Below, in pieces: positions 1 through 64,000 of a stretch of DNA of 64,000 nt. Origin of the DNA: Candidatus Tectimicrobiota bacterium. Its GTDB lineage: Bacteria > JACPUC01. The notes below the pieces were generated by a model. It did no database searches and was not told the origin of the DNA. It worked only from the letters and a program-made list of their open reading frames with translations. Numbering within the stretch: the stretch's first letter is position 1; every line of letters begins with the position of its first letter. The translations under genes were made by a program, and so were the position numbers. The stretch spans positions 62,001 to 126,000 of the forward strand of contig JACPUC010000008.1 of the NCBI GenBank assembly GCA_016192455.1, in the 5' to 3' direction.

Positions 1-521
1 CCGCGCTCGAACGTCGGCAGGGTATCCCCATCCTGCCAGAGGAGGCGGGCGGTGAGGTGCGCCGCGCCGTTCTCCTCCGCCTTCGTCTTCAGCTCCCGGA
101 AGCCGTAGGTGCCGAGGAGCATCCCCTCCACCGCGGCCTGCGCGGCCTCCCCGATGCCGGCGATGAGCCGTTGCCGGCCGGGGATGCTGAGCGCAAGTTG
201 CGGCACCTTCAACCTCGCGGCAGCCGCGGCGAGGCGCGCGCTGGCCTCGCGCACCTTTTCCAGGGTGAAGCCCTCCGCCTTCCCCAAACCGATGAGGATC
301 GCACGCCCGGCGCGGGCCGCCGGGGGCAGGTAGAGGACCAGCTCTTCGCCCTCCTTGCCGCTGAAGTCACCTCGCTCCAGGACCCCCCGGATCAGCCCGC
401 CGCTCCGCGCGTCGAGCTCGGCAGCCTCCCCCGACACCACGCCGCCATCGGCGAAGAGGCCGAGCCCTATCGCCGCCGCGCGTTGCGTTGCAAGGCTACC
501 CACGACAGCATGGATCTCCAT
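1..521 (-). CDS. pepA: Leucyl aminopeptidase (M17), N-terminal part; runs off the window edge
   Basis: Not in ORF track. Manual translation from ATG at 521: MEIHAVVGSLATQRAAAIGLGLFADGG...GDFSGKEGEELVLY...ILIGLGKAEGFTLEKVREASA...AAVEGMLLGTYGFRELKT, typical of the M17 N-terminal domain. Confidence 0.85.
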   Translation of the reverse strand, partial: MEIHAVVGSLATQRAAAIGLGLFADGGVVSGEAAELDARSGGLIRGVLERGDFSGKEGEELVLYLPPAARAGRAILIGLGKAEGFTLEKVREASARLAAAAARLKVPQLALSIPGRQRLIAGIGEAAQAAVEGMLLGTYGFRELKTKAEENGAAHLTARLLWQDGDTLPTFER

Positions 522-957
522 GCGCCATTCCCTTGCCGATCGCTAGTTGCAATGGGGTCGCCAGAGATATTCGTTCAGGAGGAGTTTGGAAGCGAACGAC
601 CTGGCGCTCAACATGAGGTCAGCTCCAGCCAGGAGGTCCAGGCGCGGTCGGTGGCGTGCACCATGGCCGGGCAGAGCGGCAAACCGCGACCCTCTCGCCC
701 ACCTGGCCACGATGCTGGCCAGCGCACGAGCACGACTGCGGGATCAGCTCTCCTGCGCTCTGCTGGGGAGTGTAGGACCGCTTCCTCCCCCCTGTCCAGT
801 GCGAAAATCCCCTTCCATCCCCCCGGGAAACTCCGTCGCCGCGCCAGGACATTGCGGGCAGGACGCCGCTATGGTAGAGGAATGAACCTGGAGCGGAGGA
901 GCGCGGGCAGCCATCGCGCCGAGCTGCGACGCCTCCCCGACCCTGACGAGGTTCCCC

Positions 958-2658
958 ATGGACGAGAGCACCAGCGCGAACATTGCAGCCGCCCGCACGC
1001 TCCCCGGCGCGCGGCGGGACGAAACCCCGGATACGGGCGGCTTCGCCTCGCTCCTCGAAGTCTGGCGACGGCGTGCCGGCGAGTCACCCCAGCAGCCCTA
1101 TCTGACGTTCTATGACGAGGGCGGCGCCGCCGAGCGCCTGAGCTACGGCGCGTGCTGGGAGCGCATCGCACGGCTCGCCACCTACCTCACCGGCGAGCTG
1201 CGCCTGCGCCCCGGCGATCGCCTGGCCACGCTGATGGTGAACCACAGCGATACGGTGCTCCTCTACTTCGCGGCCTGGTGCGCCGGGCTCACCGTTGTAC
1301 CGATCAACGTCGAGGAGTCGCCCGAGCGCATCCGCTTCACGCTGGAGAACTCAGAGGCGCGGGCGCTCTTCGTCTACGGTCCCCTGCGGGAGAAGGCGGA
1401 GCACCTCGTTCTGGGTTTGGCGTCGCTCCAGCACATCGTCAGCATCGAGGCGGACGGCTGGGAGGGCGACTCCCGCTTCCGCCGCCGCGTGGCCGCTTGC
1501 TCGCCCGTCTTCGCGCCGAAGCAGGCGCCGGACGTCGATACCGAGGCGTTCATCGTCTACACCTCCGGCACCACCGGCACCCCCAAGGGAGTGATCCTGA
1601 CGCAGGGGAACCTCCTCGTCGATGCCGCCGCCATCGCCGCCTGGCACCGCATCGGCGCCGGCGCGCGGATGATGTGCGTGCTGCCGATCCACCACGTCAA
1701 CGGCACGGTGGTGACACTGCTGACGCCGCTGGTGGCGGGCGGCAGCGTGGTTCTGAACCGGCGCTTCCGCTCCGCCGGCTTCTGGCGCCGCGTTGCGGAG
1801 GAGGGCGTCGAGATCATCAGCGTCGTGCCGACGCTGCTGCAGTTCCTCCTCGAGGCGAAGGAGCGCCGCGACGGGCTGGACCTCCGTCGCCTGCGCCACT
1901 TCATCTGCGGCGCCGGCCCACTCACGGTCGATCTGGCGCGGCGCTTCGAGGAGCGCTTCGGCGTGCCGATCATGCACGGCTACGGCCTCTCCGAGACCAC
2001 CTGCTACTCCTGCTTCCTGCCCCTGGAGCTGACCCCCGAGGAACACCGCCGCTGGCTGAGCCACTACGGCTTCCCCTCCATCGGCGTGCCCCTGCCGTGC
2101 AACGCCATGGCAATCTTCGACAAAGAGGGCCAGGGAGTCGAGCAGCCGGAGGGGGAACGCGGCGAGATCGCCATCCGTGGCCCCAACGTCATGGTCGGCT
2201 ATCACCAGCGCCCCGACGCCAACGCCGAGACTTTCGTCTACCAGTGGTTCCGCAGCGGCGACGAGGGCTTCATGAGGCGCGACGCCCGCGGCCGCCCTTT
2301 CTTCTTCATCACCGGCAGGCTCAAGGAACTCATCATCCGCGGCGGCGTCAACCTCTCCCCCTTCGAGATCGACGAGGTGCTGCAGCGCTGCCCAGGGGTG
2401 AAGAGCGCTATTGCCGTGGGCTTCGAGCATGACTATATGGGGGAAGAGGTAGGCGCCTACGTGCAGCGCGAGCCCGGCGCCTCCCTGACAGCGCAGGAGA
2501 TCCAGGAGCACTGCCGCAAGGACGGTCTGGCGTTTGCGAAGATGCCGAAGGTGGTGCTGTTCGGCGAGGACATGCCGGTCACCTCCACCGGCAAGTACCA
2601 GCGCACCCGCCTGCAGCACCTCTTCGAGCCGTATCGCAGCATGCAGTTCCGCGAGTGA
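958..2658 (+). CDS. Class I adenylate-forming enzyme (acyl-CoA synthetase)
   Basis: YTSGTTGTPKG, HGYGLSET, FRSGDEG, GRLKELIIRGG, TGKYQR motifs. Confidence 0.92.
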   Translation: MDESTSANIAAARTLPGARRDETPDTGGFASLLEVWRRRAGESPQQPYLTFYDEGGAAERLSYGACWERIARLATYLTGELRLRPGDRLATLMVNHSDTVLLYFAAWCAGLTVVPINVEESPERIRFTLENSEARALFVYGPLREKAEHLVLGLASLQHIVSIEADGWEGDSRFRRRVAACSPVFAPKQAPDVDTEAFIVYTSGTTGTPKGVILTQGNLLVDAAAIAAWHRIGAGARMMCVLPIHHVNGTVVTLLTPLVAGGSVVLNRRFRSAGFWRRVAEEGVEIISVVPTLLQFLLEAKERRDGLDLRRLRHFICGAGPLTVDLARRFEERFGVPIMHGYGLSETTCYSCFLPLELTPEEHRRWLSHYGFPSIGVPLPCNAMAIFDKEGQGVEQPEGERGEIAIRGPNVMVGYHQRPDANAETFVYQWFRSGDEGFMRRDARGRPFFFITGRLKELIIRGGVNLSPFEIDEVLQRCPGVKSAIAVGFEHDYMGEEVGAYVQREPGASLTAQEIQEHCRKDGLAFAKMPKVVLFGEDMPVTSTGKYQRTRLQHLFEPYRSMQFRE

Positions 2659-3437
2659 TGCAGACGTCCCAACGCCCCAGCTTGATCATCGCCGTGCAGG
2701 AGGTCTCGCCTCTCTATCGGGAGGAGCTCTTCGAGATTCTGAGCCAGCTCGACCGCCGCCGCCTGGCGCCGCGGAACCTGCTGGTGGCGCCGTGCCTGCA
2801 CGGCCAGCACCGCGTCACAGATGATCCGGCGTTCCTAGCCTGGCTGCACCGGCTCCACGAGGCCGGGGATGAGATCGTGCAGCACGGCTTCACCCAGCGC
2901 TACGTCCCGCAGCCGACGCACGGCTGGCGCGCGCGGTTGGTCGGCGGCTACCTCTGCGCCGGACGCGCCGAGCTCCTCACCACGGGCTACATCGAGGCTC
3001 GCCAACGCTTCGCCGCCGGCCGACGCATGCTGCGGCAGGCCGGATTCGACGCCGCCGGCTTCGTCGCCCCGTGCTGGCAACTGAGCCGGATGGCCTGGCG
3101 CGCCGTACGCGACGCGGGCTTCCACTACGTGGGCACGGCGCGCGGCCTGGTGGACCTGCGGCGCGAACAACGCTGGCCGCTTCCCACCGCCTGCTTCACC
3201 ACCACCCCGCCATGGCTTGACGGCCTCCTGCGGCTGCGGGCGCGCTACCTGGCGCAGCGCCGGCAGCGCTCGCCGGTCCTCGGCGTGGCGATCCACCCCC
3301 ACGACCTGCACGGCAGCGTCCCGTTCACGGCGGTGCTCCGCTTCCTCGATGCCGTGGCGGCGGGACGCGACTGCCTGACCTACAGCGGCTTCCTTCGCCA
3401 GCAGGCGACGCAGCCGGGATCGTTCCGCCGCCTCTGA
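2658..3437 (+). CDS. Polysaccharide deacetylase-like / DUF2334 family protein
   Basis: EIVQHGF, GFVAPCW, AIHPHD motifs; start overlaps upstream stop (TGATG). Confidence 0.7.
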   Translation: MQTSQRPSLIIAVQEVSPLYREELFEILSQLDRRRLAPRNLLVAPCLHGQHRVTDDPAFLAWLHRLHEAGDEIVQHGFTQRYVPQPTHGWRARLVGGYLCAGRAELLTTGYIEARQRFAAGRRMLRQAGFDAAGFVAPCWQLSRMAWRAVRDAGFHYVGTARGLVDLRREQRWPLPTACFTTTPPWLDGLLRLRARYLAQRRQRSPVLGVAIHPHDLHGSVPFTAVLRFLDAVAAGRDCLTYSGFLRQQATQPGSFRRL

Positions 3438-3607
3438 GACCGCCGCCGCACGCACGCCAGCCACAGGGGGGATGCGGCATGGCGCTCGCCAACGGTTTCA
3501 GGGGGCCGCGAAGAGGAGCGGTGCGGCGTGAAATAAAATCACCCCTGCCTGTCGTTCTCCGCAGTGAAGAGAGTGGCGGGCGGGAAATCGTTGAGGAGGA
3601 GGTTTCA

Positions 3608-4318
3608 ATGAAACCAGGGATTGCAACGGTGCAAAAGGCTCAGGACCTGACGCCGAACGTCCGCGAAGTGGAGATGCGGGTGAGAGAGCCCGCCGACTTC
3701 TCCTTCAAGCCGGGGCAATTCATCTCGGTGACGGTGGCCGAGAAGGTGATGCGTCCCTACTCGCTCGCCATCTCTCCCGAGGAGTCGGCGGAGAACGGCG
3801 CCCTGCTGCGCATCTGCGTCAAGCTGCAAGACGGCGGCATCGGCTCGGGCTTCCTGCGCGGCCTGCGACCGGGCGATGCGGTGAACTTCCGCGGGCCGTT
3901 GGGGCGCTTCACCATCCAGCCGGAAAGCCCGCGCACGAACCTGCTCTTCATCGCCACGGGCACCGGCATCTCGCCCCTGCGCAGCATGATCACCCACCTC
4001 CTGGCGAACGGCACGAAGAAGAACGTCACTCTCCTACACGGCCTGCGCTCGGAGGAGGACGTCTTTTACAGCGACCTGTTCAGCCGGCTCGCCGAGCGCC
4101 ACGCGAACTTCACCTACCGGCCGACGCTCTCCCGCCCGAAGGGGGAATGGCAGGGCCTGGTGGGGCGCTGCACGGCACACCTCGAGCACTACGTCGACGG
4201 CCTGCAGACCACCGAGACCTACATGTGCGGCAACGACGCCATGATCAACGAAGTGGTGCGGAAGCTCACCGACCTGGGCTTCCCGAAGGAGCAAATCCAT
4301 AACGAGAAGTTCGGGTAG
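3608..4318 (+). CDS. FAD/NAD(P)-binding oxidoreductase, ferredoxin-NADP reductase family
   Basis: RPYSLA, GIGSGFL, ATGTGISP, YMCG, EKFG end; RBS GAGGAGG before ATG 3608. Confidence 0.9.
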   Translation: MKPGIATVQKAQDLTPNVREVEMRVREPADFSFKPGQFISVTVAEKVMRPYSLAISPEESAENGALLRICVKLQDGGIGSGFLRGLRPGDAVNFRGPLGRFTIQPESPRTNLLFIATGTGISPLRSMITHLLANGTKKNVTLLHGLRSEEDVFYSDLFSRLAERHANFTYRPTLSRPKGEWQGLVGRCTAHLEHYVDGLQTTETYMCGNDAMINEVVRKLTDLGFPKEQIHNEKFG

Positions 4319-4350
4319 GAAGTCGGCCCGCCGCAGTTTCATCACGTATG

Positions 4351-4447
4351 TCTGCGAGGGAGCCTTGCCCTCTCGCGCACCCCTTCGGCGCGAACTGCTG
4401 CGCAGCTCGCGGGAACAGGGGCGCGGAGGAGTTTCTAATTCCCCACC
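4351..4447 (+). repeat. Multi-hairpin intergenic repeat, copy 1
   Basis: TCTGCGAGGGAGCCTTGCCCTCTCGCGCACCCC...CGCGAACTGCTGCGCAGCTCGCG...TTCCCCAC aligns with 17210-17306; lies between convergent genes. Confidence 0.75.
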
Positions 4448-4531
4448 TCTGCTCGAACCCGCTCCCGGCCGTACTCGACAATCCTTGGGGACACCCATCG
4501 AAGCAGACCAAGCAGAGACCGCTTGTCCCCC

Positions 4532-5566
4532 CTATTCCTCCCTGCCGGTCAGCTCGCGGCGCACGAGGCGGGTGCCCTGCACCATGGCGACGAGTTTGCG
4601 GTAGGCGATCCAGCGGGGCATGGCGAGGAAGCCGCAGTCGGGGTTGACGGTGAGCTTCTCCGGCGCGACGTAGCGCAGCGCCTGGCGGATGCGCTCGGCC
4701 ACGTCTTCCGGGCGCTCGATGTAGCACGACTTCACGTCCACCAGCCCCGCCCCCAGCTCCTTGTCGCTCCCCCACTCCTTCCAGAGCTCGATCTCGCTCA
4801 TCTCGCGGTTGGCGAACTCCAGGACGAACTGGTCCACCCGCGCCTCCAGGAGGGCGGGGAAGATGCGGCGCCAGGTGCGCTTGCCGCGCGGGCGGCTGCC
4901 GAGGTTGCCGAAGCAGACGTGCAGGGCGATCTTCGCCTGCACCCCCTCGACGACGCGGTTGAAGAGCCGCACCCACTCCGTCAGCTCTCCCGGCATGGTA
5001 ACGAAGGAGGGCTCGTCGATCTGGATGAAATCGGCGCCGGCGGCGACAAGGGCGCGCAGCTCCGCGTTCACCGCCGGGGCGATCTCCTCCGCGGCGGCGA
5101 AGTGGTGCGGGTAGACGTCGTTGAGTTCGAGCAGGATGGTGAAGGTCAGCGGCCCGGGGCAGGCGACCTTCAGCGGCTTGCTGGTGTGGGCGCGGGCGAA
5201 GGTGAACTCCTCGACAATGCCGAGGCCGCGCGGCACGCCGAGGCGCTCGCGCACCCGCCAGCGCTCCTGCGTGTCGTAGGAGGGCAGGCCCACCCGGCGG
5301 CGCGGCGGCAGCGGATCGAGGCCGGCGAAGCGCGGGTAGAAGCCGTGGAAGAAGCCGCTGCGCCGCAGCTCGCCGTCGGAGATGATGTCCACCCCGGCGC
5401 GCTCCTGGTCAAGCATGGCAAGCCGCACCGCGTCGTCGAACGTTTCGCTCCGGTCGGTCTCGCCGTACCTGCCGGCCTCGATCTCGCCCAGGGCGGTGAG
5501 CAGCCAGGAGGGCGAACCGTAACTCCCCACAACGCTGGTCGGCAGCAGCGGCAGCTTGGTGTTCAT
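4532..5566 (-). CDS. Cobalamin-independent methionine synthase-like protein, catalytic (core) domain only
   Basis: TSVVGSY, ISDGELRR, IQIDEP, Zn ligands HVCFGN / LEFANRE / NPDCGF; 344 aa, no N-terminal MetE barrel. Confidence 0.85.
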   Translation of the reverse strand: MNTKLPLLPTSVVGSYGSPSWLLTALGEIEAGRYGETDRSETFDDAVRLAMLDQERAGVDIISDGELRRSGFFHGFYPRFAGLDPLPPRRRVGLPSYDTQERWRVRERLGVPRGLGIVEEFTFARAHTSKPLKVACPGPLTFTILLELNDVYPHHFAAAEEIAPAVNAELRALVAAGADFIQIDEPSFVTMPGELTEWVRLFNRVVEGVQAKIALHVCFGNLGSRPRGKRTWRRIFPALLEARVDQFVLEFANREMSEIELWKEWGSDKELGAGLVDVKSCYIERPEDVAERIRQALRYVAPEKLTVNPDCGFLAMPRWIAYRKLVAMVQGTRLVRRELTGREE

Positions 5567-5717
5567 GGGCTTCCTCCCGGTGGCACCCAGTCGAGTTGCA
5601 ACCTTGGCCCAGCCTGGTACTATACGACGCGACAACCCCACAACCCGCGTGGCTGCCGCGATGCATCATCAGCCGCCGGCAGCGGCGTCGGGCAGCTCCG
5701 GGCAAGGAGACCGCATC

Positions 5718-6482
5718 ATGAGTCGAGACTACTCCGTGTACGGCCTGCTGATCGGCACCGGAGCGAGCTGGGTGCCCACCGGCATCATGCCCCTATGGCG
5801 CTCCGAGGAACGCCGCGCCGAGGCCGTTCCCGTGCCCATTTGGGCCATCCAGCGCAATGGCCGCACCATCGTCGTTGATACCGCCTTCGACCGCGCCCTC
5901 ACGGGCGACGCCTGGGCCAGCAACTTCTCCTACCGCCCGCAGGCGGAGGCGCTGCGGGAGATCGGCGTCGACATCGACGAGGTCGAGACGGTAATCCTCA
6001 CCCACCTCCACCTCGATCACGCCACCGGCCTGGATCACTTCCCGCGGGCGCGGTTCATCATGCAGCGCAGCGAGTACGAGTTCTGGACCGGCCCCATGAG
6101 CGCCTATCCGCCCATTGCCCGCATGTGCCCCGCGGCGGTGGTGCAACGCCTGCGCAGCCTGCACGCCGAAGGGCGGCTCGTCTTCCTCGACGGAGACCAC
6201 GAGTTGCAGCCGGGGCTGCGTCTGGTTGCCGTCGGCGGTCATACCCCCGGCATGCAGATGGTGGCCATCGACACGAGCAAGGGGACGCTGGTGCTCTGCA
6301 GCGACGTCGCCTACGTCTACGAGAACATCGCGCAGCGCTGGCCGATCGGCCTCTACCACGATTTCGCCGCCACCATCCTCGCCCTGGAGCGCGCGCTCAC
6401 GATCGCCTCGAGTGACAGCCTGGCGGTGCCGAACCACGACATCCAGCTCTGGCGGAAGGAGCCGGTGGTGCAGCTCGTGTGA
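5718..6482 (+). CDS. Metallo-beta-lactamase fold hydrolase, N-acyl-homoserine lactonase-like
   Basis: THLHLDH, GGHTPG, CSDVAY, PNHD; RBS AAGGAG. Confidence 0.85.
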   Translation: MSRDYSVYGLLIGTGASWVPTGIMPLWRSEERRAEAVPVPIWAIQRNGRTIVVDTAFDRALTGDAWASNFSYRPQAEALREIGVDIDEVETVILTHLHLDHATGLDHFPRARFIMQRSEYEFWTGPMSAYPPIARMCPAAVVQRLRSLHAEGRLVFLDGDHELQPGLRLVAVGGHTPGMQMVAIDTSKGTLVLCSDVAYVYENIAQRWPIGLYHDFAATILALERALTIASSDSLAVPNHDIQLWRKEPVVQLV

Positions 6483-6501
6483 GCCGAGGAGGTTCCACGC
6501 C

Positions 6502-9027
6502 TCACCCCCTGGCTCCTTGCGGGGCGCCTTTCCCCTCCCGAACCAGGGCCGGGGAGCGCTGCCGTCGTCCCTCCCGTCGCGCCTCCCAGGAGAGCAGGGC
6601 CGCCACCAGCACCATGGCGCCCAGGCTGATCAGCACGCCGAGCCGGAACGACAGCGGCTCGTAGCGGAACTCGACGACGCTTTCCCCCGGCGGGGTGACG
6701 ACCGCCCGCATGACGTAGTTGGCCCGCAACAGCTTCGACTCCCTGCCGTTCACGTAGACCTTCCAGCCGGGAAACCAGGGATCGCTGAGGACGAGGAGGG
6801 CGTAGCGCGGCTGCGAGGTCTCGATGCGGACCCAGTTCAACCCCGAGGCCGCGATGCGCGGCGGCGCCTCGTCGGCGCCCGGCGGCTTCGCCCCGGCAGG
6901 CTGATCGGGGGGCTCCTCCAGGATCGCAAAGGAGCGCGGCTCGAAACTCTCCTTCGCCATTGCGGCGACAATCGCCCGCTCCTCCGACAAGACTTTCCCA
7001 TCCGCCACGTTCCAAACGCGCGGCAGGTACTTCGGATTCTTGTAGATGACGCGCTTCGGCGTTCGCAGCACCTCTTCCAGGCCCTGCGGGCGCTCCGCAT
7101 CGCTGTCGATCATGACGTACTTCAGGTTGAGCATGCGCGCGAACTTGGTGATGCGGTTCACTCTGAGGGTCAGCCGGATTTCGTCGATCATCCTGCCGTC
7201 ATTGACGTTGATGAAGCGATGGTAGCGGCGCTGGACGAGGGCGTCATAGCCTCCCACGTTGCTGATCCCATAGGCCATCCCCGTGTTCACGTCGATGAGG
7301 TGGGGGTTGTGGATGTAGCTGATGCGGAAGGGCTCCTTGTCGCGCGCAAAGAAGTCGACGACCTCCGGCTCCCAGAGCGACAGGCGCTCCGGGTAGACGA
7401 GGAGGTAGCGGCTGCTGAAACTCCAGAGATCGAGGAGAAGGAAGAGGAGCGCCAGCCCTCCCCAGAGGTGCCGCCACCTCAGCCTGCCTCGCAGGGCGAG
7501 GAGAACCAGGCAGCCCGCCAGCACCACCAGGAAGCGCCAGCTAGTCTCCGACGTTTCCCGGTAGGCGGTCTCGTAGAAGCGGGGGTCCCGCTCGTAGATT
7601 TCGAGAGGCCCGCGCACCCCGCTCTCGATGGTCGCCTTGACGACCTGTCGCCACGCCGCGGGGTGCCGTCCGTAGCGCAAGTACAGGAGACTCACCCCGA
7701 CCGTGCCGGCAAGCAGGACGAGGAGGAGCACGGCGAAGCCCGCGCGCCAGGTCCGCCGGCTGATCGTTCCCAGCCGCTCGGTGAGCAGCCGGAAGCCGAA
7801 CCCACCGGCGAGCGAGAGGAAGAGGGCGCCGAGGAAGAGGAACTTCGAGCTGCCGCGGAAGAGGCGGTACCCCGGAACGAGGTAGTACATCACGTAGAAG
7901 AAGGGCGTGCTCTTCCCCAGCGCCAGCAGCAGGCTGAGGCCGGCCATGCCGAGGCAAAAGCGGTAGTGCGGCGAGCGCTCCTCGCGCACCGCCCAGCCCG
8001 CCAGAACGAGCGGCAGGATGCCGAGGTAGCCGCACATCTCCCAGATGAAGTAGGCTCCCCAGTACCCTTCCGTGAGGTTGCTGCCGAACAGCGAGGGGGT
8101 GAGGAAGAGCAGGAGGTTCTCGAAGGTCACGGAGAAGGAGCCGACGAACTCCAGCGTCGCCTGCCGGCGCATCGAGTGCTGCACGAACTCGAAGGCCGGC
8201 AGGAGCTGCAGCGCCGGCAGCAGCGCGCCCATGCCGAAGAGGACCCCGAACGAGACGGCGGCGCGCCGCAGGTGGGTTGCGCGCTCCTCGCTCCGGAGAT
8301 GGCGCGCCAGGTGCACGAGGTAGCGCACCATGACCGCCAGGCCGCCATAGAAGACATACTGCGCATGCCCCGCCAGAAGCTGGAGCCCCAAGGTGCAGGC
8401 GCCCAGGAGCGCATAGCGCAGCGGCCGCCGGCGCAACGACAGCTCCACCCAGACGAGGAGCAGCGGCGTCCATGGAATGGTGTTGAGGTTCGAGAGATGC
8501 CCGGGGTAGATGTTCAGCACGTACGGGCCGCTGAACATGAAGGTGACGCCGGCGAAGGCGCTGGGGAGCGGGCCGAGGCCATAGACGCGGGCCAGGAGGT
8601 AGGTGAAGGCGCCCGCCAGGAAGAGGTGCAGAATGATGCTGACGTTGATCGCCGTGCCGACCGGCAGTACGAGGTAGATGACATTGAGGGGGTAGAAGAT
8701 CGCCGATTGCATCCCGGCGATGAACGGCGTGCCGGAGTAGAGGTAGGGATTCCACAAGGGTAGCTCGCCGCGGGCCAGGGCCTCGAAGCCGAGCTTCCGC
8801 CAGTAGTAGAACTGGTAGCGGATATCGCTGATGTTCGGCTGAAAGCTGCTGAGGATTGAGTTTGGCTCGGCAAGAAGGAGCGAGCGGAAGTAGAAGAGCG
8901 TCAGCCCTCCAAGGAGGAGGAGCATCGCGGTATCGCTCGTCAGCCAAGCTGGGAGCCGCGAAGGGTCGTCGCCGATCTGGGTAGGCGCCGCCTTCGGATG
9001 AGCTGGGGGCTTGCCTGCGCGCCGCAT
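6502..9027 (-). CDS. YfhO-family multi-pass membrane protein (putative GT-C glycosyltransferase)
   Basis: GELPLWNPYLYSGTPF, many TM segments, C-terminal SDPWFPGWKVYVNG...RANYVMRAV...VEFRYEP; start uncertain. Confidence 0.85.
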   Translation of the reverse strand: MRRAGKPPAHPKAAPTQIGDDPSRLPAWLTSDTAMLLLLGGLTLFYFRSLLLAEPNSILSSFQPNISDIRYQFYYWRKLGFEALARGELPLWNPYLYSGTPFIAGMQSAIFYPLNVIYLVLPVGTAINVSIILHLFLAGAFTYLLARVYGLGPLPSAFAGVTFMFSGPYVLNIYPGHLSNLNTIPWTPLLLVWVELSLRRRPLRYALLGACTLGLQLLAGHAQYVFYGGLAVMVRYLVHLARHLRSEERATHLRRAAVSFGVLFGMGALLPALQLLPAFEFVQHSMRRQATLEFVGSFSVTFENLLLFLTPSLFGSNLTEGYWGAYFIWEMCGYLGILPLVLAGWAVREERSPHYRFCLGMAGLSLLLALGKSTPFFYVMYYLVPGYRLFRGSSKFLFLGALFLSLAGGFGFRLLTERLGTISRRTWRAGFAVLLLVLLAGTVGVSLLYLRYGRHPAAWRQVVKATIESGVRGPLEIYERDPRFYETAYRETSETSWRFLVVLAGCLVLLALRGRLRWRHLWGGLALLFLLLDLWSFSSRYLLVYPERLSLWEPEVVDFFARDKEPFRISYIHNPHLIDVNTGMAYGISNVGGYDALVQRRYHRFINVNDGRMIDEIRLTLRVNRITKFARMLNLKYVMIDSDAERPQGLEEVLRTPKRVIYKNPKYLPRVWNVADGKVLSEERAIVAAMAKESFEPRSFAILEEPPDQPAGAKPPGADEAPPRIAASGLNWVRIETSQPRYALLVLSDPWFPGWKVYVNGRESKLLRANYVMRAVVTPPGESVVEFRYEPLSFRLGVLISLGAMVLVAALLSWEARREGRRQRSPALVREGKGAPQGARG

Positions 9028-9335
9028 CCATCCCTCTCTGTCACGACGGCGCCGGGAGAACGAGAACCCTCCCCTCGGCACTCCCCGCGCCGCACTCCCG
9101 GCCGGGAGCGGCTGGGGAATCCGCCCCCGCCACCTGGACAGCCTGCCGGCACTCGGCTACCATACCACTCCAAGGCGGGCTGGCGCCACCCTGGCTGGCC
9201 CGGCTTCTCAGGCCGGCGCGGCGGGCCAGCGCACGCTCCTTTCGGCCCACCTCCGTGAGCGCGCGGCTCAGGCCTCCTTACCACCCGCAGGGACGAGAGA
9301 CCCCCGAACGATCCTGCGGCGGCCGCTTCGAGACC

Positions 9336-11264
9336 ATGCAGAACCAGCTCCTCATCCTCGGCATCGACTCGATCGTCCCCCCCATGCTGAAGCAGCTCGT
9401 CGCGGCGGGTCGCCTGCCGAACTTCCGGCGCGCCTTCGCGGAGGGATACTCCAGCGACGTCATCCCGACCTTTCCCCCCTGGACGCCCCCCGGCTGGGCC
9501 ACCGTCGGCACCGGCGCCTGGCCCAGCACGCACGGCATCGAAGGCTTCACGCTGCACTTCCCGGGCGAGCCGCTGGACCTCGAGCACCCCCCCTTCCATA
9601 GCCATCTCTGCCGCGCCGAGTACCTCTGGGAGGCGGCGGCGCGCGCCGGCCGGCGCGCCATCGTGGTGAAGTTCCCCGGCACCTGGCCGCCGCGGTCCGC
9701 CGGCGTGGTGCAGGTGGGCGGAGCGGGAGGCTACGCCCGCGACATCAACCCGAACGACATCAGCCACGCCGCTTGCTACACAACGCGCGGCGATCTGCCC
9801 GGCGCCATCCGGGTAAGCCTCGAGCCGGCGACGAGCTGGGAAGAGCCGCCCCCCAGCCACTTGCCGCCGCTGGAAACGATCTTCGTCGTGGCTCCCTGTC
9901 GAGCGGGTCGGCCCAGGCTCTACCACGGCCTCATCTACGCCGCCGCGGGAGCGGCCTACGACCGCCTCCTGGTGGCCCGCCGCCGCCATGCGCGCGAGGC
10001 GCTGACCATCCTGGCGCCCGGAGCCTGGAGCCGCTGGCTCGAAGACGAGTTCGCCCTGCGGGAGGGCGCGGTAACCGGCGTCTTTCGCCTGAAGCTCCTC
10101 GAGCTGGCACCGGACGGCTCAGGCTTGCAGCTCTTCATGACCCAGAACCACCCCAAGGAGGGGTACACGCAGCCGCCGGAGCTCGCCGCCGAGCTGAACG
10201 CGGCGGTCGGCCCGTTCGCCGAGAACATCTCGATCCGCCACCGCCTGCGGGGCTGGATTGACGATGCCACCCTCCTGGAGCTGTGGGAGGAGCATACGGC
10301 CTGGCTCGAGCGCACCATCCTGCACCTCGGCCGCACGCATGCGTGGGACCTCCTCTGCACCCAGTGGCACCCCATTGATTTCATCCTGCACGGTTTCAGC
10401 GGCGGCATCGACCCGCAGCATCCGGACTACGATCCCCTGCGGGAGCCGTACTACCGCGAACTCATCGCCCGCACCCACGTGCTGGCCGATCGCCTCGTGG
10501 GCTGCGCGTTCGAACTCATGGAGGACCACCCCGGCCTCCTCGTCGGCATCATGGGGGATCACGGGCATGGCTTCCACCGCCAAACCGTGCATCTCAACAA
10601 CCTGCTCGTGCACCATGGGCTGTTGCACGTCGAGCCCGTCCCCCAGGAGGGTCGCTTCCGCGTCGACTGGTCGAAGAGCCGGGCCTACGCCATGAGCGCC
10701 TGCCATATCTTCCTGAACGTCAAGGGCCGCGAGCCGGAGGGTATCGTCGAGCCGGGCGGGGAGTACGAGGAGCTGCGCCAGCGCATCAGCACCCTGCTCA
10801 AGGACCTGCGCGACCCGGCGGCCGGGCGCCCCATCGTGGACGCGGTGTTCCGCCGGGAGGAGATGAGGCCCTGGGGCCTCTACGGTGATGGGGTGGGGGA
10901 CCTCATCTACTGCCTCCACGACGGCTACGACAGCGGCGCCATTGCGCGCTCGCTCGTGGCGGGCGATCCGGGGGTTACCGAGGACCTCGCCCTCCTGCGC
11001 CCCACCCGTCTCCTCCAGGGGTTCACCGGCGAGCATCCCGCCTTCCTTCCGTACGAGGAGCACCTGCGCACCTCGCTCCTCATCGTCGGCGCCGGTGTGC
11101 GCCGCGGGTACGCGCGCCGCATTCCCATCCAGATGGTGGATATCGCGCCGACCCTCGCCTACCTGGCGGGCCTGCCGCTGCCAGCGCAAGCCGAGGGCTC
11201 GATCCTCACCGACGTCTCCCTCAACCATGGCGGCATGGCGATCCTTGGAACCAATAATGCTTGA
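9336..11264 (+). CDS. Alkaline phosphatase superfamily / type I phosphodiesterase-nucleotide pyrophosphatase
   Basis: ILGIDS, PPWTPPGWAT nucleophile region, MGDHGH, VDIAPTL. Confidence 0.85.
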   Translation: MQNQLLILGIDSIVPPMLKQLVAAGRLPNFRRAFAEGYSSDVIPTFPPWTPPGWATVGTGAWPSTHGIEGFTLHFPGEPLDLEHPPFHSHLCRAEYLWEAAARAGRRAIVVKFPGTWPPRSAGVVQVGGAGGYARDINPNDISHAACYTTRGDLPGAIRVSLEPATSWEEPPPSHLPPLETIFVVAPCRAGRPRLYHGLIYAAAGAAYDRLLVARRRHAREALTILAPGAWSRWLEDEFALREGAVTGVFRLKLLELAPDGSGLQLFMTQNHPKEGYTQPPELAAELNAAVGPFAENISIRHRLRGWIDDATLLELWEEHTAWLERTILHLGRTHAWDLLCTQWHPIDFILHGFSGGIDPQHPDYDPLREPYYRELIARTHVLADRLVGCAFELMEDHPGLLVGIMGDHGHGFHRQTVHLNNLLVHHGLLHVEPVPQEGRFRVDWSKSRAYAMSACHIFLNVKGREPEGIVEPGGEYEELRQRISTLLKDLRDPAAGRPIVDAVFRREEMRPWGLYGDGVGDLIYCLHDGYDSGAIARSLVAGDPGVTEDLALLRPTRLLQGFTGEHPAFLPYEEHLRTSLLIVGAGVRRGYARRIPIQMVDIAPTLAYLAGLPLPAQAEGSILTDVSLNHGGMAILGTNNA

Positions 11265-11985
11265 AGCGGTGATCTTCGACTTCAACGGCGTCATCATCGA
11301 CGACGAGGGGGTGCACTGCGAGCTCTTCCAGGAGCTGCTCGCCGAGCGCGGCTTCACGCTCAGCCGCCAGGAGTACGACGAGCGCTACCTTGCCTATGAT
11401 GATGCGGCCTGCTTCCGGCGCATGTTCGCCGATCGCGGGCGTTCCCTCTCGGAGGCCGAGCTGCGGGAGCTGCTCGCCAGGAAGTCACGACGCTACCACA
11501 CGCGCCTCGGCTCGGGGATGGTGATCTTCCCCGGCGCCGTCGAGCTCGTGCGCCGCTGCGCCGAGGTCTACCCCCTGGCGCTCGGCTCGGGGGCGCGGCG
11601 GGACGAGATCGAAGCGGTCTTGAAGCACCTGTCGCTGCTCGCCTGCTTCACCTGCATCGTCAGCGCCGATGAGGTCGCCGAGAGCAAGCCCCAGCCGGAG
11701 ACCTATACGACCGCCCTGCGCCTCCTCAATGCCGCGCGGGGGGCGCGCGAGTCCTCCATTCCCCCGTCGCACTGCCTCGTCATCGAGGACACGCCGGGAG
11801 GCGTCGCGGCGGCCCGCGCCGCCGGCATGCGCTGCCTGGCGGTCACCCACTCCGTGCCCGCTGCGCACCTGCGCGCGGCGGACGCCGTGGTGGAGACCCT
11901 GCGCGGACTCGACCTCGCCCTCCTGCGCGTCGTGGGGCAGGCGGGCTCCGTGCCGCCTGGGGCGTGGAGCCTGAGCGACGAATGA
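11257..11985 (+). CDS. HAD-family phosphatase (beta-phosphoglucomutase-like)
   Basis: FDFNGVIID, KPQPETY, VIEDTPGGVAAARAAGM; overlaps upstream stop. Confidence 0.9.
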   Translation: MLEAVIFDFNGVIIDDEGVHCELFQELLAERGFTLSRQEYDERYLAYDDAACFRRMFADRGRSLSEAELRELLARKSRRYHTRLGSGMVIFPGAVELVRRCAEVYPLALGSGARRDEIEAVLKHLSLLACFTCIVSADEVAESKPQPETYTTALRLLNAARGARESSIPPSHCLVIEDTPGGVAAARAAGMRCLAVTHSVPAAHLRAADAVVETLRGLDLALLRVVGQAGSVPPGAWSLSDE

Positions 11986-12073
11986 GAAAAGCCATACCGG
12001 TAACGGCATGGCTTCCCCCGGGCCTCACGCGCTGGCGCGGCCCCCTTTATCTATGCTCACCTCCCGCGTGACC

Positions 12074-12514
12074 TTACGCGACCGCCTTCGACGGCTGGCG
12101 ACTCGTCGCGGTGGCGGGTCGCCGCGCCGCCGCGCCGCGCAGAGTGGTGTCCAAAATGCGGCCCTGGAACTGAATCGGCGGCTCCTGGACGCTGAGGTAC
12201 TCCAGGCCTTTCTCGCTTGCCTCGAGGCAATGCCAGGTGCGCGCTGGAATGTTGATGAGGTCGTCTGGGTAGACCATCACCTCTTTGCGCCGCTCGCTGT
12301 GGATGAGCTTCCCCTCGCCGCGCAGGATGAAGAGCAGCGACTCCGACTCCTCATGCCGATGCTCCTTCAAGCGTCCGAGCGGCGGCAGCGTCACCTGCAT
12401 GACCCCGATGCGGCCGCGAAAGGCCGTGTTGTGTCCGCAGAGCTTCACCTTCGCACCCAGCTTCCTGCGCGCTGGAATATCTCGTAAGTTCTTGACACGC
12501 AATGTCCTTGCCAC
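12074..12514 (-). CDS. Cupin domain protein
   Basis: HRHEESESLLFILRGEG and INIPARTWH cupin motifs. Confidence 0.85.
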   Translation of the reverse strand: MARTLRVKNLRDIPARRKLGAKVKLCGHNTAFRGRIGVMQVTLPPLGRLKEHRHEESESLLFILRGEGKLIHSERRKEVMVYPDDLINIPARTWHCLEASEKGLEYLSVQEPPIQFQGRILDTTLRGAAARRPATATSRQPSKAVA

Positions 12515-12970
12515 TTCCCATCACCTCGCTTTCCCGACATCTCTCCATATATAAAAATATGGTTCTTTCCTCTCCAAACACAAGGCAGAGGAAGCCGCAT
12601 TCCCGCAGGCATCCACTTCCTGAAGTGCGCCTTCCACTTCCGCAATCGCCCTTGTCGGCCCACCCTGCCCGGGGGAAGGGGCAGGAGCTTGTCGCCGCGC
12701 CGGAGGCTCTGCCGGCTGCCCAGCCGCGGGAGGCTCCCCGGGGGATCGTAAGCCCTTGACCCGCAAGGCAGGAAGCTCCTATCGTGGGGATTTCCCGCCG
12801 CTGTCGAGGAAACAAGGGGTCTGCCCGCGGATCGACTTGGAGAGGGAACTCTTCCCCCCGGCGCCGACTCGGATCGGGCCAGAGGGCATGCGCAGCCCCG
12901 CCTGGCGGCCGCAGGAGCAACCGCAGGTCCGCCCTCAACCGTAGCCGCTCTCACGCAACGAGGTGCTGGT

Positions 12971-13504
12971 ATGCCGCAACAACATCGTGCCCCATGTGCT
13001 GCTGACGCTGCGCCGGGGAGACTCCGGCGACTCACCGTCGCCGCGCTCTTCGGCGCCTGCCTTCTGCTTGGCGCTCCCGTCGCCGCCCCAGCCCAAGCGC
13101 CGGGGGCAGGCCAGCCGAACGCCCGCGAGGTGGTGACGCGCTTGCACCAGCGCTGGGTGCAGGCGGTCGAGCGCGAGAACCTCGGCGAACTGGCGAACCT
13201 CTACCTGCAGGATGAGTCGTTGCGCCAGATCACCGCCCGCCTGGCGCTCCGTGTGGAGGGCTGGGAGGCGGTGCGGCGCAGCTTCGACCGCCTCTTCGCG
13301 GCCACGACGACGCTGCAGCTCGACGTCTTTCACCGCGACGTGGTGATCATGGGTGCCACCGGCCTTGTTTCTGCTTATATTGCAGTGACAGCCGCGGTCG
13401 GGCAGGAGACGCAGCGCTACCTGTTGCGGCAGACGCAGGTCTACCACCAGCTCGCCCAGGGCTGGCGCATGGTGCACGAGCACCTCTCCGAAGCGAGCGA
13501 CTGA
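12971..13504 (+). CDS. Exported NTF2/SnoaL-like protein
   Basis: Signal-peptide-like N-terminus; GWEAVRR, GWRMVHEHLS end. Confidence 0.75.
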   Translation: MPQQHRAPCAADAAPGRLRRLTVAALFGACLLLGAPVAAPAQAPGAGQPNAREVVTRLHQRWVQAVERENLGELANLYLQDESLRQITARLALRVEGWEAVRRSFDRLFAATTTLQLDVFHRDVVIMGATGLVSAYIAVTAAVGQETQRYLLRQTQVYHQLAQGWRMVHEHLSEASD

Positions 13505-13576
13505 GCGGACCTGGGAGCGGCGACGGCATCTGGGTTCCTTGCGAACCATGGGCAGGACGCCGGTGGAGAGAGAACG

Positions 13577-14089
13577 ATGAATGTCCAGGAGTGCATCCGC
13601 AAGCGCCGGGCCATCCGCGAGTTCCTCGACAAGGCGGTGCCCGACGAGGTGATCCTGAAGATTCTCCATGCCGGGCGGCTGGCGCCCAGCCAGCGGAATC
13701 GCCAGCCGTGGCACTTCATCGTCGTGAAGAACCGCGAGACGCTGCGGCGCCTTGCCGAGGCGGCCCCTTACGGGGGCTACATCGCCGGCGCGCCGCTGGC
13801 CATCGCGGTGGTGCTGCAGAACGCCAAGATGCCGCAGTTCGACAGCGGCCGCTGCATCGAGAACATGCTCCTGGCGGCCTGGGAGGAAGGCGTCGGCACC
13901 TGCTTCAACAGCGGCTTCGATCAGGAGAAGGTGAAGGCGGCGCTCCACATCCCCCCCGAGATGGAGGTGGCCGCCATCATGCCCTACGGTTACCCGAAGG
14001 AGCCGACCACGAAACGCAGGAAGGATCGCAAGCCGCTGGCGGAGATCGCCCACCTTGAAACCTTTGGGACGCCGTTGCCGGGAGCCTGA
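13577..14089 (+). CDS. Nitroreductase family protein
   Basis: RRAIREF, APSQRNRQPWHFIVV, NMLLAAWEEGVGTC. Confidence 0.92.
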   Translation: MNVQECIRKRRAIREFLDKAVPDEVILKILHAGRLAPSQRNRQPWHFIVVKNRETLRRLAEAAPYGGYIAGAPLAIAVVLQNAKMPQFDSGRCIENMLLAAWEEGVGTCFNSGFDQEKVKAALHIPPEMEVAAIMPYGYPKEPTTKRRKDRKPLAEIAHLETFGTPLPGA

Positions 14090-14261
14090 GCTGCGGCGGG
14101 CGCCGGCGCGTATCAACCGTTCACGCCGGCCCAGGCAGGCGTGATGGGACGAGGTTGCGGGAGTCGGCCGGCGGCTACGGGCGGGGTGGCTGCATCCCGC
14201 CGCGGCAGCGCACGCGCCGCCGGCCGGCGAGGCGAGGGGTGGGGCAGGAGGCTGCGGCACG

Positions 14262-15116
14262 ATGCGACTGGCAACCTTTAACGACCACCGGCTGGGCGTG
14301 GTACGGGACGGCACGATCGTCGATGTGACGGAGGCGCTCGGCAACCGTCAGGTCCTCTTTCCGCTCACCGCCATGCACCATGTCATCTACGACTACGAGG
14401 AGCTGGCGCCCCAGCTCCGGGCGCGCGCCGAGGCGGGCCCCGCCCAGCCCCTCGGCGACGTGCGGCTCATGGCGCCGCTGCCGCACCCAACGAAGATCGT
14501 CGCCGTGGGGTTGAACTACAAAGCCCACTCCATCGAGATGGGGTATGGTCCGAAGCCCGCGCCGGAGCCGGAGATTTTCCTGAAATCGCCCGGCTCGGTG
14601 ATCGGCCCTGGCGGCAGCATCCAGCTTCCCGACATGCCGGGGCGGGTCTTCCACCACGAGTGCGAGCTGGCCTTCGTGGTGAGGAGCCGACTCGACTCCT
14701 GCCCAGCCAGCCAAGCCATGGACGCCATCTTCGGCTACACCATGCTCATCGACGTGACGGTGCGCGGCCAGGGAGACCGCTGCTTCCGCAAGTCGATGAA
14801 GGGGTTCACCCCCATCGGACCGTGGATCGTCACCGCCGATGAGGTCCCCAACCCGGAGAACCTCGACATCAAGCTCTGGGTGAATGATGAGCTGCGCCAG
14901 CACGCCAACACCAACGACCTCATCTGGTCCATCCCCGAGGTCATCGAGTACACCAGCCGGCACATGATCCTGACGCCAGGGGACGTCTTCACCACCGGCA
15001 CACCGGCGGGCGTGGGGCCGCTGGCGCCCGGCGACGTCGTGCGCATCGAGATCGAGTCGATCGGCAGCATGACCGTGAGCGTGACGAGCTCCGCCGCCGG
15101 TCCTGCTGCGGCGTAG
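14262..15116 (+). CDS. Fumarylacetoacetate hydrolase family protein
   Basis: AVGLNYKAH, HHECEL, PIGPWIVT, GDVFTTGTPAGVG. Confidence 0.92.
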   Translation: MRLATFNDHRLGVVRDGTIVDVTEALGNRQVLFPLTAMHHVIYDYEELAPQLRARAEAGPAQPLGDVRLMAPLPHPTKIVAVGLNYKAHSIEMGYGPKPAPEPEIFLKSPGSVIGPGGSIQLPDMPGRVFHHECELAFVVRSRLDSCPASQAMDAIFGYTMLIDVTVRGQGDRCFRKSMKGFTPIGPWIVTADEVPNPENLDIKLWVNDELRQHANTNDLIWSIPEVIEYTSRHMILTPGDVFTTGTPAGVGPLAPGDVVRIEIESIGSMTVSVTSSAAGPAAA

Positions 15117-15215
15117 GGGCGAACGGTTCAGCCGGCGGTGATGAGGTAAGACGACGGCCGGACGTGCCCGACCAGCGCGCCGGCTCCGTCGCGGCGAGGG
15201 ACGAAACGGGGGAGA

Positions 15216-16390
15216 TGATGCGTCACGACACCAAGCCGTTCCCAAGCTTCAAGGACATGATGAACGACGTGGTGGACTACGGGAGCTGCTGCGAATGCGG
15301 GTCCTGCGTGGTCGTCTGCCCCTACGACGTCATCCACTACATCGACGGCAAGCCGAAGCAGGTGGCCAAGCCGGACGCCGCCTTCGACTACTGCGCCGTC
15401 AGCGAAGGCATCGGCTGCGACGTCTGCGCCTCCGTCTGCCCGCGTCTCACCCCGCGCGAGGGCGACCTCTACGACCGCGTCTTCGGCGGCGACCGCCCAT
15501 TCAGCGAGAACTTCGGCGTCTACCGCAGCATCTTCGCGGCGCGCTGCAAGGACGAGCGCGTGCTCCAGGGCGCCCAGGACGGCGGGGTGGTGACGGCGAT
15601 CCTGGCCTGGGCGCTGCGCCAGGGGTTCATCGAGGGCGCTGTGGTCTCGGCCCTCGACGGCGGCAAGCTCTGCCAGCCGGTCCCCAAGGTGGTGACGACG
15701 GAGGAGGAGCTGATCGCCTCGGCGGGCTCCTGGTACACCTACTGCCCGAACAACCTCGCCCTGCGCCAGGCGCGCGAACAAGGGTTGAGCAAGGTGGCCT
15801 TCGTCGGCACGCCCTGCCAGATCACGCCGCTGCGCAAGATGCAGTACATGGACGACGCCCACCTCGAGGGACCGAAAAAGAAGGCCAAGAACATCGAGCG
15901 CCAGAAGGATCACCTGCACGGCTTCGCCACCAATGTCGTCTTCAGCATCGGCCTGCTGTGCTCCGAGGTCTTTACCTACGAGGGCCTGATGGAGCAGAAG
16001 ATCGAGCAGGAGATGGGCATCCCCCTGAGCGAGGTGGAGAAGTTCAACGTCAAGGGGAAGGTGCTGATCTACAAGAAGGACCGCGAGGTCGTGGAGCTGA
16101 ACCTGAAGGAGGCGCAGCAGCACGCCCGGCCCGAGTGCCACCACTGCGGCGACTTCTCGGCGGAGCTGGCCGACATAAGCTGCGGCGGCGTCGGCGCCAT
16201 GGGCTGGACGATCACCATCGCCCGCACCAAGAAGGGCGAAGAAATCCTCACCCGCCTCATCGAGCAGGGGGTTATCGAGACGCGGCCCATCGAGGAGTTC
16301 GAGCGCTCCTGGAAAATCCTCAAGCGCCTCACCCGCCTCCAGCGCGAGCGCGTGCCCGTGCCGCCGTGGCTGGGCGGGGATGGGGACTAA
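15216..16390 (+). CDS. Coenzyme F420 hydrogenase/dehydrogenase beta-subunit (FrhB/FdhB)-like protein with N-terminal 2x[4Fe-4S] domain
   Basis: CCECGSCVVVCP and CDVCASVCP; AQDGGVVT, GTPCQ, IGLLC, CHHCGDFSAELADISCG. Confidence 0.88.
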
Positions 16391-16419
16391 ACGAGAATAG
16401 TCAGCCTGGGAGCCTTCTC

Positions 16420-17148
16420 GTGGAAGAGTTCGACGACCTTGTTGAATCAGATCAGGAAAAGTTAGGGCGACAGTTAGCGACGCACCCACTGCTTCGCGAG
16501 TTGCTTAATAAACTCTTTAAGTTTAATCGCAAGGTAATCGAGAGTGAACAATTCCGTATAAGGAGTAGAATTGCATCTTCTCTCTTACATTTGTCTAATC
16601 GACTGTTTTTTCGAGGCTACATCCATATCCTTCAATTTCATGATATTGAAGCAATGAGCTTATTTCGATCTGCTCTCGAAACTGCGGCCTATAGCTATAC
16701 GCTCGGCAAGAATCATAATTTAATCCCAATATATCTTAAACGCAACAAGGATCCGAAGGCATTTAACAAAGCTTTTCGTGACGGTGGGATAAAGAAAAAG
16801 TTGTTTTCTAAACATCCTGTCCTTGAGAGTCTTTATGACGAGTATTACGACAAGTTTAGTATTTATGCGGCACACCCGAATCCTGAAGTCCTTACTGCCT
16901 TGGTGGAGATTATTGAGCAACCTGATGGTCTACAACCTAGATACCACTGGTATATCAAAACAATAGAGCAAAATCCGAAATCTTTTGTTCGCATATTTGT
17001 TCTCGGGTTCTTCCTTCAACTACGCACTCTGGAAATTTTCTTTGAATTTCTCCCTTCTGAGTTCATGCAGGAAGAATGGGAAAGTATCGTTGAGAACTTT
17101 CAAACTGCTATGCAAGAGTATGGCTTCATCAAGAATCTCAATGCGTAG
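16420..17148 (+). CDS. AT-rich hypothetical protein, possibly DUF5677-like
   Basis: Tail of track ORF 15295..17148 from GTG 16420; abrupt AT-rich composition; FRSALE and YDKFS...HP motifs. Confidence 0.65.
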   Translation: MEEFDDLVESDQEKLGRQLATHPLLRELLNKLFKFNRKVIESEQFRIRSRIASSLLHLSNRLFFRGYIHILQFHDIEAMSLFRSALETAAYSYTLGKNHNLIPIYLKRNKDPKAFNKAFRDGGIKKKLFSKHPVLESLYDEYYDKFSIYAAHPNPEVLTALVEIIEQPDGLQPRYHWYIKTIEQNPKSFVRIFVLGFFLQLRTLEIFFEFLPSEFMQEEWESIVENFQTAMQEYGFIKNLNA

Positions 17149-17209
17149 TGTTCCGTCACATACATTCTTCAGTAAAAAGGCAGGAGCTTTTTTCAATCTA
17201 AGCAGCTTT

Positions 17210-17306
17210 TCTGCGAGGGAGCATTGCCCCCTCGCGCACCCCAATTACGCGAGCTGCTCCGCAGCTCGCGCTGTGCGGGGGCGTGGGGGAGCGGTTGCTC
17301 CCCCAC
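17210..17306 (+). repeat. Multi-hairpin intergenic repeat, copy 2
   Basis: Three hairpins: GCGAGGG..CCCTCGC; CGCGAGCTGC-TCC-GCAGCTCGCG; GTGGGGGAGC-GGTT-GCTCCCCCAC. Confidence 0.78.
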
Positions 17307-17332
17307 AAAAAAGTCCTAACTGATACTTCCCC

Positions 17333-18352
17333 CTACCCCTTCCCCATCACCTCCTCCCCGAACAGCCGCAGCGCCGCCAGTGATTCCTCCATCGGCATGC
17401 CGGGCCAGTGCAGGCGGAAGATGAAGTGGTTGACGCCGAGGCGCTGCTGGTACTCGGCGATCTTGTCGCGGCAGAAGGCGGCGTCGCCGATGATGAAGCG
17501 GTCCTCGATCATGGCCTCGAAACCGGCGTTGAAGCGCTCCTCCTCGTCCATCACCTCATCCTGTCCCCAGGCCTGGTAGGCGGCGTACTTGCCTTCGAGG
17601 TAGGGGCGGCAGGCGTCGATGGCGGCTTGCCGAGTGGGCGCCACGAAGAGCTCCCGCATGATCGGCAGCTCCTCCGGCTCGAACTTGCCGCAGCTCTCCA
17701 GCTCGTCGCGGTAGACCGCAAGCTGGTCCTCGAGGGCGGCAAGGCTGGCGTGCGGGTTGATGAGCCAGGCGTCGGCCAGGCGGGCGGCGCGGCGGATGCC
17801 GGCCAGGGAGTTGGCGCCGATCCAGAGCGGCGGGTGCGGCTGCTGGACGGGAGGGACGCTGATCGACACCCCCTCGCAGGTGAAGTGGCGTCCCTGGAAC
17901 TTCACGTCGCGCTGCGTCCACAGCGCCGGCAGCAGTTCGAGCGCCTCCTCGAAGCGTCCCAGCCGCTGGCGGCGCGTCATCCCGAAGGCGGCCAGCTCCT
18001 CGGCGCGATAGCCCAGCCCCACGCCGATGACAAGGCGGTTGCCGTCCGCGGCGCAGAGGGCGTCGAGGCTCGCCGTCTCCTCCGCCAGCGCCACCGGGTG
18101 GTGGAAGGCGAGGAGAAGGACGCCGGCGCCCAGCGTCATGCCCTGGACTTGGCCGGAGAGGCGCGCCAGCAGCGGCAGGGGTTGGAACATCTGGTACGGG
18201 GCGGTGACGAAATGCTGGACGGCCCAGAGGGAGTGGTAGCCGGCGCCGGCGGCGGCCGCGGCGAAGGCGACAATCTCACGCACGAGGGCCGCCGCGCCCC
18301 CTTGCAGGGGCTGCACGGGATGCTGCACTGGGAGCACGAGACCGAATCGCAT
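17333..18352 (-). CDS. LLM-class (luciferase-like) flavin-dependent oxidoreductase
   Basis: MRFGLVLP, HPVALAEE, GVGLGYRAEE, PVQQPHPPLWIGA, RRAARLAD. Confidence 0.9.
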   Translation of the reverse strand: MRFGLVLPVQHPVQPLQGGAAALVREIVAFAAAAAGAGYHSLWAVQHFVTAPYQMFQPLPLLARLSGQVQGMTLGAGVLLLAFHHPVALAEETASLDALCAADGNRLVIGVGLGYRAEELAAFGMTRRQRLGRFEEALELLPALWTQRDVKFQGRHFTCEGVSISVPPVQQPHPPLWIGANSLAGIRRAARLADAWLINPHASLAALEDQLAVYRDELESCGKFEPEELPIMRELFVAPTRQAAIDACRPYLEGKYAAYQAWGQDEVMDEEERFNAGFEAMIEDRFIIGDAAFCRDKIAEYQQRLGVNHFIFRLHWPGMPMEESLAALRLFGEEVMGKG

Positions 18353-18444
18353 CCCACCTCCGGAGGTGAAGGGCGCGGCGACCGCCAGCTACCGAGCGCC
18401 ACACGCATCCCCCCACAGCGTCGCTGGCGGACTCGCAACGAGCG

Positions 18445-18600
18445 CTACTCGCGGATTTCCGGGCTGTCGCTATCGAGGAAGCGGTGGCGGCATTTCGGGC
18501 ACATGAGCTTGATCGAGCTGTGGCGAAGCTGGTTGTCGCAGTAGAACTTCTCGCCGCACCGCGGGCACGTCACCCAAAAAATATCCTCGCGAACCGGCAT
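18445..18600 (-). CDS. Small zinc-ribbon protein (51 aa)
   Basis: Below track cutoff. MPVREDIFWVTCPRCGEKFYCDNQLRHSSIKLMCPKCRHRFLDSDSPEIRE; RBS GAGGTG just upstream; two CxxC pairs. Confidence 0.8.
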   Translation of the reverse strand: MPVREDIFWVTCPRCGEKFYCDNQLRHSSIKLMCPKCRHRFLDSDSPEIRE

Positions 18601-18681
18601 GGCTCACCTCGCTTCATGTCGCGTCCTAGAATCAGCCCGGAAACCCCGGTGCATGAGAAGGGGTGCTGAAAAGAGGTAGTT

Positions 18682-18790
18682 GGTGGGGGATTCTTAATCC
18701 CCCACACCCCCTCTCGCCGCGAGCTGTAGGGGCGGTTCGCGAACCGCCCGTAAGATCATGGGTGCGCGAGGGGACAAGGTTCCCTCGCCT
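18682..18790 (-). repeat. Multi-hairpin intergenic repeat, copy 3 (inverted), containing a GTAG-type REP-like palindrome
   Basis: Reverse complement GCGAGGGAACCTTGTCCCCTCGCGCACCC...CAGCTCGCG...GTGGGGGATTAAGAATCCCCCAC; internal GTAGGGGCGGTTCGCGAACCGCCC. Confidence 0.72.
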
Positions 18791-18840
18791 GCTTCCCTCT
18801 TGCGAACGGCCGCGCACACCCGCCCGCGGCCCACCGCCGC

Positions 18841-20211
18841 CTACCCCAGCCACTCCTCCAGCTTGCAGCTCTCCACCGCCTGCCGCGGCACTTGCGCCTT
18901 CCTCGGGAACGGCTCGTCGAGCGGCACGGTGGCGTCGATGACCACGCGGTCGGCGCGCGGCATCCCCTTCAGGACGTTGATGTCCTGGTGCAAGCGGGCG
19001 CGCGTGACGACGGCCCAGATGACATCTTCTTCGTTGAAGACATCCACGTCCTCATCCACGACCACAACGAATTGCATATGGTGCACGTGCAGGTGCGGCA
19101 CCATGCCGACAAGCTTGGCGTCCGCCTCGCGCCGCTTCTTGATGGAGACGTAGCAGGTGTAGCGCCCGACGCCGGAGTGCGGCAGATAGACCGCCTGCAC
19201 GCCTCGATAGACGCGCTTGATCTCCGAGTAGATGCCCCCCTCCTTGGCCAGGCTGCCGAGGTTAAAGTGGTCGGCGTGGCCGGGAAAGACGCCCTGGATG
19301 ACGGCCTTGCGGCGGTGCGTGACGGCCGTCACCTCCATGTAGGGGACCGCCACCTGCGGCTGGTAGTAGCGGCTGAACTCGCCGAAGGGGTTCTGGATTT
19401 CGGCGGCGTGGGGCGGGATGACCCCCTCGATGATCATCTCGGCGTCCGCCGGCACCAGGAAGTCATCGCCCAGGCTCGTGGAGGGCGTGAGGCGCAGGGG
19501 CTGCCCCAGAAAACTGCCGAGGGTGCCGTAGTCGTCATTGCCAAACGTGGTAAGGGCACTCGCCCCCAGGGAGAGGGCGGGATGGTGCCCGAGGATGAAC
19601 GCCACCGGAGTGGGCCGCCCGCGCTCCTCGTTCTTCTCCAGGATGGTGAGGAGGTGCTTGCTCAGCTTGCGCTGCAAAGAGACCGTTAGGCGCCGCGGGC
19701 TGAGGTACATATTCTTGCAAAAGGAGATGTCGTAGAACCCGTCATCGGGGTCCTTCATCACCGCCAGCATGGTGAGGTACTGCCCGATATCCTGCTCGTG
19801 GTAACGAAACATCGGCACCGTGGTCATGTTCACGGCCTCGCCGCTGAGCACCACCTCCTTCACCGGGGCGCGGCTGGGGTCCATGACTTCCGGCTCGCGG
19901 TGCTCTTCGCCCCGGCGCGCGAACTCCAGGCTGAGGGGCATCTTGACGGCGCCGCGGGGATGGCCGATGGCCTGGGCGCAGAGCTCGCGGGTGAGGAAGA
20001 GGTTGTAGACGAGGGAGAAGTCGGTCGGGCGGCCCTCCAGGTCCAGCGTCTTCTCGAAGCGCACGACGCGCCGGTCGCCGCGGTTCTCAAGCTGCTGCAG
20101 GATTGCCGCGACGTCGAAACCGCGGGGATCAACCGGGCGGCTCACCCGCAGGACGTCGTTCGAGCCAGCGGCTTCCAAAGTTTGAAAGTACTCGCGCAGA
20201 TCCTTGACCAT
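18841..20211 (-). CDS. UbiD-family (prFMN-dependent) (de)carboxylase
   Basis: MVKDLREYF, APVKEV, VPADAEMIIEG, QNPFGEF, VVVVDEDVDVF..VIWAV.TR. Confidence 0.9.
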   Translation of the reverse strand: MVKDLREYFQTLEAAGSNDVLRVSRPVDPRGFDVAAILQQLENRGDRRVVRFEKTLDLEGRPTDFSLVYNLFLTRELCAQAIGHPRGAVKMPLSLEFARRGEEHREPEVMDPSRAPVKEVVLSGEAVNMTTVPMFRYHEQDIGQYLTMLAVMKDPDDGFYDISFCKNMYLSPRRLTVSLQRKLSKHLLTILEKNEERGRPTPVAFILGHHPALSLGASALTTFGNDDYGTLGSFLGQPLRLTPSTSLGDDFLVPADAEMIIEGVIPPHAAEIQNPFGEFSRYYQPQVAVPYMEVTAVTHRRKAVIQGVFPGHADHFNLGSLAKEGGIYSEIKRVYRGVQAVYLPHSGVGRYTCYVSIKKRREADAKLVGMVPHLHVHHMQFVVVVDEDVDVFNEEDVIWAVVTRARLHQDINVLKGMPRADRVVIDATVPLDEPFPRKAQVPRQAVESCKLEEWLG

Positions 20212-20536
20212 CAAGCCTCTCCCCCACGGGCAGCGGCATCGCACCTTCTCCGATGATCACGGGGAACCACCCGCACCGGCAGCGCCGGGCGCACCCATGC
20301 TTGGCTCCCTCCGCGTCGAGGTAGGATAGCATACTCCTTGCCGGTACGACGTGAAATCGCGCCCTTCGCGTCGTATGGGGAGGGTGACCACGATCACACG
20401 CGCTCCCCCAAATGGGGCCGGGACGATGCAGCGATATCCACTCCCGGTAGCTGGTCTCACACTCTGCCGCGGACCACGCGCATGAGCCTCAGGCGGCAGT
20501 CGTGATTGGCTCCTTCCGCTCTCTGTGAGAACAGCT

Positions 20537-21887
20537 CTACACCGCTGTTTCGCCGAGGATCGCTTCCTCCACCACCCGCTTAGCTTCGTCCAGTAGGCGC
20601 TGGGCTTCGCGGCGGGCGGCGATGGATTCGCGCACGTTGGCGACGATTTTCCGCCGAGTCGCGTCATACGGAAGGGCAATCGGAATCCTCATAAGGTCCG
20701 GAGTCGAAATGGCCGGGTACATACTGGCTGTGGTGTGCACATCAAGTACTTCGCAAACAAGCGGCAGGCGTAGGTAAAGCAGCAGCAGTTCAGGCGCCAT
20801 ATCTTCCCGTGGCTCGAGGACCGCGAAGCCTGATGAACAGACGTAGCCGCTCTGATCCTCGGTGATGATGGCCGACAGTCGGCGGATCGGGCGGACAGTG
20901 GTTGTGATGATGTCGCCTGGCTGAACGACCCACGTTGCCCGGCTCGGCGCCGCCTCGCCGACTACCGCCTTACTGTCCGCTGTACCGCTGCCGGTTACGT
21001 CAGCGATTTCGATGTACTGGAACTGGATGCCGGGCCTGGCTTTGAATCGCTCTTTGGACAGGTTCGCTACGTCAGCGATGATCAAGCCATCGCGCGACAA
21101 AGCCGTGATTAGGTTCTGCATGCGAGGGCTGAAGTATTCAGCGTCGAACCGGCCAGCGGCTTGTGTGTCACCGTAGGACCGCTCGTAATACAACCGAGGG
21201 GTCAAGTCCAGCTTGTCGAGGCCCAACGCTGATTCCAACAGCGCTTCCGCTTCGGAGTAAAGTCGCCGAGAATCCCTACGGCGTGCGTATGTTTCCCTCG
21301 TAAGACTGGCAATTCTATCGTGCTGCGCAGTACGAACGATGCGCAGGGTCTTAATCCTTTCAATGAAGAGATTAAGCTGTACATTGCCGGTCGATTCACG
21401 AAATATCTGGAAACGACCCAACTTGGTATTTAGGAAAGTGGAAAGAAAGTAGGGGTCAAAACCACTACCAGGATTAACTCGTATGATACCAAGGTGACGG
21501 TCAGCATTCGCTGGCAACAGGTCTATAGTCTATAGTGGCCACAGCAGCGTTGCCAATTGTACCGACAGTAATAAGCAAAACATCATCAATCTTCATCTGT
21601 GTGCGCTTATTCGCTCTATGCTTGGCTTCGCTGATAAAGAGCGTATCTCCAAGGGCAAACTCGTTATCCTTGACGCACTTCGCCGACAGGTAACAGACAC
21701 CACCTTCTTCAACGATATCAGGTGATGCATGAATGCCATCAGTAACATAGGCGAAGGCCCCTACCGTTATAGGTTTCATGCGCTCGAGGGAGTTAGCGAG
21801 CGTAAGGTAATCCGGTTTGTAATACTCGGCATCTAGACGTGCAGCAGTTGCCACCTGTGAGAGGGGAATTGCGCTCCACACCGCCAT
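20537..21887 (-). pseudogene. Restriction-modification specificity (S) subunit, frameshifted
   Basis: Two overlapping ORFs (21501..21887, 20537..21517) with RLDAEYY/RFDAEYF repeats and two TRDs; 7-bp tandem duplication at 21521-21534 causes the shift. Confidence 0.85.
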
Positions 21888-24005
21888 TACCCGCCCTCCC
21901 CGTTATCTGAGCAGAAGGCGAAACCTTGTTTTCTTCCCCACTCACGGAACGCATCGGCGATGCCAGGGCGGTCGGGCACAAATGGGAGTTTGAAGGCATA
22001 GGCATCACGAATGGGCCGCCTTTGCGCATCGGTTCGCGCCGCGGCCAGCCGCTGCTCGAGCTGCTTCGCTACATAGGTCCGCAGGTTGAACAGGTCGTGG
22101 TTAACCATCGGGTGGCTGTGCAGATCGTAAAGCCGGCTTCCTTTGTCGTCGGTTAGATAGACATACTCACCGCTTGTGTCCTTGCCACCATGTTGGCTTA
22201 CGGCGAAGAAGATGGGATAGTCATCAACTCGGGGACAACGCAGGCGCGGTGAGGCGCCAGGATCGTCGTTCCATTTCTGTAGGAAGAGGATGCTCGTCTT
22301 GGTCCCGGTATGCGGCTTGAACATGTTGCCGTGCAGGCCGACCACGGCCAGGATGCGGGCGTGTTGGGCAACGAAGTCGCGGATATTCTTGTCGGTGGTG
22401 TTGTTGAGCCGACCTTGTGGCAGGACGATTGCCATTCGTCCGCCGGGTTTCAGGAACTCCAGGTTGCGCTGGACGAACAGGACATCACGGCCAACCTTGG
22501 TCTGCCACTTGCCGTTGGCCTTCTTTGCAAGGTCAAACTGGTGAATGATCCGTGAATCCTTGATGTCGCCAGCAAAGGGTGGATTCGTCAGCCGCACGTC
22601 GAAGGCGAAGTAACGGTAGTGCTCCTGGTTCCAGCGGTCGCGCTGAGGGTCGTCTGGAAAACGTTGCAGGCGGTCGCGTAGGCCAACCCTGACCTCATCA
22701 GGCCAAGTGCGGGGATCCAGGGTGTTGGCGCGGTAAACATTGCTTCGACCATCTCCGGCGATCAGATTAAGGGCTTTGGCGATCTTTATGTTTCGTGGAT
22801 CGAAGTCGATGGCGTAGTCGTGCTCGCGGGCGTACTCGGCCTGCCACGGTGTCGGGCCATTGGCGGTGAACTCGTTGCCCCAGACGTGGAAAATCGTGTG
22901 AACCGTGAAGCCGCAAGACCCAGCGGCGGTGTCAATCACGTACTCGTCTATGCCGGGATTCAGCATCTTCACCGCCATGTCGATGACGTGGCGGGGCGTG
23001 AAATACTGTCCCTATCTTGCGCTTGCCGACCTCGACAGCCAGGTACTCGAAAGCTTCGTCGATAACCTGAAGGTTGCTGTTGAACAGCTTGACGTTTTCC
23101 AGGTAGGACCCACAGGTGACCAAGTGCTCCGGGGTCAAGTCGATACGCTCGCCGTCCAGGAACACGCCTGGCCATTTAACCTTGGAATTGTCGAACAAGT
23201 CGTTGATCTTCTGTTTGAACTCGCTGGGGGTGGCCCCGCTGACCCGGAACTGAAGGTAGCGCCTCTGTCGTTCGCCCTGGGCAGCCTGGGCTTCGTCATA
23301 GAGCTTGGCGTAGATGAGTTTGAAGACTTCCTCGAAGGCGTCCACGCCAGCGTTGGCCAGGACGAGATTCTCCATGTCCAGGATGATCTTCTTCAGCGTG
23401 GTTTGCTCTTTGACCAGGACGTTACCCCTGGCCAGGTCGTCCAGCGTCCAGCGCTCGCCCAGCAGCTCGGAGAGGGTCTGGCCGGCGCGGGGGATATCGG
23501 GAAGATTCTGAAAGTAGTTGGGGTCGCGGCGATGCAGAATGATGGTTTCGCCACCGTTTGTCCAGACGCCGATGGGCGCCCCCTCGGCGTGTAAGTAGCT
23601 CTTGAGCTGTTCCAAGCCGTCGGACCGCTTGGGCTCCTTACACTCAATGATGATGAAAACGGTACCAGGGTCGTCCTTATCCCACACCACGATGTCCGCC
23701 GCCTTCTCATGGACGGCAGATCCGAACTGGACAGGCTTCTCGATGGCGATGCGCTCTGCTGGGTAGCCGTAGTGGTCCATCAGCATTTTCACGTAAAGCT
23801 GCCGCACTACCTCCTCGGGCTTGGCGGGGCGTTCCGTGCCGGTTGCGTAGCATGTCAGGTAGGGCTTGCCGCGCTTTAAGGTGATGGACAGGCGAGCGAT
23901 GGCGTTGGGCTTGAAGATGGTCAGGGCGTGGGTTGAGCCTCGCAGGATTTCATCCACCGATGGCGGATGGTTCGCTTCGTACCGCTTCTTGTCTTCGTTG
24001 TTCAT
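21887..24005 (-). pseudogene. Fused restriction endonuclease / N6-adenine methyltransferase (type IIG/BcgI-like), frameshifted
   Basis: N-terminal PEEVVRQ...ADIVV...IECK nuclease domain; GQYFTPRHVIDM is out of frame after about 23010; DTAAGSCGF and NPPF motifs downstream. Confidence 0.85.
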
Positions 24006-24294
24006 CGTCTTCCTTTCGGGAATCCCAGTCGCATGGCACGAAGCTTGGCCAAAAGCCGGGCAATATCCTGCTCCTGGAGAAAGACAAACATAAGGCCTCC
24101 AGACTCCGGCAACGTCATGTGGTATCCTGCTCTCTCCCACGTGCCGACCGCGGCAGGGCTTACCCCTGAGGTTTTAAGGCCGACTCCCAGAAGAGGCAAG
24201 CCCAAGGGCGACGCCGGCTGGCTGTGTCCCGGGCCTCCGACGTGCTATCTTGCGGCGTTTCCCGCTCCCCACCTCTGCTGAGGAAACCTCGACG

Positions 24295-25158
24295 ATGCTC
24301 GCCCAGTTCCTGGCCCTCTTAGGCGCCGTCACCTTTGCGGTCAATCACATCCTGGTCAAGAAAGGGCTGCTCGCGGGCGCCACGCCGACGGTCTGCACCT
24401 TGGTGAACATCACCTCGAATGCGGTCTGCCTGTGGATCCTCGCCCTCTTCCTCACCCCCCTTGGCGCCCTCGCCGCGCCGCAATCGCTCATCTTCATCCT
24501 CGTCGGCATCCTCGTCCCCGGCCTGGCCCGCATCCTCTTCTTCACGGGCATGGACCGCCTCGGCGTGTCGCGCGCCACCGCCGTCATCGGCGCGGCGCCC
24601 ATTTTCTCGACCATCGTCGCCATGGTGGCGCTGCGGGAGCGTCCGGACCTCCTCACCGCCCTGGGAACCCTCTGCGTCGTCGGCGGGCTGGCGGGCTTGT
24701 CGCTCGAGCGCCACGTGCGCATCACTTGGAAACGGTCCGACCTGCTCTTCCCGCTGGCTTCGGCGCTCCTCTTCAGCGCCCGCGACAACCTGACCCGCCT
24801 CGCGACGCGAAGCTGGGCCTACCCCCTGCTCGGCTCCGCCATCGCCACCGGGGCCGCCACGTTCTTCGTCTTCCTCGTCAATGCGCCGCTCGCCCCGGCC
24901 GGCAGCCTGCGCTGCAACCGCACCAGCTTCTTCTTCTTCGCTCTCTCCGGCATCACCTCGGCGGTCGGCTACCTCTGCTTCTACTCCGCTCTGAGCATGG
25001 CCCCCGTGGTGCGCGTCGCCCCCCTCCTGTACACCATCAACATCTTCAGCGTCATCCTGTCGTACTTCTTCCTGAAGGACTCCGAGATCCTCACGCTACG
25101 GGTGATCTTGAGCGCCCCCGTTATCTTCACCGGCATTCTCCTCGTCACCGCTTTCTGA
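24295..25158 (+). CDS. DMT/EamA family transporter (two domains)
   Basis: About 10 hydrophobic segments; GVSRAT..PIFS..LRER and VVRVAPL..FLKDSE. Confidence 0.88.
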   Translation: MLAQFLALLGAVTFAVNHILVKKGLLAGATPTVCTLVNITSNAVCLWILALFLTPLGALAAPQSLIFILVGILVPGLARILFFTGMDRLGVSRATAVIGAAPIFSTIVAMVALRERPDLLTALGTLCVVGGLAGLSLERHVRITWKRSDLLFPLASALLFSARDNLTRLATRSWAYPLLGSAIATGAATFFVFLVNAPLAPAGSLRCNRTSFFFFALSGITSAVGYLCFYSALSMAPVVRVAPLLYTINIFSVILSYFFLKDSEILTLRVILSAPVIFTGILLVTAF

Positions 25159-25211
25159 CGGCTCCCCGAGCGCGGCGCCGCCCGGCGCCCCCCCCGGCCC
25201 CCGCCAGGCGC

Positions 25212-25634
25212 TCAGAGCACCACCAGCACGCCGCCGAGGATCGTCAGGCAGGTGCCGATGAGGATGCGCCCGGTGATCCGCTCCTCCCGGAGGAACAGCA
25301 TCACCAGGAACAGGGTGACGAGGGGGTAGGTGCTGTTCAACGGCACGATGACCGAGACCTGCCCGTAGCTCAGCCCTTTCCAGTAGAAGTAGGTGCCAAG
25401 GATGCTGCAGACCCCCGATCCAGCAATGGCCGCATAAGCCTGCCAGGTATACCCCCAGGGGGTTAAGCGCAGGCCGAGGAGACGAAGCATAAGGTAAAAG
25501 ACGGGCATGCTGACGATGGGCGCCATCAGCGCGCCAACCGCCGCGGCGCCCCCGAGGTTCACCCCCAGCTTGGCGAAGTTCGGGCTCAGCCCCCAGGAGA
25601 GCGCCGCCAGAAAGGCAAAGAGGTACTTCATCAT
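25212..25634 (-). CDS. Single-domain EamA/DMT protein
   Basis: GQVSVIVPLNSTYPLVTLFLVMLFLREERIT; 140 aa. Confidence 0.85.
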   Translation of the reverse strand: MMKYLFAFLAALSWGLSPNFAKLGVNLGGAAAVGALMAPIVSMPVFYLMLRLLGLRLTPWGYTWQAYAAIAGSGVCSILGTYFYWKGLSYGQVSVIVPLNSTYPLVTLFLVMLFLREERITGRILIGTCLTILGGVLVVL

Positions 25635-25661
25635 GACCCGGATGCTCTCACGCCACGAAGG

Positions 25662-26087
25662 TTACTCTCGCGTCAGGAAGTAGAGGCCCGAGAAGACGAG
25701 GAGGCTGCCCAGGACGATATTCCAGCGCAGCGTTTCCTGGAAGAGGAAGACCGCCGCGATCGGCGCGATGAGCACGCGCGAGGAGCCGATGGCGGTGCTG
25801 ACGCTGGTGCCGATGCGGGAGACGCTGAGGAAATAGAAGGAGCGCCCGCAGAGCGCCGTGAGGAGGCCACTCGCGGTGAAGGCCAGGAGCACGCCGGCGG
25901 GAAGCGTGAGGATGGTCTGCGGCGGGTAGCCTTCCAGGTAGGCCACCACGAGCATGGTGGGGAGCGCCGCGACAAGCGACAGGAAGCCGGCGACGAGGGC
26001 CTGCACCCGGTTCGTCGCCAGCTTGGCGAACAGCCCCGCTGATCCCCAGAAGATCAGGGAGATAAGCGTCAGGAGAATGCCTTTCAT
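25662..26087 (-). CDS. Single-domain EamA/DMT protein
   Basis: FWGSAGLFAK, SRIGTSVST..AAVFLFQE; 141 aa. Confidence 0.85.
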   Translation of the reverse strand: MKGILLTLISLIFWGSAGLFAKLATNRVQALVAGFLSLVAALPTMLVVAYLEGYPPQTILTLPAGVLLAFTASGLLTALCGRSFYFLSVSRIGTSVSTAIGSSRVLIAPIAAVFLFQETLRWNIVLGSLLVFSGLYFLTRE

Positions 26088-26550
26088 GGAGTCCCGCCTT
26101 TCCGCTCCACGGCGAGGAGCGCGCCGCTCTTCCCCTTCGGGCAGCGCCAGGGGAAGGAACCGTCCGGCCGCCCAGCACTCGGGCTTGCCGGCTCCGCAGC
26201 CGCTCCGCTACGGACCTCGGCCTCCTACCATACCTTGACTCTGCCCTCTTTTGCTACCGCCGCGCCGCCCCTCCCGGCAACCCCCGCCGCCCGCGGCTGT
26301 CGAGGCCGCGGGAGCAGCCGGCGGCTGCGCTCCGCCGCCGATGAGCGCGCCCGCGGGGCCTTGCCTCGGTACGGTCATCTGCGCTAGACTGGCTGCTTGG
26401 GTGGCAAAGGACCCTTCCGCATCCAGAAGTTCTCGACTTGCCCGCGGGGGGCGGCATGGCGGAGCCACTTCACAGGGGCGACGCCGCCGCAGCGCTGTCA
26501 TCCCGCGGCAGGGTCTGCGTCTCAGCGCACCGAGAGCGTGGTGAGCCGGA

Positions 26551-27426
26551 ATGTTCCTCGAGCAGGTCGTCAACGGCATCTTCCTCGGCAGCATGTACGC
26601 CTTGGTGGCGATCGCCTTCACGCTCATCATGGGCATCTTCGGCATGCTCAACATCGCGGTGGGCGAGGTGTTCATGCTCGGGGCGTTCTTCGGCATGTCG
26701 CTGATCATGGCCGGCGTGCCCTTCCACTTCGCCTTGCCGCTCGCCATGATCGGCAGCGGGGTGGTAAGCCTGGTCATCGAGCGCCTGTCGTTCCGGCCGC
26801 TCCGCCACGCGCCCCTGCTGGTGCCCCTCCTGAGCACCATCGGCTTCTCGATCCTACTACAGAACCTCGCCAACATCGTCTGGGGAACCGAGCGCCTCGA
26901 GTTCCCGGGCGTGGCGGCGCTCCCCGACCTGAAGCTCGGCAGCATGGTCATCCCCTCGGTGCAGTTCCTGGTGCTGGGGTCGGCCGTGGCGCTCATCCTA
27001 GCGCTGGACCTCTTCATCCAGCGCACGCGCGTCGGGCGCGGCATGCGCGCCGTGGCGGAGAACCTGGAGACGTCCTCCATCCTTGGCGTCGAGCCGAACG
27101 GCATCATCCTCGTCACCTTCTTCGTCTCGGGTCTCTTGGCGGGGGCCAGCGGCGTCTTCTTCGGCCTGACGTTCTCCCTGATCGCCCCGACGATCGGCCT
27201 GGAGGTGGGGCTGAAGGGCATCGCCGCCATGGTCGTAGGGGGCCTCGGCAACATGCGGGGAGGCATCATCGGCGGCCTCCTCATCGGCATCACCGAGACG
27301 TTGAGCGTCGCCTACATCAGCGCTTCATACCGCGATGTCTTCGTCTACAGCCTTCTCTTCCTGGCCCTGATCATCCGTCCCGAGGGCATTCTCGGCACCG
27401 TGCAGCAGGAGAAGGGACGGGCCTAG
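26551..27426 (+). CDS. livH: Branched-chain amino acid-type ABC permease (LivH-like)
   Basis: QVVNGIFLGSMYALVA, GRGMRAVAEN, AMVVGGLG, RPEGILG. Confidence 0.9.
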   Translation: MFLEQVVNGIFLGSMYALVAIAFTLIMGIFGMLNIAVGEVFMLGAFFGMSLIMAGVPFHFALPLAMIGSGVVSLVIERLSFRPLRHAPLLVPLLSTIGFSILLQNLANIVWGTERLEFPGVAALPDLKLGSMVIPSVQFLVLGSAVALILALDLFIQRTRVGRGMRAVAENLETSSILGVEPNGIILVTFFVSGLLAGASGVFFGLTFSLIAPTIGLEVGLKGIAAMVVGGLGNMRGGIIGGLLIGITETLSVAYISASYRDVFVYSLLFLALIIRPEGILGTVQQEKGRA

Positions 27427-27541
27427 GCTGCCGCCCGCGCCGACCTCGCCGCTCCGCCCGCGTAAACCGGCCAGGGGGAGGCGGCGCGGGGGCCACGGCA
27501 CGGCGCGCAAACCCCGGCGGCGTGCAACGGGATACTCCAGG

Positions 27542-28423
27542 ATGTTCAGCTCGTATCAAGAAGGCCTCCTTGTCCTCCTGGGGATCAATGTCCTGACGGC
27601 CTTCAGCGTTTACAGCCCGCTGGCCACCGGGCAGCTCTCGCTCGGCAACGCCGGGTTCATGGCTATCGGGGCGTACATCTCGGCCATTCTGACGCTCAAT
27701 TTTGGAGTTGGCCTGCAAGCGGCGCTCATCCTCGGCGGGCTGAGCGCCGGGGTGAGCGGCGTGCTCGTCGGCTTTCCCGCCTTGCGCCTGCGGGGAGTCT
27801 TCCTCGCCATGGCGACGCTGGCTTTCGGCGAGGTGGTGCGGACCATCTTCCTGAACCTCTCTTACACCGGCGGCGCCTATGGCCTGCGCGGCATGATGGG
27901 GACGACGCTGCCGATGGTCTGGCTCTGGGTCCTGGCGGTCACGCTCTTCTTCTTCCTCCTGATGCGTTCCCCTTTTGGCCTGAACATCCACGCCACCCAC
28001 GACGATGAGGAGGTGGGCGAACTCACCGGCATCAACGTCACCCGGGTCAAGGTGGGCGCGTTCGGCATCGGCGCGTTCATCGCCGGCGTCGCCGGAGGGC
28101 TCTACGCGCACTACCTCCTCTACATCGAGCCGAGCCTCTTTGGGTTCCTCGAGTCGATCTACATGCTCCTCTACGTCATTCTTGGCGGCATGACGACGTT
28201 CTGGGGCTGTCTCGTCGGCGCCGCCGTGTTCACGCTCCTGCCCGAGTACCTCCGCTTCCTCGAGCGGTGGCGCGGCGCCTTCTTCGGCGCCATCATCGTC
28301 CTCATGATGATTTTGCGCCCCCAAGGGTTGCTGACCCGCGAGCTGCTCCGGCTGCTGACGAACCGCCGCGGCCCGACGCAGCCTGAGGAGGTGCCGGCGC
28401 GCGTGCAGGAGGTGGGAGAGTGA
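27542..28423 (+). CDS. livM: Branched-chain amino acid-type ABC permease (LivM-like)
   Basis: GQLSLGNAGFMAIGAY, LRLRGVFLAMATLAFGE, RPQGL. Confidence 0.9.
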   Translation: MFSSYQEGLLVLLGINVLTAFSVYSPLATGQLSLGNAGFMAIGAYISAILTLNFGVGLQAALILGGLSAGVSGVLVGFPALRLRGVFLAMATLAFGEVVRTIFLNLSYTGGAYGLRGMMGTTLPMVWLWVLAVTLFFFLLMRSPFGLNIHATHDDEEVGELTGINVTRVKVGAFGIGAFIAGVAGGLYAHYLLYIEPSLFGFLESIYMLLYVILGGMTTFWGCLVGAAVFTLLPEYLRFLERWRGAFFGAIIVLMMILRPQGLLTRELLRLLTNRRGPTQPEEVPARVQEVGE

Positions 28424-29178
28424 CGCCGCCGCTCCTGCATCTCCAGAAGCTCACGAAACACTTCGGCGGCGTGCTGGCCGTCGAGGCGCTGGACCTTGCG
28501 GTCGCAGAAGGGCAGATCGCCGCCCTCATCGGCCCGAACGGCGCGGGCAAGACGACGGTCTTCAACCTCATCACCCGCGTCCTGCCGGCGGATGAGGGCT
28601 CGGTCCACTTCCGCGGCCGCGACCTTTCGCATCTGCCGCGGCATCGCATCGTGCGGGTGGGCGTGGGGCGGACCTTCCAGAACATCCGCCTCTTCGCCAC
28701 GATGACCGTTCTCGAACACGTCCTGGTCGGCCAGAACGTGCGCCTCCACCCCGGTTGGAAGCGGTTTATCCCGGTGGAGTACGGGGAAGCGAAGCGGCGG
28801 CGCGCCGAGGCCGAGGAGCTGCTGAACTTCCTGCACCTCTGGGAACGCCGCCACTTGCCGGCGGACACGCTGCCCTACGGCGAGCAGCGGCGGGTGGAGA
28901 TCGCCCGGGCCCTGGCCACGCGGCCGGCGCTCCTCCTCCTGGATGAACCCGCGGCCGGCATGAACCCGAGCGAGTCGCGCGCCCTCGTGAAGCTCCTGCA
29001 GACGATCCGTGACCGGCAGGTCACCATCCTGCTGATCGAGCATGACATGCAGGTGGTCATGGACGTCTGCGACCAGGTGACCGTCCTCAACTTCGGCGAG
29101 AAAATCGCCGAGGGCACGCCCAGCGAGGTGCGCCAAGACCCCCGTGCCCTCGAGGCCTATCTAGGACATGACGCCTGA
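28420..29178 (+). CDS. livG: ABC ATP-binding subunit (LivG-like)
   Basis: GPNGAGKTT, RTFQN, LPYGEQRRVEIARAL, LLDEPAAG, EAYLG. Confidence 0.92.
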   Translation: MTPPLLHLQKLTKHFGGVLAVEALDLAVAEGQIAALIGPNGAGKTTVFNLITRVLPADEGSVHFRGRDLSHLPRHRIVRVGVGRTFQNIRLFATMTVLEHVLVGQNVRLHPGWKRFIPVEYGEAKRRRAEAEELLNFLHLWERRHLPADTLPYGEQRRVEIARALATRPALLLLDEPAAGMNPSESRALVKLLQTIRDRQVTILLIEHDMQVVMDVCDQVTVLNFGEKIAEGTPSEVRQDPRALEAYLGHDA

Positions 29179-29960
29179 TGTTGAAGGTCGAGGACTTGCG
29201 CACCCGCTACGGACACATCGAGGCCTTGCGCGGGGTCTCCCTCGAGGTGAAGGCCGGCGAGATCGTGACGCTGATCGGCGCCAACGGCGCGGGCAAGACG
29301 ACGCTCCTGAAGACCCTCTGCGGGGTGCTCTCGCCCGCCACCGGCCGCATCACCTACGCCGGGGAACGCCTCGAGCGCCGGCCGCCGGCGCAGCGGGTGC
29401 GCCGCGGGCTTGTCCTCGTCCCCGAGGGGCGCATGATCCTGCGCCGCATGACCGTGCATGAGAACCTCCTCATGGGGACCTACGCCCGATCGGACCTGCA
29501 CCGGGTGGCCGACGAGCTGGAAGAGGTCTACACCACGTTCCCGATCCTGCGCGAGCGCCGCCGTGCCTCGGCGAGCGTGCTCAGCGGCGGCGAGCAGCAG
29601 ATGCTCGCCATCGGCCGGGCGCTCATGGCCAAGCCCCGCCTCCTCATGCTCGACGAGCCGTCCCTGGGGCTGGCCCCCCTGGTGGTGAAAGAGATCTTCC
29701 GCATCATCGGCAGCCTGCGCCAGCAGCGGATCACCATCCTGCTCGTGGAGCAGAATGCCCTGCAGGCGTTGAAACTCGCCGACCGGGGCTACGTCATGGA
29801 GCTCGGCCGGATCGTCATGGCCGACACGGCGAAGGAGCTGTTGCACAGTGAGCGCCTCGGTGAGGCGTATCTTGGAGGGTCGCCCAAGGGGAGCCCAGCA
29901 ACGGAGAGCGCGCCGGCAGAGCCAAGCCTGGACGGACCAGCCGCCCGCGCCGGCGGCTGA
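29178..29960 (+). CDS. livF: ABC ATP-binding subunit (LivF-like)
   Basis: GANGAGKTT, LSGGEQQMLAIGRALM, LDEPSLGLAP. Confidence 0.92.
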   Translation: MLKVEDLRTRYGHIEALRGVSLEVKAGEIVTLIGANGAGKTTLLKTLCGVLSPATGRITYAGERLERRPPAQRVRRGLVLVPEGRMILRRMTVHENLLMGTYARSDLHRVADELEEVYTTFPILRERRRASASVLSGGEQQMLAIGRALMAKPRLLMLDEPSLGLAPLVVKEIFRIIGSLRQQRITILLVEQNALQALKLADRGYVMELGRIVMADTAKELLHSERLGEAYLGGSPKGSPATESAPAEPSLDGPAARAGG

Positions 29961-30028
29961 ACCACGGCCTCGGCCAGCGGGGCGCCGTCTCCACGGTGTG
30001 ACTCGTTTCTCTCTGGGAGGGTAGCAGC

Positions 30029-31294
30029 ATGGAAAGAGACGTGCATGAACCAGCAGGTGAACTGATCGGTGGGTCCACGCGCCGCGAGTTCTTCCAGCAG
30101 CTCGGCATTGCCGGCACCGGGCTGGTGGGGGCCATGGCCGTGCCGGGCGTGCTCGGCTGGGGCGCGCGCCGGGCCTACGCGCTGGCGGGGAGCGAGGTGC
30201 GCCTCGGGGTGGCGCAGCCGGTGACGGGCGTCTTCGCAACTTGGGCGCAGAAACACGCCGTCGCCATGGAGATGTTGGCTGAGAAGGTAAATGCCAGCGG
30301 GGGCGTTGGCGGCGTGCCGGTGAAGTTCATCTGGGAAGACACCGGCAGCAACCCAACCGGCGCCGCGAACGCCGTGCGCAAGCTGGCCAGTGAACACAAC
30401 GTGCTCGCCATCGTGGGGCCGCTCTCGAGCTCCGAGTGCGAGGTGGCCTTCCCGGTGGGGAACCGCATCGGCATCGTCATGTGCGCCCAGGCCTCCTCGA
30501 AGCCGGGGGTCTCGAAGGCCAACCGGCCGTATGCCTTCCGCAACACCATGGACGAAGCGAAGCTGGCGAAGGCCTGCCTGCCGATCTTCGCCAAGGAGAT
30601 GAAGGTCAGCAAGGTGGCGGTGGTGCACGACGCCAAGGACGCAGTGAGCCTATCGCTCGGCACGATGGTCCTCCCCACCGTGGCGAAGGCGGTGGGGCTG
30701 CAGATTGTCAATCCTGACAAGTACGTCACCTTCACCACCGGCGACTTCGACTTCAAGGCCCAGGTGACGCGGATGAAGCAGATGGAGTTTGACGGCATCC
30801 TCTTCGGCGGTCTGTACGCCGACTGCGTCGCCTTCGCCAAGGAGCTGCGCCGGCAAGGGATGAAGCAACCGATCACCGGCGGCAGCCCGCTCATCCATCC
30901 CGACCTGCCGAAAGCGGAAGGCGGCGTCGCCGACAACACCTATGCCCCCTGCACCTTCTGGTCAGACATGCCGGGCGCGGAGGTCGAGGCGTTCGTGAAG
31001 GAGTTCGAGCGCCGCGCCGCGGGAAAGGCGACCTTGAAGACGAAGTCGCCCGATATGTACGACGTGAACATGTACGACATCGGGCAGCTCTTCATCCAGA
31101 TCATCAAGACAGGCGGCGTGACGAACAAGCCGGAGGACCTGAAGGCGGACCGCACGAAGATCATGGAAGGGATGACGAAGACGACGGCCTTCCCCGGCCT
31201 GGCCGGCAAGTTCGGCTTTGACAAGGATGGCGACGGCGTGAAACCGATTTACACCGTCAAGGCGCAGGGAGGGAAGTGGGTGAAGGCTGGCTAG
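30029..31294 (+). CDS. ABC substrate-binding protein (LivK-like) with twin-arginine signal
   Basis: STRREFFQQL Tat motif; IVGPLSS, DFKAQVT, FDKDGD. Confidence 0.88.
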   Translation: MERDVHEPAGELIGGSTRREFFQQLGIAGTGLVGAMAVPGVLGWGARRAYALAGSEVRLGVAQPVTGVFATWAQKHAVAMEMLAEKVNASGGVGGVPVKFIWEDTGSNPTGAANAVRKLASEHNVLAIVGPLSSSECEVAFPVGNRIGIVMCAQASSKPGVSKANRPYAFRNTMDEAKLAKACLPIFAKEMKVSKVAVVHDAKDAVSLSLGTMVLPTVAKAVGLQIVNPDKYVTFTTGDFDFKAQVTRMKQMEFDGILFGGLYADCVAFAKELRRQGMKQPITGGSPLIHPDLPKAEGGVADNTYAPCTFWSDMPGAEVEAFVKEFERRAAGKATLKTKSPDMYDVNMYDIGQLFIQIIKTGGVTNKPEDLKADRTKIMEGMTKTTAFPGLAGKFGFDKDGDGVKPIYTVKAQGGKWVKAG

Positions 31295-31512
31295 GGCAGG
31301 CGCCACGGCCCGTGCAGCCAGGTACGAGACAGGTGCCGCGAGCTTCCCCCCGGCTGCGCGGAAGCTTGCGGCACGCCTCGGTGAGCAACCCCCCACCCCG
31401 TGACGACCGCACCACCGCCGCCGTCACCCCCGCCTGTTCACCCTGCCGTTCGGCCGCCGGGCCGCGGCGGATGCCGCAGCCGCAAGCCCTCGTCCCTCTC
31501 GGTGCCCGTGGC

Positions 31513-32253
31513 ATGATCAGCCCGTGCTCTTACTACATCGAGCGCCGCCGCTTCAGGCCGGGGCCGCCTCCTACCCTCCCCCAGCCCCAGCTCAGCCCGC
31601 GGCTGTTGCGCCTCATCCACGCCGAGCCGCTGGCGACCGCGGCCGTCCTCGACCTCGGCTGCGGCACGGGAAGGCTGGCGCTGGCGCTGGCGCCCCACGC
31701 CGCCTGGGTATGCGGCGCGGACTGGTCGGAAGCCGCCGTGCTGGCGGCGCGTCGGCAGGCCGCGGCAGCGGGGCTGACGAACTGCGAGTTCCGAATCGCT
31801 GATGCCGAGGCCATTGACTACGACGCCCTCCTGCCCGCCGCGGGCGCCTTCCCGCGCTGGGACCTGATCGTTGCCCATCTCTGCATGGCGGATGCGATGA
31901 TCGAGCGCGCGGCCCAGGCGCTTGCCGCCGGCCACTGCCTCTGCTTCGTGGCCTTCCATGGGGACCAGTGGTCGGAAACGGGCCGCCGCTCGCGCTTTGC
32001 CTACGACGAGGAGCAGCTTGCCCAGGTCCTCGCGGCGGCTGGCTTCCGTGTTGAGTTCCTGGGGGTCGAGCAGGAGATCGTCAGCTTTGAGAGCGCCGAG
32101 ATCGCCTTCTCGCACTACTTCACGGCCGGCGACCTCGTGCAGCGCTGGCAGGAGGACGGGCGCCTGGAGGGCCTGCGGAGCTACTTCGCCGCCGGCGGTC
32201 GCACCTTCACCGCCAAGAGCCACGTGATCGTGAAGGCGCGGCGCGTGGCGTAG
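31513..32253 (+). CDS. Class I SAM-dependent methyltransferase
   Basis: VLDLGCGTG motif I; start uncertain. Confidence 0.85.
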   Translation: MISPCSYYIERRRFRPGPPPTLPQPQLSPRLLRLIHAEPLATAAVLDLGCGTGRLALALAPHAAWVCGADWSEAAVLAARRQAAAAGLTNCEFRIADAEAIDYDALLPAAGAFPRWDLIVAHLCMADAMIERAAQALAAGHCLCFVAFHGDQWSETGRRSRFAYDEEQLAQVLAAAGFRVEFLGVEQEIVSFESAEIAFSHYFTAGDLVQRWQEDGRLEGLRSYFAAGGRTFTAKSHVIVKARRVA

Positions 32254-32386
32254 CGTCGGCCCGTGAGCCATGGCTGCGCAGCTTCCCCCGCTCTGCCCTG
32301 GGCCCTCTCGGCCAGTGAACGCCTTTCTCAGCCGCGGCGGCGCACCCCCGCTCCACGTCAGGGCGCCGCCGGGCAGGAGAGTCCCC

Positions 32387-32860
32387 ATGAGCCGCAAACT
32401 TGGCAACACCTTGCCCGATGATCTCTTCGAGCGCCTGCGGCCCCAGCAGACCGAGGCCAAGCTCACCAAGGTCCTCCCTCTGTGCAGCCTGGACGAGGCG
32501 GGATTTCCCCACTTCTGCCTGCTGTCGCACCGCGAGCTGGCGGCGAAGGACCGCCGCAGCCTGCGTCTGGCCACCTACGCCGGCTCCTCCACCACGAAGA
32601 ACCTGCAGCGCGGCGGCAAGGCGACCCTCATGGTGCTGGACGAGGAGATGTCCTACTACATCAAGCTCAACGTGCGGCAGATCAAGGCAACGATGCAGAC
32701 CGCGCCGGGGCTCAGCATGTTTCACCTCGAGGTGGAGCAGGTGATCGAAGACAGGGAGCCGCAGAACCCGATCACCAGCGGCGTCACCTTCCTCAACCGC
32801 GACCCCAAAGGCTTTGTCGATTTCGCCGCGAAGACTTTCGCAGAGCTGCTCGAGGATTGA
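32387..32860 (+). CDS. Pyridoxamine-5'-phosphate oxidase-like split-barrel flavin-binding protein
   Basis: LCSLDEAGFPH, SSTTKNLQRGGKATL; RBS AGGAG. Confidence 0.75.
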   Translation: MSRKLGNTLPDDLFERLRPQQTEAKLTKVLPLCSLDEAGFPHFCLLSHRELAAKDRRSLRLATYAGSSTTKNLQRGGKATLMVLDEEMSYYIKLNVRQIKATMQTAPGLSMFHLEVEQVIEDREPQNPITSGVTFLNRDPKGFVDFAAKTFAELLED

Positions 32861-32863
32861 GGC

Positions 32864-34102
32864 ATGGCGTTCGAGAAGGCGCAGCGCGACGCCGTGGAGC
32901 GCGTCAGCCCGCAGCGGGCGGTGGGGCTCACCAGCGAGCTTGTGCGCCTCGACAGCCACAACCCGCCGGGGCGCGAGCTGGCCGCCGCCCGCCACCTCGG
33001 CGAGCGGCTGGACGCCCTGGGCCTGGAGGTGGAGATCATCCCGCACGGCACGGGCGCGGCCGGTGCCGGGGAGGATCAAGGCAGCAGCGATCGCGCCACC
33101 CTCCTTGCCCGCCTGCGCGGCGGCGGCGAGCAGCCCGCCCTGGTGTTCGCCGGCCACCTCGACACCGTCCCCCCCGGCGCCTCGGCCTGGGAACGCCCCG
33201 TCACCTCCGGGGAGGTTGCCGAGGGCTGCGTCTGGGGACTGGGCGCGACGGACATGAAGTCGGGCCTTGGCGCCATGGTGGAGGCGGTGCGCGCCATCAA
33301 GGAGTCGGGCCTGCCGCGCCGGGGCGACCTCCTCCTCGTGGCCACGGCGGGCGAGGAGGTGGACAGCCTCGGGGCCAAGGAGCTCGTCCGCCGGGGGTTG
33401 CTTGCTGATCCCGGCTTCTTCGTCATCGGCGAGCCGACCGAGAACGGCATCGTCACCGCCGAGAAGGGGGTGCTCTGGCTGCGCCTCCGCACCGTCGGCA
33501 GAACGGCGCACGGCTCGCTGCCGCACCTGGGCGTCAACGCCATTGTGAAGATGGGCAAGGTTATCGAGGCGCTCCAGGCGCTGCGCCTGCCGCATCATCC
33601 CCACCCGCTGCTGGGCGGCTGCACCCTCAACATCGGCACCATCAGCGGCGGGGTGAAGACGAACATCGTCCCGGACGCCTGCGAGATTTCCCTCGACGTG
33701 CGCACCGTCATTGGCCAGAGCAACGAGGCCGTCATCGCCGCCATCCAGGCTGCCATCGAGCAGCTCCGCGGCGGGGATGCCGAGCTCGCCGCCGAGGTGG
33801 AGCTGATCATCGACCGTCCCCCCGTGGAGGTCTCGCCGCAGGCGGCCGCCGTGCAGCAGTTCATGGCGGCGCACGCGGAGATCACGCGGCGCCGCGAGCA
33901 GGCACAGGGGGCGACGTTCGCCACTGACGCCTCGGTCTTCATTCCCGCCACCAAGGCGCCGATGGTCATCTGCGGGCCGGGCCTGCCGTCGAAGGCCCAC
34001 ACGCCGAACGAGTACGTCCAGATCGAGCGCCTGGTCGAGGCGGCGCGCATCTATACCCTCGCCGGGGCGCGCTACCTGGCGGGCGCTCCCGCAGGGCGGT
34101 AA
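32864..34102 (+). CDS. M20 family metallohydrolase (ArgE/DapE-like)
   Basis: GHLDTVP, GATDMKSG, GEEV, GEPT, AHGS, AHTPNE. Confidence 0.92.
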   Translation: MAFEKAQRDAVERVSPQRAVGLTSELVRLDSHNPPGRELAAARHLGERLDALGLEVEIIPHGTGAAGAGEDQGSSDRATLLARLRGGGEQPALVFAGHLDTVPPGASAWERPVTSGEVAEGCVWGLGATDMKSGLGAMVEAVRAIKESGLPRRGDLLLVATAGEEVDSLGAKELVRRGLLADPGFFVIGEPTENGIVTAEKGVLWLRLRTVGRTAHGSLPHLGVNAIVKMGKVIEALQALRLPHHPHPLLGGCTLNIGTISGGVKTNIVPDACEISLDVRTVIGQSNEAVIAAIQAAIEQLRGGDAELAAEVELIIDRPPVEVSPQAAAVQQFMAAHAEITRRREQAQGATFATDASVFIPATKAPMVICGPGLPSKAHTPNEYVQIERLVEAARIYTLAGARYLAGAPAGR

Positions 34103-34368
34103 AGGCGAGCGGAAAGCGCCGGCGGATGCGCCGCACCCCTGCTCTTCTTGACAGTGGTCCATGCGGGGCGCGGTGACGTCGTGCGACAAGGCGTACTATG
34201 GTATGATCCCGGCGCGCGGCATTTCGCCCTCGAAGCCGCGCCCCAGCAGCGAAAGGCAGGCGTTTGCGGTGCGGGGGATCGTCGCTCCCGTCATTGAACC
34301 GCGGTTCACCCAGGGCCGCGGCAGGAGCGGAACGGGGGCAGGTGGCAGCAGCAGAGGGAGGCGGGAGC

Positions 34369-36009
34369 ATGGTCGCGGCCCCATTCTTCGGCACCACGGG
34401 GACGTGTCTGCGCGAGCTGGCGCAGCGCTGGCCCGACAAGCCCGCGCTGCTGGCGGACGAGCGCCGGCTCACCTTCGCCGAATACGATGCGGAGGCCAAT
34501 CGCCTGGCGCACTACCTGCGCGACGCGGGCATCCGGAAAGGCGACAATGTCGGGTTGGTGCTCGTCAACTGCCCCGAGCTGGCGACGGCGCTCGTCGCCC
34601 TCCACAAGGTCGGTGCGGTGGCCTGCCTGTGGAACTTCCGGCTGGCCAGCGGCGATATCGGCTACCTGGTGCGGAAGAGCCAGGCGCCGTTGGTGATCTT
34701 CAACGCCGACTTCCAGGCCACGGTGCTGGCTGCCGGCGCCCTTGCCGGCGTGCGGCCGCGCTACCTCTGCGTCGAAACGGCAGACGCCGCGGGCCAGGTG
34801 GAGCACCTCGCCGGCGCGCTTGCCGGGGCGCCCGCGCACGAGCCGCCGGACGCCGCGCCCCAGGCCGACGACCCCTGCACGGTCATCTACACCTCCGGCA
34901 CCACCGGGCGACCGAAGGGGGCGGCCTTTACCCATACGAGCCAGGCGTTGTCGGCCCTCCAGTACAGCCTGGAGATGGGGCTGGACCGTGGGCACGTGGG
35001 GCTGAGCGCCGCGCCGATCATCCATGGCGCCGCGACGAACTTCTTCGCCGCCTTCCACTTCCTCGGCGCCACCCAGGTCCTCTGCGGGCGCTACGAGGCC
35101 GGCAAGGTGCTGCGCCAGATCACCGAGCATCGCGTCACCGAGCTGATGGCGGTGCCCACCCAGATGGAAGAGCTCGCCCGCCTCGGCGCCGCCCAGGGCG
35201 GCAACGCCACGCCGACGCTCCGCCTCATCCGCAGCGGCGGCTCGCGCCTCACCCCCGGGGTGGTGGAGCGCGTCAAGGCCGCCCTCGGCAGCGACATCCT
35301 GAACACCTACGGCATGACCGAGAACTGCTCCAACACCACCGCCTTCTCGACGGCCATCGATCCCCCGGAGAAGTACGCCAGCATCGGCAAGGCGACGCAC
35401 TTCTGGGAGCTGCGGGTGGTGACCGACGATCGCGAACGCGAGGTGAGCCCCGACGAGGTGATCACGCCGCCCGGCCGGGGACAGCTCATCGTGCGCGGCA
35501 AGCAGAACGTCAGCGGCTACTACCTGGCTCCGGAGGAGCCCTTGCGCCTGCGCGACGGCTGGCTCTACACGCGGGACATCGTCGAGGTGGACGACGACGG
35601 CTACCTGCTCCTCGTCGACCGCATCGACAACATCATCATCTCCGGCGGCATCAACATTTACCCGCAGGAAGTCGAGCAGGTGCTCCTCGATCATCCGAAG
35701 GTGCGCGAAGCCGCCGTCATCGGAGTGCCCGACCCGAAGTGGGACGAAGCCGTCGCCGCCATCATCGTGCCCAAGGACGCCGCCCTGAGCGCCGCGGAGC
35801 TCGACGCCTACTGCCGCTGTCATGAGGGCCTGGCGAACTTCAAGCGGCCGCGCCATTTCGTCTTCGTTGAGACGCTGCCGCGCAATGTCCTCGGCAAAGT
35901 CGAGCGGGAGAGGCTGAAGAAGGAGTACACCGGCCTCGCCGGCGCGCAGGCCGCCGCGGCCACCGCCGGGCCCCCCGCCGCGGCGAAGCCGTCGCGCCCC
36001 ACGGGGTGA
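34369..36009 (+). CDS. Class I adenylate-forming enzyme (acyl/aryl-CoA ligase)
   Basis: YTSGTTGRPKG, TYGMTE, IISGGINIYP, LGKV. Confidence 0.92.
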   Translation: MVAAPFFGTTGTCLRELAQRWPDKPALLADERRLTFAEYDAEANRLAHYLRDAGIRKGDNVGLVLVNCPELATALVALHKVGAVACLWNFRLASGDIGYLVRKSQAPLVIFNADFQATVLAAGALAGVRPRYLCVETADAAGQVEHLAGALAGAPAHEPPDAAPQADDPCTVIYTSGTTGRPKGAAFTHTSQALSALQYSLEMGLDRGHVGLSAAPIIHGAATNFFAAFHFLGATQVLCGRYEAGKVLRQITEHRVTELMAVPTQMEELARLGAAQGGNATPTLRLIRSGGSRLTPGVVERVKAALGSDILNTYGMTENCSNTTAFSTAIDPPEKYASIGKATHFWELRVVTDDREREVSPDEVITPPGRGQLIVRGKQNVSGYYLAPEEPLRLRDGWLYTRDIVEVDDDGYLLLVDRIDNIIISGGINIYPQEVEQVLLDHPKVREAAVIGVPDPKWDEAVAAIIVPKDAALSAAELDAYCRCHEGLANFKRPRHFVFVETLPRNVLGKVERERLKKEYTGLAGAQAAAATAGPPAAAKPSRPTG

Positions 36010-36115
36010 GGCGCGGTGCTCGGGCGGCGCCAAGCTGGTCATCGCTCCTCCAACCGTGTCGTTTGAGGTTCTCCAGTCACACTTCGGAAGCAGGAGGAGA
36101 AGGGAGGAACGTTCC

Positions 36116-37399
36116 ATGAGCGGAAACGGGTCGAACGGCTTCTGGCCTACCTTGTCGCTGGCTGAACGCGATCGGCGCTGGAAAGCCGTGCGAGCGGAGA
36201 TGGTCGCCCAGGGCATCGATTGCCTCGTCGTTTCAGGGGACCAGGGGAACTGGGGCGGGAACATGGCCAATCCCCGCTACCTCACGGGCATTGGCGACCG
36301 CGGCTTCGCCATCTTCCCGAAGGAAGGCGAGCCGGCGCTCCTCACCTGGTGGATCGGCCCCTACAAGATTCGCCAGCGCACCCATACCGATGCGTTGACG
36401 AAGACGATCCTGGCCAAGGCCAAGAAGCGCCAGAAGCTCCCCAACCCGTGGCGGCTCGAGGCGCCGTGGATCAGGGACCTGCGCCAGGCGGGACCCCTCT
36501 GGTCGAAGCAGATCATCCGCACCATCAAGGATTTCGGCTACGAGCGCGGCACCATCGGCATGGTCGGAACGAGCCAGGACTGGGAACCGGAGGGTCTCTT
36601 CCCTTACACGACACTGCAGAACCTGCGCAAGGGGCTGCCCCGCGCCACCATCGTCGAGGACGTCACCTGGATCATCGAGAAGCAGCGCCTGCGCAAGAGC
36701 CCCGAGGAGATCGCCTGCCACCAGAAGGCCGCCGACATCGCCGACGTGGGCATCGAAACGATCAAGGAGGTGGCGCGCGCCGGGGTGAGCGAGCTGAAGG
36801 TCTACTCCGCCATTGTGCAGCGCATGCTGGAGGCCGGCTCCGAGCGCTACCTGATGATCTTCTGGGAGAGCGGCCCCACGCCCACCCATGTCGCCCTCTA
36901 CCAGCCCCTCGATCGGCCGCTCCTGAAGGGCGACCTCATCTGCGATGAGATCACGCCGCGCTACGCCGGCTACGTCGCCCATCCGCACCAGCCAGTCTGC
37001 GTCGGCAAGCCGATGAAAGAGTACCAGCAGATGTTCGAGCTGCTGAAGGGGGCCTTCCTGAAGGCGATGGAGACGCTGAAGCCCGGCGTCACGGTGGGGA
37101 AGATCGAGGACCTCCTCACGGTGCCGCTGCGGGAGAAGGGCTACAGCTACGTGCACTGCCCCTTCCACGGCCTGGGGCTGTCGGGCCTGGAGCAGCCGAC
37201 GGCGCGCTTCGGCAGCCATGCCCCCATGGTCCCCTCGCCGCGCCGCCTGAAGTTCGAGGAAGGAATGGTCATCGCCCTGGAGCCGATGATCTCCACCGGC
37301 GATCAGAAGATCGGCATCCCGCTGGGGGACACCGTGGTGGTCACCGCCGACGGCTGCCGCGGCATGAGCCGCTATGCGCGGGACATCATCATCGTGTAG
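36116..37399 (+). CDS. M24 (pita-bread fold) Xaa-Pro peptidase/creatinase-like hydrolase
   Basis: RLRKSPEEI, FHGLGL, GMVIALEP, DTVVVTADG. Confidence 0.85.
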   Translation: MSGNGSNGFWPTLSLAERDRRWKAVRAEMVAQGIDCLVVSGDQGNWGGNMANPRYLTGIGDRGFAIFPKEGEPALLTWWIGPYKIRQRTHTDALTKTILAKAKKRQKLPNPWRLEAPWIRDLRQAGPLWSKQIIRTIKDFGYERGTIGMVGTSQDWEPEGLFPYTTLQNLRKGLPRATIVEDVTWIIEKQRLRKSPEEIACHQKAADIADVGIETIKEVARAGVSELKVYSAIVQRMLEAGSERYLMIFWESGPTPTHVALYQPLDRPLLKGDLICDEITPRYAGYVAHPHQPVCVGKPMKEYQQMFELLKGAFLKAMETLKPGVTVGKIEDLLTVPLREKGYSYVHCPFHGLGLSGLEQPTARFGSHAPMVPSPRRLKFEEGMVIALEPMISTGDQKIGIPLGDTVVVTADGCRGMSRYARDIIIV

Positions 37400-37488
37400 G
37401 CGGCATCAGGCGGCGCTGCGAGAGAGCACGGTCCCCCCGGCGGCACGGCGGAGCGGCGCCGCTCGCCGCATGGAGCCGGGGGTGGGCG

Positions 37489-38550
37489 CTAGGCGTAGCG
37501 GCCGTATTCGCGGCAGGCTTCGACCATCGCCAGGATATTCTCCCGCGGGGTCGGCGGCGGCACCTCGCAGCCGCACATGAGCACGAAGCCACGCGCGCTC
37601 TTCATCCCTTGCTCGATGGCGATCCTGCTGAGCTCCTTGACGCGCTCCGGGGTACCCTGCATCACCTCGGCGGTGTCGAGGTTGCCGGCCAGGATGTTGC
37701 GCTCGCCGAGCAGGCGCACGGCGGTCGGCAGACTCGTCTGCGAGCCGAGGCTCAGGAAGCCGGGCTTGCCGAAGTCCACCTTCGCCCAGCGCGGCAGGTT
37801 GAGGTTATGGTCCCCGCAGAGGTGGGCGGAGATGGAGCGCACCCCCATGGCCCGCACGGCGTCGGCGACCTGCTGCGCGTAGGGGAGCGAGAACTCCTCG
37901 AACTGTTCGCCGGAGATGAGCATGTTCGAGTCCATCGTTGATCCGAAGGCCGCCATCAGGCTGCCGGCGCCGAACTCCCCCGCGAAGAGCTCCACGACGC
38001 GGATGCAGAACTCGGCGATTTTCTTCAAGGCCGCGTGCACGAGGTCGGGGGTGTCGATGAGCCAGAGCATGAGGTTCTCCACCCCCATGGCGTTGCCGGC
38101 CACCGTGAACGGCGTGCCGCACTGCACCGAGATGCCGGTCTTGTTCTTGCGGCAGAGATGGGCAAACTCGAGCATCATCGGGATGGTGCCGGCGGTGCGA
38201 GGGTCCGGCACCTTTAGCCGCTCCACCTTCTCCAGCGTGTCGAGCCCCGGCTTCATGACCATCGGCGCCTGCAGGCGCTCATCCTCCGGGTTCATCACCT
38301 CGCCGCCGAACTCGCCGCCGCCGAACGAGGCAAAGCCGTAGTTGGGGCTGCCCTCGTACCCAAGCATCTGCGCCGCCCGCGCCTGGCCCGCGTAGCAGGC
38401 CTCGGCAGCGGTGTAGAAGTCCTTGATGCTGATGCCGGCCACCTTCGCCGCGAAGGCCATGGCGAAGGGGACGCACGGCACGCGGTCGAGCGGCTCGCCC
38501 AGAAAGAGGGCGCGCATACGCTGCCGGGATGTCAGACGATCTTCTGTCAT
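37489..38550 (-). CDS. Uroporphyrinogen decarboxylase-fold methyltransferase (MtaA/CmuA-like)
   Basis: DRVPCVP, HLCG and MCGCEV Zn ligands, ILAGNLD, ENILAM. Confidence 0.85.
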   Translation of the reverse strand: MTEDRLTSRQRMRALFLGEPLDRVPCVPFAMAFAAKVAGISIKDFYTAAEACYAGQARAAQMLGYEGSPNYGFASFGGGEFGGEVMNPEDERLQAPMVMKPGLDTLEKVERLKVPDPRTAGTIPMMLEFAHLCRKNKTGISVQCGTPFTVAGNAMGVENLMLWLIDTPDLVHAALKKIAEFCIRVVELFAGEFGAGSLMAAFGSTMDSNMLISGEQFEEFSLPYAQQVADAVRAMGVRSISAHLCGDHNLNLPRWAKVDFGKPGFLSLGSQTSLPTAVRLLGERNILAGNLDTAEVMQGTPERVKELSRIAIEQGMKSARGFVLMCGCEVPPPTPRENILAMVEACREYGRYA

Positions 38551-38799
38551 ACGCTCTCTCCACCTCGGGGGGCCTCCCCTCGGCTCGAACCAGAATGGCT
38601 GGCACACTCCCTGATTGGTCCACTTGCTTCTCGCGCCAGCGCGCGCGCCCGGAAGACTCTGGAGCCGACGCCGTGGCGCGCGCCTGGACCGCTTGCCTTC
38701 ACCGTAGCGCATCGGCAGGCCAGAGGCAAGCGCTGGGCGCGAGCGCGAGGTCCTTCGGTCGAGGGAGCGCGGTGCCGCCGGCGGCGCCGCAGACAGCCC

Positions 38800-38828
38800 T
38801 TGCTTTTCAGAACCAGCGCGCCTATCAT
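38800..38828 (+). promoter_or_regulatory. Putative sigma70 promoter of corrinoid protein gene
   Basis: TTGCTT-17 nt-TATCAT. Confidence 0.45.
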
Positions 38829-38872
38829 GTGATAGTTCCGTCTCGCCCCGACCACGTTTTTGGAGACCCTCC

Positions 38873-39556
38873 ATGCAGTCGCCCTCCGCGCAGTCAATTG
38901 AAGAGATCTACAAGGAGATCGCCCAGCACGTCATCCTCGGTCGCCAGAAGGAGTGCTACGACTGCACCCAGCTTGTGATCTCCATGGGTGCGGCGCCCAA
39001 ATCCGTCATCAATGACGCCCTCATCGCGGGGATGACCGTGGTCGGGATCAAGTTCCGCGACGGTGAGTACTTCGTGCCCCAGGTGCTGCTGTCGGCGCGC
39101 GCCATGCAGCACGCCCTGGAGATCATCCGCCCCCTCCTGAAGGAGACCGACGCGGAAAAACCCGGCACCGTGGTCCTCGGCGTGGTGCGGGGCGACATCC
39201 ACAACATCGGCAAGAGCCTCGTCGGCATGATGACGGAGGGCGCCGGCTTCACGGTCGTGGACCTGGGCGTGAATGTTCCGGAGGAGAAGTTCGTGCGCGC
39301 CATCGAAGAGCACAAGCCGCAGGTCCTCGGCATGTCGGCGCTCATGACCACCACGATGATCGGCATGCGCGAGACCATCCAGGCGGTGACCGATGCCGGC
39401 TACCGCGAGCAGGTGCGCATCATGGTCGGCGGGGCGCCCGTGAACCAGCGCTTCGCGAACGAGATCGGCGCCGACGGCTACGCGCCCGACGCCACCGGCG
39501 CCGTGGGGCTGGTGAAGGGCTTCATGAAGGAGATGCGGGTGGGCGCGGTGTCGTAA
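38873..39556 (+). CDS. Corrinoid (B12-binding) methyl-carrier protein
   Basis: EYFVPQVL cap domain, GDIHNIGK (DxHxxG), MSALMTTT, MVGGAP. Confidence 0.93.
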   Translation: MQSPSAQSIEEIYKEIAQHVILGRQKECYDCTQLVISMGAAPKSVINDALIAGMTVVGIKFRDGEYFVPQVLLSARAMQHALEIIRPLLKETDAEKPGTVVLGVVRGDIHNIGKSLVGMMTEGAGFTVVDLGVNVPEEKFVRAIEEHKPQVLGMSALMTTTMIGMRETIQAVTDAGYREQVRIMVGGAPVNQRFANEIGADGYAPDATGAVGLVKGFMKEMRVGAVS

Positions 39557-39934
39557 GTCGCCGGAACCTCAGGCGCCCCTGCCGCGTGCATCATCATCGG
39601 CCTGGCGGCGGGCGTCTCCCTGCCCGCCGGCGCGAGACAGAACGTTCACTCTCGGAGGCGCGCCTTCACGTTTCTGACCGTGCGCCCGGAGCGGTGTTCC
39701 CCCTTGGCCGCGGGGAGGCAAGTCGCTCCAGCGCGCAGCTCGACCGCGTGTAACCTCAGCTCCCTCCCCATGGCTCTCCGTCGCTTTCCTCCGCTGGCAC
39801 CCTGCTTGACTCCGGCTAGAAATTGCACCGGTTTTCGTCTACTATAGGTAACGCGTAGAGGTATCGCGGGGGCAGGGATGCGAAGCTCTGCCATGGAGGT
39901 GAGAGCTACGCATTGCGAGGAGGTAACTTCTGCG

Positions 39935-40915
39935 ATGTGGACGTTCTGGATGTCGGGGTTGTTGGCGCTGGCGCTGCTCCTCGGTGGTGGCGCGCCGGCG
40001 GTGTCGCAGGTCGTCGTCAAACCGCCCCCCCCAAATGGACCGGTCATCCGGCCCGACGCCGCCGAGACCCCGTCGCTCTTCCTCGTGCAAGAGCAGTCGG
40101 GGGGTACGATGACGGGGTTGCAGCGGGTAGGGCAAGCCCTGCTGGAGAACACCCGGCTCTACCTCATCATGCAGAACCGGCGCTACGCCGAGCGCATTCC
40201 GGATGAGCTCACGAGCTGCCTCCTCTGCCACCCGAACGGGCACACGAATGGCAGCTTCGTGGCGGCGCCGGATGGCTCCGGCCTGCGCTATGACGCCCCG
40301 TCGCTGCGCGGCGCCGCGTTCACCTTCCCGTACGCCTTCAAGCGGCAGCTCAACTCGCTGGAGCGTTTCATCTTCACCGAAATCCGCGCCGCGCACGTCG
40401 CCTTCACGTGGGAGCCCCAGATGCAGATTCCCTTCACAGGCGGAGGGCCGAGCCTCACCGAGGAGGAGCTTGACGCCATGGCGGCATTCATCCGCGCCCT
40501 GGATTTCCCGCCCAACCCGAAGCTCGATCGCTTCGGCAAGCTGAAGGCGGAGAGGGCCACGGCCGCCGAGCTGCGCGGTCAGGAGCTCTTCTTCGGCAAG
40601 GCGCGCTGCGCGGAGTGTCATGAGCCGCCCTTCTACACGGACCTGAAGGCGTACAACTTGCAAATTTCCGGCGAGAATCCGCCTTCCGGCATGATCAATG
40701 TGCCGACCCTGCGAGGCATCCGCTTTTCGGCGCCCTACTTCCACGATGGACGGTTCGACGGCCTCGGCGGGCGGTTCCCCGATGACGCGCCGATCGACCG
40801 CATCGACGTTGATGCCGCGCTCGGCGAGGTGGTCAGCTTCTTTAACGAGCTGCTGGAGCTGCAGTTGACGGCGGACGAAGAGGGCTCCCTGGTGGCATTC
40901 CTGAAAGCCCTTTAG
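39935..40915 (+). CDS. Exported di-heme c-type cytochrome (cytochrome c peroxidase/MauG-like fold)
   Basis: Signal peptide; CLLCH and CAECH; PTLRGI..SAPYFHDG. Confidence 0.82.
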   Translation: MWTFWMSGLLALALLLGGGAPAVSQVVVKPPPPNGPVIRPDAAETPSLFLVQEQSGGTMTGLQRVGQALLENTRLYLIMQNRRYAERIPDELTSCLLCHPNGHTNGSFVAAPDGSGLRYDAPSLRGAAFTFPYAFKRQLNSLERFIFTEIRAAHVAFTWEPQMQIPFTGGGPSLTEEELDAMAAFIRALDFPPNPKLDRFGKLKAERATAAELRGQELFFGKARCAECHEPPFYTDLKAYNLQISGENPPSGMINVPTLRGIRFSAPYFHDGRFDGLGGRFPDDAPIDRIDVDAALGEVVSFFNELLELQLTADEEGSLVAFLKAL

Positions 40916-41110
40916 GGCGGCGCCTTGAACCTTCGGGCCAAAGAACGAGCCTGGGCTGAGAGCTCGCCCGTTGGTCTCCGGCTCGTCGAGCAGATAGGTT
41001 TGGGCTGGATCACTGATAGCGTATCGCGCCTGTCGTCGCGCCCGCGGAGCAGACGCGAGGATGGGGCGAGGCGCCCTGCCTGCGGCGCAGCGGCAGGCAA
41101 GGAGGGATGG

Positions 41111-41818
41111 TTGCCTCGCACGAGACCTGCCGCCCAAGCTGCCACGACTTACTTCTGCAACGTCTGGCTGGCGCTTCTCGCCTTGACCGCGCTCTGCTGG
41201 CTTGCGGCGCCCGCGGTGGGCGCCGCCGAGGCGCCCAGCGCGGCGGTTCCACCCCTTGGTGCAGAGAACCTCCCCGGCCGTGGCCGCCCGGCGGCGGCTG
41301 GGGAGGAGCCGGCCTCGTTCTTCTCCTTGTACTACGCCGGCGCGCTGGCGCTCGACCGCAAGCAGTACGACTTTGCCATCTCTGCCCTGCGGCAGGCCAT
41401 CGCCCTGCGGCCGGACTTCGCGGAGTCCTACTGCGAGCTGGGGATCGCGGAGCTGGGGCTGAAACGCCCGCGGCGCGCCATTGCAGCCCTGAAGCAGTCG
41501 CTGGCTTTGGGGCCGAGCTATGCCAGCCGCTACATGGCGCGGTTCTCGCTCGGCGAGGCGTACCAGCTTCTCGGTCTGTCACAGCGCGCGGCGGCGGCCT
41601 ACCAGAGCGCCCTGCGCCTGCATGGGAACCTGGCCGTGGCGCACAAGCGGCTGGCGGAAATCTACCTCACGCAGCAGCAGCGCGCCCGCACCATCGCCGC
41701 CTACTGGAGCTACGTCGCCTTCGCGCCCGCCGCCACCGACGCGGCCAGCATCGCGCGGCGGGCGCGCAGCCTGCAGGAGGAGGCGCGGCGCGCACAGCCC
41801 GCGCCCGGCAACCGTTAG
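41111..41818 (+). CDS. Exported tetratricopeptide-repeat protein
   Basis: TPR patterns (ALRQAIALRPDFAESY, AYQSALRLHGNLAVAH); TTG start after AAGGAGG is inferred. Confidence 0.75.
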   Translation: MPRTRPAAQAATTYFCNVWLALLALTALCWLAAPAVGAAEAPSAAVPPLGAENLPGRGRPAAAGEEPASFFSLYYAGALALDRKQYDFAISALRQAIALRPDFAESYCELGIAELGLKRPRRAIAALKQSLALGPSYASRYMARFSLGEAYQLLGLSQRAAAAYQSALRLHGNLAVAHKRLAEIYLTQQQRARTIAAYWSYVAFAPAATDAASIARRARSLQEEARRAQPAPGNR

Positions 41819-41884
41819 CGTTGCGTCACACCAGGGCGCTGACGCATGTGACGCCTTGCAGTCAGGATTGCTCAGCGGCTTTCT

Positions 41885-41972
41885 GGTGGGGGACCCTTGC
41901 TCCCCCGCACCCCGCCCTCATCCGTTCCCTCTGCCATTGGGAGAGAGCCAGGGGTAGGGATGCGCGAGGGGA
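41885..41972 (-). repeat. Multi-hairpin intergenic repeat, divergent copy 4
   Basis: Reverse complement CCCCTCGCGCATCCC...GGGGTGCGGGGGAGCAAGGGTCCCCCACC shares both ends with copies 1-3 but has a different core. Confidence 0.55.
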
Positions 41973-42138
41973 GGCGCTCATAGGTTCTCGCCTGACCTTT
42001 CCCACCAAAACCAGAAACCAATGCTGGGAAGTAATTCCCTGCGACGTCGCGCGCGTCGCTCCGCACGGCTGCGCGGCGCCATGCCGCCGCATCCAAGCGT
42101 GACGTTCGCCGCCGGCGCCGCGTCGAGAGGAGCCTCTG

Positions 42139-42981
42139 ATGGAAATCGTGCGAATCAAGGAGCCCCACGAGTACCCGCCAAAGAGTCAACGGGTGTTTGA
42201 ACGCGTCAAGGATTGGTTCGGGGTCGATTTCGTCCCCAAGATGGATCGGGCGCAGAACCACTACCCCGAGTTCGGCGACGGGTTTCGGCGCGCCGCCAAA
42301 GTGACGATGCCCGATGGCGATCTCAGCCGCGGCCAGAAGGAGATGATCGCCGGGGCGGTGAGCGCCATCAATGTCTGCGAGTACTGAGGCCAGGCCCACA
42401 TCGCTGCCGGGATGCAGCAAGGCCTGGATGATGAGGACCTCTGGTTCGAGATGGCCTACACCGCCTCCGCCACCCATGGGCTCAACGCGGTCGCCGATGG
42501 CCTGCGCCTGCCCCTCGACTTCGCCGGCGCGGCGGGGACGGGCAACGGCGGGGCGCCGCCGTTCATCCCTCTGCTGAGCTACGAGGAGGCGTCCGGCAGC
42601 GTCCGGCGCATCTATGACGACATCAAGGCCTATTACGCCATGGATGATGTCCCGAACGTCTTCACGGCCATCGCCGACGATGCCACCTACCTGCGCGAAA
42701 CGTGGAGCTACGTGAAGGGGACGTTCACGACCAAAAAGCTGGAGCGCAGCTTCAAGGAGTGCCTCGCCTTCGCCGTCTCGCTCACCGGCAAGTCGGCCTA
42801 TGGCGCTGATTTCCACCTGCGGGAGATGCGGCGCCTGGGCGTGAGTCCGAAGGCGGTTCGCGAGGTCATCCAGGTGACGCAGCTCTTCAATGTAGCGACG
42901 AAGCTGGCGGACGCCCTGCACCTCGAGCCCGACCTGTCGCCCCAGGTCATCAAGGCGCAACGTCAAAAGACCGCGCCATGA
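42139..42981 (+). CDS. Two-domain AhpD/carboxymuconolactone-decarboxylase-like protein, predicted selenoprotein (Sec83, CxxU)
   Basis: ORFs 42139..42387 and 42412..42981 are in frame; read-through gives KEMIAGAVSAINVCEY-U-GQAH (AhpD CxxCxxxH); SECIS-like hairpin follows; RBS GAGGAG only at the first ATG. Confidence 0.85.
42388..42427 (+). promoter_or_regulatory. Bacterial SECIS-like stem-loop
   Basis: CCAGGCC(42390-96)/GGCCTGG(42421-27) lower stem; GCTGC(42403-07)/GCAGC(42414-18) upper stem; loop CGGGAT begins 20 nt after the TGA. Confidence 0.75.
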
Positions 42982-43341
42982 AGGCGCGCCGAGGTTCCGA
43001 ACGGCAGAAGCCGAAGAGGTTCGCCGGCGGAGGCTCGCGGCCGCTGGCTAGCGGCGCGGCCACCGCCCCTTGGAAGTGTGAGGGGAGCGCGAGCGTGGGG
43101 TCGGGCAATGGGGCAGCGGAGTGGCTGGCAACCATGCGGCAGGGAATGGGGTTGCGAAGCGAGAGGAAGTTCTCCATAGTGTATGTTTTGCGTCGTCAGC
43201 GGCATCCACGCGCGACGCGACCGGTATCCTGAGCATTGTCAACTCGCCGTCGGCGCCTCACGCCGAACTCTGACAGCCCAGCGCGCAACGCAATCTGAAG
43301 GGCTTGCACGCAAACGCGACTGTAGGAGGTCAAGGAGAACC

Positions 43342-43599
43342 ATGGACGATAGCCTCATCACCCAGGCCGCCTCCAAAGTCGGCAACCGCTACCTGCTCAT
43401 CAATATTGTGACACGGCGCATCAAGCAGTTGAAGGCCGGCTCGCATCCTCTCGTTGAGACCGAAAGCGAGTCCCACCTGGAGGTCGCCCTGCGCGAGGTG
43501 ATCGCTGGGAACACCTTGGCGCGCTTTCCGGAGGAAGCCACGGAGCCAGCGGAAGCGGTGCACGCTGCTCATGATGAGGAGCCGGCATCAGCGACCTGA
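43342..43599 (+). CDS. rpoZ: DNA-directed RNA polymerase omega subunit
   Basis: VGNRYLLINIVTRRIKQL..G.HPLV...VALREV; RBS AAGGAG. Confidence 0.85.
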   Translation: MDDSLITQAASKVGNRYLLINIVTRRIKQLKAGSHPLVETESESHLEVALREVIAGNTLARFPEEATEPAEAVHAAHDEEPASAT

Positions 43600-43726
43600 C
43601 AGCGATCGCGCCACCCCACCCGCGGCAGGCGGCAGGCCGTAGGGAGGGCGCAAGAGGGTGCGCTCTTCCCCCAAGAACCGGCGCAGCGGCGCTCGCTGTC
43701 CCGGGACGCCTCGCGGGAGCGTGCCA

Positions 43727-44308
43727 TCACTCCGGCGGCGTGCTCCATCCCGCTCCCGCCGTCCCATCCAACGCCTTCAGCTCCATGCGGCGCATGGAGT
43801 CCGTGTCCCGGAGCACTTTCTGGATTTCGCGCTGCACGTTTTCCGAGCTGAGGAGCTCCGAGAGGAGCATGCGGTTGTAACTGATGCGGCGCAGATCGTC
43901 GTTGAGGTACTCATCCCGCTCCTCGTGAAGCTTGCGCGTGGCGCGGTAAAGACGCTCCTCGAGGGCCTCGTTCTCCGTCAACAGCGCCATGACGAGGTGC
44001 GATTCCTTGCGCCGCATCCCGAACAGCCCCACCTTCGCTAGTTTCTTCCGGTAGTTCTCGTTCAGGGTCTCGAGCTGCTCGATGCGGCTGCGCAGCTTCT
44101 GCACCTCCTTCTCAAGACCGACCTTGTGGGCGTCCCAGAAGTCGTTCAGGGCGCGCTCTATGGTGAAGAGACGCTGGTTCCGGTCCTCTGCCAGCCGGCG
44201 GAACTTGCGCCCCCACCAAAGGCGGCCCAGGGCGATGCCGATGCTGAGGAGCGCCGCTGCGGCGAAAATGAGGATGAACAGATCACGCGGATCACTCGTG
44301 AAGGTCAT
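43727..44308 (-). CDS. Membrane-anchored coiled-coil hypothetical protein
   Basis: One N-terminal TM segment then charged heptad-like sequence; host-like codon usage. Confidence 0.75.
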   Translation of the reverse strand: MTFTSDPRDLFILIFAAAALLSIGIALGRLWWGRKFRRLAEDRNQRLFTIERALNDFWDAHKVGLEKEVQKLRSRIEQLETLNENYRKKLAKVGLFGMRRKESHLVMALLTENEALEERLYRATRKLHEERDEYLNDDLRRISYNRMLLSELLSSENVQREIQKVLRDTDSMRRMELKALDGTAGAGWSTPPE

Positions 44309-44510
44309 TCTCGCTCTCCGGAAATCCCCCCGAGGTTCCTCTCGCGGCAGGCGCCTTCACCCAAAGACCGCGGCACAACCTCTCATTACCGTACCCTAGC
44401 GCGCCCCTCCCTGGTTCGTCAAGACGATACCGCATGAGAGCCGAGGGTGCCTGCCGACTGGTCGCTCCCCGGACGCCGGCCGCGATACCCTGCGAGGCTA
44501 ATAATTGTCC

Positions 44511-44539
44511 TTGACATCTTTTTTCGCCTTGCCTACCGT
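44511..44539 (+). promoter_or_regulatory. Putative sigma70 promoter of AOR operon
   Basis: TTGACA-17 nt-TACCGT. Confidence 0.6.
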
Positions 44540-44652
44540 AACAGCGTCGAACTGGCGTGTCGGCCTCCGCCTGGCCGGGAAGCACCCTGTTCGCTTGCTA
44601 CCCCTTTTCCTCGCACGGCGATCGTTCACGTTACGGTTGTGGAGATGGTGGC

Positions 44653-44856
44653 ATGGCCGCTGACGTCAAAACCGCCGCGATTCGCTGCAAGTCCTGCAAC
44701 TGCCGCTTCGACGTGCCCGACGGCCAAAAGGAGGTTGTCTGTCCCGAATGCGGCCAGGGCTGGAAGATGCGCTGGTTTCGACCCGGGGTGGGCATGATCA
44801 TCGCGCCGCTCAACTGGACGCAGTTCCAGAAGGAGGCGAGAAGGGTTCAGGAATGA
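44653..44856 (+). CDS. Small zinc-ribbon protein (67 aa)
   Basis: MAADVKTAAIRCKSCNCRFDVPDGQKEVVCPECGQGW...; stop overlaps AOR start (ATGA). Confidence 0.78.
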   Translation: MAADVKTAAIRCKSCNCRFDVPDGQKEVVCPECGQGWKMRWFRPGVGMIIAPLNWTQFQKEARRVQE

Positions 44857-46736
44857 GCAACAAGATTGCATGGGTCAACTTGGCGACCCGTGAGGTGCGG
44901 ATAGAGGAGATTCCGGAGGAGTGGCGGCGGAAATACATCGGCGGGCGCGGCATCAATCAGTACCTCCTCTTCCAGCTCGTCGATAACTCCACCGAGCCGC
45001 TCGGGCCGGAAAACCCCCTCATCGTCGGCGCGGGCGCACTCTCCGGGGTGCTGGGCATCGCCAACTGCCGCGTCAACTTCTCCGCCAAGTCGCCCGAGAC
45101 AGGGCACTTGGGTGACTCCAGCATGGGGGGCTTCTTCGCCTCCGAGCTGCGCCAGGCGGGGTTCGACCATATCGTCTTCACGGAGCGCGCCGAAGAGCCC
45201 ATCTACGTCACCGTGCGGGACGGCGCCATCTGCTTCCACGCCGCGGCGCACCTCGCTGACACGAACGCCATCAGCATTCAGGACCGCATCAGGGAGGAGC
45301 TGGGAGACCCCCGGGTGCAGGTGGCGGCGATCGGCCCGGCAGGGCGCAACAAGGTGGTGTGGGCCTGCATCCTCAACGGCTCGAGCGACGCCGCCGGTCG
45401 CACCGGCATGGGCGCCGTCATGGGATCGAAGAACATCTGGGCCATCGCCGCCCGCGGCACCAAACCGCTGCAGGTGCACGACCCCGCCAAGCTCCTCGAA
45501 GTGACGAACCGGCAGTACACCCAGGTGACGACGACGAAAGGCTTCCTGGCCACCTCCGTGTATGGGACGCTCATCCGCCTCAACAACACCCGCACCCAGG
45601 GCTACGAGGGGGGCCACAACCACCAGTTCAACATGATGGAGGAGGGGGGGGAGGAACTCGACTCCGACATCTTCCTGGAGCGCTACGAGTCGGCCAAGAC
45701 CTCCTGCTTCAACTGCCCCACCCACTGCCGGCACCACTACGAGATCAAAGAGGGACCGTTTGCGGGGACGAAGGGCGGCTCCATGGAGTACTACGGCGCC
45801 GGCGGCTGGGGCAGCCAATGCGGCAGCGGCGACTGGAACACCATCCTGGTAGCCTTCGCGCGCTGCAACGAGTGGGGCCTCGACGTCGGCTCCGCCACGG
45901 CCTACACCGGCTGGCTGATGGAGCTGTGGGAGAAAGGCATCCTCACCCGCGAGCACACCGACCTCGACTTCACCTGGGGCAACCAGGAGGCCATCTTCGG
46001 CATCCTCGAGCAGACGACCTTCCGCAAGGGATTCGGCAACCTCGTTGCCGACGGCTGGATGAAGACGGCCGCGTACCTCGGCAACGACGCCGGCCGTTAC
46101 ATCGACCACGTCAAGGGGCTGACCATCGAGCCGGACGACGTGCGCGGTCACCGCGCCCAGGCCCTCGGGCTCGCCACCTCATCGCGCGGCGCCGATCACC
46201 TGCGCAGCCGCTACACCCTCGAGGAGTTCAGCCTGCCGCCCCAGGTCACGGCGAAGCTCACCGGCCGCGCCATCCCGGCCTCGGCGGAGAGCTACGAGGG
46301 GAAGGAGTGGGCCTGCTTCTGGACCGAATCCCTCTGCGCCGTCGCCGACGCCTTGGGGATTTGCAAGTTCCTCACCAAGTGGCTGAGCGCCGGGCTGCTG
46401 GGGTTCGACGAGTTCAGTGAGTGGCTGGGGGCCGCCAGTGGCCTGAAACTGACGGCGCAGGAAATCCTCGAGGTGGGCGAGCGCATCTACAACGTCGAGC
46501 GCCTCTTCCTCGTGCGCCACGGCTTCCGCCGCAAGGACGACGACGTGCCGCTGAAGTTCTACCACGCCTGGACGCACGGCCCGCGCGCCGGCACGCGGGT
46601 GGAGCCGGAGCACTTCCAGCCGCTCCTCGAGCGCTACTACGAGCTGCACGGCTGGGATAGCGACGGCGTGCCGACGGAGGCAACGCTGCAACGCCTGGGC
46701 ATCGACCTGCGCATCGAGGCGAGCGCAACGGTTTAA
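44853..46736 (+). CDS. aor: Aldehyde:ferredoxin oxidoreductase (W/Mo-bis-pyranopterin family)
   Basis: YIGGRG, KSPETG, AAIGPAG, AGRTGMGAVMGSKN, CFNCPTHC, RGADHL, LGICKF, YYELHGWD..GVP. Confidence 0.93.
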   Translation: MSNKIAWVNLATREVRIEEIPEEWRRKYIGGRGINQYLLFQLVDNSTEPLGPENPLIVGAGALSGVLGIANCRVNFSAKSPETGHLGDSSMGGFFASELRQAGFDHIVFTERAEEPIYVTVRDGAICFHAAAHLADTNAISIQDRIREELGDPRVQVAAIGPAGRNKVVWACILNGSSDAAGRTGMGAVMGSKNIWAIAARGTKPLQVHDPAKLLEVTNRQYTQVTTTKGFLATSVYGTLIRLNNTRTQGYEGGHNHQFNMMEEGGEELDSDIFLERYESAKTSCFNCPTHCRHHYEIKEGPFAGTKGGSMEYYGAGGWGSQCGSGDWNTILVAFARCNEWGLDVGSATAYTGWLMELWEKGILTREHTDLDFTWGNQEAIFGILEQTTFRKGFGNLVADGWMKTAAYLGNDAGRYIDHVKGLTIEPDDVRGHRAQALGLATSSRGADHLRSRYTLEEFSLPPQVTAKLTGRAIPASAESYEGKEWACFWTESLCAVADALGICKFLTKWLSAGLLGFDEFSEWLGAASGLKLTAQEILEVGERIYNVERLFLVRHGFRRKDDDVPLKFYHAWTHGPRAGTRVEPEHFQPLLERYYELHGWDSDGVPTEATLQRLGIDLRIEASATV

Positions 46737-46778
46737 GACCACCTGGAAAGCCGGGGCACGAGGAAGGGCGCCGCTGCC

Positions 46779-47207
46779 ATGATGAAGCTCGTGGTGAAGA
46801 AGAACCACTGCACCGGCTGCATGCTCTGCGAGTCGGCCTGCTCGCTCTTCCACGAAGGCGTGGCGAACTTGGAGCGGGCGCGGGTGCAGATTGCCCGCGG
46901 CGAGGCCCTCAGCCACAACTACGGCATCAACATCTGCCGCCAGTGCAAGGTCTGCCCGCCCATCGACGCCTGCCCGGTGCGCGCCATCTCCCGCGACGGC
47001 GAGCACGGCGCCATCATCATCAACTACGACGCCTGCCTGCCGGGCTGCTCGATCTGCGTCGCGGCGTGCCACCTCGACGCCATCTTCCAGGCGGGCGGCG
47101 GGAAGCCGGTGGTCTGCGATCTCTGCGGCGGCGATCCGCAGTGCGTGAAGATGTGCGAGCCGCTCGCCCTCGGCATCACCGAGGTGAGGATGGCGGCGGC
47201 CAACTGA
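46779..47207 (+). CDS. 4Fe-4S dicluster protein (AOR electron-transfer subunit)
   Basis: CTGCMLCESAC, CRQC, CSICVAAC, CDLCGGDPQCVKMC. Confidence 0.92.
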   Translation: MMKLVVKKNHCTGCMLCESACSLFHEGVANLERARVQIARGEALSHNYGINICRQCKVCPPIDACPVRAISRDGEHGAIIINYDACLPGCSICVAACHLDAIFQAGGGKPVVCDLCGGDPQCVKMCEPLALGITEVRMAAAN

Positions 47208-47232
47208 GGCGGCCGGCGGGAGGGAACACGCC

Positions 47233-47508
47233 ATGATCACCGTGAAGCTTCGCCCGCCCCTCACGGGCCTGATCGGCGCCAAGGAGCTGACCGTCAAGCT
47301 GCGCCAGGGGACGCTGCGCGAGGTCCTCGAAGCCGCCGGCGGCGACCATCCCAAGCTGCGGGCGGCCGTCTGCGAGGAGGACGGCAGCTTCAGCCAGGAC
47401 TTCAAGTTCATCCTCAACAACGAGAGCATCAACCTGAAAGACAACCTGGAGACGCTGGTCAGCGAACGGGATGAGCTGATCCTGCTGATGCCGATTGCGG
47501 GGGGGTAG
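47233..47508 (+). CDS. moaD: MoaD/ThiS-family sulfur carrier
   Basis: 91 aa ending PIAGG, downstream of aor. Confidence 0.88.
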   Translation: MITVKLRPPLTGLIGAKELTVKLRQGTLREVLEAAGGDHPKLRAAVCEEDGSFSQDFKFILNNESINLKDNLETLVSERDELILLMPIAGG

Positions 47509-47587
47509 GAGCAGGTCCGGATATTTCTTCACCGATGTCCTCAATCGGTAGGCAATCCATTCTCGATGAGCCGGTTTTCAACCTCAG

Positions 47588-48229
47588 TCATGGTGGTCCT
47601 GAAACAGGAAACCAGGCTTTCATCAAATCTCTGAATTGCTGGAAAGAGGTGTCGGTACACCGTTCAAGGCTCACGCGCTCTGCAAGAGCGCGATAGATGG
47701 CCGAGGAACGCGGAGTCCGAACTTCGCGTAGGACCGCGTGCAACGTTTCCTTGGGGCGCGGCGGTTTTAACGCACCAGGAGGCCAAAACTGCCGCTCCGA
47801 CAACCAATCTCGCAGTTGTGGTGTGCGACCTTCCCAACCAAGAGCCCGACCGACCTCTGGAGAGTCGCTCCAAACCCAATTCTCCAGTTCCGGTTGGATA
47901 ATCAAGACCCGCGACCGATCTTCCCAGCCTGCAGCAGCTAATCTTCTTTCGAGATCCGCTCGAACATCATCCGCCTGGCGATCTTCCTGCCCTGATCCTT
48001 CGTAATCAAACATGACCAGCGAATGCTTGGCGCGACGCCGATAGGTTTCAAGAACCTCCGGCGCCTCATGAAAACAACCGGGGTCACGTCGTGGGTGGAA
48101 AAGGAGTTCATAACGAATCGGTCGAATGCCAAGGCTCTTTTGCCGATGCGACAGCAGGCAATCAAGGGTTTCGCTATCGTCCTTTCCCGGAAGGAGGGCA
48201 ATCAGGTCCAAATCGAATCCATGGTTCAT
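47588..48229 (-). CDS. Defence-associated protein resembling MADS MAD4
   Basis: LGIRPI, HPRRDPGC, FDYEGSG, PELENWVWSDSP, KPPRPKE; ATGA-coupled to ATPase. Confidence 0.7.
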   Translation of the reverse strand: MNHGFDLDLIALLPGKDDSETLDCLLSHRQKSLGIRPIRYELLFHPRRDPGCFHEAPEVLETYRRRAKHSLVMFDYEGSGQEDRQADDVRADLERRLAAAGWEDRSRVLIIQPELENWVWSDSPEVGRALGWEGRTPQLRDWLSERQFWPPGALKPPRPKETLHAVLREVRTPRSSAIYRALAERVSLERCTDTSFQQFRDLMKAWFPVSGPP

Positions 48230-49473
48230 CCGAGGACCCCTGTGGCAAATAATGTCCCTAAATCCGTGCCTCGTTTCCATTCGCGAAGGTTGGGGTGCTC
48301 ATCACCACGGACGACGTCGGTCGCTCCTTCGGGGGAACGCGCGAAGCACAGGATCTGGTCGGGATTAGCAAGCGACAGCATCACCGGGGAATGAGTCGCG
48401 CAGAGAACCTGGCTTTCGTAAGCAGAAGAGAGCGACTGGAACACCGTCTCCACCGCCCTCGGGTGAATGCCGTTCTCGGGTTCCTCGATGAGGTAGATGT
48501 GCCCAGGCTCACCAATATAGGCCAGCAAGGTGAGCGCCAACAACCGCATCGTCCCATCCGATACGGTCCAGGAGGGAACCTTCAAGCCGGTTTTATAGAC
48601 CACCTGGAGGTATCGATGTTTGTCTTCCGGCCGCTCAACGGTCTCGATGGTTTTTAGATCTGGTAGCGCTGTGCGCACGTGCGCTATCCAGCGATCGAAC
48701 GCACGGCCGCTCTTTCGGGAAAGGTTGTCAATCGTCCATGGTAAATTGGAACCATCCGGGCGGAATCCCTTTGGCTGTCCGGGTGGGCTTGGTTTCCGCA
48801 TGATCGCACTGTTGAGGACAAGGGTCTCAATTCCCTCGTTAAGAACTCCTTTCAACCATGTGGAAACGGGAAACTTCGATTCGTCCTCCGGAAGGTTCGC
48901 CAAAGCAGATTTGCGTGGGCCAAGCTTGAAGGCATGATCCCAGCCCTTTCCTGTTTCGTCATAGAAATTGTCATTCCCCCCCCGCACTTTATTGACGACC
49001 GTTTTAGCTCCCCTTGAAGGAACCCTGGTTAAGATCGAGTTGGGTGGGGTCGGCAAATCCGGGAACAATTCCTTTTGGACAGAAGCTTCTGGCATCCGCG
49101 ACATAAGAAGGACGCGTTCGGCAAGTATGGCATTTTCTTCCGTCGTTCGGTCAATGCCTATGGCTACTTCGTAACGACACGTATGGTAGTCAGGTTGTTG
49201 CAAGAGCCTCTGGCGTTCTTCTGGTATCGCCATCTCGACAGCAAGTTCAAACCTATTCCCCTCCTGCTGCCAGAATAGGTCCCGGAGGTTCTCCGTGCGC
49301 TCGCGCACCGCGGCCTCCAGTCCTCCCGACGCTAGTTGGCCGAGGAAGCGGGCTGCGTCCAGGAACGTTGTCTTGCCGCTTGCATTTGGTCCCACCAGGA
49401 TTTGAAAGGGAGCAACGTCGCGTTGCAGATTACGGAGGCAGCGGTAGCGTAAGGCTTCGATCCGTCGAATCAT
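48226..49473 (-). CDS. AAA_21/ABC-type ATPase resembling MADS MAD3
   Basis: GPNASGKTT, VSDGTMRLL, IEEPENGIHP, ATHSP. Confidence 0.85.
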   Translation of the reverse strand: MIRRIEALRYRCLRNLQRDVAPFQILVGPNASGKTTFLDAARFLGQLASGGLEAAVRERTENLRDLFWQQEGNRFELAVEMAIPEERQRLLQQPDYHTCRYEVAIGIDRTTEENAILAERVLLMSRMPEASVQKELFPDLPTPPNSILTRVPSRGAKTVVNKVRGGNDNFYDETGKGWDHAFKLGPRKSALANLPEDESKFPVSTWLKGVLNEGIETLVLNSAIMRKPSPPGQPKGFRPDGSNLPWTIDNLSRKSGRAFDRWIAHVRTALPDLKTIETVERPEDKHRYLQVVYKTGLKVPSWTVSDGTMRLLALTLLAYIGEPGHIYLIEEPENGIHPRAVETVFQSLSSAYESQVLCATHSPVMLSLANPDQILCFARSPEGATDVVRGDEHPNLREWKRGTDLGTLFATGVLG

Positions 49474-49507
49474 GGTGCTCCGATCTCCCGTCGATGGCCA
49501 GCGTACT

Positions 49508-49800
49508 TTACAGCCTCCGCGCAAACTTCGAAGAACCGCCGTGCCGGAATCTCCTGTTTCTCAAGATCGAGCCGGAATGCGAGGTCCTGGATGCGGGCCA
49601 GCTCGGGGCCTTGTCCAGCGAATCCGAGGCCACCTCAAGTCGGTACGTCTCAGCCAGTTGCTCTGCTTTATACCATTCGTTCGTGGTCAAGTGAACAGGC
49701 TGCCCAAGCGTGCGCCTCTTAACCTCAACACGCTTCACGACGACATCCTCGACAACCTCGCACCCCGGCTTGTCCGCGCGTACCTCAAAACCGTAACCTC
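49508..49800 (-). pseudogene. Decayed DUF3883 (NOV C-terminal nuclease-like) fragment
   Basis: GYGFEVRA...RVEVKRR..GQPVHLTTNEWYKAEQLAETY with no credible N-terminus. Confidence 0.6.
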
Positions 49801-50027
49801 GTTGACCTCCTCCTTCAGGCGCGCGGCGATTCGTGCTATGCTCAAGCGGGTAGGGCCGCAGGCTCTGCCCGCTTTTCCGTTCCGCAGCCGCGGTCGGTTC
49901 GCGCCATACCGGCATGGCGTGGGAAACATATAGCCCCGAAAGCATTTGCGAGGAACACCTGCCGTACTGCCAGGCTGGGCTGGGGAGTGCGCGGTCGCCA
50001 TCACCTCGGCGAGAGGAGGAACGTCTG

Positions 50028-51392
50028 ATGGGATCCAATGGGGGAAAAGGTGGCTTGTGGAATCGGCCGGCCGAGACGCTATCGCGCGCGGAGTACGTCC
50101 GCCTCCAGGAAGCCAAGCTGCGCGCTTTGCTGGACAAGCTGAACCGCGAGTCGCCGTTCTACCGCAGGAAGTTCAAGGAAGCCGGCGTCGATCCGACCGG
50201 CGTGCGCACCCTCGACGACCTGCGGCGCCTCCCCACCACCGACAAGGAGGACCACCGCCACAGCCAGCTCGAGAAGCCGCCGCTGGGGGATTTCCACCTC
50301 GTCAGCCTGCAGAACGGCGCCAAGCTGCACGGCTCCGGCGGCACCACCGGCAAGCCGCTCCTCTACCTCGACAGCCTGCGGAGCTGGAACTGGGTTTCCG
50401 AGGTCTGGGCCTACTGCCTGACGGCTCAGGGGGTCGGCCCCAGCAGCGTCGTTCTCATGCCCTCCGGCTACAACATGTTCATCGGCTTCTGGGGGGCGCA
50501 CCACGGCATCGAGAAGGTGGGCGGCATCACGGTTCCCGCCGGCGCCACCTCGACCGAGCGCCGCGTCGAGATGATCCTCGAGTTCGGCTGCACGAACTTC
50601 ATCTGCACCCCCTCCTACGCCATCCACATGGGCGAGACGGCGCAGAAGATGGGCATCGACCCGGCCACCACGCCGATTGTCGGCACGCACCACGCCGCCG
50701 AGCCCGGCGCCTCGATTCCGGCCACGAAGCGGCGCATCGAGCAGCTCTGGGGCGCGAAGTGCTACGACAACTACGGCATGGTGGAGCTCGGCAGCTCAAT
50801 CATGTACGAGTGCGGCGAGCGCAGCGGCATGCACATCATGGAGGACCAGATCATCGCCGAGTTCATCCACCCCGAGACGCGCCAGCCGGTGAAGGCAGGC
50901 GAGGAGGGCGAGATCATCTGGACGAGCATCGGGGTGCGCGGCTTCGAGGCCCTGCCCTTGGTCCGCTACCGCTCGAAAGACCTCGCGGTTTACACCGAGG
51001 AACCCTGCCCCTGCGGGCGGACGACGCGGCGCCTGGTCGGCGGCATCCGCGGCAAGCTCGACGACATCAAGAAGGTGCGCGGCGTCAACCTCTTCCCGCC
51101 GGCCATCGAGAGCACGCTGGCGCGCTTCGAGGAGCTGAGCCACGAGTGGGAGGCGGTGATCGACCGCCCGCGCGAGCTTGACACGATTACCGTCTCGGTG
51201 GAAGCCAGCCCCGGCTACCCGCGGGAGCGCTGGCCGGATCTCACCGAGCGGGTCGCCAAGGCCCTGGCCTCGGCCATCATGCTGAGCTGCGAGGTGCGGA
51301 TCGCGCCGCCGGGGGAGATCGGCCCGCGCTACGCCAACGTCCTGAAGCCGGGCTGGAAGCGCCTCATCGACAAGCGCGACGTGCCCTTCTGA
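50028..51392 (+). CDS. Phenylacetate-CoA ligase-like (PaaK family)
   Basis: HGSGGTTGKP, CTPSY, YDNYGMVE, PLVRYRSKD, KVRGVNLFP. Confidence 0.9.
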   Translation: MGSNGGKGGLWNRPAETLSRAEYVRLQEAKLRALLDKLNRESPFYRRKFKEAGVDPTGVRTLDDLRRLPTTDKEDHRHSQLEKPPLGDFHLVSLQNGAKLHGSGGTTGKPLLYLDSLRSWNWVSEVWAYCLTAQGVGPSSVVLMPSGYNMFIGFWGAHHGIEKVGGITVPAGATSTERRVEMILEFGCTNFICTPSYAIHMGETAQKMGIDPATTPIVGTHHAAEPGASIPATKRRIEQLWGAKCYDNYGMVELGSSIMYECGERSGMHIMEDQIIAEFIHPETRQPVKAGEEGEIIWTSIGVRGFEALPLVRYRSKDLAVYTEEPCPCGRTTRRLVGGIRGKLDDIKKVRGVNLFPPAIESTLARFEELSHEWEAVIDRPRELDTITVSVEASPGYPRERWPDLTERVAKALASAIMLSCEVRIAPPGEIGPRYANVLKPGWKRLIDKRDVPF

Positions 51393-51475
51393 TGGCTGGG
51401 GGAGCAGAGCAACGATGGATGCGGCGGCACCGGTATCGCCGTCGTGCGCGGCCCGCGCGCGCTGGAGGAGAGAGC

Positions 51476-51634
51476 ATGGAGCTGAACGTCGCCCGGAGCA
51501 AAATCGAGGAGGTCATCGCGCTGCTCGAGGAGCTGGCCACGGTGGAGGAGGCGTTCATCGCCAACAACGCCCGCTGCGCCCTCGCTTACCTGGAGAACTG
51601 CCGCCTGGCGTTTCCCGAGGTGCATCTCGGCTAA
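51476..51634 (+). CDS. Small helical hypothetical protein (52 aa)
   Basis: MELNVARSKIEEVIALLEELATVEEAFIANNARCALAYLENCRLAFPEVHLG; strong RBS GGAGGAG; host-like codons. Confidence 0.72.
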   Translation: MELNVARSKIEEVIALLEELATVEEAFIANNARCALAYLENCRLAFPEVHLG

Positions 51635-51676
51635 GTCGCCGGACCCTTGGCGTTGAGGGAATTGAGGAGGAGACGC

Positions 51677-53524
51677 ATGCAGAGACCACGTGCGGGCGAT
51701 CCCAAGGCCAGTGCTCGCGCACCGAGGCGGCGCACGACGCAGTCCGCCGCGGGCGGTGTGGCGGCTGCCAGAGCCGCCGCGCCCGAGTTCGGCTCGGATG
51801 TCATTGTTGATCTCTTGCGCGCGCAAGGCATCGAGTACGTCGCCCTCAATCCCGGCGCCACCTTTCGGGGTCTGCACGACTCCCTCGTCAACTACGGCGG
51901 CAACCGCGCGCCCGAGATCATCCTGTGCACCCACGAGGAGATCTCCGTCGCCATCGCGCACGGTTACGCCAAAGCGGCCGGCAAGCCGATGGCCGCCGCC
52001 GTCCATAACATCGTCGGCCTGCAGCACGCCACGGCGGCGATCTTCAACGCCTGGTGCGACCGCGTCCCCATCCTCGTTTACGGCGGCACCGGTCCCATGG
52101 ATACCACCCGGCGGCGACCCTGGATCGACTGGATTCACACCGCGCTGGTGCAGGGGAATGCCATCCGCGACATCGTCAAGTGGGACGACCAGCCGCACAC
52201 CCTGGCGAGCGTGCCGGCCTCGATGATCCGCGCCTACCGCGTCGCCATGACTGAGCCGCGGGGCCCTGTCTACGTCTGCTTCGACGCCGAGATGCAGGAG
52301 CGCGCCATCGACGGCCCGCCTCCCCTTCCCCCCCTGGCGCGCTTCGCACCGCCGGCGCCGCCGCAGGCGGAGGCCGGAGCCCTGCGCGAGGCGGCCCGCC
52401 TCCTCACAGCGGCGCAGCAGCCGGCGCTGGTCACCGATTTCACCGGACGCCACCCCGAGAACGTTGCCCACCTCGTCGCCCTCGCCGAGTTCCTCGGCGC
52501 GCCGCTCCTCGACCGCGGCAACAGCATGAACTTCCCCACCACCCATCCCCTCAACCTCACGGGGGCGAACGCCAAGGTCCTGGCCACCGCCGACGTGCTC
52601 CTGGCGCTCGACGTGCAGGACCTCTTCGGCGCCCTGCGCACCACCGACAAGCAGACGCGCCAGACTCGGCTGCTCTTGCCCGACAGCGCCCGCGTCATTC
52701 ACGTCACCCTGGACCACCTCGCCATCAAGAGCTGGGCCGCCGATTTCCAGGAGCTGCAGGCGGTTGATCTGCCGATTGCCGCCGACACCTCGGTTGCCCT
52801 GCCGGCCCTCCTCGACGAGCTGCGCCGCGCCATCGGCCGCAACAGCGCCTGGGAGGCCAAGCGGGACCACCGCGCCGCCCACTGGCGGCGCGAGCACGCG
52901 GCCCTGCGGCGGGGCTGGCGGCAGCAATTGCAAGCGACATGGGACGAGAGGCCCATCTCCGTGCCCCGTCTGGCGCACGAAGTCTGGGAGGTGGTCAAGG
53001 GGGAGGACTGGGTGATCGCGAACGGCGAGCTGGCGGGCTGGGCGCAGCGGCTCTGGGAGTGGACGCAGCCGCACCAGTACCTGGGACGCAGCGGCGGCGG
53101 TGGGTTGGGGTACGGCATCGGCGCGGCCATCGGCGCCGCCCTGGCGCATCGCGGCAGCCCCCGCCTCTGCCTCGACCTGCAGGCGGACGGCGATCTCCTT
53201 TACACCGCCTCAGGCCTGTGGACCGTCGCCAAGCACGAGCTGCCGCTCCTCATCGTCATGCATAACAACCGCAGCTACTACAACTCCGAGGAGCACGCCG
53301 CCGAGGTGGCCCTGGCCCGCGACCGCAACGTGGCGAAGCGAGGGATCGGCACCGTCCTTGCCGACCCCTGCGTCGATTTCGCCACCCTGGCGCGCTCGTT
53401 CTCCGTGCACGGCATCGGCCCCGTGGAAGCGCCCGAGGCGCTGCGGCCCGCCCTCGAGGAGGCGCTGCGGGTTGTCAAGGAGGGCCGCCCCGCCCTCGTC
53501 GACGTGGTCACCCAGGCGCGCTAG
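51677..53524 (+). CDS. Thiamine pyrophosphate-dependent enzyme (benzoylformate decarboxylase/acetolactate synthase-like)
   Basis: NPGATFRGLHDS, THEE, GGLGYG, ADGD...NNRSY TPP motif. Confidence 0.9.
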   Translation: MQRPRAGDPKASARAPRRRTTQSAAGGVAAARAAAPEFGSDVIVDLLRAQGIEYVALNPGATFRGLHDSLVNYGGNRAPEIILCTHEEISVAIAHGYAKAAGKPMAAAVHNIVGLQHATAAIFNAWCDRVPILVYGGTGPMDTTRRRPWIDWIHTALVQGNAIRDIVKWDDQPHTLASVPASMIRAYRVAMTEPRGPVYVCFDAEMQERAIDGPPPLPPLARFAPPAPPQAEAGALREAARLLTAAQQPALVTDFTGRHPENVAHLVALAEFLGAPLLDRGNSMNFPTTHPLNLTGANAKVLATADVLLALDVQDLFGALRTTDKQTRQTRLLLPDSARVIHVTLDHLAIKSWAADFQELQAVDLPIAADTSVALPALLDELRRAIGRNSAWEAKRDHRAAHWRREHAALRRGWRQQLQATWDERPISVPRLAHEVWEVVKGEDWVIANGELAGWAQRLWEWTQPHQYLGRSGGGGLGYGIGAAIGAALAHRGSPRLCLDLQADGDLLYTASGLWTVAKHELPLLIVMHNNRSYYNSEEHAAEVALARDRNVAKRGIGTVLADPCVDFATLARSFSVHGIGPVEAPEALRPALEEALRVVKEGRPALVDVVTQAR

Positions 53525-53609
53525 GGCAGCCTCCCGCGCCAGGGGCACGCCGCTGGTGTGTGGAGAGCTGAGAACACGTCGTAGAACGAATCAGTGATCG
53601 CCGGGCCGC

Positions 53610-54578
53610 CTACCGCTGCGAGATGCGCTCCGGCCGCAGCAGCAGGCTCGCGGCTTTTAGGGGCGTCTTGATCAACTCGTGGCGGTGCAGCGCATCGGCG
53701 ATGAGCTGCAGGCGCTCCACGCTCAGGCGGGTGGACCAGCGACTGAGCAGCATGTTCGGGGCCACGGCGTCGCTGAGCATGAGCCATTCCTGGAGGACAG
53801 ACACGGCGTTGCCCCGATCCCGCTGCAACCACTCGACGGCCTCCTCCAAGCCGCGCAGGAGGCGGTCGGAGCTGTGGGGACGCCGTTCCGCCCACTGCCG
53901 ATTCGCCGCCAGCCCCGTCAGGGGGATACCCTGGCCCAACTCGAAGTAGGGATAGGCCAGCGTCAGCATCTCTTGCTCCGCCTTCAGCATCGTGGCGTAC
54001 GGCTCCGGCGCCACCACTGCGGCAATCTCCTTCCGCTGGAACACAAACGGCAGCTCCCGCACGTTCACGGGCTGCAAGATGACCTTCTTCGGGTCCGCCT
54101 TGTTCTGGCGCAGCAGCTCAAGCAGAGCGAGCCTGGCGAGTTCCTCCCCTGCGCCGATGGCAACCTGTTTGCCCTCCAACGCCTTGATGCTCACCACGGG
54201 GTTCGCCCTCGGCGTCTGCAGGGCCAGGACATCCGGAATGGCATCCCGCGCAATTTCCAGGTTGGCGAGAATCGCCAGGCCGGCGCCCTTGTCGATGCGC
54301 TGCAAGAGGGTGGCGTAGTCGGTCATCGCCACATCGACGTTGCCCGCCACCACTTTCTCCAACGCCAGCTCCGGAGTAAGCCCCGGGACGATACGCACGG
54401 TCAGGCCGGCATCCCTGAAGTACCCTTGTCGTTGCGCAACATAGAGGGGCGCGGCGCTCGGCGTCGGCTGCACGGCGATGCGCATCTCCAACGCCGGGGC
54501 GAGGTGAGGAGTCAGCGTCACCACCGCGAAAACCCACACCAGCAGGAGAACGATCCGGCGACCCAGCAACGATTCCAT
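53610..54578 (-). CDS. ABC substrate-binding protein (NMT1/SsuA/TauA-like), orphan
   Basis: Signal peptide; APLYVAQRQGYFRDAGL, LEGKQVA, APEPY. Confidence 0.82.
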   Translation of the reverse strand: MESLLGRRIVLLLVWVFAVVTLTPHLAPALEMRIAVQPTPSAAPLYVAQRQGYFRDAGLTVRIVPGLTPELALEKVVAGNVDVAMTDYATLLQRIDKGAGLAILANLEIARDAIPDVLALQTPRANPVVSIKALEGKQVAIGAGEELARLALLELLRQNKADPKKVILQPVNVRELPFVFQRKEIAAVVAPEPYATMLKAEQEMLTLAYPYFELGQGIPLTGLAANRQWAERRPHSSDRLLRGLEEAVEWLQRDRGNAVSVLQEWLMLSDAVAPNMLLSRWSTRLSVERLQLIADALHRHELIKTPLKAASLLLRPERISQR

Positions 54579-55439
54579 CCTTCCTCTCCTTTTCCTCGAA
54601 ACTGCCTACGCCCGTTCCTGTCGCGGCTTTCAGCCTGGCAACGTTGCGCAGGGAAGCTCTTCAGGGAGCTTTTGGAGCGTTGCGAAGCGGCCATCAGGAG
54701 TTCGCTACCCGTCCCCCATGCACCCCGCAGGCGGCCGTTCTCGCTGAGTCACGCCTCTGCACTTTTGCCGTTTGACCCCAATAGAGGAAAGTCGTTTCAC
54801 AAAAAGCGTCTCGCTGGCGGGTTTTTCCTGGGACTCGACGAATGACCGCCGCGCCTCGGCGTCCCAGCTTCATGCCCGCTTCAGCCGATCGGCGGCGGTA
54901 GGAACCGCGCAGCAGGCTCGCAGCTTCCACTCCCCTGGCACCGCCGCGACAGCCGGATGACCCGCCCGCCATTCCTCACCTGCCCCATCTCCCTGCCTTT
55001 CCGTTTCTTGTCCTACAAAAAGTTGACGCCGATCTTCCACACTCTTCCCGGCACCTGGCCAGCACCTGCCACGATGAACGCCGCGCCACCGTGGGGTGAG
55101 GTGCGGGCGCCACAGCGGCTGCCGCGGTGAAGCCCGCGGACATCCTGGCCATGGATGGCGACACCAGACATCCACTCCGCCTTCTGGTCTGGCTCGGAGC
55201 TACGCCCGGAGCACGAGACCGCGCTGATCGCCATCTCCAGCTCGCCCGCGCTTTCAGAGCGTGCAGCCTTGCGGGCGATCGCTACCCCCTCCTTCCGGCA
55301 CGCGTAGGAACCAACGCTGATCATATGGCTGCCCAGCAACGAGGGGAGCGCTGCCTTCCTTTCATCGCCGCGCCAGCGCTCGGCTTGCCGGACGTCGCCG
55401 CCCTGGCGGGGGAGCCGATGTGAGCTTCGCTCGTGGGTA

Positions 55440-55455
55440 CGGCACAAACTTTGCT
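55440..55455 (+). promoter_or_regulatory. Putative sigma54 (-24/-12) promoter
   Basis: CGGCACAAACTTTGCT: GG-N10-GC, about 150 nt upstream of 55602. Confidence 0.55.
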
Positions 55456-55601
55456 TCCTGCCGGCATGGCTTGAGTTTCATGAGTTCGCACCATGCGATG
55501 CCAACGAGCGCACCGGGCGTGCGAGAGAGGTCGAGGCTGTCCTCTGCCATGAGGGCTGCACGCCTGTTTGGATATTCCCAGACCTCGGGAGGACTACCAC
55601 C

Positions 55602-58600
55602 ATGGTCGGGCGTCGAACCTCTATTCGTCGCTGCGCACGCCATTCCTCGCACTGGTATCGCAGGGTCGTCTTGCCCTTGACGCTGTGCCTGGGGATGATT
55701 GCCCTCGGCTGGACGTCTGCCGCCGCCCAGGGGCCGGACTTCGGTCCTCTCCCCGCACCTGGGTTCGGCCCTGCCGGTCCCGACTTCCCCACCGGCCCCG
55801 ATGCTGGCTTTGGGGGGTTCCAAGGACCTGGCACAAGCTTCGCCGGCCCAGGACCGGGATTCCCCGGACCGCAAGGCCCCACCGGACCAGGATTCCCCGG
55901 ACCACAGGGCCAGGGACCGGGATTCCCTGGACCGCAAGGTCCCGCCGGACCAGGATTCCCCGGACCACAGGGCCAGGGACCGGGATTCCCTGGACCGCAA
56001 GGCCCGGGACCGGGATTTGGGGGGCCCTCCTTTGGTGGTGGGCCAGGAGGTCCTGGTGACCCAACAGGACTCAATCGCTGCATCAGTCCGTTCGGTCAAG
56101 ATGGACGCTTCGCCAGCAGCGCCGCGAAAGGCCAGAGCCTCCTGGATGCGCTGGGACTGGGCAATGGCGAGACGAACGAGGCGGGAAGCGCCCTCCTCTC
56201 TCCCCCCGAAGGGCTGACGGCCCAGTACGAAGGATGCGCGGTTATCGGCATCTCGCGCATCTGCTCGGAGATCAGCCTCGAAGATGACGGCACCGCCATC
56301 ACCGGTTCCGCCGAGTTCTTCGATTCCGCAACGGACATCCGCGTGGCAACCGGCAGGCTTCTGAGCGCTCAGTTTGACAGCGAGCAGGCGAGCCTGACGA
56401 TAGAGCTTCAGGTACAGATTGCCAGGGTGCCGGACGCCCTCAACGTGACCGAGGTCTGTCAGGTTGGGGAGCGCTTCCAGTCGATTACCTGCCCCACCCT
56501 GGGAAGCCTCACCGCGGGTGGAGACCTTGGCGGTCACTTCGTCGGCAGGACACTCATCGGTTTCTCGCCGCTCGAGATCATGATGGACTCGACAGGGCTC
56601 GTCGATGGGGTTCTGCGGGCGGAGCTGCAGGGAAGCCTCTTCGGTAATGTGGTTGCCACGGCAACCGCGACGGGTACAGAAGAGACGGATGAGCAGGGGG
56701 GTCGCATCCTGCGGCTGCAGGGCAATCTCAGCCTGCCCGACGGCACCATGGCGGCATTCAGTGATTCGGGAGTCATTGCGCCCGACGGGCAGAGCATCAC
56801 CTTCAACCTCTTGGGAACCCTGAGTCTCCAGGAGGAAGAGGAGTTCCCCGGAGGTCCCGAAGACTTCGGCGGCGGGATTGAAGGCCCCGGGCCGCTTCCT
56901 CCTGGCGGACAGCCGGGCGGCCCCATCCCGCGCGACGGGCGTTTCCCCCCTGGTCCCGGCGGCCCTGGCGGCGGTCCGGGAAGGGGTCCTGGCAGGCAGC
57001 CCAACCAAAACATAGGACCACCCCCGTTCGCCATCATCGACCAGGGCTTGCTGGTCGTCACCGAACCTGAACGTTTCCCGCTGACGAATGACTGCAGGCT
57101 CGATGAGCAGGGAATCGTCCTCTGTCCCGTCGACCTCATCTTCCTCGATCCCCTGAGTTTCTTGCCCCAACCGTACGGCAACTTCTTCCCGCCCGATGCA
57201 GGATTTACCGTGCGCGCCCCCCAGGAGCTGGGCCTGGCGCTGCGCGTCCCGGAAGGATTCGGGCTGCTGCAGATGGGACCAAAGCCGCGGCGGCTGCCGG
57301 AGATTCCCCGCCTCGCCACTCTGGAGTGCCCTGACGTGCCGTTCCTCATCACGGAGGAGCTGTTCGTCTACATCTCCGAGCCTGATCACTTCTCGCCTCC
57401 TGCCGGCGTGCGGGTGCGGAATGATGGCTTCCTCGGCGCTGAACGAGGGTCGTTCTTTACCATTGAGGAGGTGTTTGGGCAGCTCGGCGAGGCGGTGGTG
57501 AACCTCTTCGGCGAGCGTCTCGTCGGCCTCCAGGCCGAGGAACCGGACGGCCTCCTGCGCTTCACCGACCGCCGTCCACGGCCGCAGCCACGTCGGGAGG
57601 AACAGAGGTGTCCGGCCGTCATGAGCGATGGCTTCATCGCCGTGCTTGACCTGAATGAGTTTGGCCCGCTGCCGGAAGGAATCAGTGCTGACGAACGCGG
57701 CTTCCTCGTCGCCAGCAATCCCAACGCCTTCTTCAGGGTTGAGGAGCTGCTGCCCGAAGCCTGCCGTGATCGCCGCTTCCTCGGTCCCACGATTGGCTTC
57801 ATCGCCGATCCGGAGTTCGGCGGCCGCCTGCGCGGCACCGACCGGCCCTTCGTGCCGGCGCCGGAGCGCGCTGAACCACCCTTCCGCAACGCCAACGGCT
57901 TTATCGTCATCACGCGGCCCGGGGAAGTCCCCTTGCCGGCTGGGCTGAGTCTGGATGCGAACGGCTTCGTGCTCGCTCAGGAACCAAACTTCTTCATCAG
58001 GTTCGAGGAGCTGATCCCGCCGCGCTTCGCCACCCTGCGTGAACGTTTCTTCGGACCCACGATCGGCTTCATCGCTGATCCGGAGTTCGGCCTCCGCATG
58101 CGCGGCACCGATCAAGAGCCCATCCAGGGGCCGCAGCGCGTCGAACCTCCGTTCCAGAACGTGGACGGTTTCCTGGTCCTCACGCGGCCCGATGAGGTCC
58201 CCTTGCCGCCCGGCTTGAGCCTCGATGAGCAAGGCTTCGTGCGGGCGCAGCAACCCAACTTCTTCATCAGGTTCGAGGAGATCATCCCGCAGCAGTATCT
58301 CTCCTTCCGCGAGCGATTCTTCGGCCCTTCCGTTGGGTTCTTCGCGGACGAGAACTCCGGCAACGCCCTGAGGAGCACCGATCGCCCGCCGCGTCAAGGC
58401 CCGGCGCCGACCCCCACGGGACCCCGCCAACCTGAGCCGATCCCGGGCGGTGGGCCAGGACCTAGCAGCGGACCAGGCCCCAGCACCGGGCCGGGACCTG
58501 AGCAGCCTCAGCCAAGCGATGGGACGAGCGGCGTGGTCCAACTCTCACTCTTCCTCATCCCGGAGAACATCGTGATGCAGGTGGGCGACAGCCGCTCGCT

Positions 58601-59126
58601 GCAGGTCTTCGGCAGCCTTCGGCTTGACGACCCACGCCGCGACCTGACGGGCTTCTCCATGGAGTGGTCCTCGAAGGATCCTGAGATCGCCTCGGTCGAT
58701 GGCAGTGGAAACATCCGGGCGGAAGCGCCGGGTGAGACGGTCATCCGTGCCCGCGTGCCGGCAAACTCGATCGAGGAGGGGCAGGTGGAGCTCGTCGGCG
58801 AAGCGAGGGTCACCGTGGAGGGTGAGCGGACTACCATCATCGAGGGAGAGCCGCGGGAAGCCACCCTGCTTGCTGGGCCTAGGATCGAGTTCGCGGTTCT
58901 CTCCGTTGACGCTGAGCGAGTCGCCGAGAGCGCAGCGCGGCGATCCGAGAAGACCACCGTGACGCAGGGGGACCACCGTAACCGGGGCATGGCCGTCTCG
59001 TCGGCGTCGGACGAGATGCGCCTCCGCGCCATTTTGGAGGGAGCGGTCCGCTACCGAAACCTCGCCTCCTGGTGTGGTGTCCCGGATGTGGCTCTGCGCA
59101 TTGATTGCGCTGAAGGCGGAAGGTAG
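55602..59126 (+). CDS. Large secreted Gly/Pro-rich repeat protein with about 90-aa internal repeats and a C-terminal Ig-like (Big_2-like) domain
   Basis: Signal peptide; GPGFPGPQ repeats; 270-bp repeats; WSSKDPEIASVDGSG..A.APGETVIRA. Confidence 0.8.
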   Translation: MVGRRTSIRRCARHSSHWYRRVVLPLTLCLGMIALGWTSAAAQGPDFGPLPAPGFGPAGPDFPTGPDAGFGGFQGPGTSFAGPGPGFPGPQGPTGPGFPGPQGQGPGFPGPQGPAGPGFPGPQGQGPGFPGPQGPGPGFGGPSFGGGPGGPGDPTGLNRCISPFGQDGRFASSAAKGQSLLDALGLGNGETNEAGSALLSPPEGLTAQYEGCAVIGISRICSEISLEDDGTAITGSAEFFDSATDIRVATGRLLSAQFDSEQASLTIELQVQIARVPDALNVTEVCQVGERFQSITCPTLGSLTAGGDLGGHFVGRTLIGFSPLEIMMDSTGLVDGVLRAELQGSLFGNVVATATATGTEETDEQGGRILRLQGNLSLPDGTMAAFSDSGVIAPDGQSITFNLLGTLSLQEEEEFPGGPEDFGGGIEGPGPLPPGGQPGGPIPRDGRFPPGPGGPGGGPGRGPGRQPNQNIGPPPFAIIDQGLLVVTEPERFPLTNDCRLDEQGIVLCPVDLIFLDPLSFLPQPYGNFFPPDAGFTVRAPQELGLALRVPEGFGLLQMGPKPRRLPEIPRLATLECPDVPFLITEELFVYISEPDHFSPPAGVRVRNDGFLGAERGSFFTIEEVFGQLGEAVVNLFGERLVGLQAEEPDGLLRFTDRRPRPQPRREEQRCPAVMSDGFIAVLDLNEFGPLPEGISADERGFLVASNPNAFFRVEELLPEACRDRRFLGPTIGFIADPEFGGRLRGTDRPFVPAPERAEPPFRNANGFIVITRPGEVPLPAGLSLDANGFVLAQEPNFFIRFEELIPPRFATLRERFFGPTIGFIADPEFGLRMRGTDQEPIQGPQRVEPPFQNVDGFLVLTRPDEVPLPPGLSLDEQGFVRAQQPNFFIRFEEIIPQQYLSFRERFFGPSVGFFADENSGNALRSTDRPPRQGPAPTPTGPRQPEPIPGGGPGPSSGPGPSTGPGPEQPQPSDGTSGVVQLSLFLIPENIVMQVGDSRSLQVFGSLRLDDPRRDLTGFSMEWSSKDPEIASVDGSGNIRAEAPGETVIRARVPANSIEEGQVELVGEARVTVEGERTTIIEGEPREATLLAGPRIEFAVLSVDAERVAESAARRSEKTTVTQGDHRNRGMAVSSASDEMRLRAILEGAVRYRNLASWCGVPDVALRIDCAEGGR
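55851..56018 (+). repeat. 63-bp coding tandem repeat (GPGFPGPQGPxGPGFPGPQGQ), about 2.7 units
   Basis: Units start at 55851, 55914 and 55977. Confidence 0.85.
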
Positions 59127-59139
59127 GAAGGAGAATCTC

Positions 59140-59177
59140 CTATGAGGGATCAACTGATCCCTCATAGCCCCTTTTTT
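59140..59177 (+). terminator. Perfect hairpin plus T-tract between convergent genes
   Basis: CTATGAGGGATC-AACT-GATCCCTCATAG then CCCCTTTTTT. Confidence 0.6.
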
Positions 59178-59314
59178 GGCCTTGCAAGCCGCGTAGCACC
59201 TTCGGCGATCCGGGCGTGCCCAATCCACGAGCGTGGAGGGCACGTCTCCTTTCTTGCCCCTTCCCGCCGCAACCGAGAATCAGGAACCCTGCCTCACGTC
59301 CTGGAGCGGGGTTC

Positions 59315-60904
59315 CTACCCTCGCCGCTGCCACCATTTCTTCAGCCCCAGCTCCTCGGCGATCGCATTGGCGGCGTTGTAGCCGCAGGCGCCCCCGACGC
59401 TGCCGCCGGGATGGGTGCTCGGCCCGCACAGGAAGAGGTTGGGAATCGGCGAGCGGTTGGGGCCATAGCCGTGGATCGGTCGGAAGATGCCCATCTGGTC
59501 CTGCGACAGCTCGCCGGCCGAGAAGTCCCCGCCGATCATGGAGATGTTCTTGCGCTCCAGGTCCCGCGGGCTGATGACGTGCCGCGCCAGGATGACGTCC
59601 GGCGTCATGTTCGGCGCGTAGTCTCGCAGCACCTCCAAAATCTTATCGGCATAGCCTTCCTTCGCCTGGTCCCAGGCATCCACCCCGCCGCTGCCCAGGC
59701 GGGAAGGGGCATACTGCCAGAGCAGCATCGTATGCTTGCCCGGCGGGGCCTGGCTTGGATCGTAGAGCGTCGGCGTGACGGCGAGGAAGCCGATGCGCCG
59801 CGGCGGGATGCCCATGCGGATGTCGGCGAACTGGCTGTCGAGATCGGCGGATGAGCTCAGGCCGGCGCACACCGCCCAGCACTGGTTGAGGTCTGGCTGC
59901 GAGGCTGCCGCGCGCCAGCGCGGCGCCTCCTCGAGGGCCAAGTGCACGGTGAAGAGCGCCGCCTCGGCGGGGCGCCAGCGCTCCACCTGACGCACCACCT
60001 CCGCCGGCAAGTGCTCGACGCCGACGAGCCGCAGGAACGTCTGCTTCGGCTCCAGGTTGCTGGCCACGGCGCGCCGCGCCTCCAGCCTCGTACCATCCTC
60101 CAGGTATGCCGCCTCGACCCGCCCGCCGTTCAGCCCCAGCTTGGCGACGTGGCAGCCCGTGCGCACCACCCCCCCCTGCTCCTCGACGGCACGGCGCATC
60201 GCCAGGGCCAGATTGCCGCTGCCGCCGACCGCCAAGCCCCAGCCGCCTTCAAGCACCACCTGCGCCGGCACGAACATGCCGCTGCCGTACATGTCGCTGC
60301 TGATTCCCGCCTGCGTGATCTGCATGAGGAGGCAGGCGCGCACACGCTCATCCTCGAAGCGCTCGTGCACGATGTTGCGGGCGTTCGACATCATGAAGCG
60401 CAGCAGCTCGCGCCCATCCTGCGTCCCTTGCAGCAGCGCCGGCACCGTCGCCGGCGGCGTGGGCGGCAGGAAGAGGAAGGAACGCACGTAGTCCTTGAAG
60501 CGTGTGAACTCCTCGTGGAGCTGGTGGAACGCCTCGGCGTCGCGGCGCGAGAACTTGCCGATCTCCTCTTCAATGCGCCGCAGGTTGCTGTAGAAGATCA
60601 GCCCCGTCCCATCCGGGAAGATCGCGCCGAAGGGCTTGTCGGGAAAGATGTAGGCTGCCCCCAGGCGCTCGAGTTCGAGGTCCTTGTAGACGGGGCCGTA
60701 GTGAATCCAGCCATGGACGTTCGAGCAGGTGTTGTGCTTGAACCCCGGCAGGGTGACCTCCTCGGTGATCACGCCTCCCCCCACCACGGGCCGACGTTCC
60801 AGCACGCACACCGACAGACCGGCGCGGGCAAGGTAGGCGGCGCACACCAGACCATTGTGTCCGCCGCCGATCACGATCAGGTCATAGGCTTCCGGCACGC
60901 TCAC
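59315..60904 (-). CDS. FAD-dependent oxidoreductase, phytoene desaturase-like family
   Basis: IGGGHNGLVCAAYLA, ERRPVVGGG, LFLCGPSTHPGGSVGG. Confidence 0.9.
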   Translation of the reverse strand: MSVPEAYDLIVIGGGHNGLVCAAYLARAGLSVCVLERRPVVGGGVITEEVTLPGFKHNTCSNVHGWIHYGPVYKDLELERLGAAYIFPDKPFGAIFPDGTGLIFYSNLRRIEEEIGKFSRRDAEAFHQLHEEFTRFKDYVRSFLFLPPTPPATVPALLQGTQDGRELLRFMMSNARNIVHERFEDERVRACLLMQITQAGISSDMYGSGMFVPAQVVLEGGWGLAVGGSGNLALAMRRAVEEQGGVVRTGCHVAKLGLNGGRVEAAYLEDGTRLEARRAVASNLEPKQTFLRLVGVEHLPAEVVRQVERWRPAEAALFTVHLALEEAPRWRAAASQPDLNQCWAVCAGLSSSADLDSQFADIRMGIPPRRIGFLAVTPTLYDPSQAPPGKHTMLLWQYAPSRLGSGGVDAWDQAKEGYADKILEVLRDYAPNMTPDVILARHVISPRDLERKNISMIGGDFSAGELSQDQMGIFRPIHGYGPNRSPIPNLFLCGPSTHPGGSVGGACGYNAANAIAEELGLKKWWQRRG

Positions 60905-61045
60905 CTCCCCTCCGACAGCTCGCCGCGCCCCCCGGGCCAGGGGGCCTGCTGCGGATATCCTGGCGAGTGCACTCCAGGCACGTGGGTTCGGCGGCGCACG
61001 CTGAGGGGATGCTGAGATCGCCCCACCCCGCCTGGCCGCCAGCGT

Positions 61046-62215
61046 CTAAAAGAGCCGCTGCCAGGCGCCCTTCACAACCTTGAGGAGATAGTACTCGCGC
61101 AGCGCTTCGCCGTCCTGGTTCATGCTGATGCGACCCACCATGGAGGGGTAATCCTTCAGCTCCGCCCAGCCCTTGAGAATCTTCTCGCGATCGCCCCGCA
61201 GGTCCTCAGGTTTGTTCGTCACCCCGCGCGTCTCGATGATCCATTTCATGACGTGGATCGCGTCGTACATGCTCGTCGCCACGGTGTGCGGCAGGTGACC
61301 CTGCTTGTGACGCTCCTTGAACTTCTTGATGAACTCGCGCTGCCAGAGCGACGGCTTGTCATACCAGAGCTCGGAGACGGCGTACGTCCCCTCCGTGGCA
61401 TCCTTGCCCAGGTCGGTGTACTGTGGCCCGGAGATCGGCACGTCGCCGAGGATCGGCACGGTGAAGCCCTGCTTCTTCATCTCGCGCGCCACGTGCGCCG
61501 CCTGGATCGGCAGGGCGCCGATGACGACCGCGTCGGGTTTGGCGGCCTTCATCGTCGTCACCTGGGCGCTGTAGTCGATGTCGGTGGTGACGAACGTCTG
61601 CGTGGTGATGATCTCGATGTCGTGCTTCTTCAGGAAGACCGGCGCCACGAGTGTAGCGTAGAGCTTGCTCACCACGTCCTTGTTGTCGTGGATGAGCGCC
61701 ACGCGCTTCGCCTTCGTGTCACGCTTGAAGCGCTCCACAATAGGATCGGTGAGCTTGTCGCTGGTGGCCTCGTACTGGAAGGTCCAGGGGCGGTTCTCCT
61801 TCGCCAGGCCCGGCGCCGCGCACGAGGCGCTGACGGTTGGCACCTGGGCCCGGTTCACCACCGGGAAGACCACCCGGCAGCTACTACTCAGCATGGGCCC
61901 CAGGATGGCGAGGACGCGGTCACTCTCGATGAGCCGCTTGGCCACCGAGATGGCGGTGTCGCCCTTGCTGGCGGTATCGTAGATGATCACCTTGACGGGA
62001 ACCCCATCGATGCCGCCGGCGCCGTTGATCTCCTCCAGAGCGATGTTCAGGGCGATCTCCTGGCTGTCTCCATAGTAAGCGAGGATACCCGTCTTCGAGA
62101 GCAACGCGCCGATGCGAATCTCAGAGCCGGCAATCTTCGCCGGGGCGCTGCTCGCCACGGTCAGGCCCAAGCCGCCCAGGAGACAAAGAACGACAAAGGT
62201 ACGGATGTGCTTCAC
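61046..62215 (-). CDS. Branched-chain-type ABC substrate-binding protein, orphan
   Basis: Signal peptide; EEINGAGGIDG, ILGPMLSS, DYSAQVT; paralogous to 30029..31294 (shared GVTNKPEDL). Confidence 0.88.
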   Translation of the reverse strand: MKHIRTFVVLCLLGGLGLTVASSAPAKIAGSEIRIGALLSKTGILAYYGDSQEIALNIALEEINGAGGIDGVPVKVIIYDTASKGDTAISVAKRLIESDRVLAILGPMLSSSCRVVFPVVNRAQVPTVSASCAAPGLAKENRPWTFQYEATSDKLTDPIVERFKRDTKAKRVALIHDNKDVVSKLYATLVAPVFLKKHDIEIITTQTFVTTDIDYSAQVTTMKAAKPDAVVIGALPIQAAHVAREMKKQGFTVPILGDVPISGPQYTDLGKDATEGTYAVSELWYDKPSLWQREFIKKFKERHKQGHLPHTVATSMYDAIHVMKWIIETRGVTNKPEDLRGDREKILKGWAELKDYPSMVGRISMNQDGEALREYYLLKVVKGAWQRLF

Positions 62216-62769
62216 TGGCTCTCCCCCTCTGCTCTGCTGGTACGCGTGCTGCCCGCGGGGAAACCGCGCCGCGATCAAGCTTCGCCGCGCACGGGCAAGC
62301 CCCCCTGGCAGGGATTCTATCGGGGCGCCGGAGCCGTGGCAACAGGTTTTGTGATGTGGCAAGTGGTGGAGGCGTGATCCTGCGGCAGCGGTTCTACGTT
62401 GCGCTGCGCGAGCCGGCGCCCGAGACGCGCCCTCCCTGGGAATGGCGCGCTGCCGCCGGTGCCGGCGCCGAGCAGCTCAATGGCCCGCTCAGCCGCGCCC
62501 CCGCGAGCCGGCGCCGCGGTCTCGCCAACCACTTGCGAAAGGCTCTCGTGATGCTTACCTGATGTGAAGAAGATGCCTGCCTGGCGCGAGGCCGCCTCCC
62601 CGTGGGAGAAAAGCCGCCGGCGAGGCAGGCGCGGGACGCTGCGCGGCATGCTCCAGCAGAGGAGCCGTGGCGGAGCTGGGCCAGGGAACCGGCCGGCATC
62701 CGCCCCGGCGTTCCGCTTGCATAAAGAGACGGTGGAGCAAACAGGGGATACCCGAAGGGGAGGGAGACT

Positions 62770-64000
62770 GTGGCTGCCGATCTTCGCTCATTCCTGCGGG
62801 CCGCCGAGGAGGCCGGCCGCGTTCGCCGCGTGCGGCGCGAGGTTGATCCGGATGCGAACATGGGGGAGCTCTGCTCGCAGAGCGACAACCCTTTGCTGTT
62901 TGAGAGCGTCAAGGGCTACCCCGGCTGGAGGGTCGCGGCGGCGCTCATGCAGGGCCGCGTCGATCAGGCGCTGGCCCTCGGCTGCTCCACGGGCGACGTG
63001 GTGTCGCATCTGGCGGCCCGTTTCGCCGAGGGTCCGGGTGAGATCGCGCGGGTGAGCCGCGCCCCCGTAAAAGCGAAGAAGTTCAGCGGCGGAGCGGCGG
63101 ACCTCTTTCGGCTGCCGGTCTGCCGCCACTCGGAGGAGGATGGGGGGCGGTACATCGGAGCCGGTATCAGCCTCGTCCGCGATCCGACGTCGGGGGTGCA
63201 GAACACCACCTACCCGCGCACGCAGCTTCTTCCTGGCCGGCATCCTCGCGTCTTCATCTCCTCCCGCCACACCTGGGAGATCATCAATGCCTGGCGCCGG
63301 CAGGGACATCCACGCATGCCGATGGCGCTCGTCATCGGTCACCACCCGGCCTACGAGGTGGCCGCGGGGTACAGCGGCGAGCACCCCGGCTGGGGCGAGG
63401 AGGCGTTGGCTCCGCGTCTGCTCGGCGAGCCGCTCGAGGTGATCGAGTGCGAGACGTGCGATCTCCTCGTGCCCGCCGCCGCGGAGATCGTCGTGGAGGG
63501 TGAGCTGAAGCTCACCGATTTCGAGGAAGAGGGCCCGTTCGGCAACTACATGGGGAACTACGAGTTCAGCTTCACGCCGAGCCCCGTCTTCGAAGTGCGC
63601 TGCATCACCATGCGCGAGGATGCCTATTACCGGCACATCCAGTCCACCACCTGGACGGACCATCAATCGCTCTTCTGCATGCAGACCGAGGCGCTCGTCT
63701 ACCGGGCCTGCCGAGAAGCCGGGCTCGAGGTGCACGACGTCCACATCCCGCCCTGGGGCTGCGCCTGTCTCACGGTGGTGCAGATGACGCCGCGTCACGA
63801 GGAGGATGTGGCGCGCGCCCTGGACCTGGCCGTGAAATGGCCCATCACGCCGGCGCGCATGTCAAAGCTCGGAGTGGCGGTGGACCGCGACGTGGACATC
63901 TACGACGCGCGCGATGTCTGGTGGGCCGTGAGCGTGCGCGCCAACACCCGCCGGGCCGTCCTGGAGATTCTCGATCCCGAGAAACGCAGCCAACGCAGCC
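62770..64000 (+). CDS. UbiD-family (de)carboxylase, runs off the window edge
   Basis: Not in track (no stop in window). GTG start: MAADLRSFLRAAEEAG..VRREVDP...PLLFESVKGY...LLVPAAAEIVVEG...EEGPFGNY...VDRDVDIYDARDVWWAV. Confidence 0.88.
   Translation, partial: MAADLRSFLRAAEEAGRVRRVRREVDPDANMGELCSQSDNPLLFESVKGYPGWRVAAALMQGRVDQALALGCSTGDVVSHLAARFAEGPGEIARVSRAPVKAKKFSGGAADLFRLPVCRHSEEDGGRYIGAGISLVRDPTSGVQNTTYPRTQLLPGRHPRVFISSRHTWEIINAWRRQGHPRMPMALVIGHHPAYEVAAGYSGEHPGWGEEALAPRLLGEPLEVIECETCDLLVPAAAEIVVEGELKLTDFEEEGPFGNYMGNYEFSFTPSPVFEVRCITMREDAYYRHIQSTTWTDHQSLFCMQTEALVYRACREAGLEVHDVHIPPWGCACLTVVQMTPRHEEDVARALDLAVKWPITPARMSKLGVAVDRDVDIYDARDVWWAVSVRANTRRAVLEILDPEKRSQRS

What the first reader, a model, noticed from the sequence alone, without database searches (positions are those of the whole stretch)
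42139..42981. Hidden selenoprotein: in-frame UGA at the AhpD redox motif, followed by a SECIS-like hairpin
Seen: the 82-aa and 189-aa ORFs share a frame and are separated by one TGA (42385-42387). Read-through gives SAINV-C-E-Y-[TGA]-G-Q-A-H. A two-tier stem-loop (CCAGGCC/GGCCTGG; GCTGC-CGGGAT-GCAGC) starts right after the TGA, with G early in the apical loop. The second ORF's ATG sits inside this hairpin with no RBS. Known: AhpD/CMD peroxidase-like proteins use CxxCxxxH, bacterial Sec is inserted at UGA codons with a 3'-adjacent SECIS, and AhpD-like selenoproteins have been reported. Inference: one 280-aa CxxU protein that pipelines would split or call a pseudogene.
Basis: partly seen in the sequence, partly recalled or inferred. 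Interest (0 to 1): 0.88.

Follow-up and report, generated by a model that had tools for sequence, protein, structure and literature searches.

The report
Mis-split AhpD-like selenoprotein gene
The two adjacent reading frames are one gene for a redox protein whose in-frame TGA almost certainly encodes selenocysteine; this kind of selenoprotein is already known, so the gain is a corrected gene call.

Summary
ORFs 42139-42387 (82 aa) and 42412-42981 (189 aa) share a frame, separated by one TGA at 42385-42387. Read-through gives a 280-aa protein with V-C-E-Y-U-G-Q-A-H.

The selenoprotein reading is strongly supported:
- The genome holds selA, selB, a Sec-containing selD, and tRNA-Sec with anticodon UCA.
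- TGA sits at this column in 82 of 82 sequences: the window, a 45%-identical paralog in the same genome, and 80 loci from other genomes.
- More distant full-length homologs carry Cys there.
- A 5-bp hairpin with a CGGGAA/U loop follows the TGA in all 82. Its synonymous sites are frozen (0.07 versus 1.22 bits), and the window shows a compensatory A-U to U-A swap.
- The model has an AhpD fold, pLDDT 95.

The window's outer stem is not conserved, and the hairpin's energy alone is unremarkable (z = -0.73).

AhpD-like and CMD-like CxxU selenoproteins have been known since 2005. This scan already noted what appears to be the same-genome paralog. The gene is therefore a new member of a known kind. 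Every closer database relative I looked at is split at, or cut just after, this codon. Interest is modest.

The parts
42128..42132 (+). Shine-Dalgarno-like AGGAG, 6 nt upstream of the start codon
   Evidence: Read directly from the sequence. No sigma-70-like promoter was found in 41750-43250.
42139..42981 (+). Single selenoprotein gene: 280 codons plus the terminal TGA stop (42979-42981). The product is a two-domain AhpD/CMD-like protein.
   Evidence: Pfam CMD PF02627 scores 74 bits against a cut-off of 23, and its best stretch (residues 43-123) runs across the TGA. The AlphaFold2 model has pLDDT 95.3, with helix 81-93 running through residue 83.
42340..42342 (+). Glu68 codon (K67-E68), 12 residues before Cys80. 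Candidate proton-relay residue.
   Evidence: K67 is invariant and E68 is at least 90% conserved in alignment A4. Its role is inferred by analogy with AhpD, which is recalled and not tested here.
42376..42378 (+). Cys80 codon (TGC), first residue of the C-x-x-U motif
   Evidence: Cys in 82 of 82 sequences (codon -3). Invariant in A4.
42385..42387 (+). In-frame TGA = selenocysteine codon (residue 83)
   Evidence: TGA in 82 of 82 aligned sequences. Cys at this column in distant full-length homologs and in solved AhpD-core structures such as 2ouw.
42397..42399 (+). His87 codon of C-x-x-U-x-x-x-H
   Evidence: His in 82 of 82 (codon +4). Invariant in A4.
42403..42418 (+). Conserved SECIS core: stem GCUGC/GCAGC with apical loop CGGGAU, beginning 15 nt after the TGA
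   Evidence: All 5 pairs are kept in 82 of 82 sequences. One pair is A-U in 79, G-U in 2, and U-A in 1, the last being this window. Synonymous-site entropy is 0.07 bit here against 1.22 bit elsewhere. The core is in the MFE fold of 78 of 82 sequences.
42390..42427 (+). Full two-tier hairpin of this sequence, including the window-specific lower stem CCAGGCC/GGCCUGG
   Evidence: MFE -20.5 kcal/mol. In this register the lower stem is paired in only 45.6% of cells across the family. Most relatives form other enclosing pairs.
42265..42507 (+). N-terminal catalytic CMD/AhpD domain (residues 43-123)
   Evidence: Pfam PF02627 best stretch. TIGR00778 ahpD_dom scores 45 bits against a cut-off of 27.8.
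42595..42918 (+). C-terminal second CMD-like domain (about residues 153-260) without a CxxC/CxxU motif
   Evidence: Pfam reports 2 CMD stretches. Helices 153-260 in the model. The profile's second stretch matches 2oyo residues 121-188. The family consensus KEALAFAVS has no conserved Cys pair.

Best explanation
Window 42139-42981 is one gene for a 280-residue, two-domain AhpD/CMD-fold oxidoreductase whose residue 83 is selenocysteine.

Decoding (inferred from the standard bacterial pathway). SelB carrying Sec-tRNA(Sec, anticodon UCA) binds the hairpin that begins 15 nt after the UGA, with core GCUGC-CGGGAU-GCAGC. Sec is inserted and translation continues to the TGA at 42979.

Product. The protein carries a C80-x-x-U83-x-x-x-H87 centre with K67/E68 upstream. 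This is the AhpD arrangement with the second Cys replaced by Sec. The second CMD-like domain has no redox motif. It probably completes the fold, as in two-repeat AhpD-like structures.

Function (inferred). The protein most likely cycles between a selenol/thiol form and a selenenylsulfide form, either to reduce a hydroperoxide directly or to re-reduce a partner such as a peroxiredoxin-type protein.

Shown here: gene continuity, conservation of the TGA, the constrained hairpin, the Sec machinery and the fold.

Inferred: actual Sec insertion, the catalytic chemistry and the physiological substrate.
For: 1. Sec machinery in the same genome:
   - selA 596 bits and selB 366 bits, adjacent on contig 23.
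   - selD 389 bits, itself with one in-frame TGA followed by a hairpin.
   - tRNA-Sec 75.5 bits, anticodon tca by ARAGORN.
2. TGA is at the aligned column in 82 of 82 sequences. These are the window, its 45%-identical paralog (SCRY-U-TNFH) and 80 loci from other genomes. The loci were retrieved with C-terminal peptide patterns, so the retrieval was blind to this column. Each read-through frame is 262-381 codons; 81 of 82 end at a stop, and one runs off its locus.
3. Cys occupies the column in the 17 more distant homologs among the 21 aligned (20-37% identity to the window). It also does so in the solved AhpD-core structure 2ouw.
4. RNA evidence:
   - The 5 core pairs are kept in 82 of 82. One position is A-U in 79, G-U in 2 and U-A in 1. 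The U-A is the window, a double compensatory change (GCA to GCU, CUG to CAG).
   - The 7-pair upper helix is 96.6% paired.
   - Four conserved degenerate codons inside the hairpin have mean third-position entropy 0.07 bit. The 44 such codons elsewhere in the gene average 1.22 bit, minimum 0.44.
   - The core is present in the MFE fold of 78 of 82 sequences.
5. Protein evidence:
   - Pfam CMD scores 74 bits across the TGA, and the ahpD core domain is above its cut-off.
   - AlphaFold2 pLDDT is 95.3, pTM 0.92.
   - The best PDB folds are AhpD-core peroxidase-related proteins 2prr, 6k40 and 2oyo, and the two-domain 2q0t (TM 0.61-0.64).
6. TGA is an ordinary stop in this genome. selA and selB have no internal stops, and this gene and many orthologs end in TGA.
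Against: - There is no experimental evidence of selenium incorporation.
- The hairpin's folding energy is not better than shuffled sequence (z = -0.73).
- No Rfam family matches it.
- Most core pairs never vary, so covariation rests on one pair.
- The peptide encoded by the hairpin (T/I-A-A-G-K/M-L/Q-Q-G) is itself conserved. Part of the nucleotide conservation is therefore protein-driven. The synonymous-site test addresses this but uses only 4 codons.
- The protein scores below the cut-off of every NCBIfam (seleno)protein model tried: TIGR01926 64 versus 81.8, NF041238 36.9 versus 175, NF041047 15 versus 110.
- No conserved redox partner gene lies next to it in the window, so the substrate is a guess.
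Confidence: 0.93

Rival explanations
1. A pseudogene or assembly error. A former Cys codon (TGC/TGT) became TGA, and the gene is dead or mis-sequenced.
For: One nucleotide separates TGA from TGC/TGT. The genome is a draft of 31 contigs, 88% complete.
Against: TGA is at the same column in 82 of 82 independent assemblies, including a 45%-identical paralog in the same genome. The reading frame and the protein conservation continue undiminished after the TGA. Synonymous sites just downstream are frozen into a hairpin.
Confidence: 0.01
2. Two separately translated genes. Translation stops at the TGA to give an 82-aa product, and the 189-aa ORF is initiated independently at ATG 42412.
For: Public gene calls give exactly these pieces. 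21 of the 22 hits begin shortly after the TGA column and the 22nd ends at it. Several 82-aa N-terminal fragments appear. Some termination at UGA is expected as a by-product of Sec decoding (general knowledge).
Against: The Pfam CMD domain (residues 43-123) and model helix 81-93 run straight across the TGA. An 82-aa piece would end in the middle of the CxxC(U)xxxH motif. ATG 42412 lies in the hairpin loop without a Shine-Dalgarno motif. The residues between the TGA and that ATG (G-Q-A-H-I-A-A-G) include invariant His87. Distant homologs with Cys are single polypeptides.
Confidence: 0.04
3. TGA is reassigned genome-wide or read through as Trp or Gly rather than Sec.
For: Two database relatives carry W (P0047, CEYW) or G (P0034, CQYG) at the column. 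This is what gene calls under codes 4 or 25 would give. I could not check their DNA.
Against: selA and selB in this genome have no internal TGA. The gene and about half of its orthologs terminate at TGA. The complete Sec pathway is present and the column is Cys in homologs. A conserved hairpin would not be needed for a reassigned codon.
Confidence: 0.01

Closest known systems
AhpD-like selenoprotein family (COG2128 / TIGR01926, motif CxxU), from the Sargasso Sea and GOS metagenomes. Seen as passages only: PMC1088965, PMC2398784, and the catalogue table in PMC13188914.
   Same: CxxU motif in an AhpD/CMD fold, with Sec in place of the second Cys. Cys homologs are widespread. There is a bacterial SECIS with G in the apical loop. 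The best NCBIfam hit is TIGR01926, and the best fold hit, 2prr, is a protein of this type.
   Different: It scores 64 bits against TIGR01926's cut-off of 81.8. It is about 100 residues longer than that 178-position model because it carries a full second CMD-like domain after a linker. No relative with more than 37% identity to the window in the sets I examined carries Cys at the column.
CMD domain-containing / 'AhpD-like 2' / CMD-like selenoprotein (PF02627, CxxU). Seen as passages only: PMC1088965, PMC2398784, PMC13188914.
   Same: PF02627 is the only Pfam family above its cut-off, and the motif is CxxU. PMC2398784 reports AhpD-like 2 as more abundant in non-marine samples. That fits the groundwater and soil MAG labels of many relatives.
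   Different: I could not compare sequences with the published exemplar because accessions cannot be fetched and supplements are closed. Whether this two-domain form is the same subfamily is open.
Mycobacterium tuberculosis AhpD (PDB 1knc/1gu9), the Cys-type alkylhydroperoxidase that re-reduces AhpC
   Same: Same fold (TM normalised to target 0.71-0.73). The family profile matches it at E = 4e-6 over the CxxCxxxH region. An acidic residue lies 12 positions before the first Cys; for AhpD this spacing is recalled and was not checked here.
   Different: Only 11% identity. It has Sec instead of Cys. No ahpC or lipoamide-system genes are adjacent in the window.
E. coli fdhF-type bacterial SECIS (recalled textbook model)
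   Same: A hairpin immediately 3' of the UGA inside the coding sequence, with G residues in the apical loop and SelB present in the genome.
   Different: The sequence is unrelated. No Rfam model matched. The core here is only 5-7 bp with a 6-nt loop.

Membership tests
Bacterial selenoprotein gene (Sec-UGA decoding) | In-frame UGA aligned with Cys in homologs, and conserved as UGA in orthologs | tested here: met
   TGA in 82 of 82 sequences. Cys in the 17 more distant homologs among the 21 aligned and in 2ouw.
Bacterial selenoprotein gene (Sec-UGA decoding) | SECIS stem-loop shortly 3' of the UGA with G in the apical loop | tested here: met
   The core stem starts 15 nt after the UGA and the loop is CGGGAU. 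It is conserved in 82 of 82 with one compensatory change and frozen synonymous sites. The energy alone is not significant (z = -0.73).
Bacterial selenoprotein gene (Sec-UGA decoding) | selA, selB, selC (tRNA-Sec) and selD in the genome | tested here: met
   All four score above their curated cut-offs. ARAGORN gives anticodon tca.
Bacterial selenoprotein gene (Sec-UGA decoding) | Selenium actually incorporated at the UGA | not testable with these tools
   Needs 75Se labelling or mass spectrometry.
CMD / AhpD superfamily (Pfam PF02627; TIGR00778 ahpD core domain) | Profile score above the curated cut-off | tested here: met
   PF02627 scores 74 bits versus 23. TIGR00778 scores 45 bits versus 27.8.
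CMD / AhpD superfamily (Pfam PF02627; TIGR00778 ahpD core domain) | All-helical AhpD fold with the CxxCxxxH motif at a helix N-terminus | tested here: met
   Model pLDDT 95.3, with helix 81-93 starting at the motif. Top Foldseek hits are 2prr, 2q0t, 6k40 and 2oyo. C80, H87 and Y82 are invariant.
TIGR01926 'peroxidase-related enzyme' (the model cited for AhpD-like selenoproteins in PMC13188914) | Score at or above the 81.8-bit cut-off | tested here: not met
   64 bits, and only residues 11-93 match profile positions 10-92 of 178.
NF041238 AhpD_rel_CFYUT, NF041047 GSU3128, NF053654 YciW-related, NF041537 ArsM/AhpD (curated selenoprotein models) | Score at or above the curated cut-off | tested here: not met
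   36.9 versus 175; 15 versus 110; 15 versus 310; 18.8 versus 510.
Alkylhydroperoxidase AhpD proper (TIGR00777) | Equivalog-level score and partnership with AhpC | tested here: not met
   24.1 bits versus 191.95. No ahpC-like neighbour among the five flanking window ORFs scanned.

The most novel reading that the evidence does not exclude
This may be a distinct two-domain AhpD-like subfamily of about 265-320 aa that exists only in the Sec form, and that no curated model covers.
- In the sets examined, no relative with more than 37% identity to the window carries Cys at the column.
- The 16-nt SECIS core (GCAGCCGGGAAGCUGC) is nearly invariant in MAGs labelled Methylomirabilota/Rokubacteria, Acidobacteriota, Chloroflexota classes and others. 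That would suggest the gene and its SECIS spread together, or that the SECIS is unusually tightly tied to SelB.
- In one clade the gene sits beside a ferredoxin:thioredoxin-reductase-like gene. That hints at a ferredoxin-driven selenol/thiol reduction pathway.
Probability: 0.35. Interest if true: 0.45.

Novelty: new member of a known kind. Interest (0 to 1): 0.3.

Why it matters
The practical value is annotation. Gene callers split this gene.
- In the protein database, 21 of the 22 hits start just after the TGA column and the 22nd ends at it.
- Clustered representatives include exact 82-aa N-terminal stubs.
- Genomes rich in such genes, here mostly labelled Methylomirabilota/Rokubacteria, therefore have under-counted selenoproteomes and mis-described redox proteins.

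The family also gives a clean natural example of a coding stretch under double constraint. A conserved peptide and a SECIS hairpin share the same 16 nucleotides, and the loss of synonymous variation is measurable. The biology itself, Sec in a CxxU AhpD-like centre, has been known since 2005.

Tried and rejected
- Rfam scan of the whole window at gathering thresholds: no match, so no curated SECIS family applies.
- Single-sequence folding statistics: not significant. I therefore relied on comparative evidence.
- The window's lower stem as a family-wide feature: rejected. Only 45.6% of cells pair in that register, and whole-structure covariation measures are weak apart from the upper helix.
- 'Relatives' search of 40 other genomes: all were only 'same domain' kin and gave 3 weak partial hits (E 1.8e-10 to 6.8e-4). 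This was uninformative for this column.
- Conserved-neighbour analysis by six-frame ORF clustering: noisy in this GC-rich DNA, with many shadow frames. No neighbour was shared by more than 24 loci. The only clean lead was an FTR-like gene in 23 of 83 sequences, absent from the window.
- Promoter and terminator scan of 41750-43250: no promoter-like site, and one terminator-like site on the minus strand at chance level.
- Pseudogene, split-gene and recoded-TGA readings were considered and rejected (see rival explanations).
- Not examined: the 30 weaker genome contigs relatives that one search did not keep. These could include Cys forms.
- Not used: sequencing-run, read-laying, complex-prediction and atlas tools.

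Full report
**Observation.**
- ORF 42139..42387 (82 aa) and ORF 42412..42981 (189 aa) lie in one frame, separated by a single TGA at 42385-42387.
- Reading through gives a 280-residue protein with ...SAINV-C80-E-Y-U83-G-Q-A-H87...
- An AGGAG lies 6 nt before the first ATG. The second ORF's ATG has no such motif.
- That second ATG sits across the loop/stem junction of the predicted hairpin. The outer stem is CCAGGCC/GGCCUGG, the inner stem GCUGC/GCAGC, and the loop CGGGAU.
- Taken alone, the hairpin is not special for this GC-rich DNA: -20.5 kcal/mol, z = -0.73, and 45 of 200 shuffles fold at least as well.
- Rfam has no match anywhere in the window.

**Sec machinery.**
The window is contig 7 of a 4.46-Mb, 31-contig draft genome, 88% complete. 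The genome encodes the full pathway:
- selA (596 bits) and selB (366 bits), adjacent on contig 23.
- selD (389 bits), which itself has one in-frame TGA. In one search it reads ...KVAG-U-AAKLGPG... with a hairpin after the TGA.
- A tRNA-Sec gene (75.5 bits) that ARAGORN reads with anticodon tca.

TGA is otherwise a normal stop. selA and selB have no internal stops, and this gene ends in TGA.

**Comparative test of the TGA.**
- The same genome has a paralog on contig 31 (L025:1501-2301, minus strand). It is 266 aa, 45% identical, and has its only in-frame TGA at the same column, SCRY-U-TNFH.
- A scan of one genome per species used peptide patterns from the C-terminal domain, so it was blind to the Sec column. 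It found 110 relatives and kept the best 80.
- I aligned the window protein to the best frame of each kept locus. The codon at the column is TGA in 82 of 82 sequences: the window, the paralog and the 80 loci.
- Each read-through frame is 262-381 codons with one internal TGA. 81 of 82 end at a stop and one runs off its locus.
- By my count of the record titles, 65 of the 80 loci are labelled Rokubacteria, Rokuibacteriota or Methylomirabilota.
- The remaining 15 are labelled Acidobacteriota (4), Dehalococcoidia (4), Chloroflexia, Limnocylindria, Deferrimicrobiaceae, Nitrosotalea (1 each) and 'uncultured bacterium' (3). MAG labels can be wrong.
- The 30 weaker relatives that one search did not keep were not examined.

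**What the protein databases show.**
- All 22 hits of the word-indexed search are pieces. 21 begin shortly after the TGA column, and 19 of those begin at an internal Met about 16 residues downstream. The 22nd (P0023) ends exactly at ...INVCEY.
- The exhaustive HMMER search of 1.84 billion representatives gave the same picture. It returned C-terminal pieces and exact 82-residue N-terminal pieces such as P0057, P0062 and P0064.
- From that list I aligned 21 proteins whose match spans or approaches the column.
- Ten two-domain proteins of 200-275 aa (P0086 and P0165 lack the N-terminal part), at 20-29% identity to the window, carry Cys at the column (for example NGCPYC..SH).
- Seven shorter proteins of 125-216 aa, at 27-37% identity, also carry Cys there.
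- Three rows do not carry Cys: P0047 has W, P0034 has G, and P0056 diverges as if frameshifted. A fourth, P0083, looks scrambled before the column (…TTEC then a gap) and then reads AHTAAGKLQGM. W and G are what gene calls under codes 4 and 25 would print for TGA, but I could not see their DNA.
- The family therefore shows the classic Sec/Cys pairing. Every relative closer than 37% identity that I examined carries TGA.

**The hairpin.**
The 60 nt from the TGA align without gaps across the 82 sequences.
- RNAalifold keeps a 5-bp stem (columns 19-23 with 30-34) and a 6-nt loop, CGGGAA in the family and CGGGAU in the window.
- Four pairs are invariant. The fifth is A-U in 79, G-U in 2 and U-A in 1. 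The U-A is the window itself, through GCA to GCU on one side and CUG to CAG on the other. That is a true compensatory change which also alters the peptide, Leu to Gln.
- A 7-bp version of the stem is 96.6% paired. The window's outer stem in its own register is only 45.6% paired, so it is not a family feature. Most members form other enclosing pairs, and the core is in the MFE fold of 78 of 82.
- The encoded peptide T-A-A-G-K-L-Q-G is itself conserved, so I tested synonymous sites.
- I took columns where at least 95% of sequences share an amino acid from a four- or six-codon family. The four inside the hairpin (GCA 79/82, GCC 82/82, GGG 82/82, CUG 81/82) have mean third-position entropy 0.07 bit.
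- The 44 such columns elsewhere average 1.22 bit, with a minimum of 0.44.
- This nucleotide-level constraint is what a SECIS predicts. A pseudogene or a plain stop does not predict it.

**The protein.**
- Pfam CMD (PF02627) scores 74 bits against a cut-off of 23, in two stretches. The best stretch (residues 43-123) spans the TGA.
- NCBIfam's ahpD core domain is above its cut-off (45 versus 27.8).
- Every fuller model is below its cut-off: TIGR01926 64 versus 81.8, and the curated selenoprotein models NF041238, NF041047, NF053654 and NF041537 are far below.
- I built an alignment of the window protein, 51 read-through relatives (of the 81 available) and 10 Cys homologs. AlphaFold2 on it gives pLDDT 95.3 and pTM 0.92. 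The model is all-helical, and helix 81-93 starts at the motif.
- Foldseek's best PDB matches are AhpD-core 'peroxidase-related' proteins (2prr, 6k40, 2oyo, 3c1l) and the two-domain 2q0t (TM 0.61-0.64). M. tuberculosis AhpD ranks lower.
- A profile search of PDB sequences aligns ...NaCeYCvraHtaag... with NSCSYCAHSHTAAA of 2ouw.
- K67, S75, C80, Y82 and H87 are invariant, and E68 is at least 90% conserved.
- The C-terminal domain is a second CMD-like repeat without a Cys pair.

**Mechanism.**
- Shown: one gene, a conserved Sec codon, a constrained hairpin, the Sec machinery and an AhpD fold.
- Inferred: SelB-dependent Sec insertion at residue 83. The C80/U83 pair cycles between selenol/thiol and selenenylsulfide, assisted by H87 and E68, to reduce peroxides or a peroxiredoxin-type partner. 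The roles assigned to the AhpD residues are recalled from the literature and were not checked here.
- The substrate is unknown. The five flanking window ORFs are a weak cytochrome c / di-haem peroxidase-like protein, a TPR protein, RpoZ, an unknown protein and an aldehyde:ferredoxin oxidoreductase. They give no clear partner.

**Comparison with what is known.**
- I saw passages of three papers. These were PMC1088965 (2005, Sargasso Sea), PMC2398784 (2008, GOS) and PMC13188914 (2026 review). For the other papers I saw only the search listings.
- From a fourth paper, PMC13326102 (BSepDB), I saw two passages. They show only that the database has an 'AhpD-like protein' family page.
- PMC2398784 lists AhpD-like 1 (299 selenoproteins) and AhpD-like 2 (pfam02627, 70 selenoproteins, more abundant in non-marine samples).
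- The review's catalogue lists AhpD-like (TIGR01926) and CMD-like (PF02627) selenoproteins. It also mentions a Methylomirabilota MAG predicted to hold 63 selenoprotein genes.
- The kind is therefore established.
- Whether this two-domain form is already in those catalogues I could not check, because supplements and accessions were not available.
Its length matches the paralog I examined (L025:1501-2301), so it is probably the same gene. It reached the same verdict.

**Verdict.**
It is a new member of a known kind, and interest is modest (0.3). The points worth keeping are:
- the corrected gene call;
- the systematic splitting of this family in public protein sets;
- TGA at the Sec column in all 82 sequences examined;
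- the very strongly constrained SECIS core.

Noticed in passing
G000 contig 31, L025:1501-2301 (minus strand): A second, 266-aa paralog of the same selenoprotein in this genome. It is 45% identical, has motif SCRY-U-TNFH, and has the family-consensus hairpin GCAGC-CGGGAA-GCUGC. At least two other MAGs also contributed two loci each (L029 and L092; L032 and L085), so paralog pairs recur.
   Followed up: yes
G000 contig 3, L010 position 1531 (selD): The genome's selD itself has an in-frame TGA (…KVAG-U-AAKLGPG…) followed by a hairpin with a GGG loop. SelD is therefore a selenoprotein here too.
   Followed up: partly
L065:1744-2157 and 22 other loci (list): A gene like the ferredoxin:thioredoxin reductase catalytic subunit (PF02943, 84 bits) lies upstream on the same strand in 23 of 83 sequences searched. 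In 7 of them the gap is 5-19 nt. In the rest it is about 410-710 nt, possibly with a small gene between. It is not present in the window. It could be a redox partner in one clade.
   Followed up: partly
Database proteins P0047 and P0034: Two relatives print W (CEYW) and G (CQYG) at the Sec column. These may be gene calls made under genetic codes 4 and 25 rather than real substitutions.
   Followed up: no
window 39878-40915 (+): An ORF two genes upstream has weak cytochrome c (27 bits) and di-haem cytochrome c peroxidase (24.7 bits, just under the 25.6 cut-off) matches. A peroxide-related neighbour is suggestive, but the match is weak.
   Followed up: no
window 44748-46736 (+): A clear tungsten-type aldehyde:ferredoxin oxidoreductase gene (AFOR_N 221 bits, AFOR_C 317 bits).
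   Followed up: no
(genome-level): All 40 'relatives' offered for this genome are only 'same domain' kin. The genome therefore has no close representative in the held species set.
   Followed up: no
L037, L038, L045, L066, L084 and others: A subset of orthologs carries a C-terminal extension of about 50 residues that is basic and rich in Ser and Arg (…VSGTSRAKISKGERRVASRASR…AAKKPV). It is absent from the window protein and its function is unknown.
   Followed up: no
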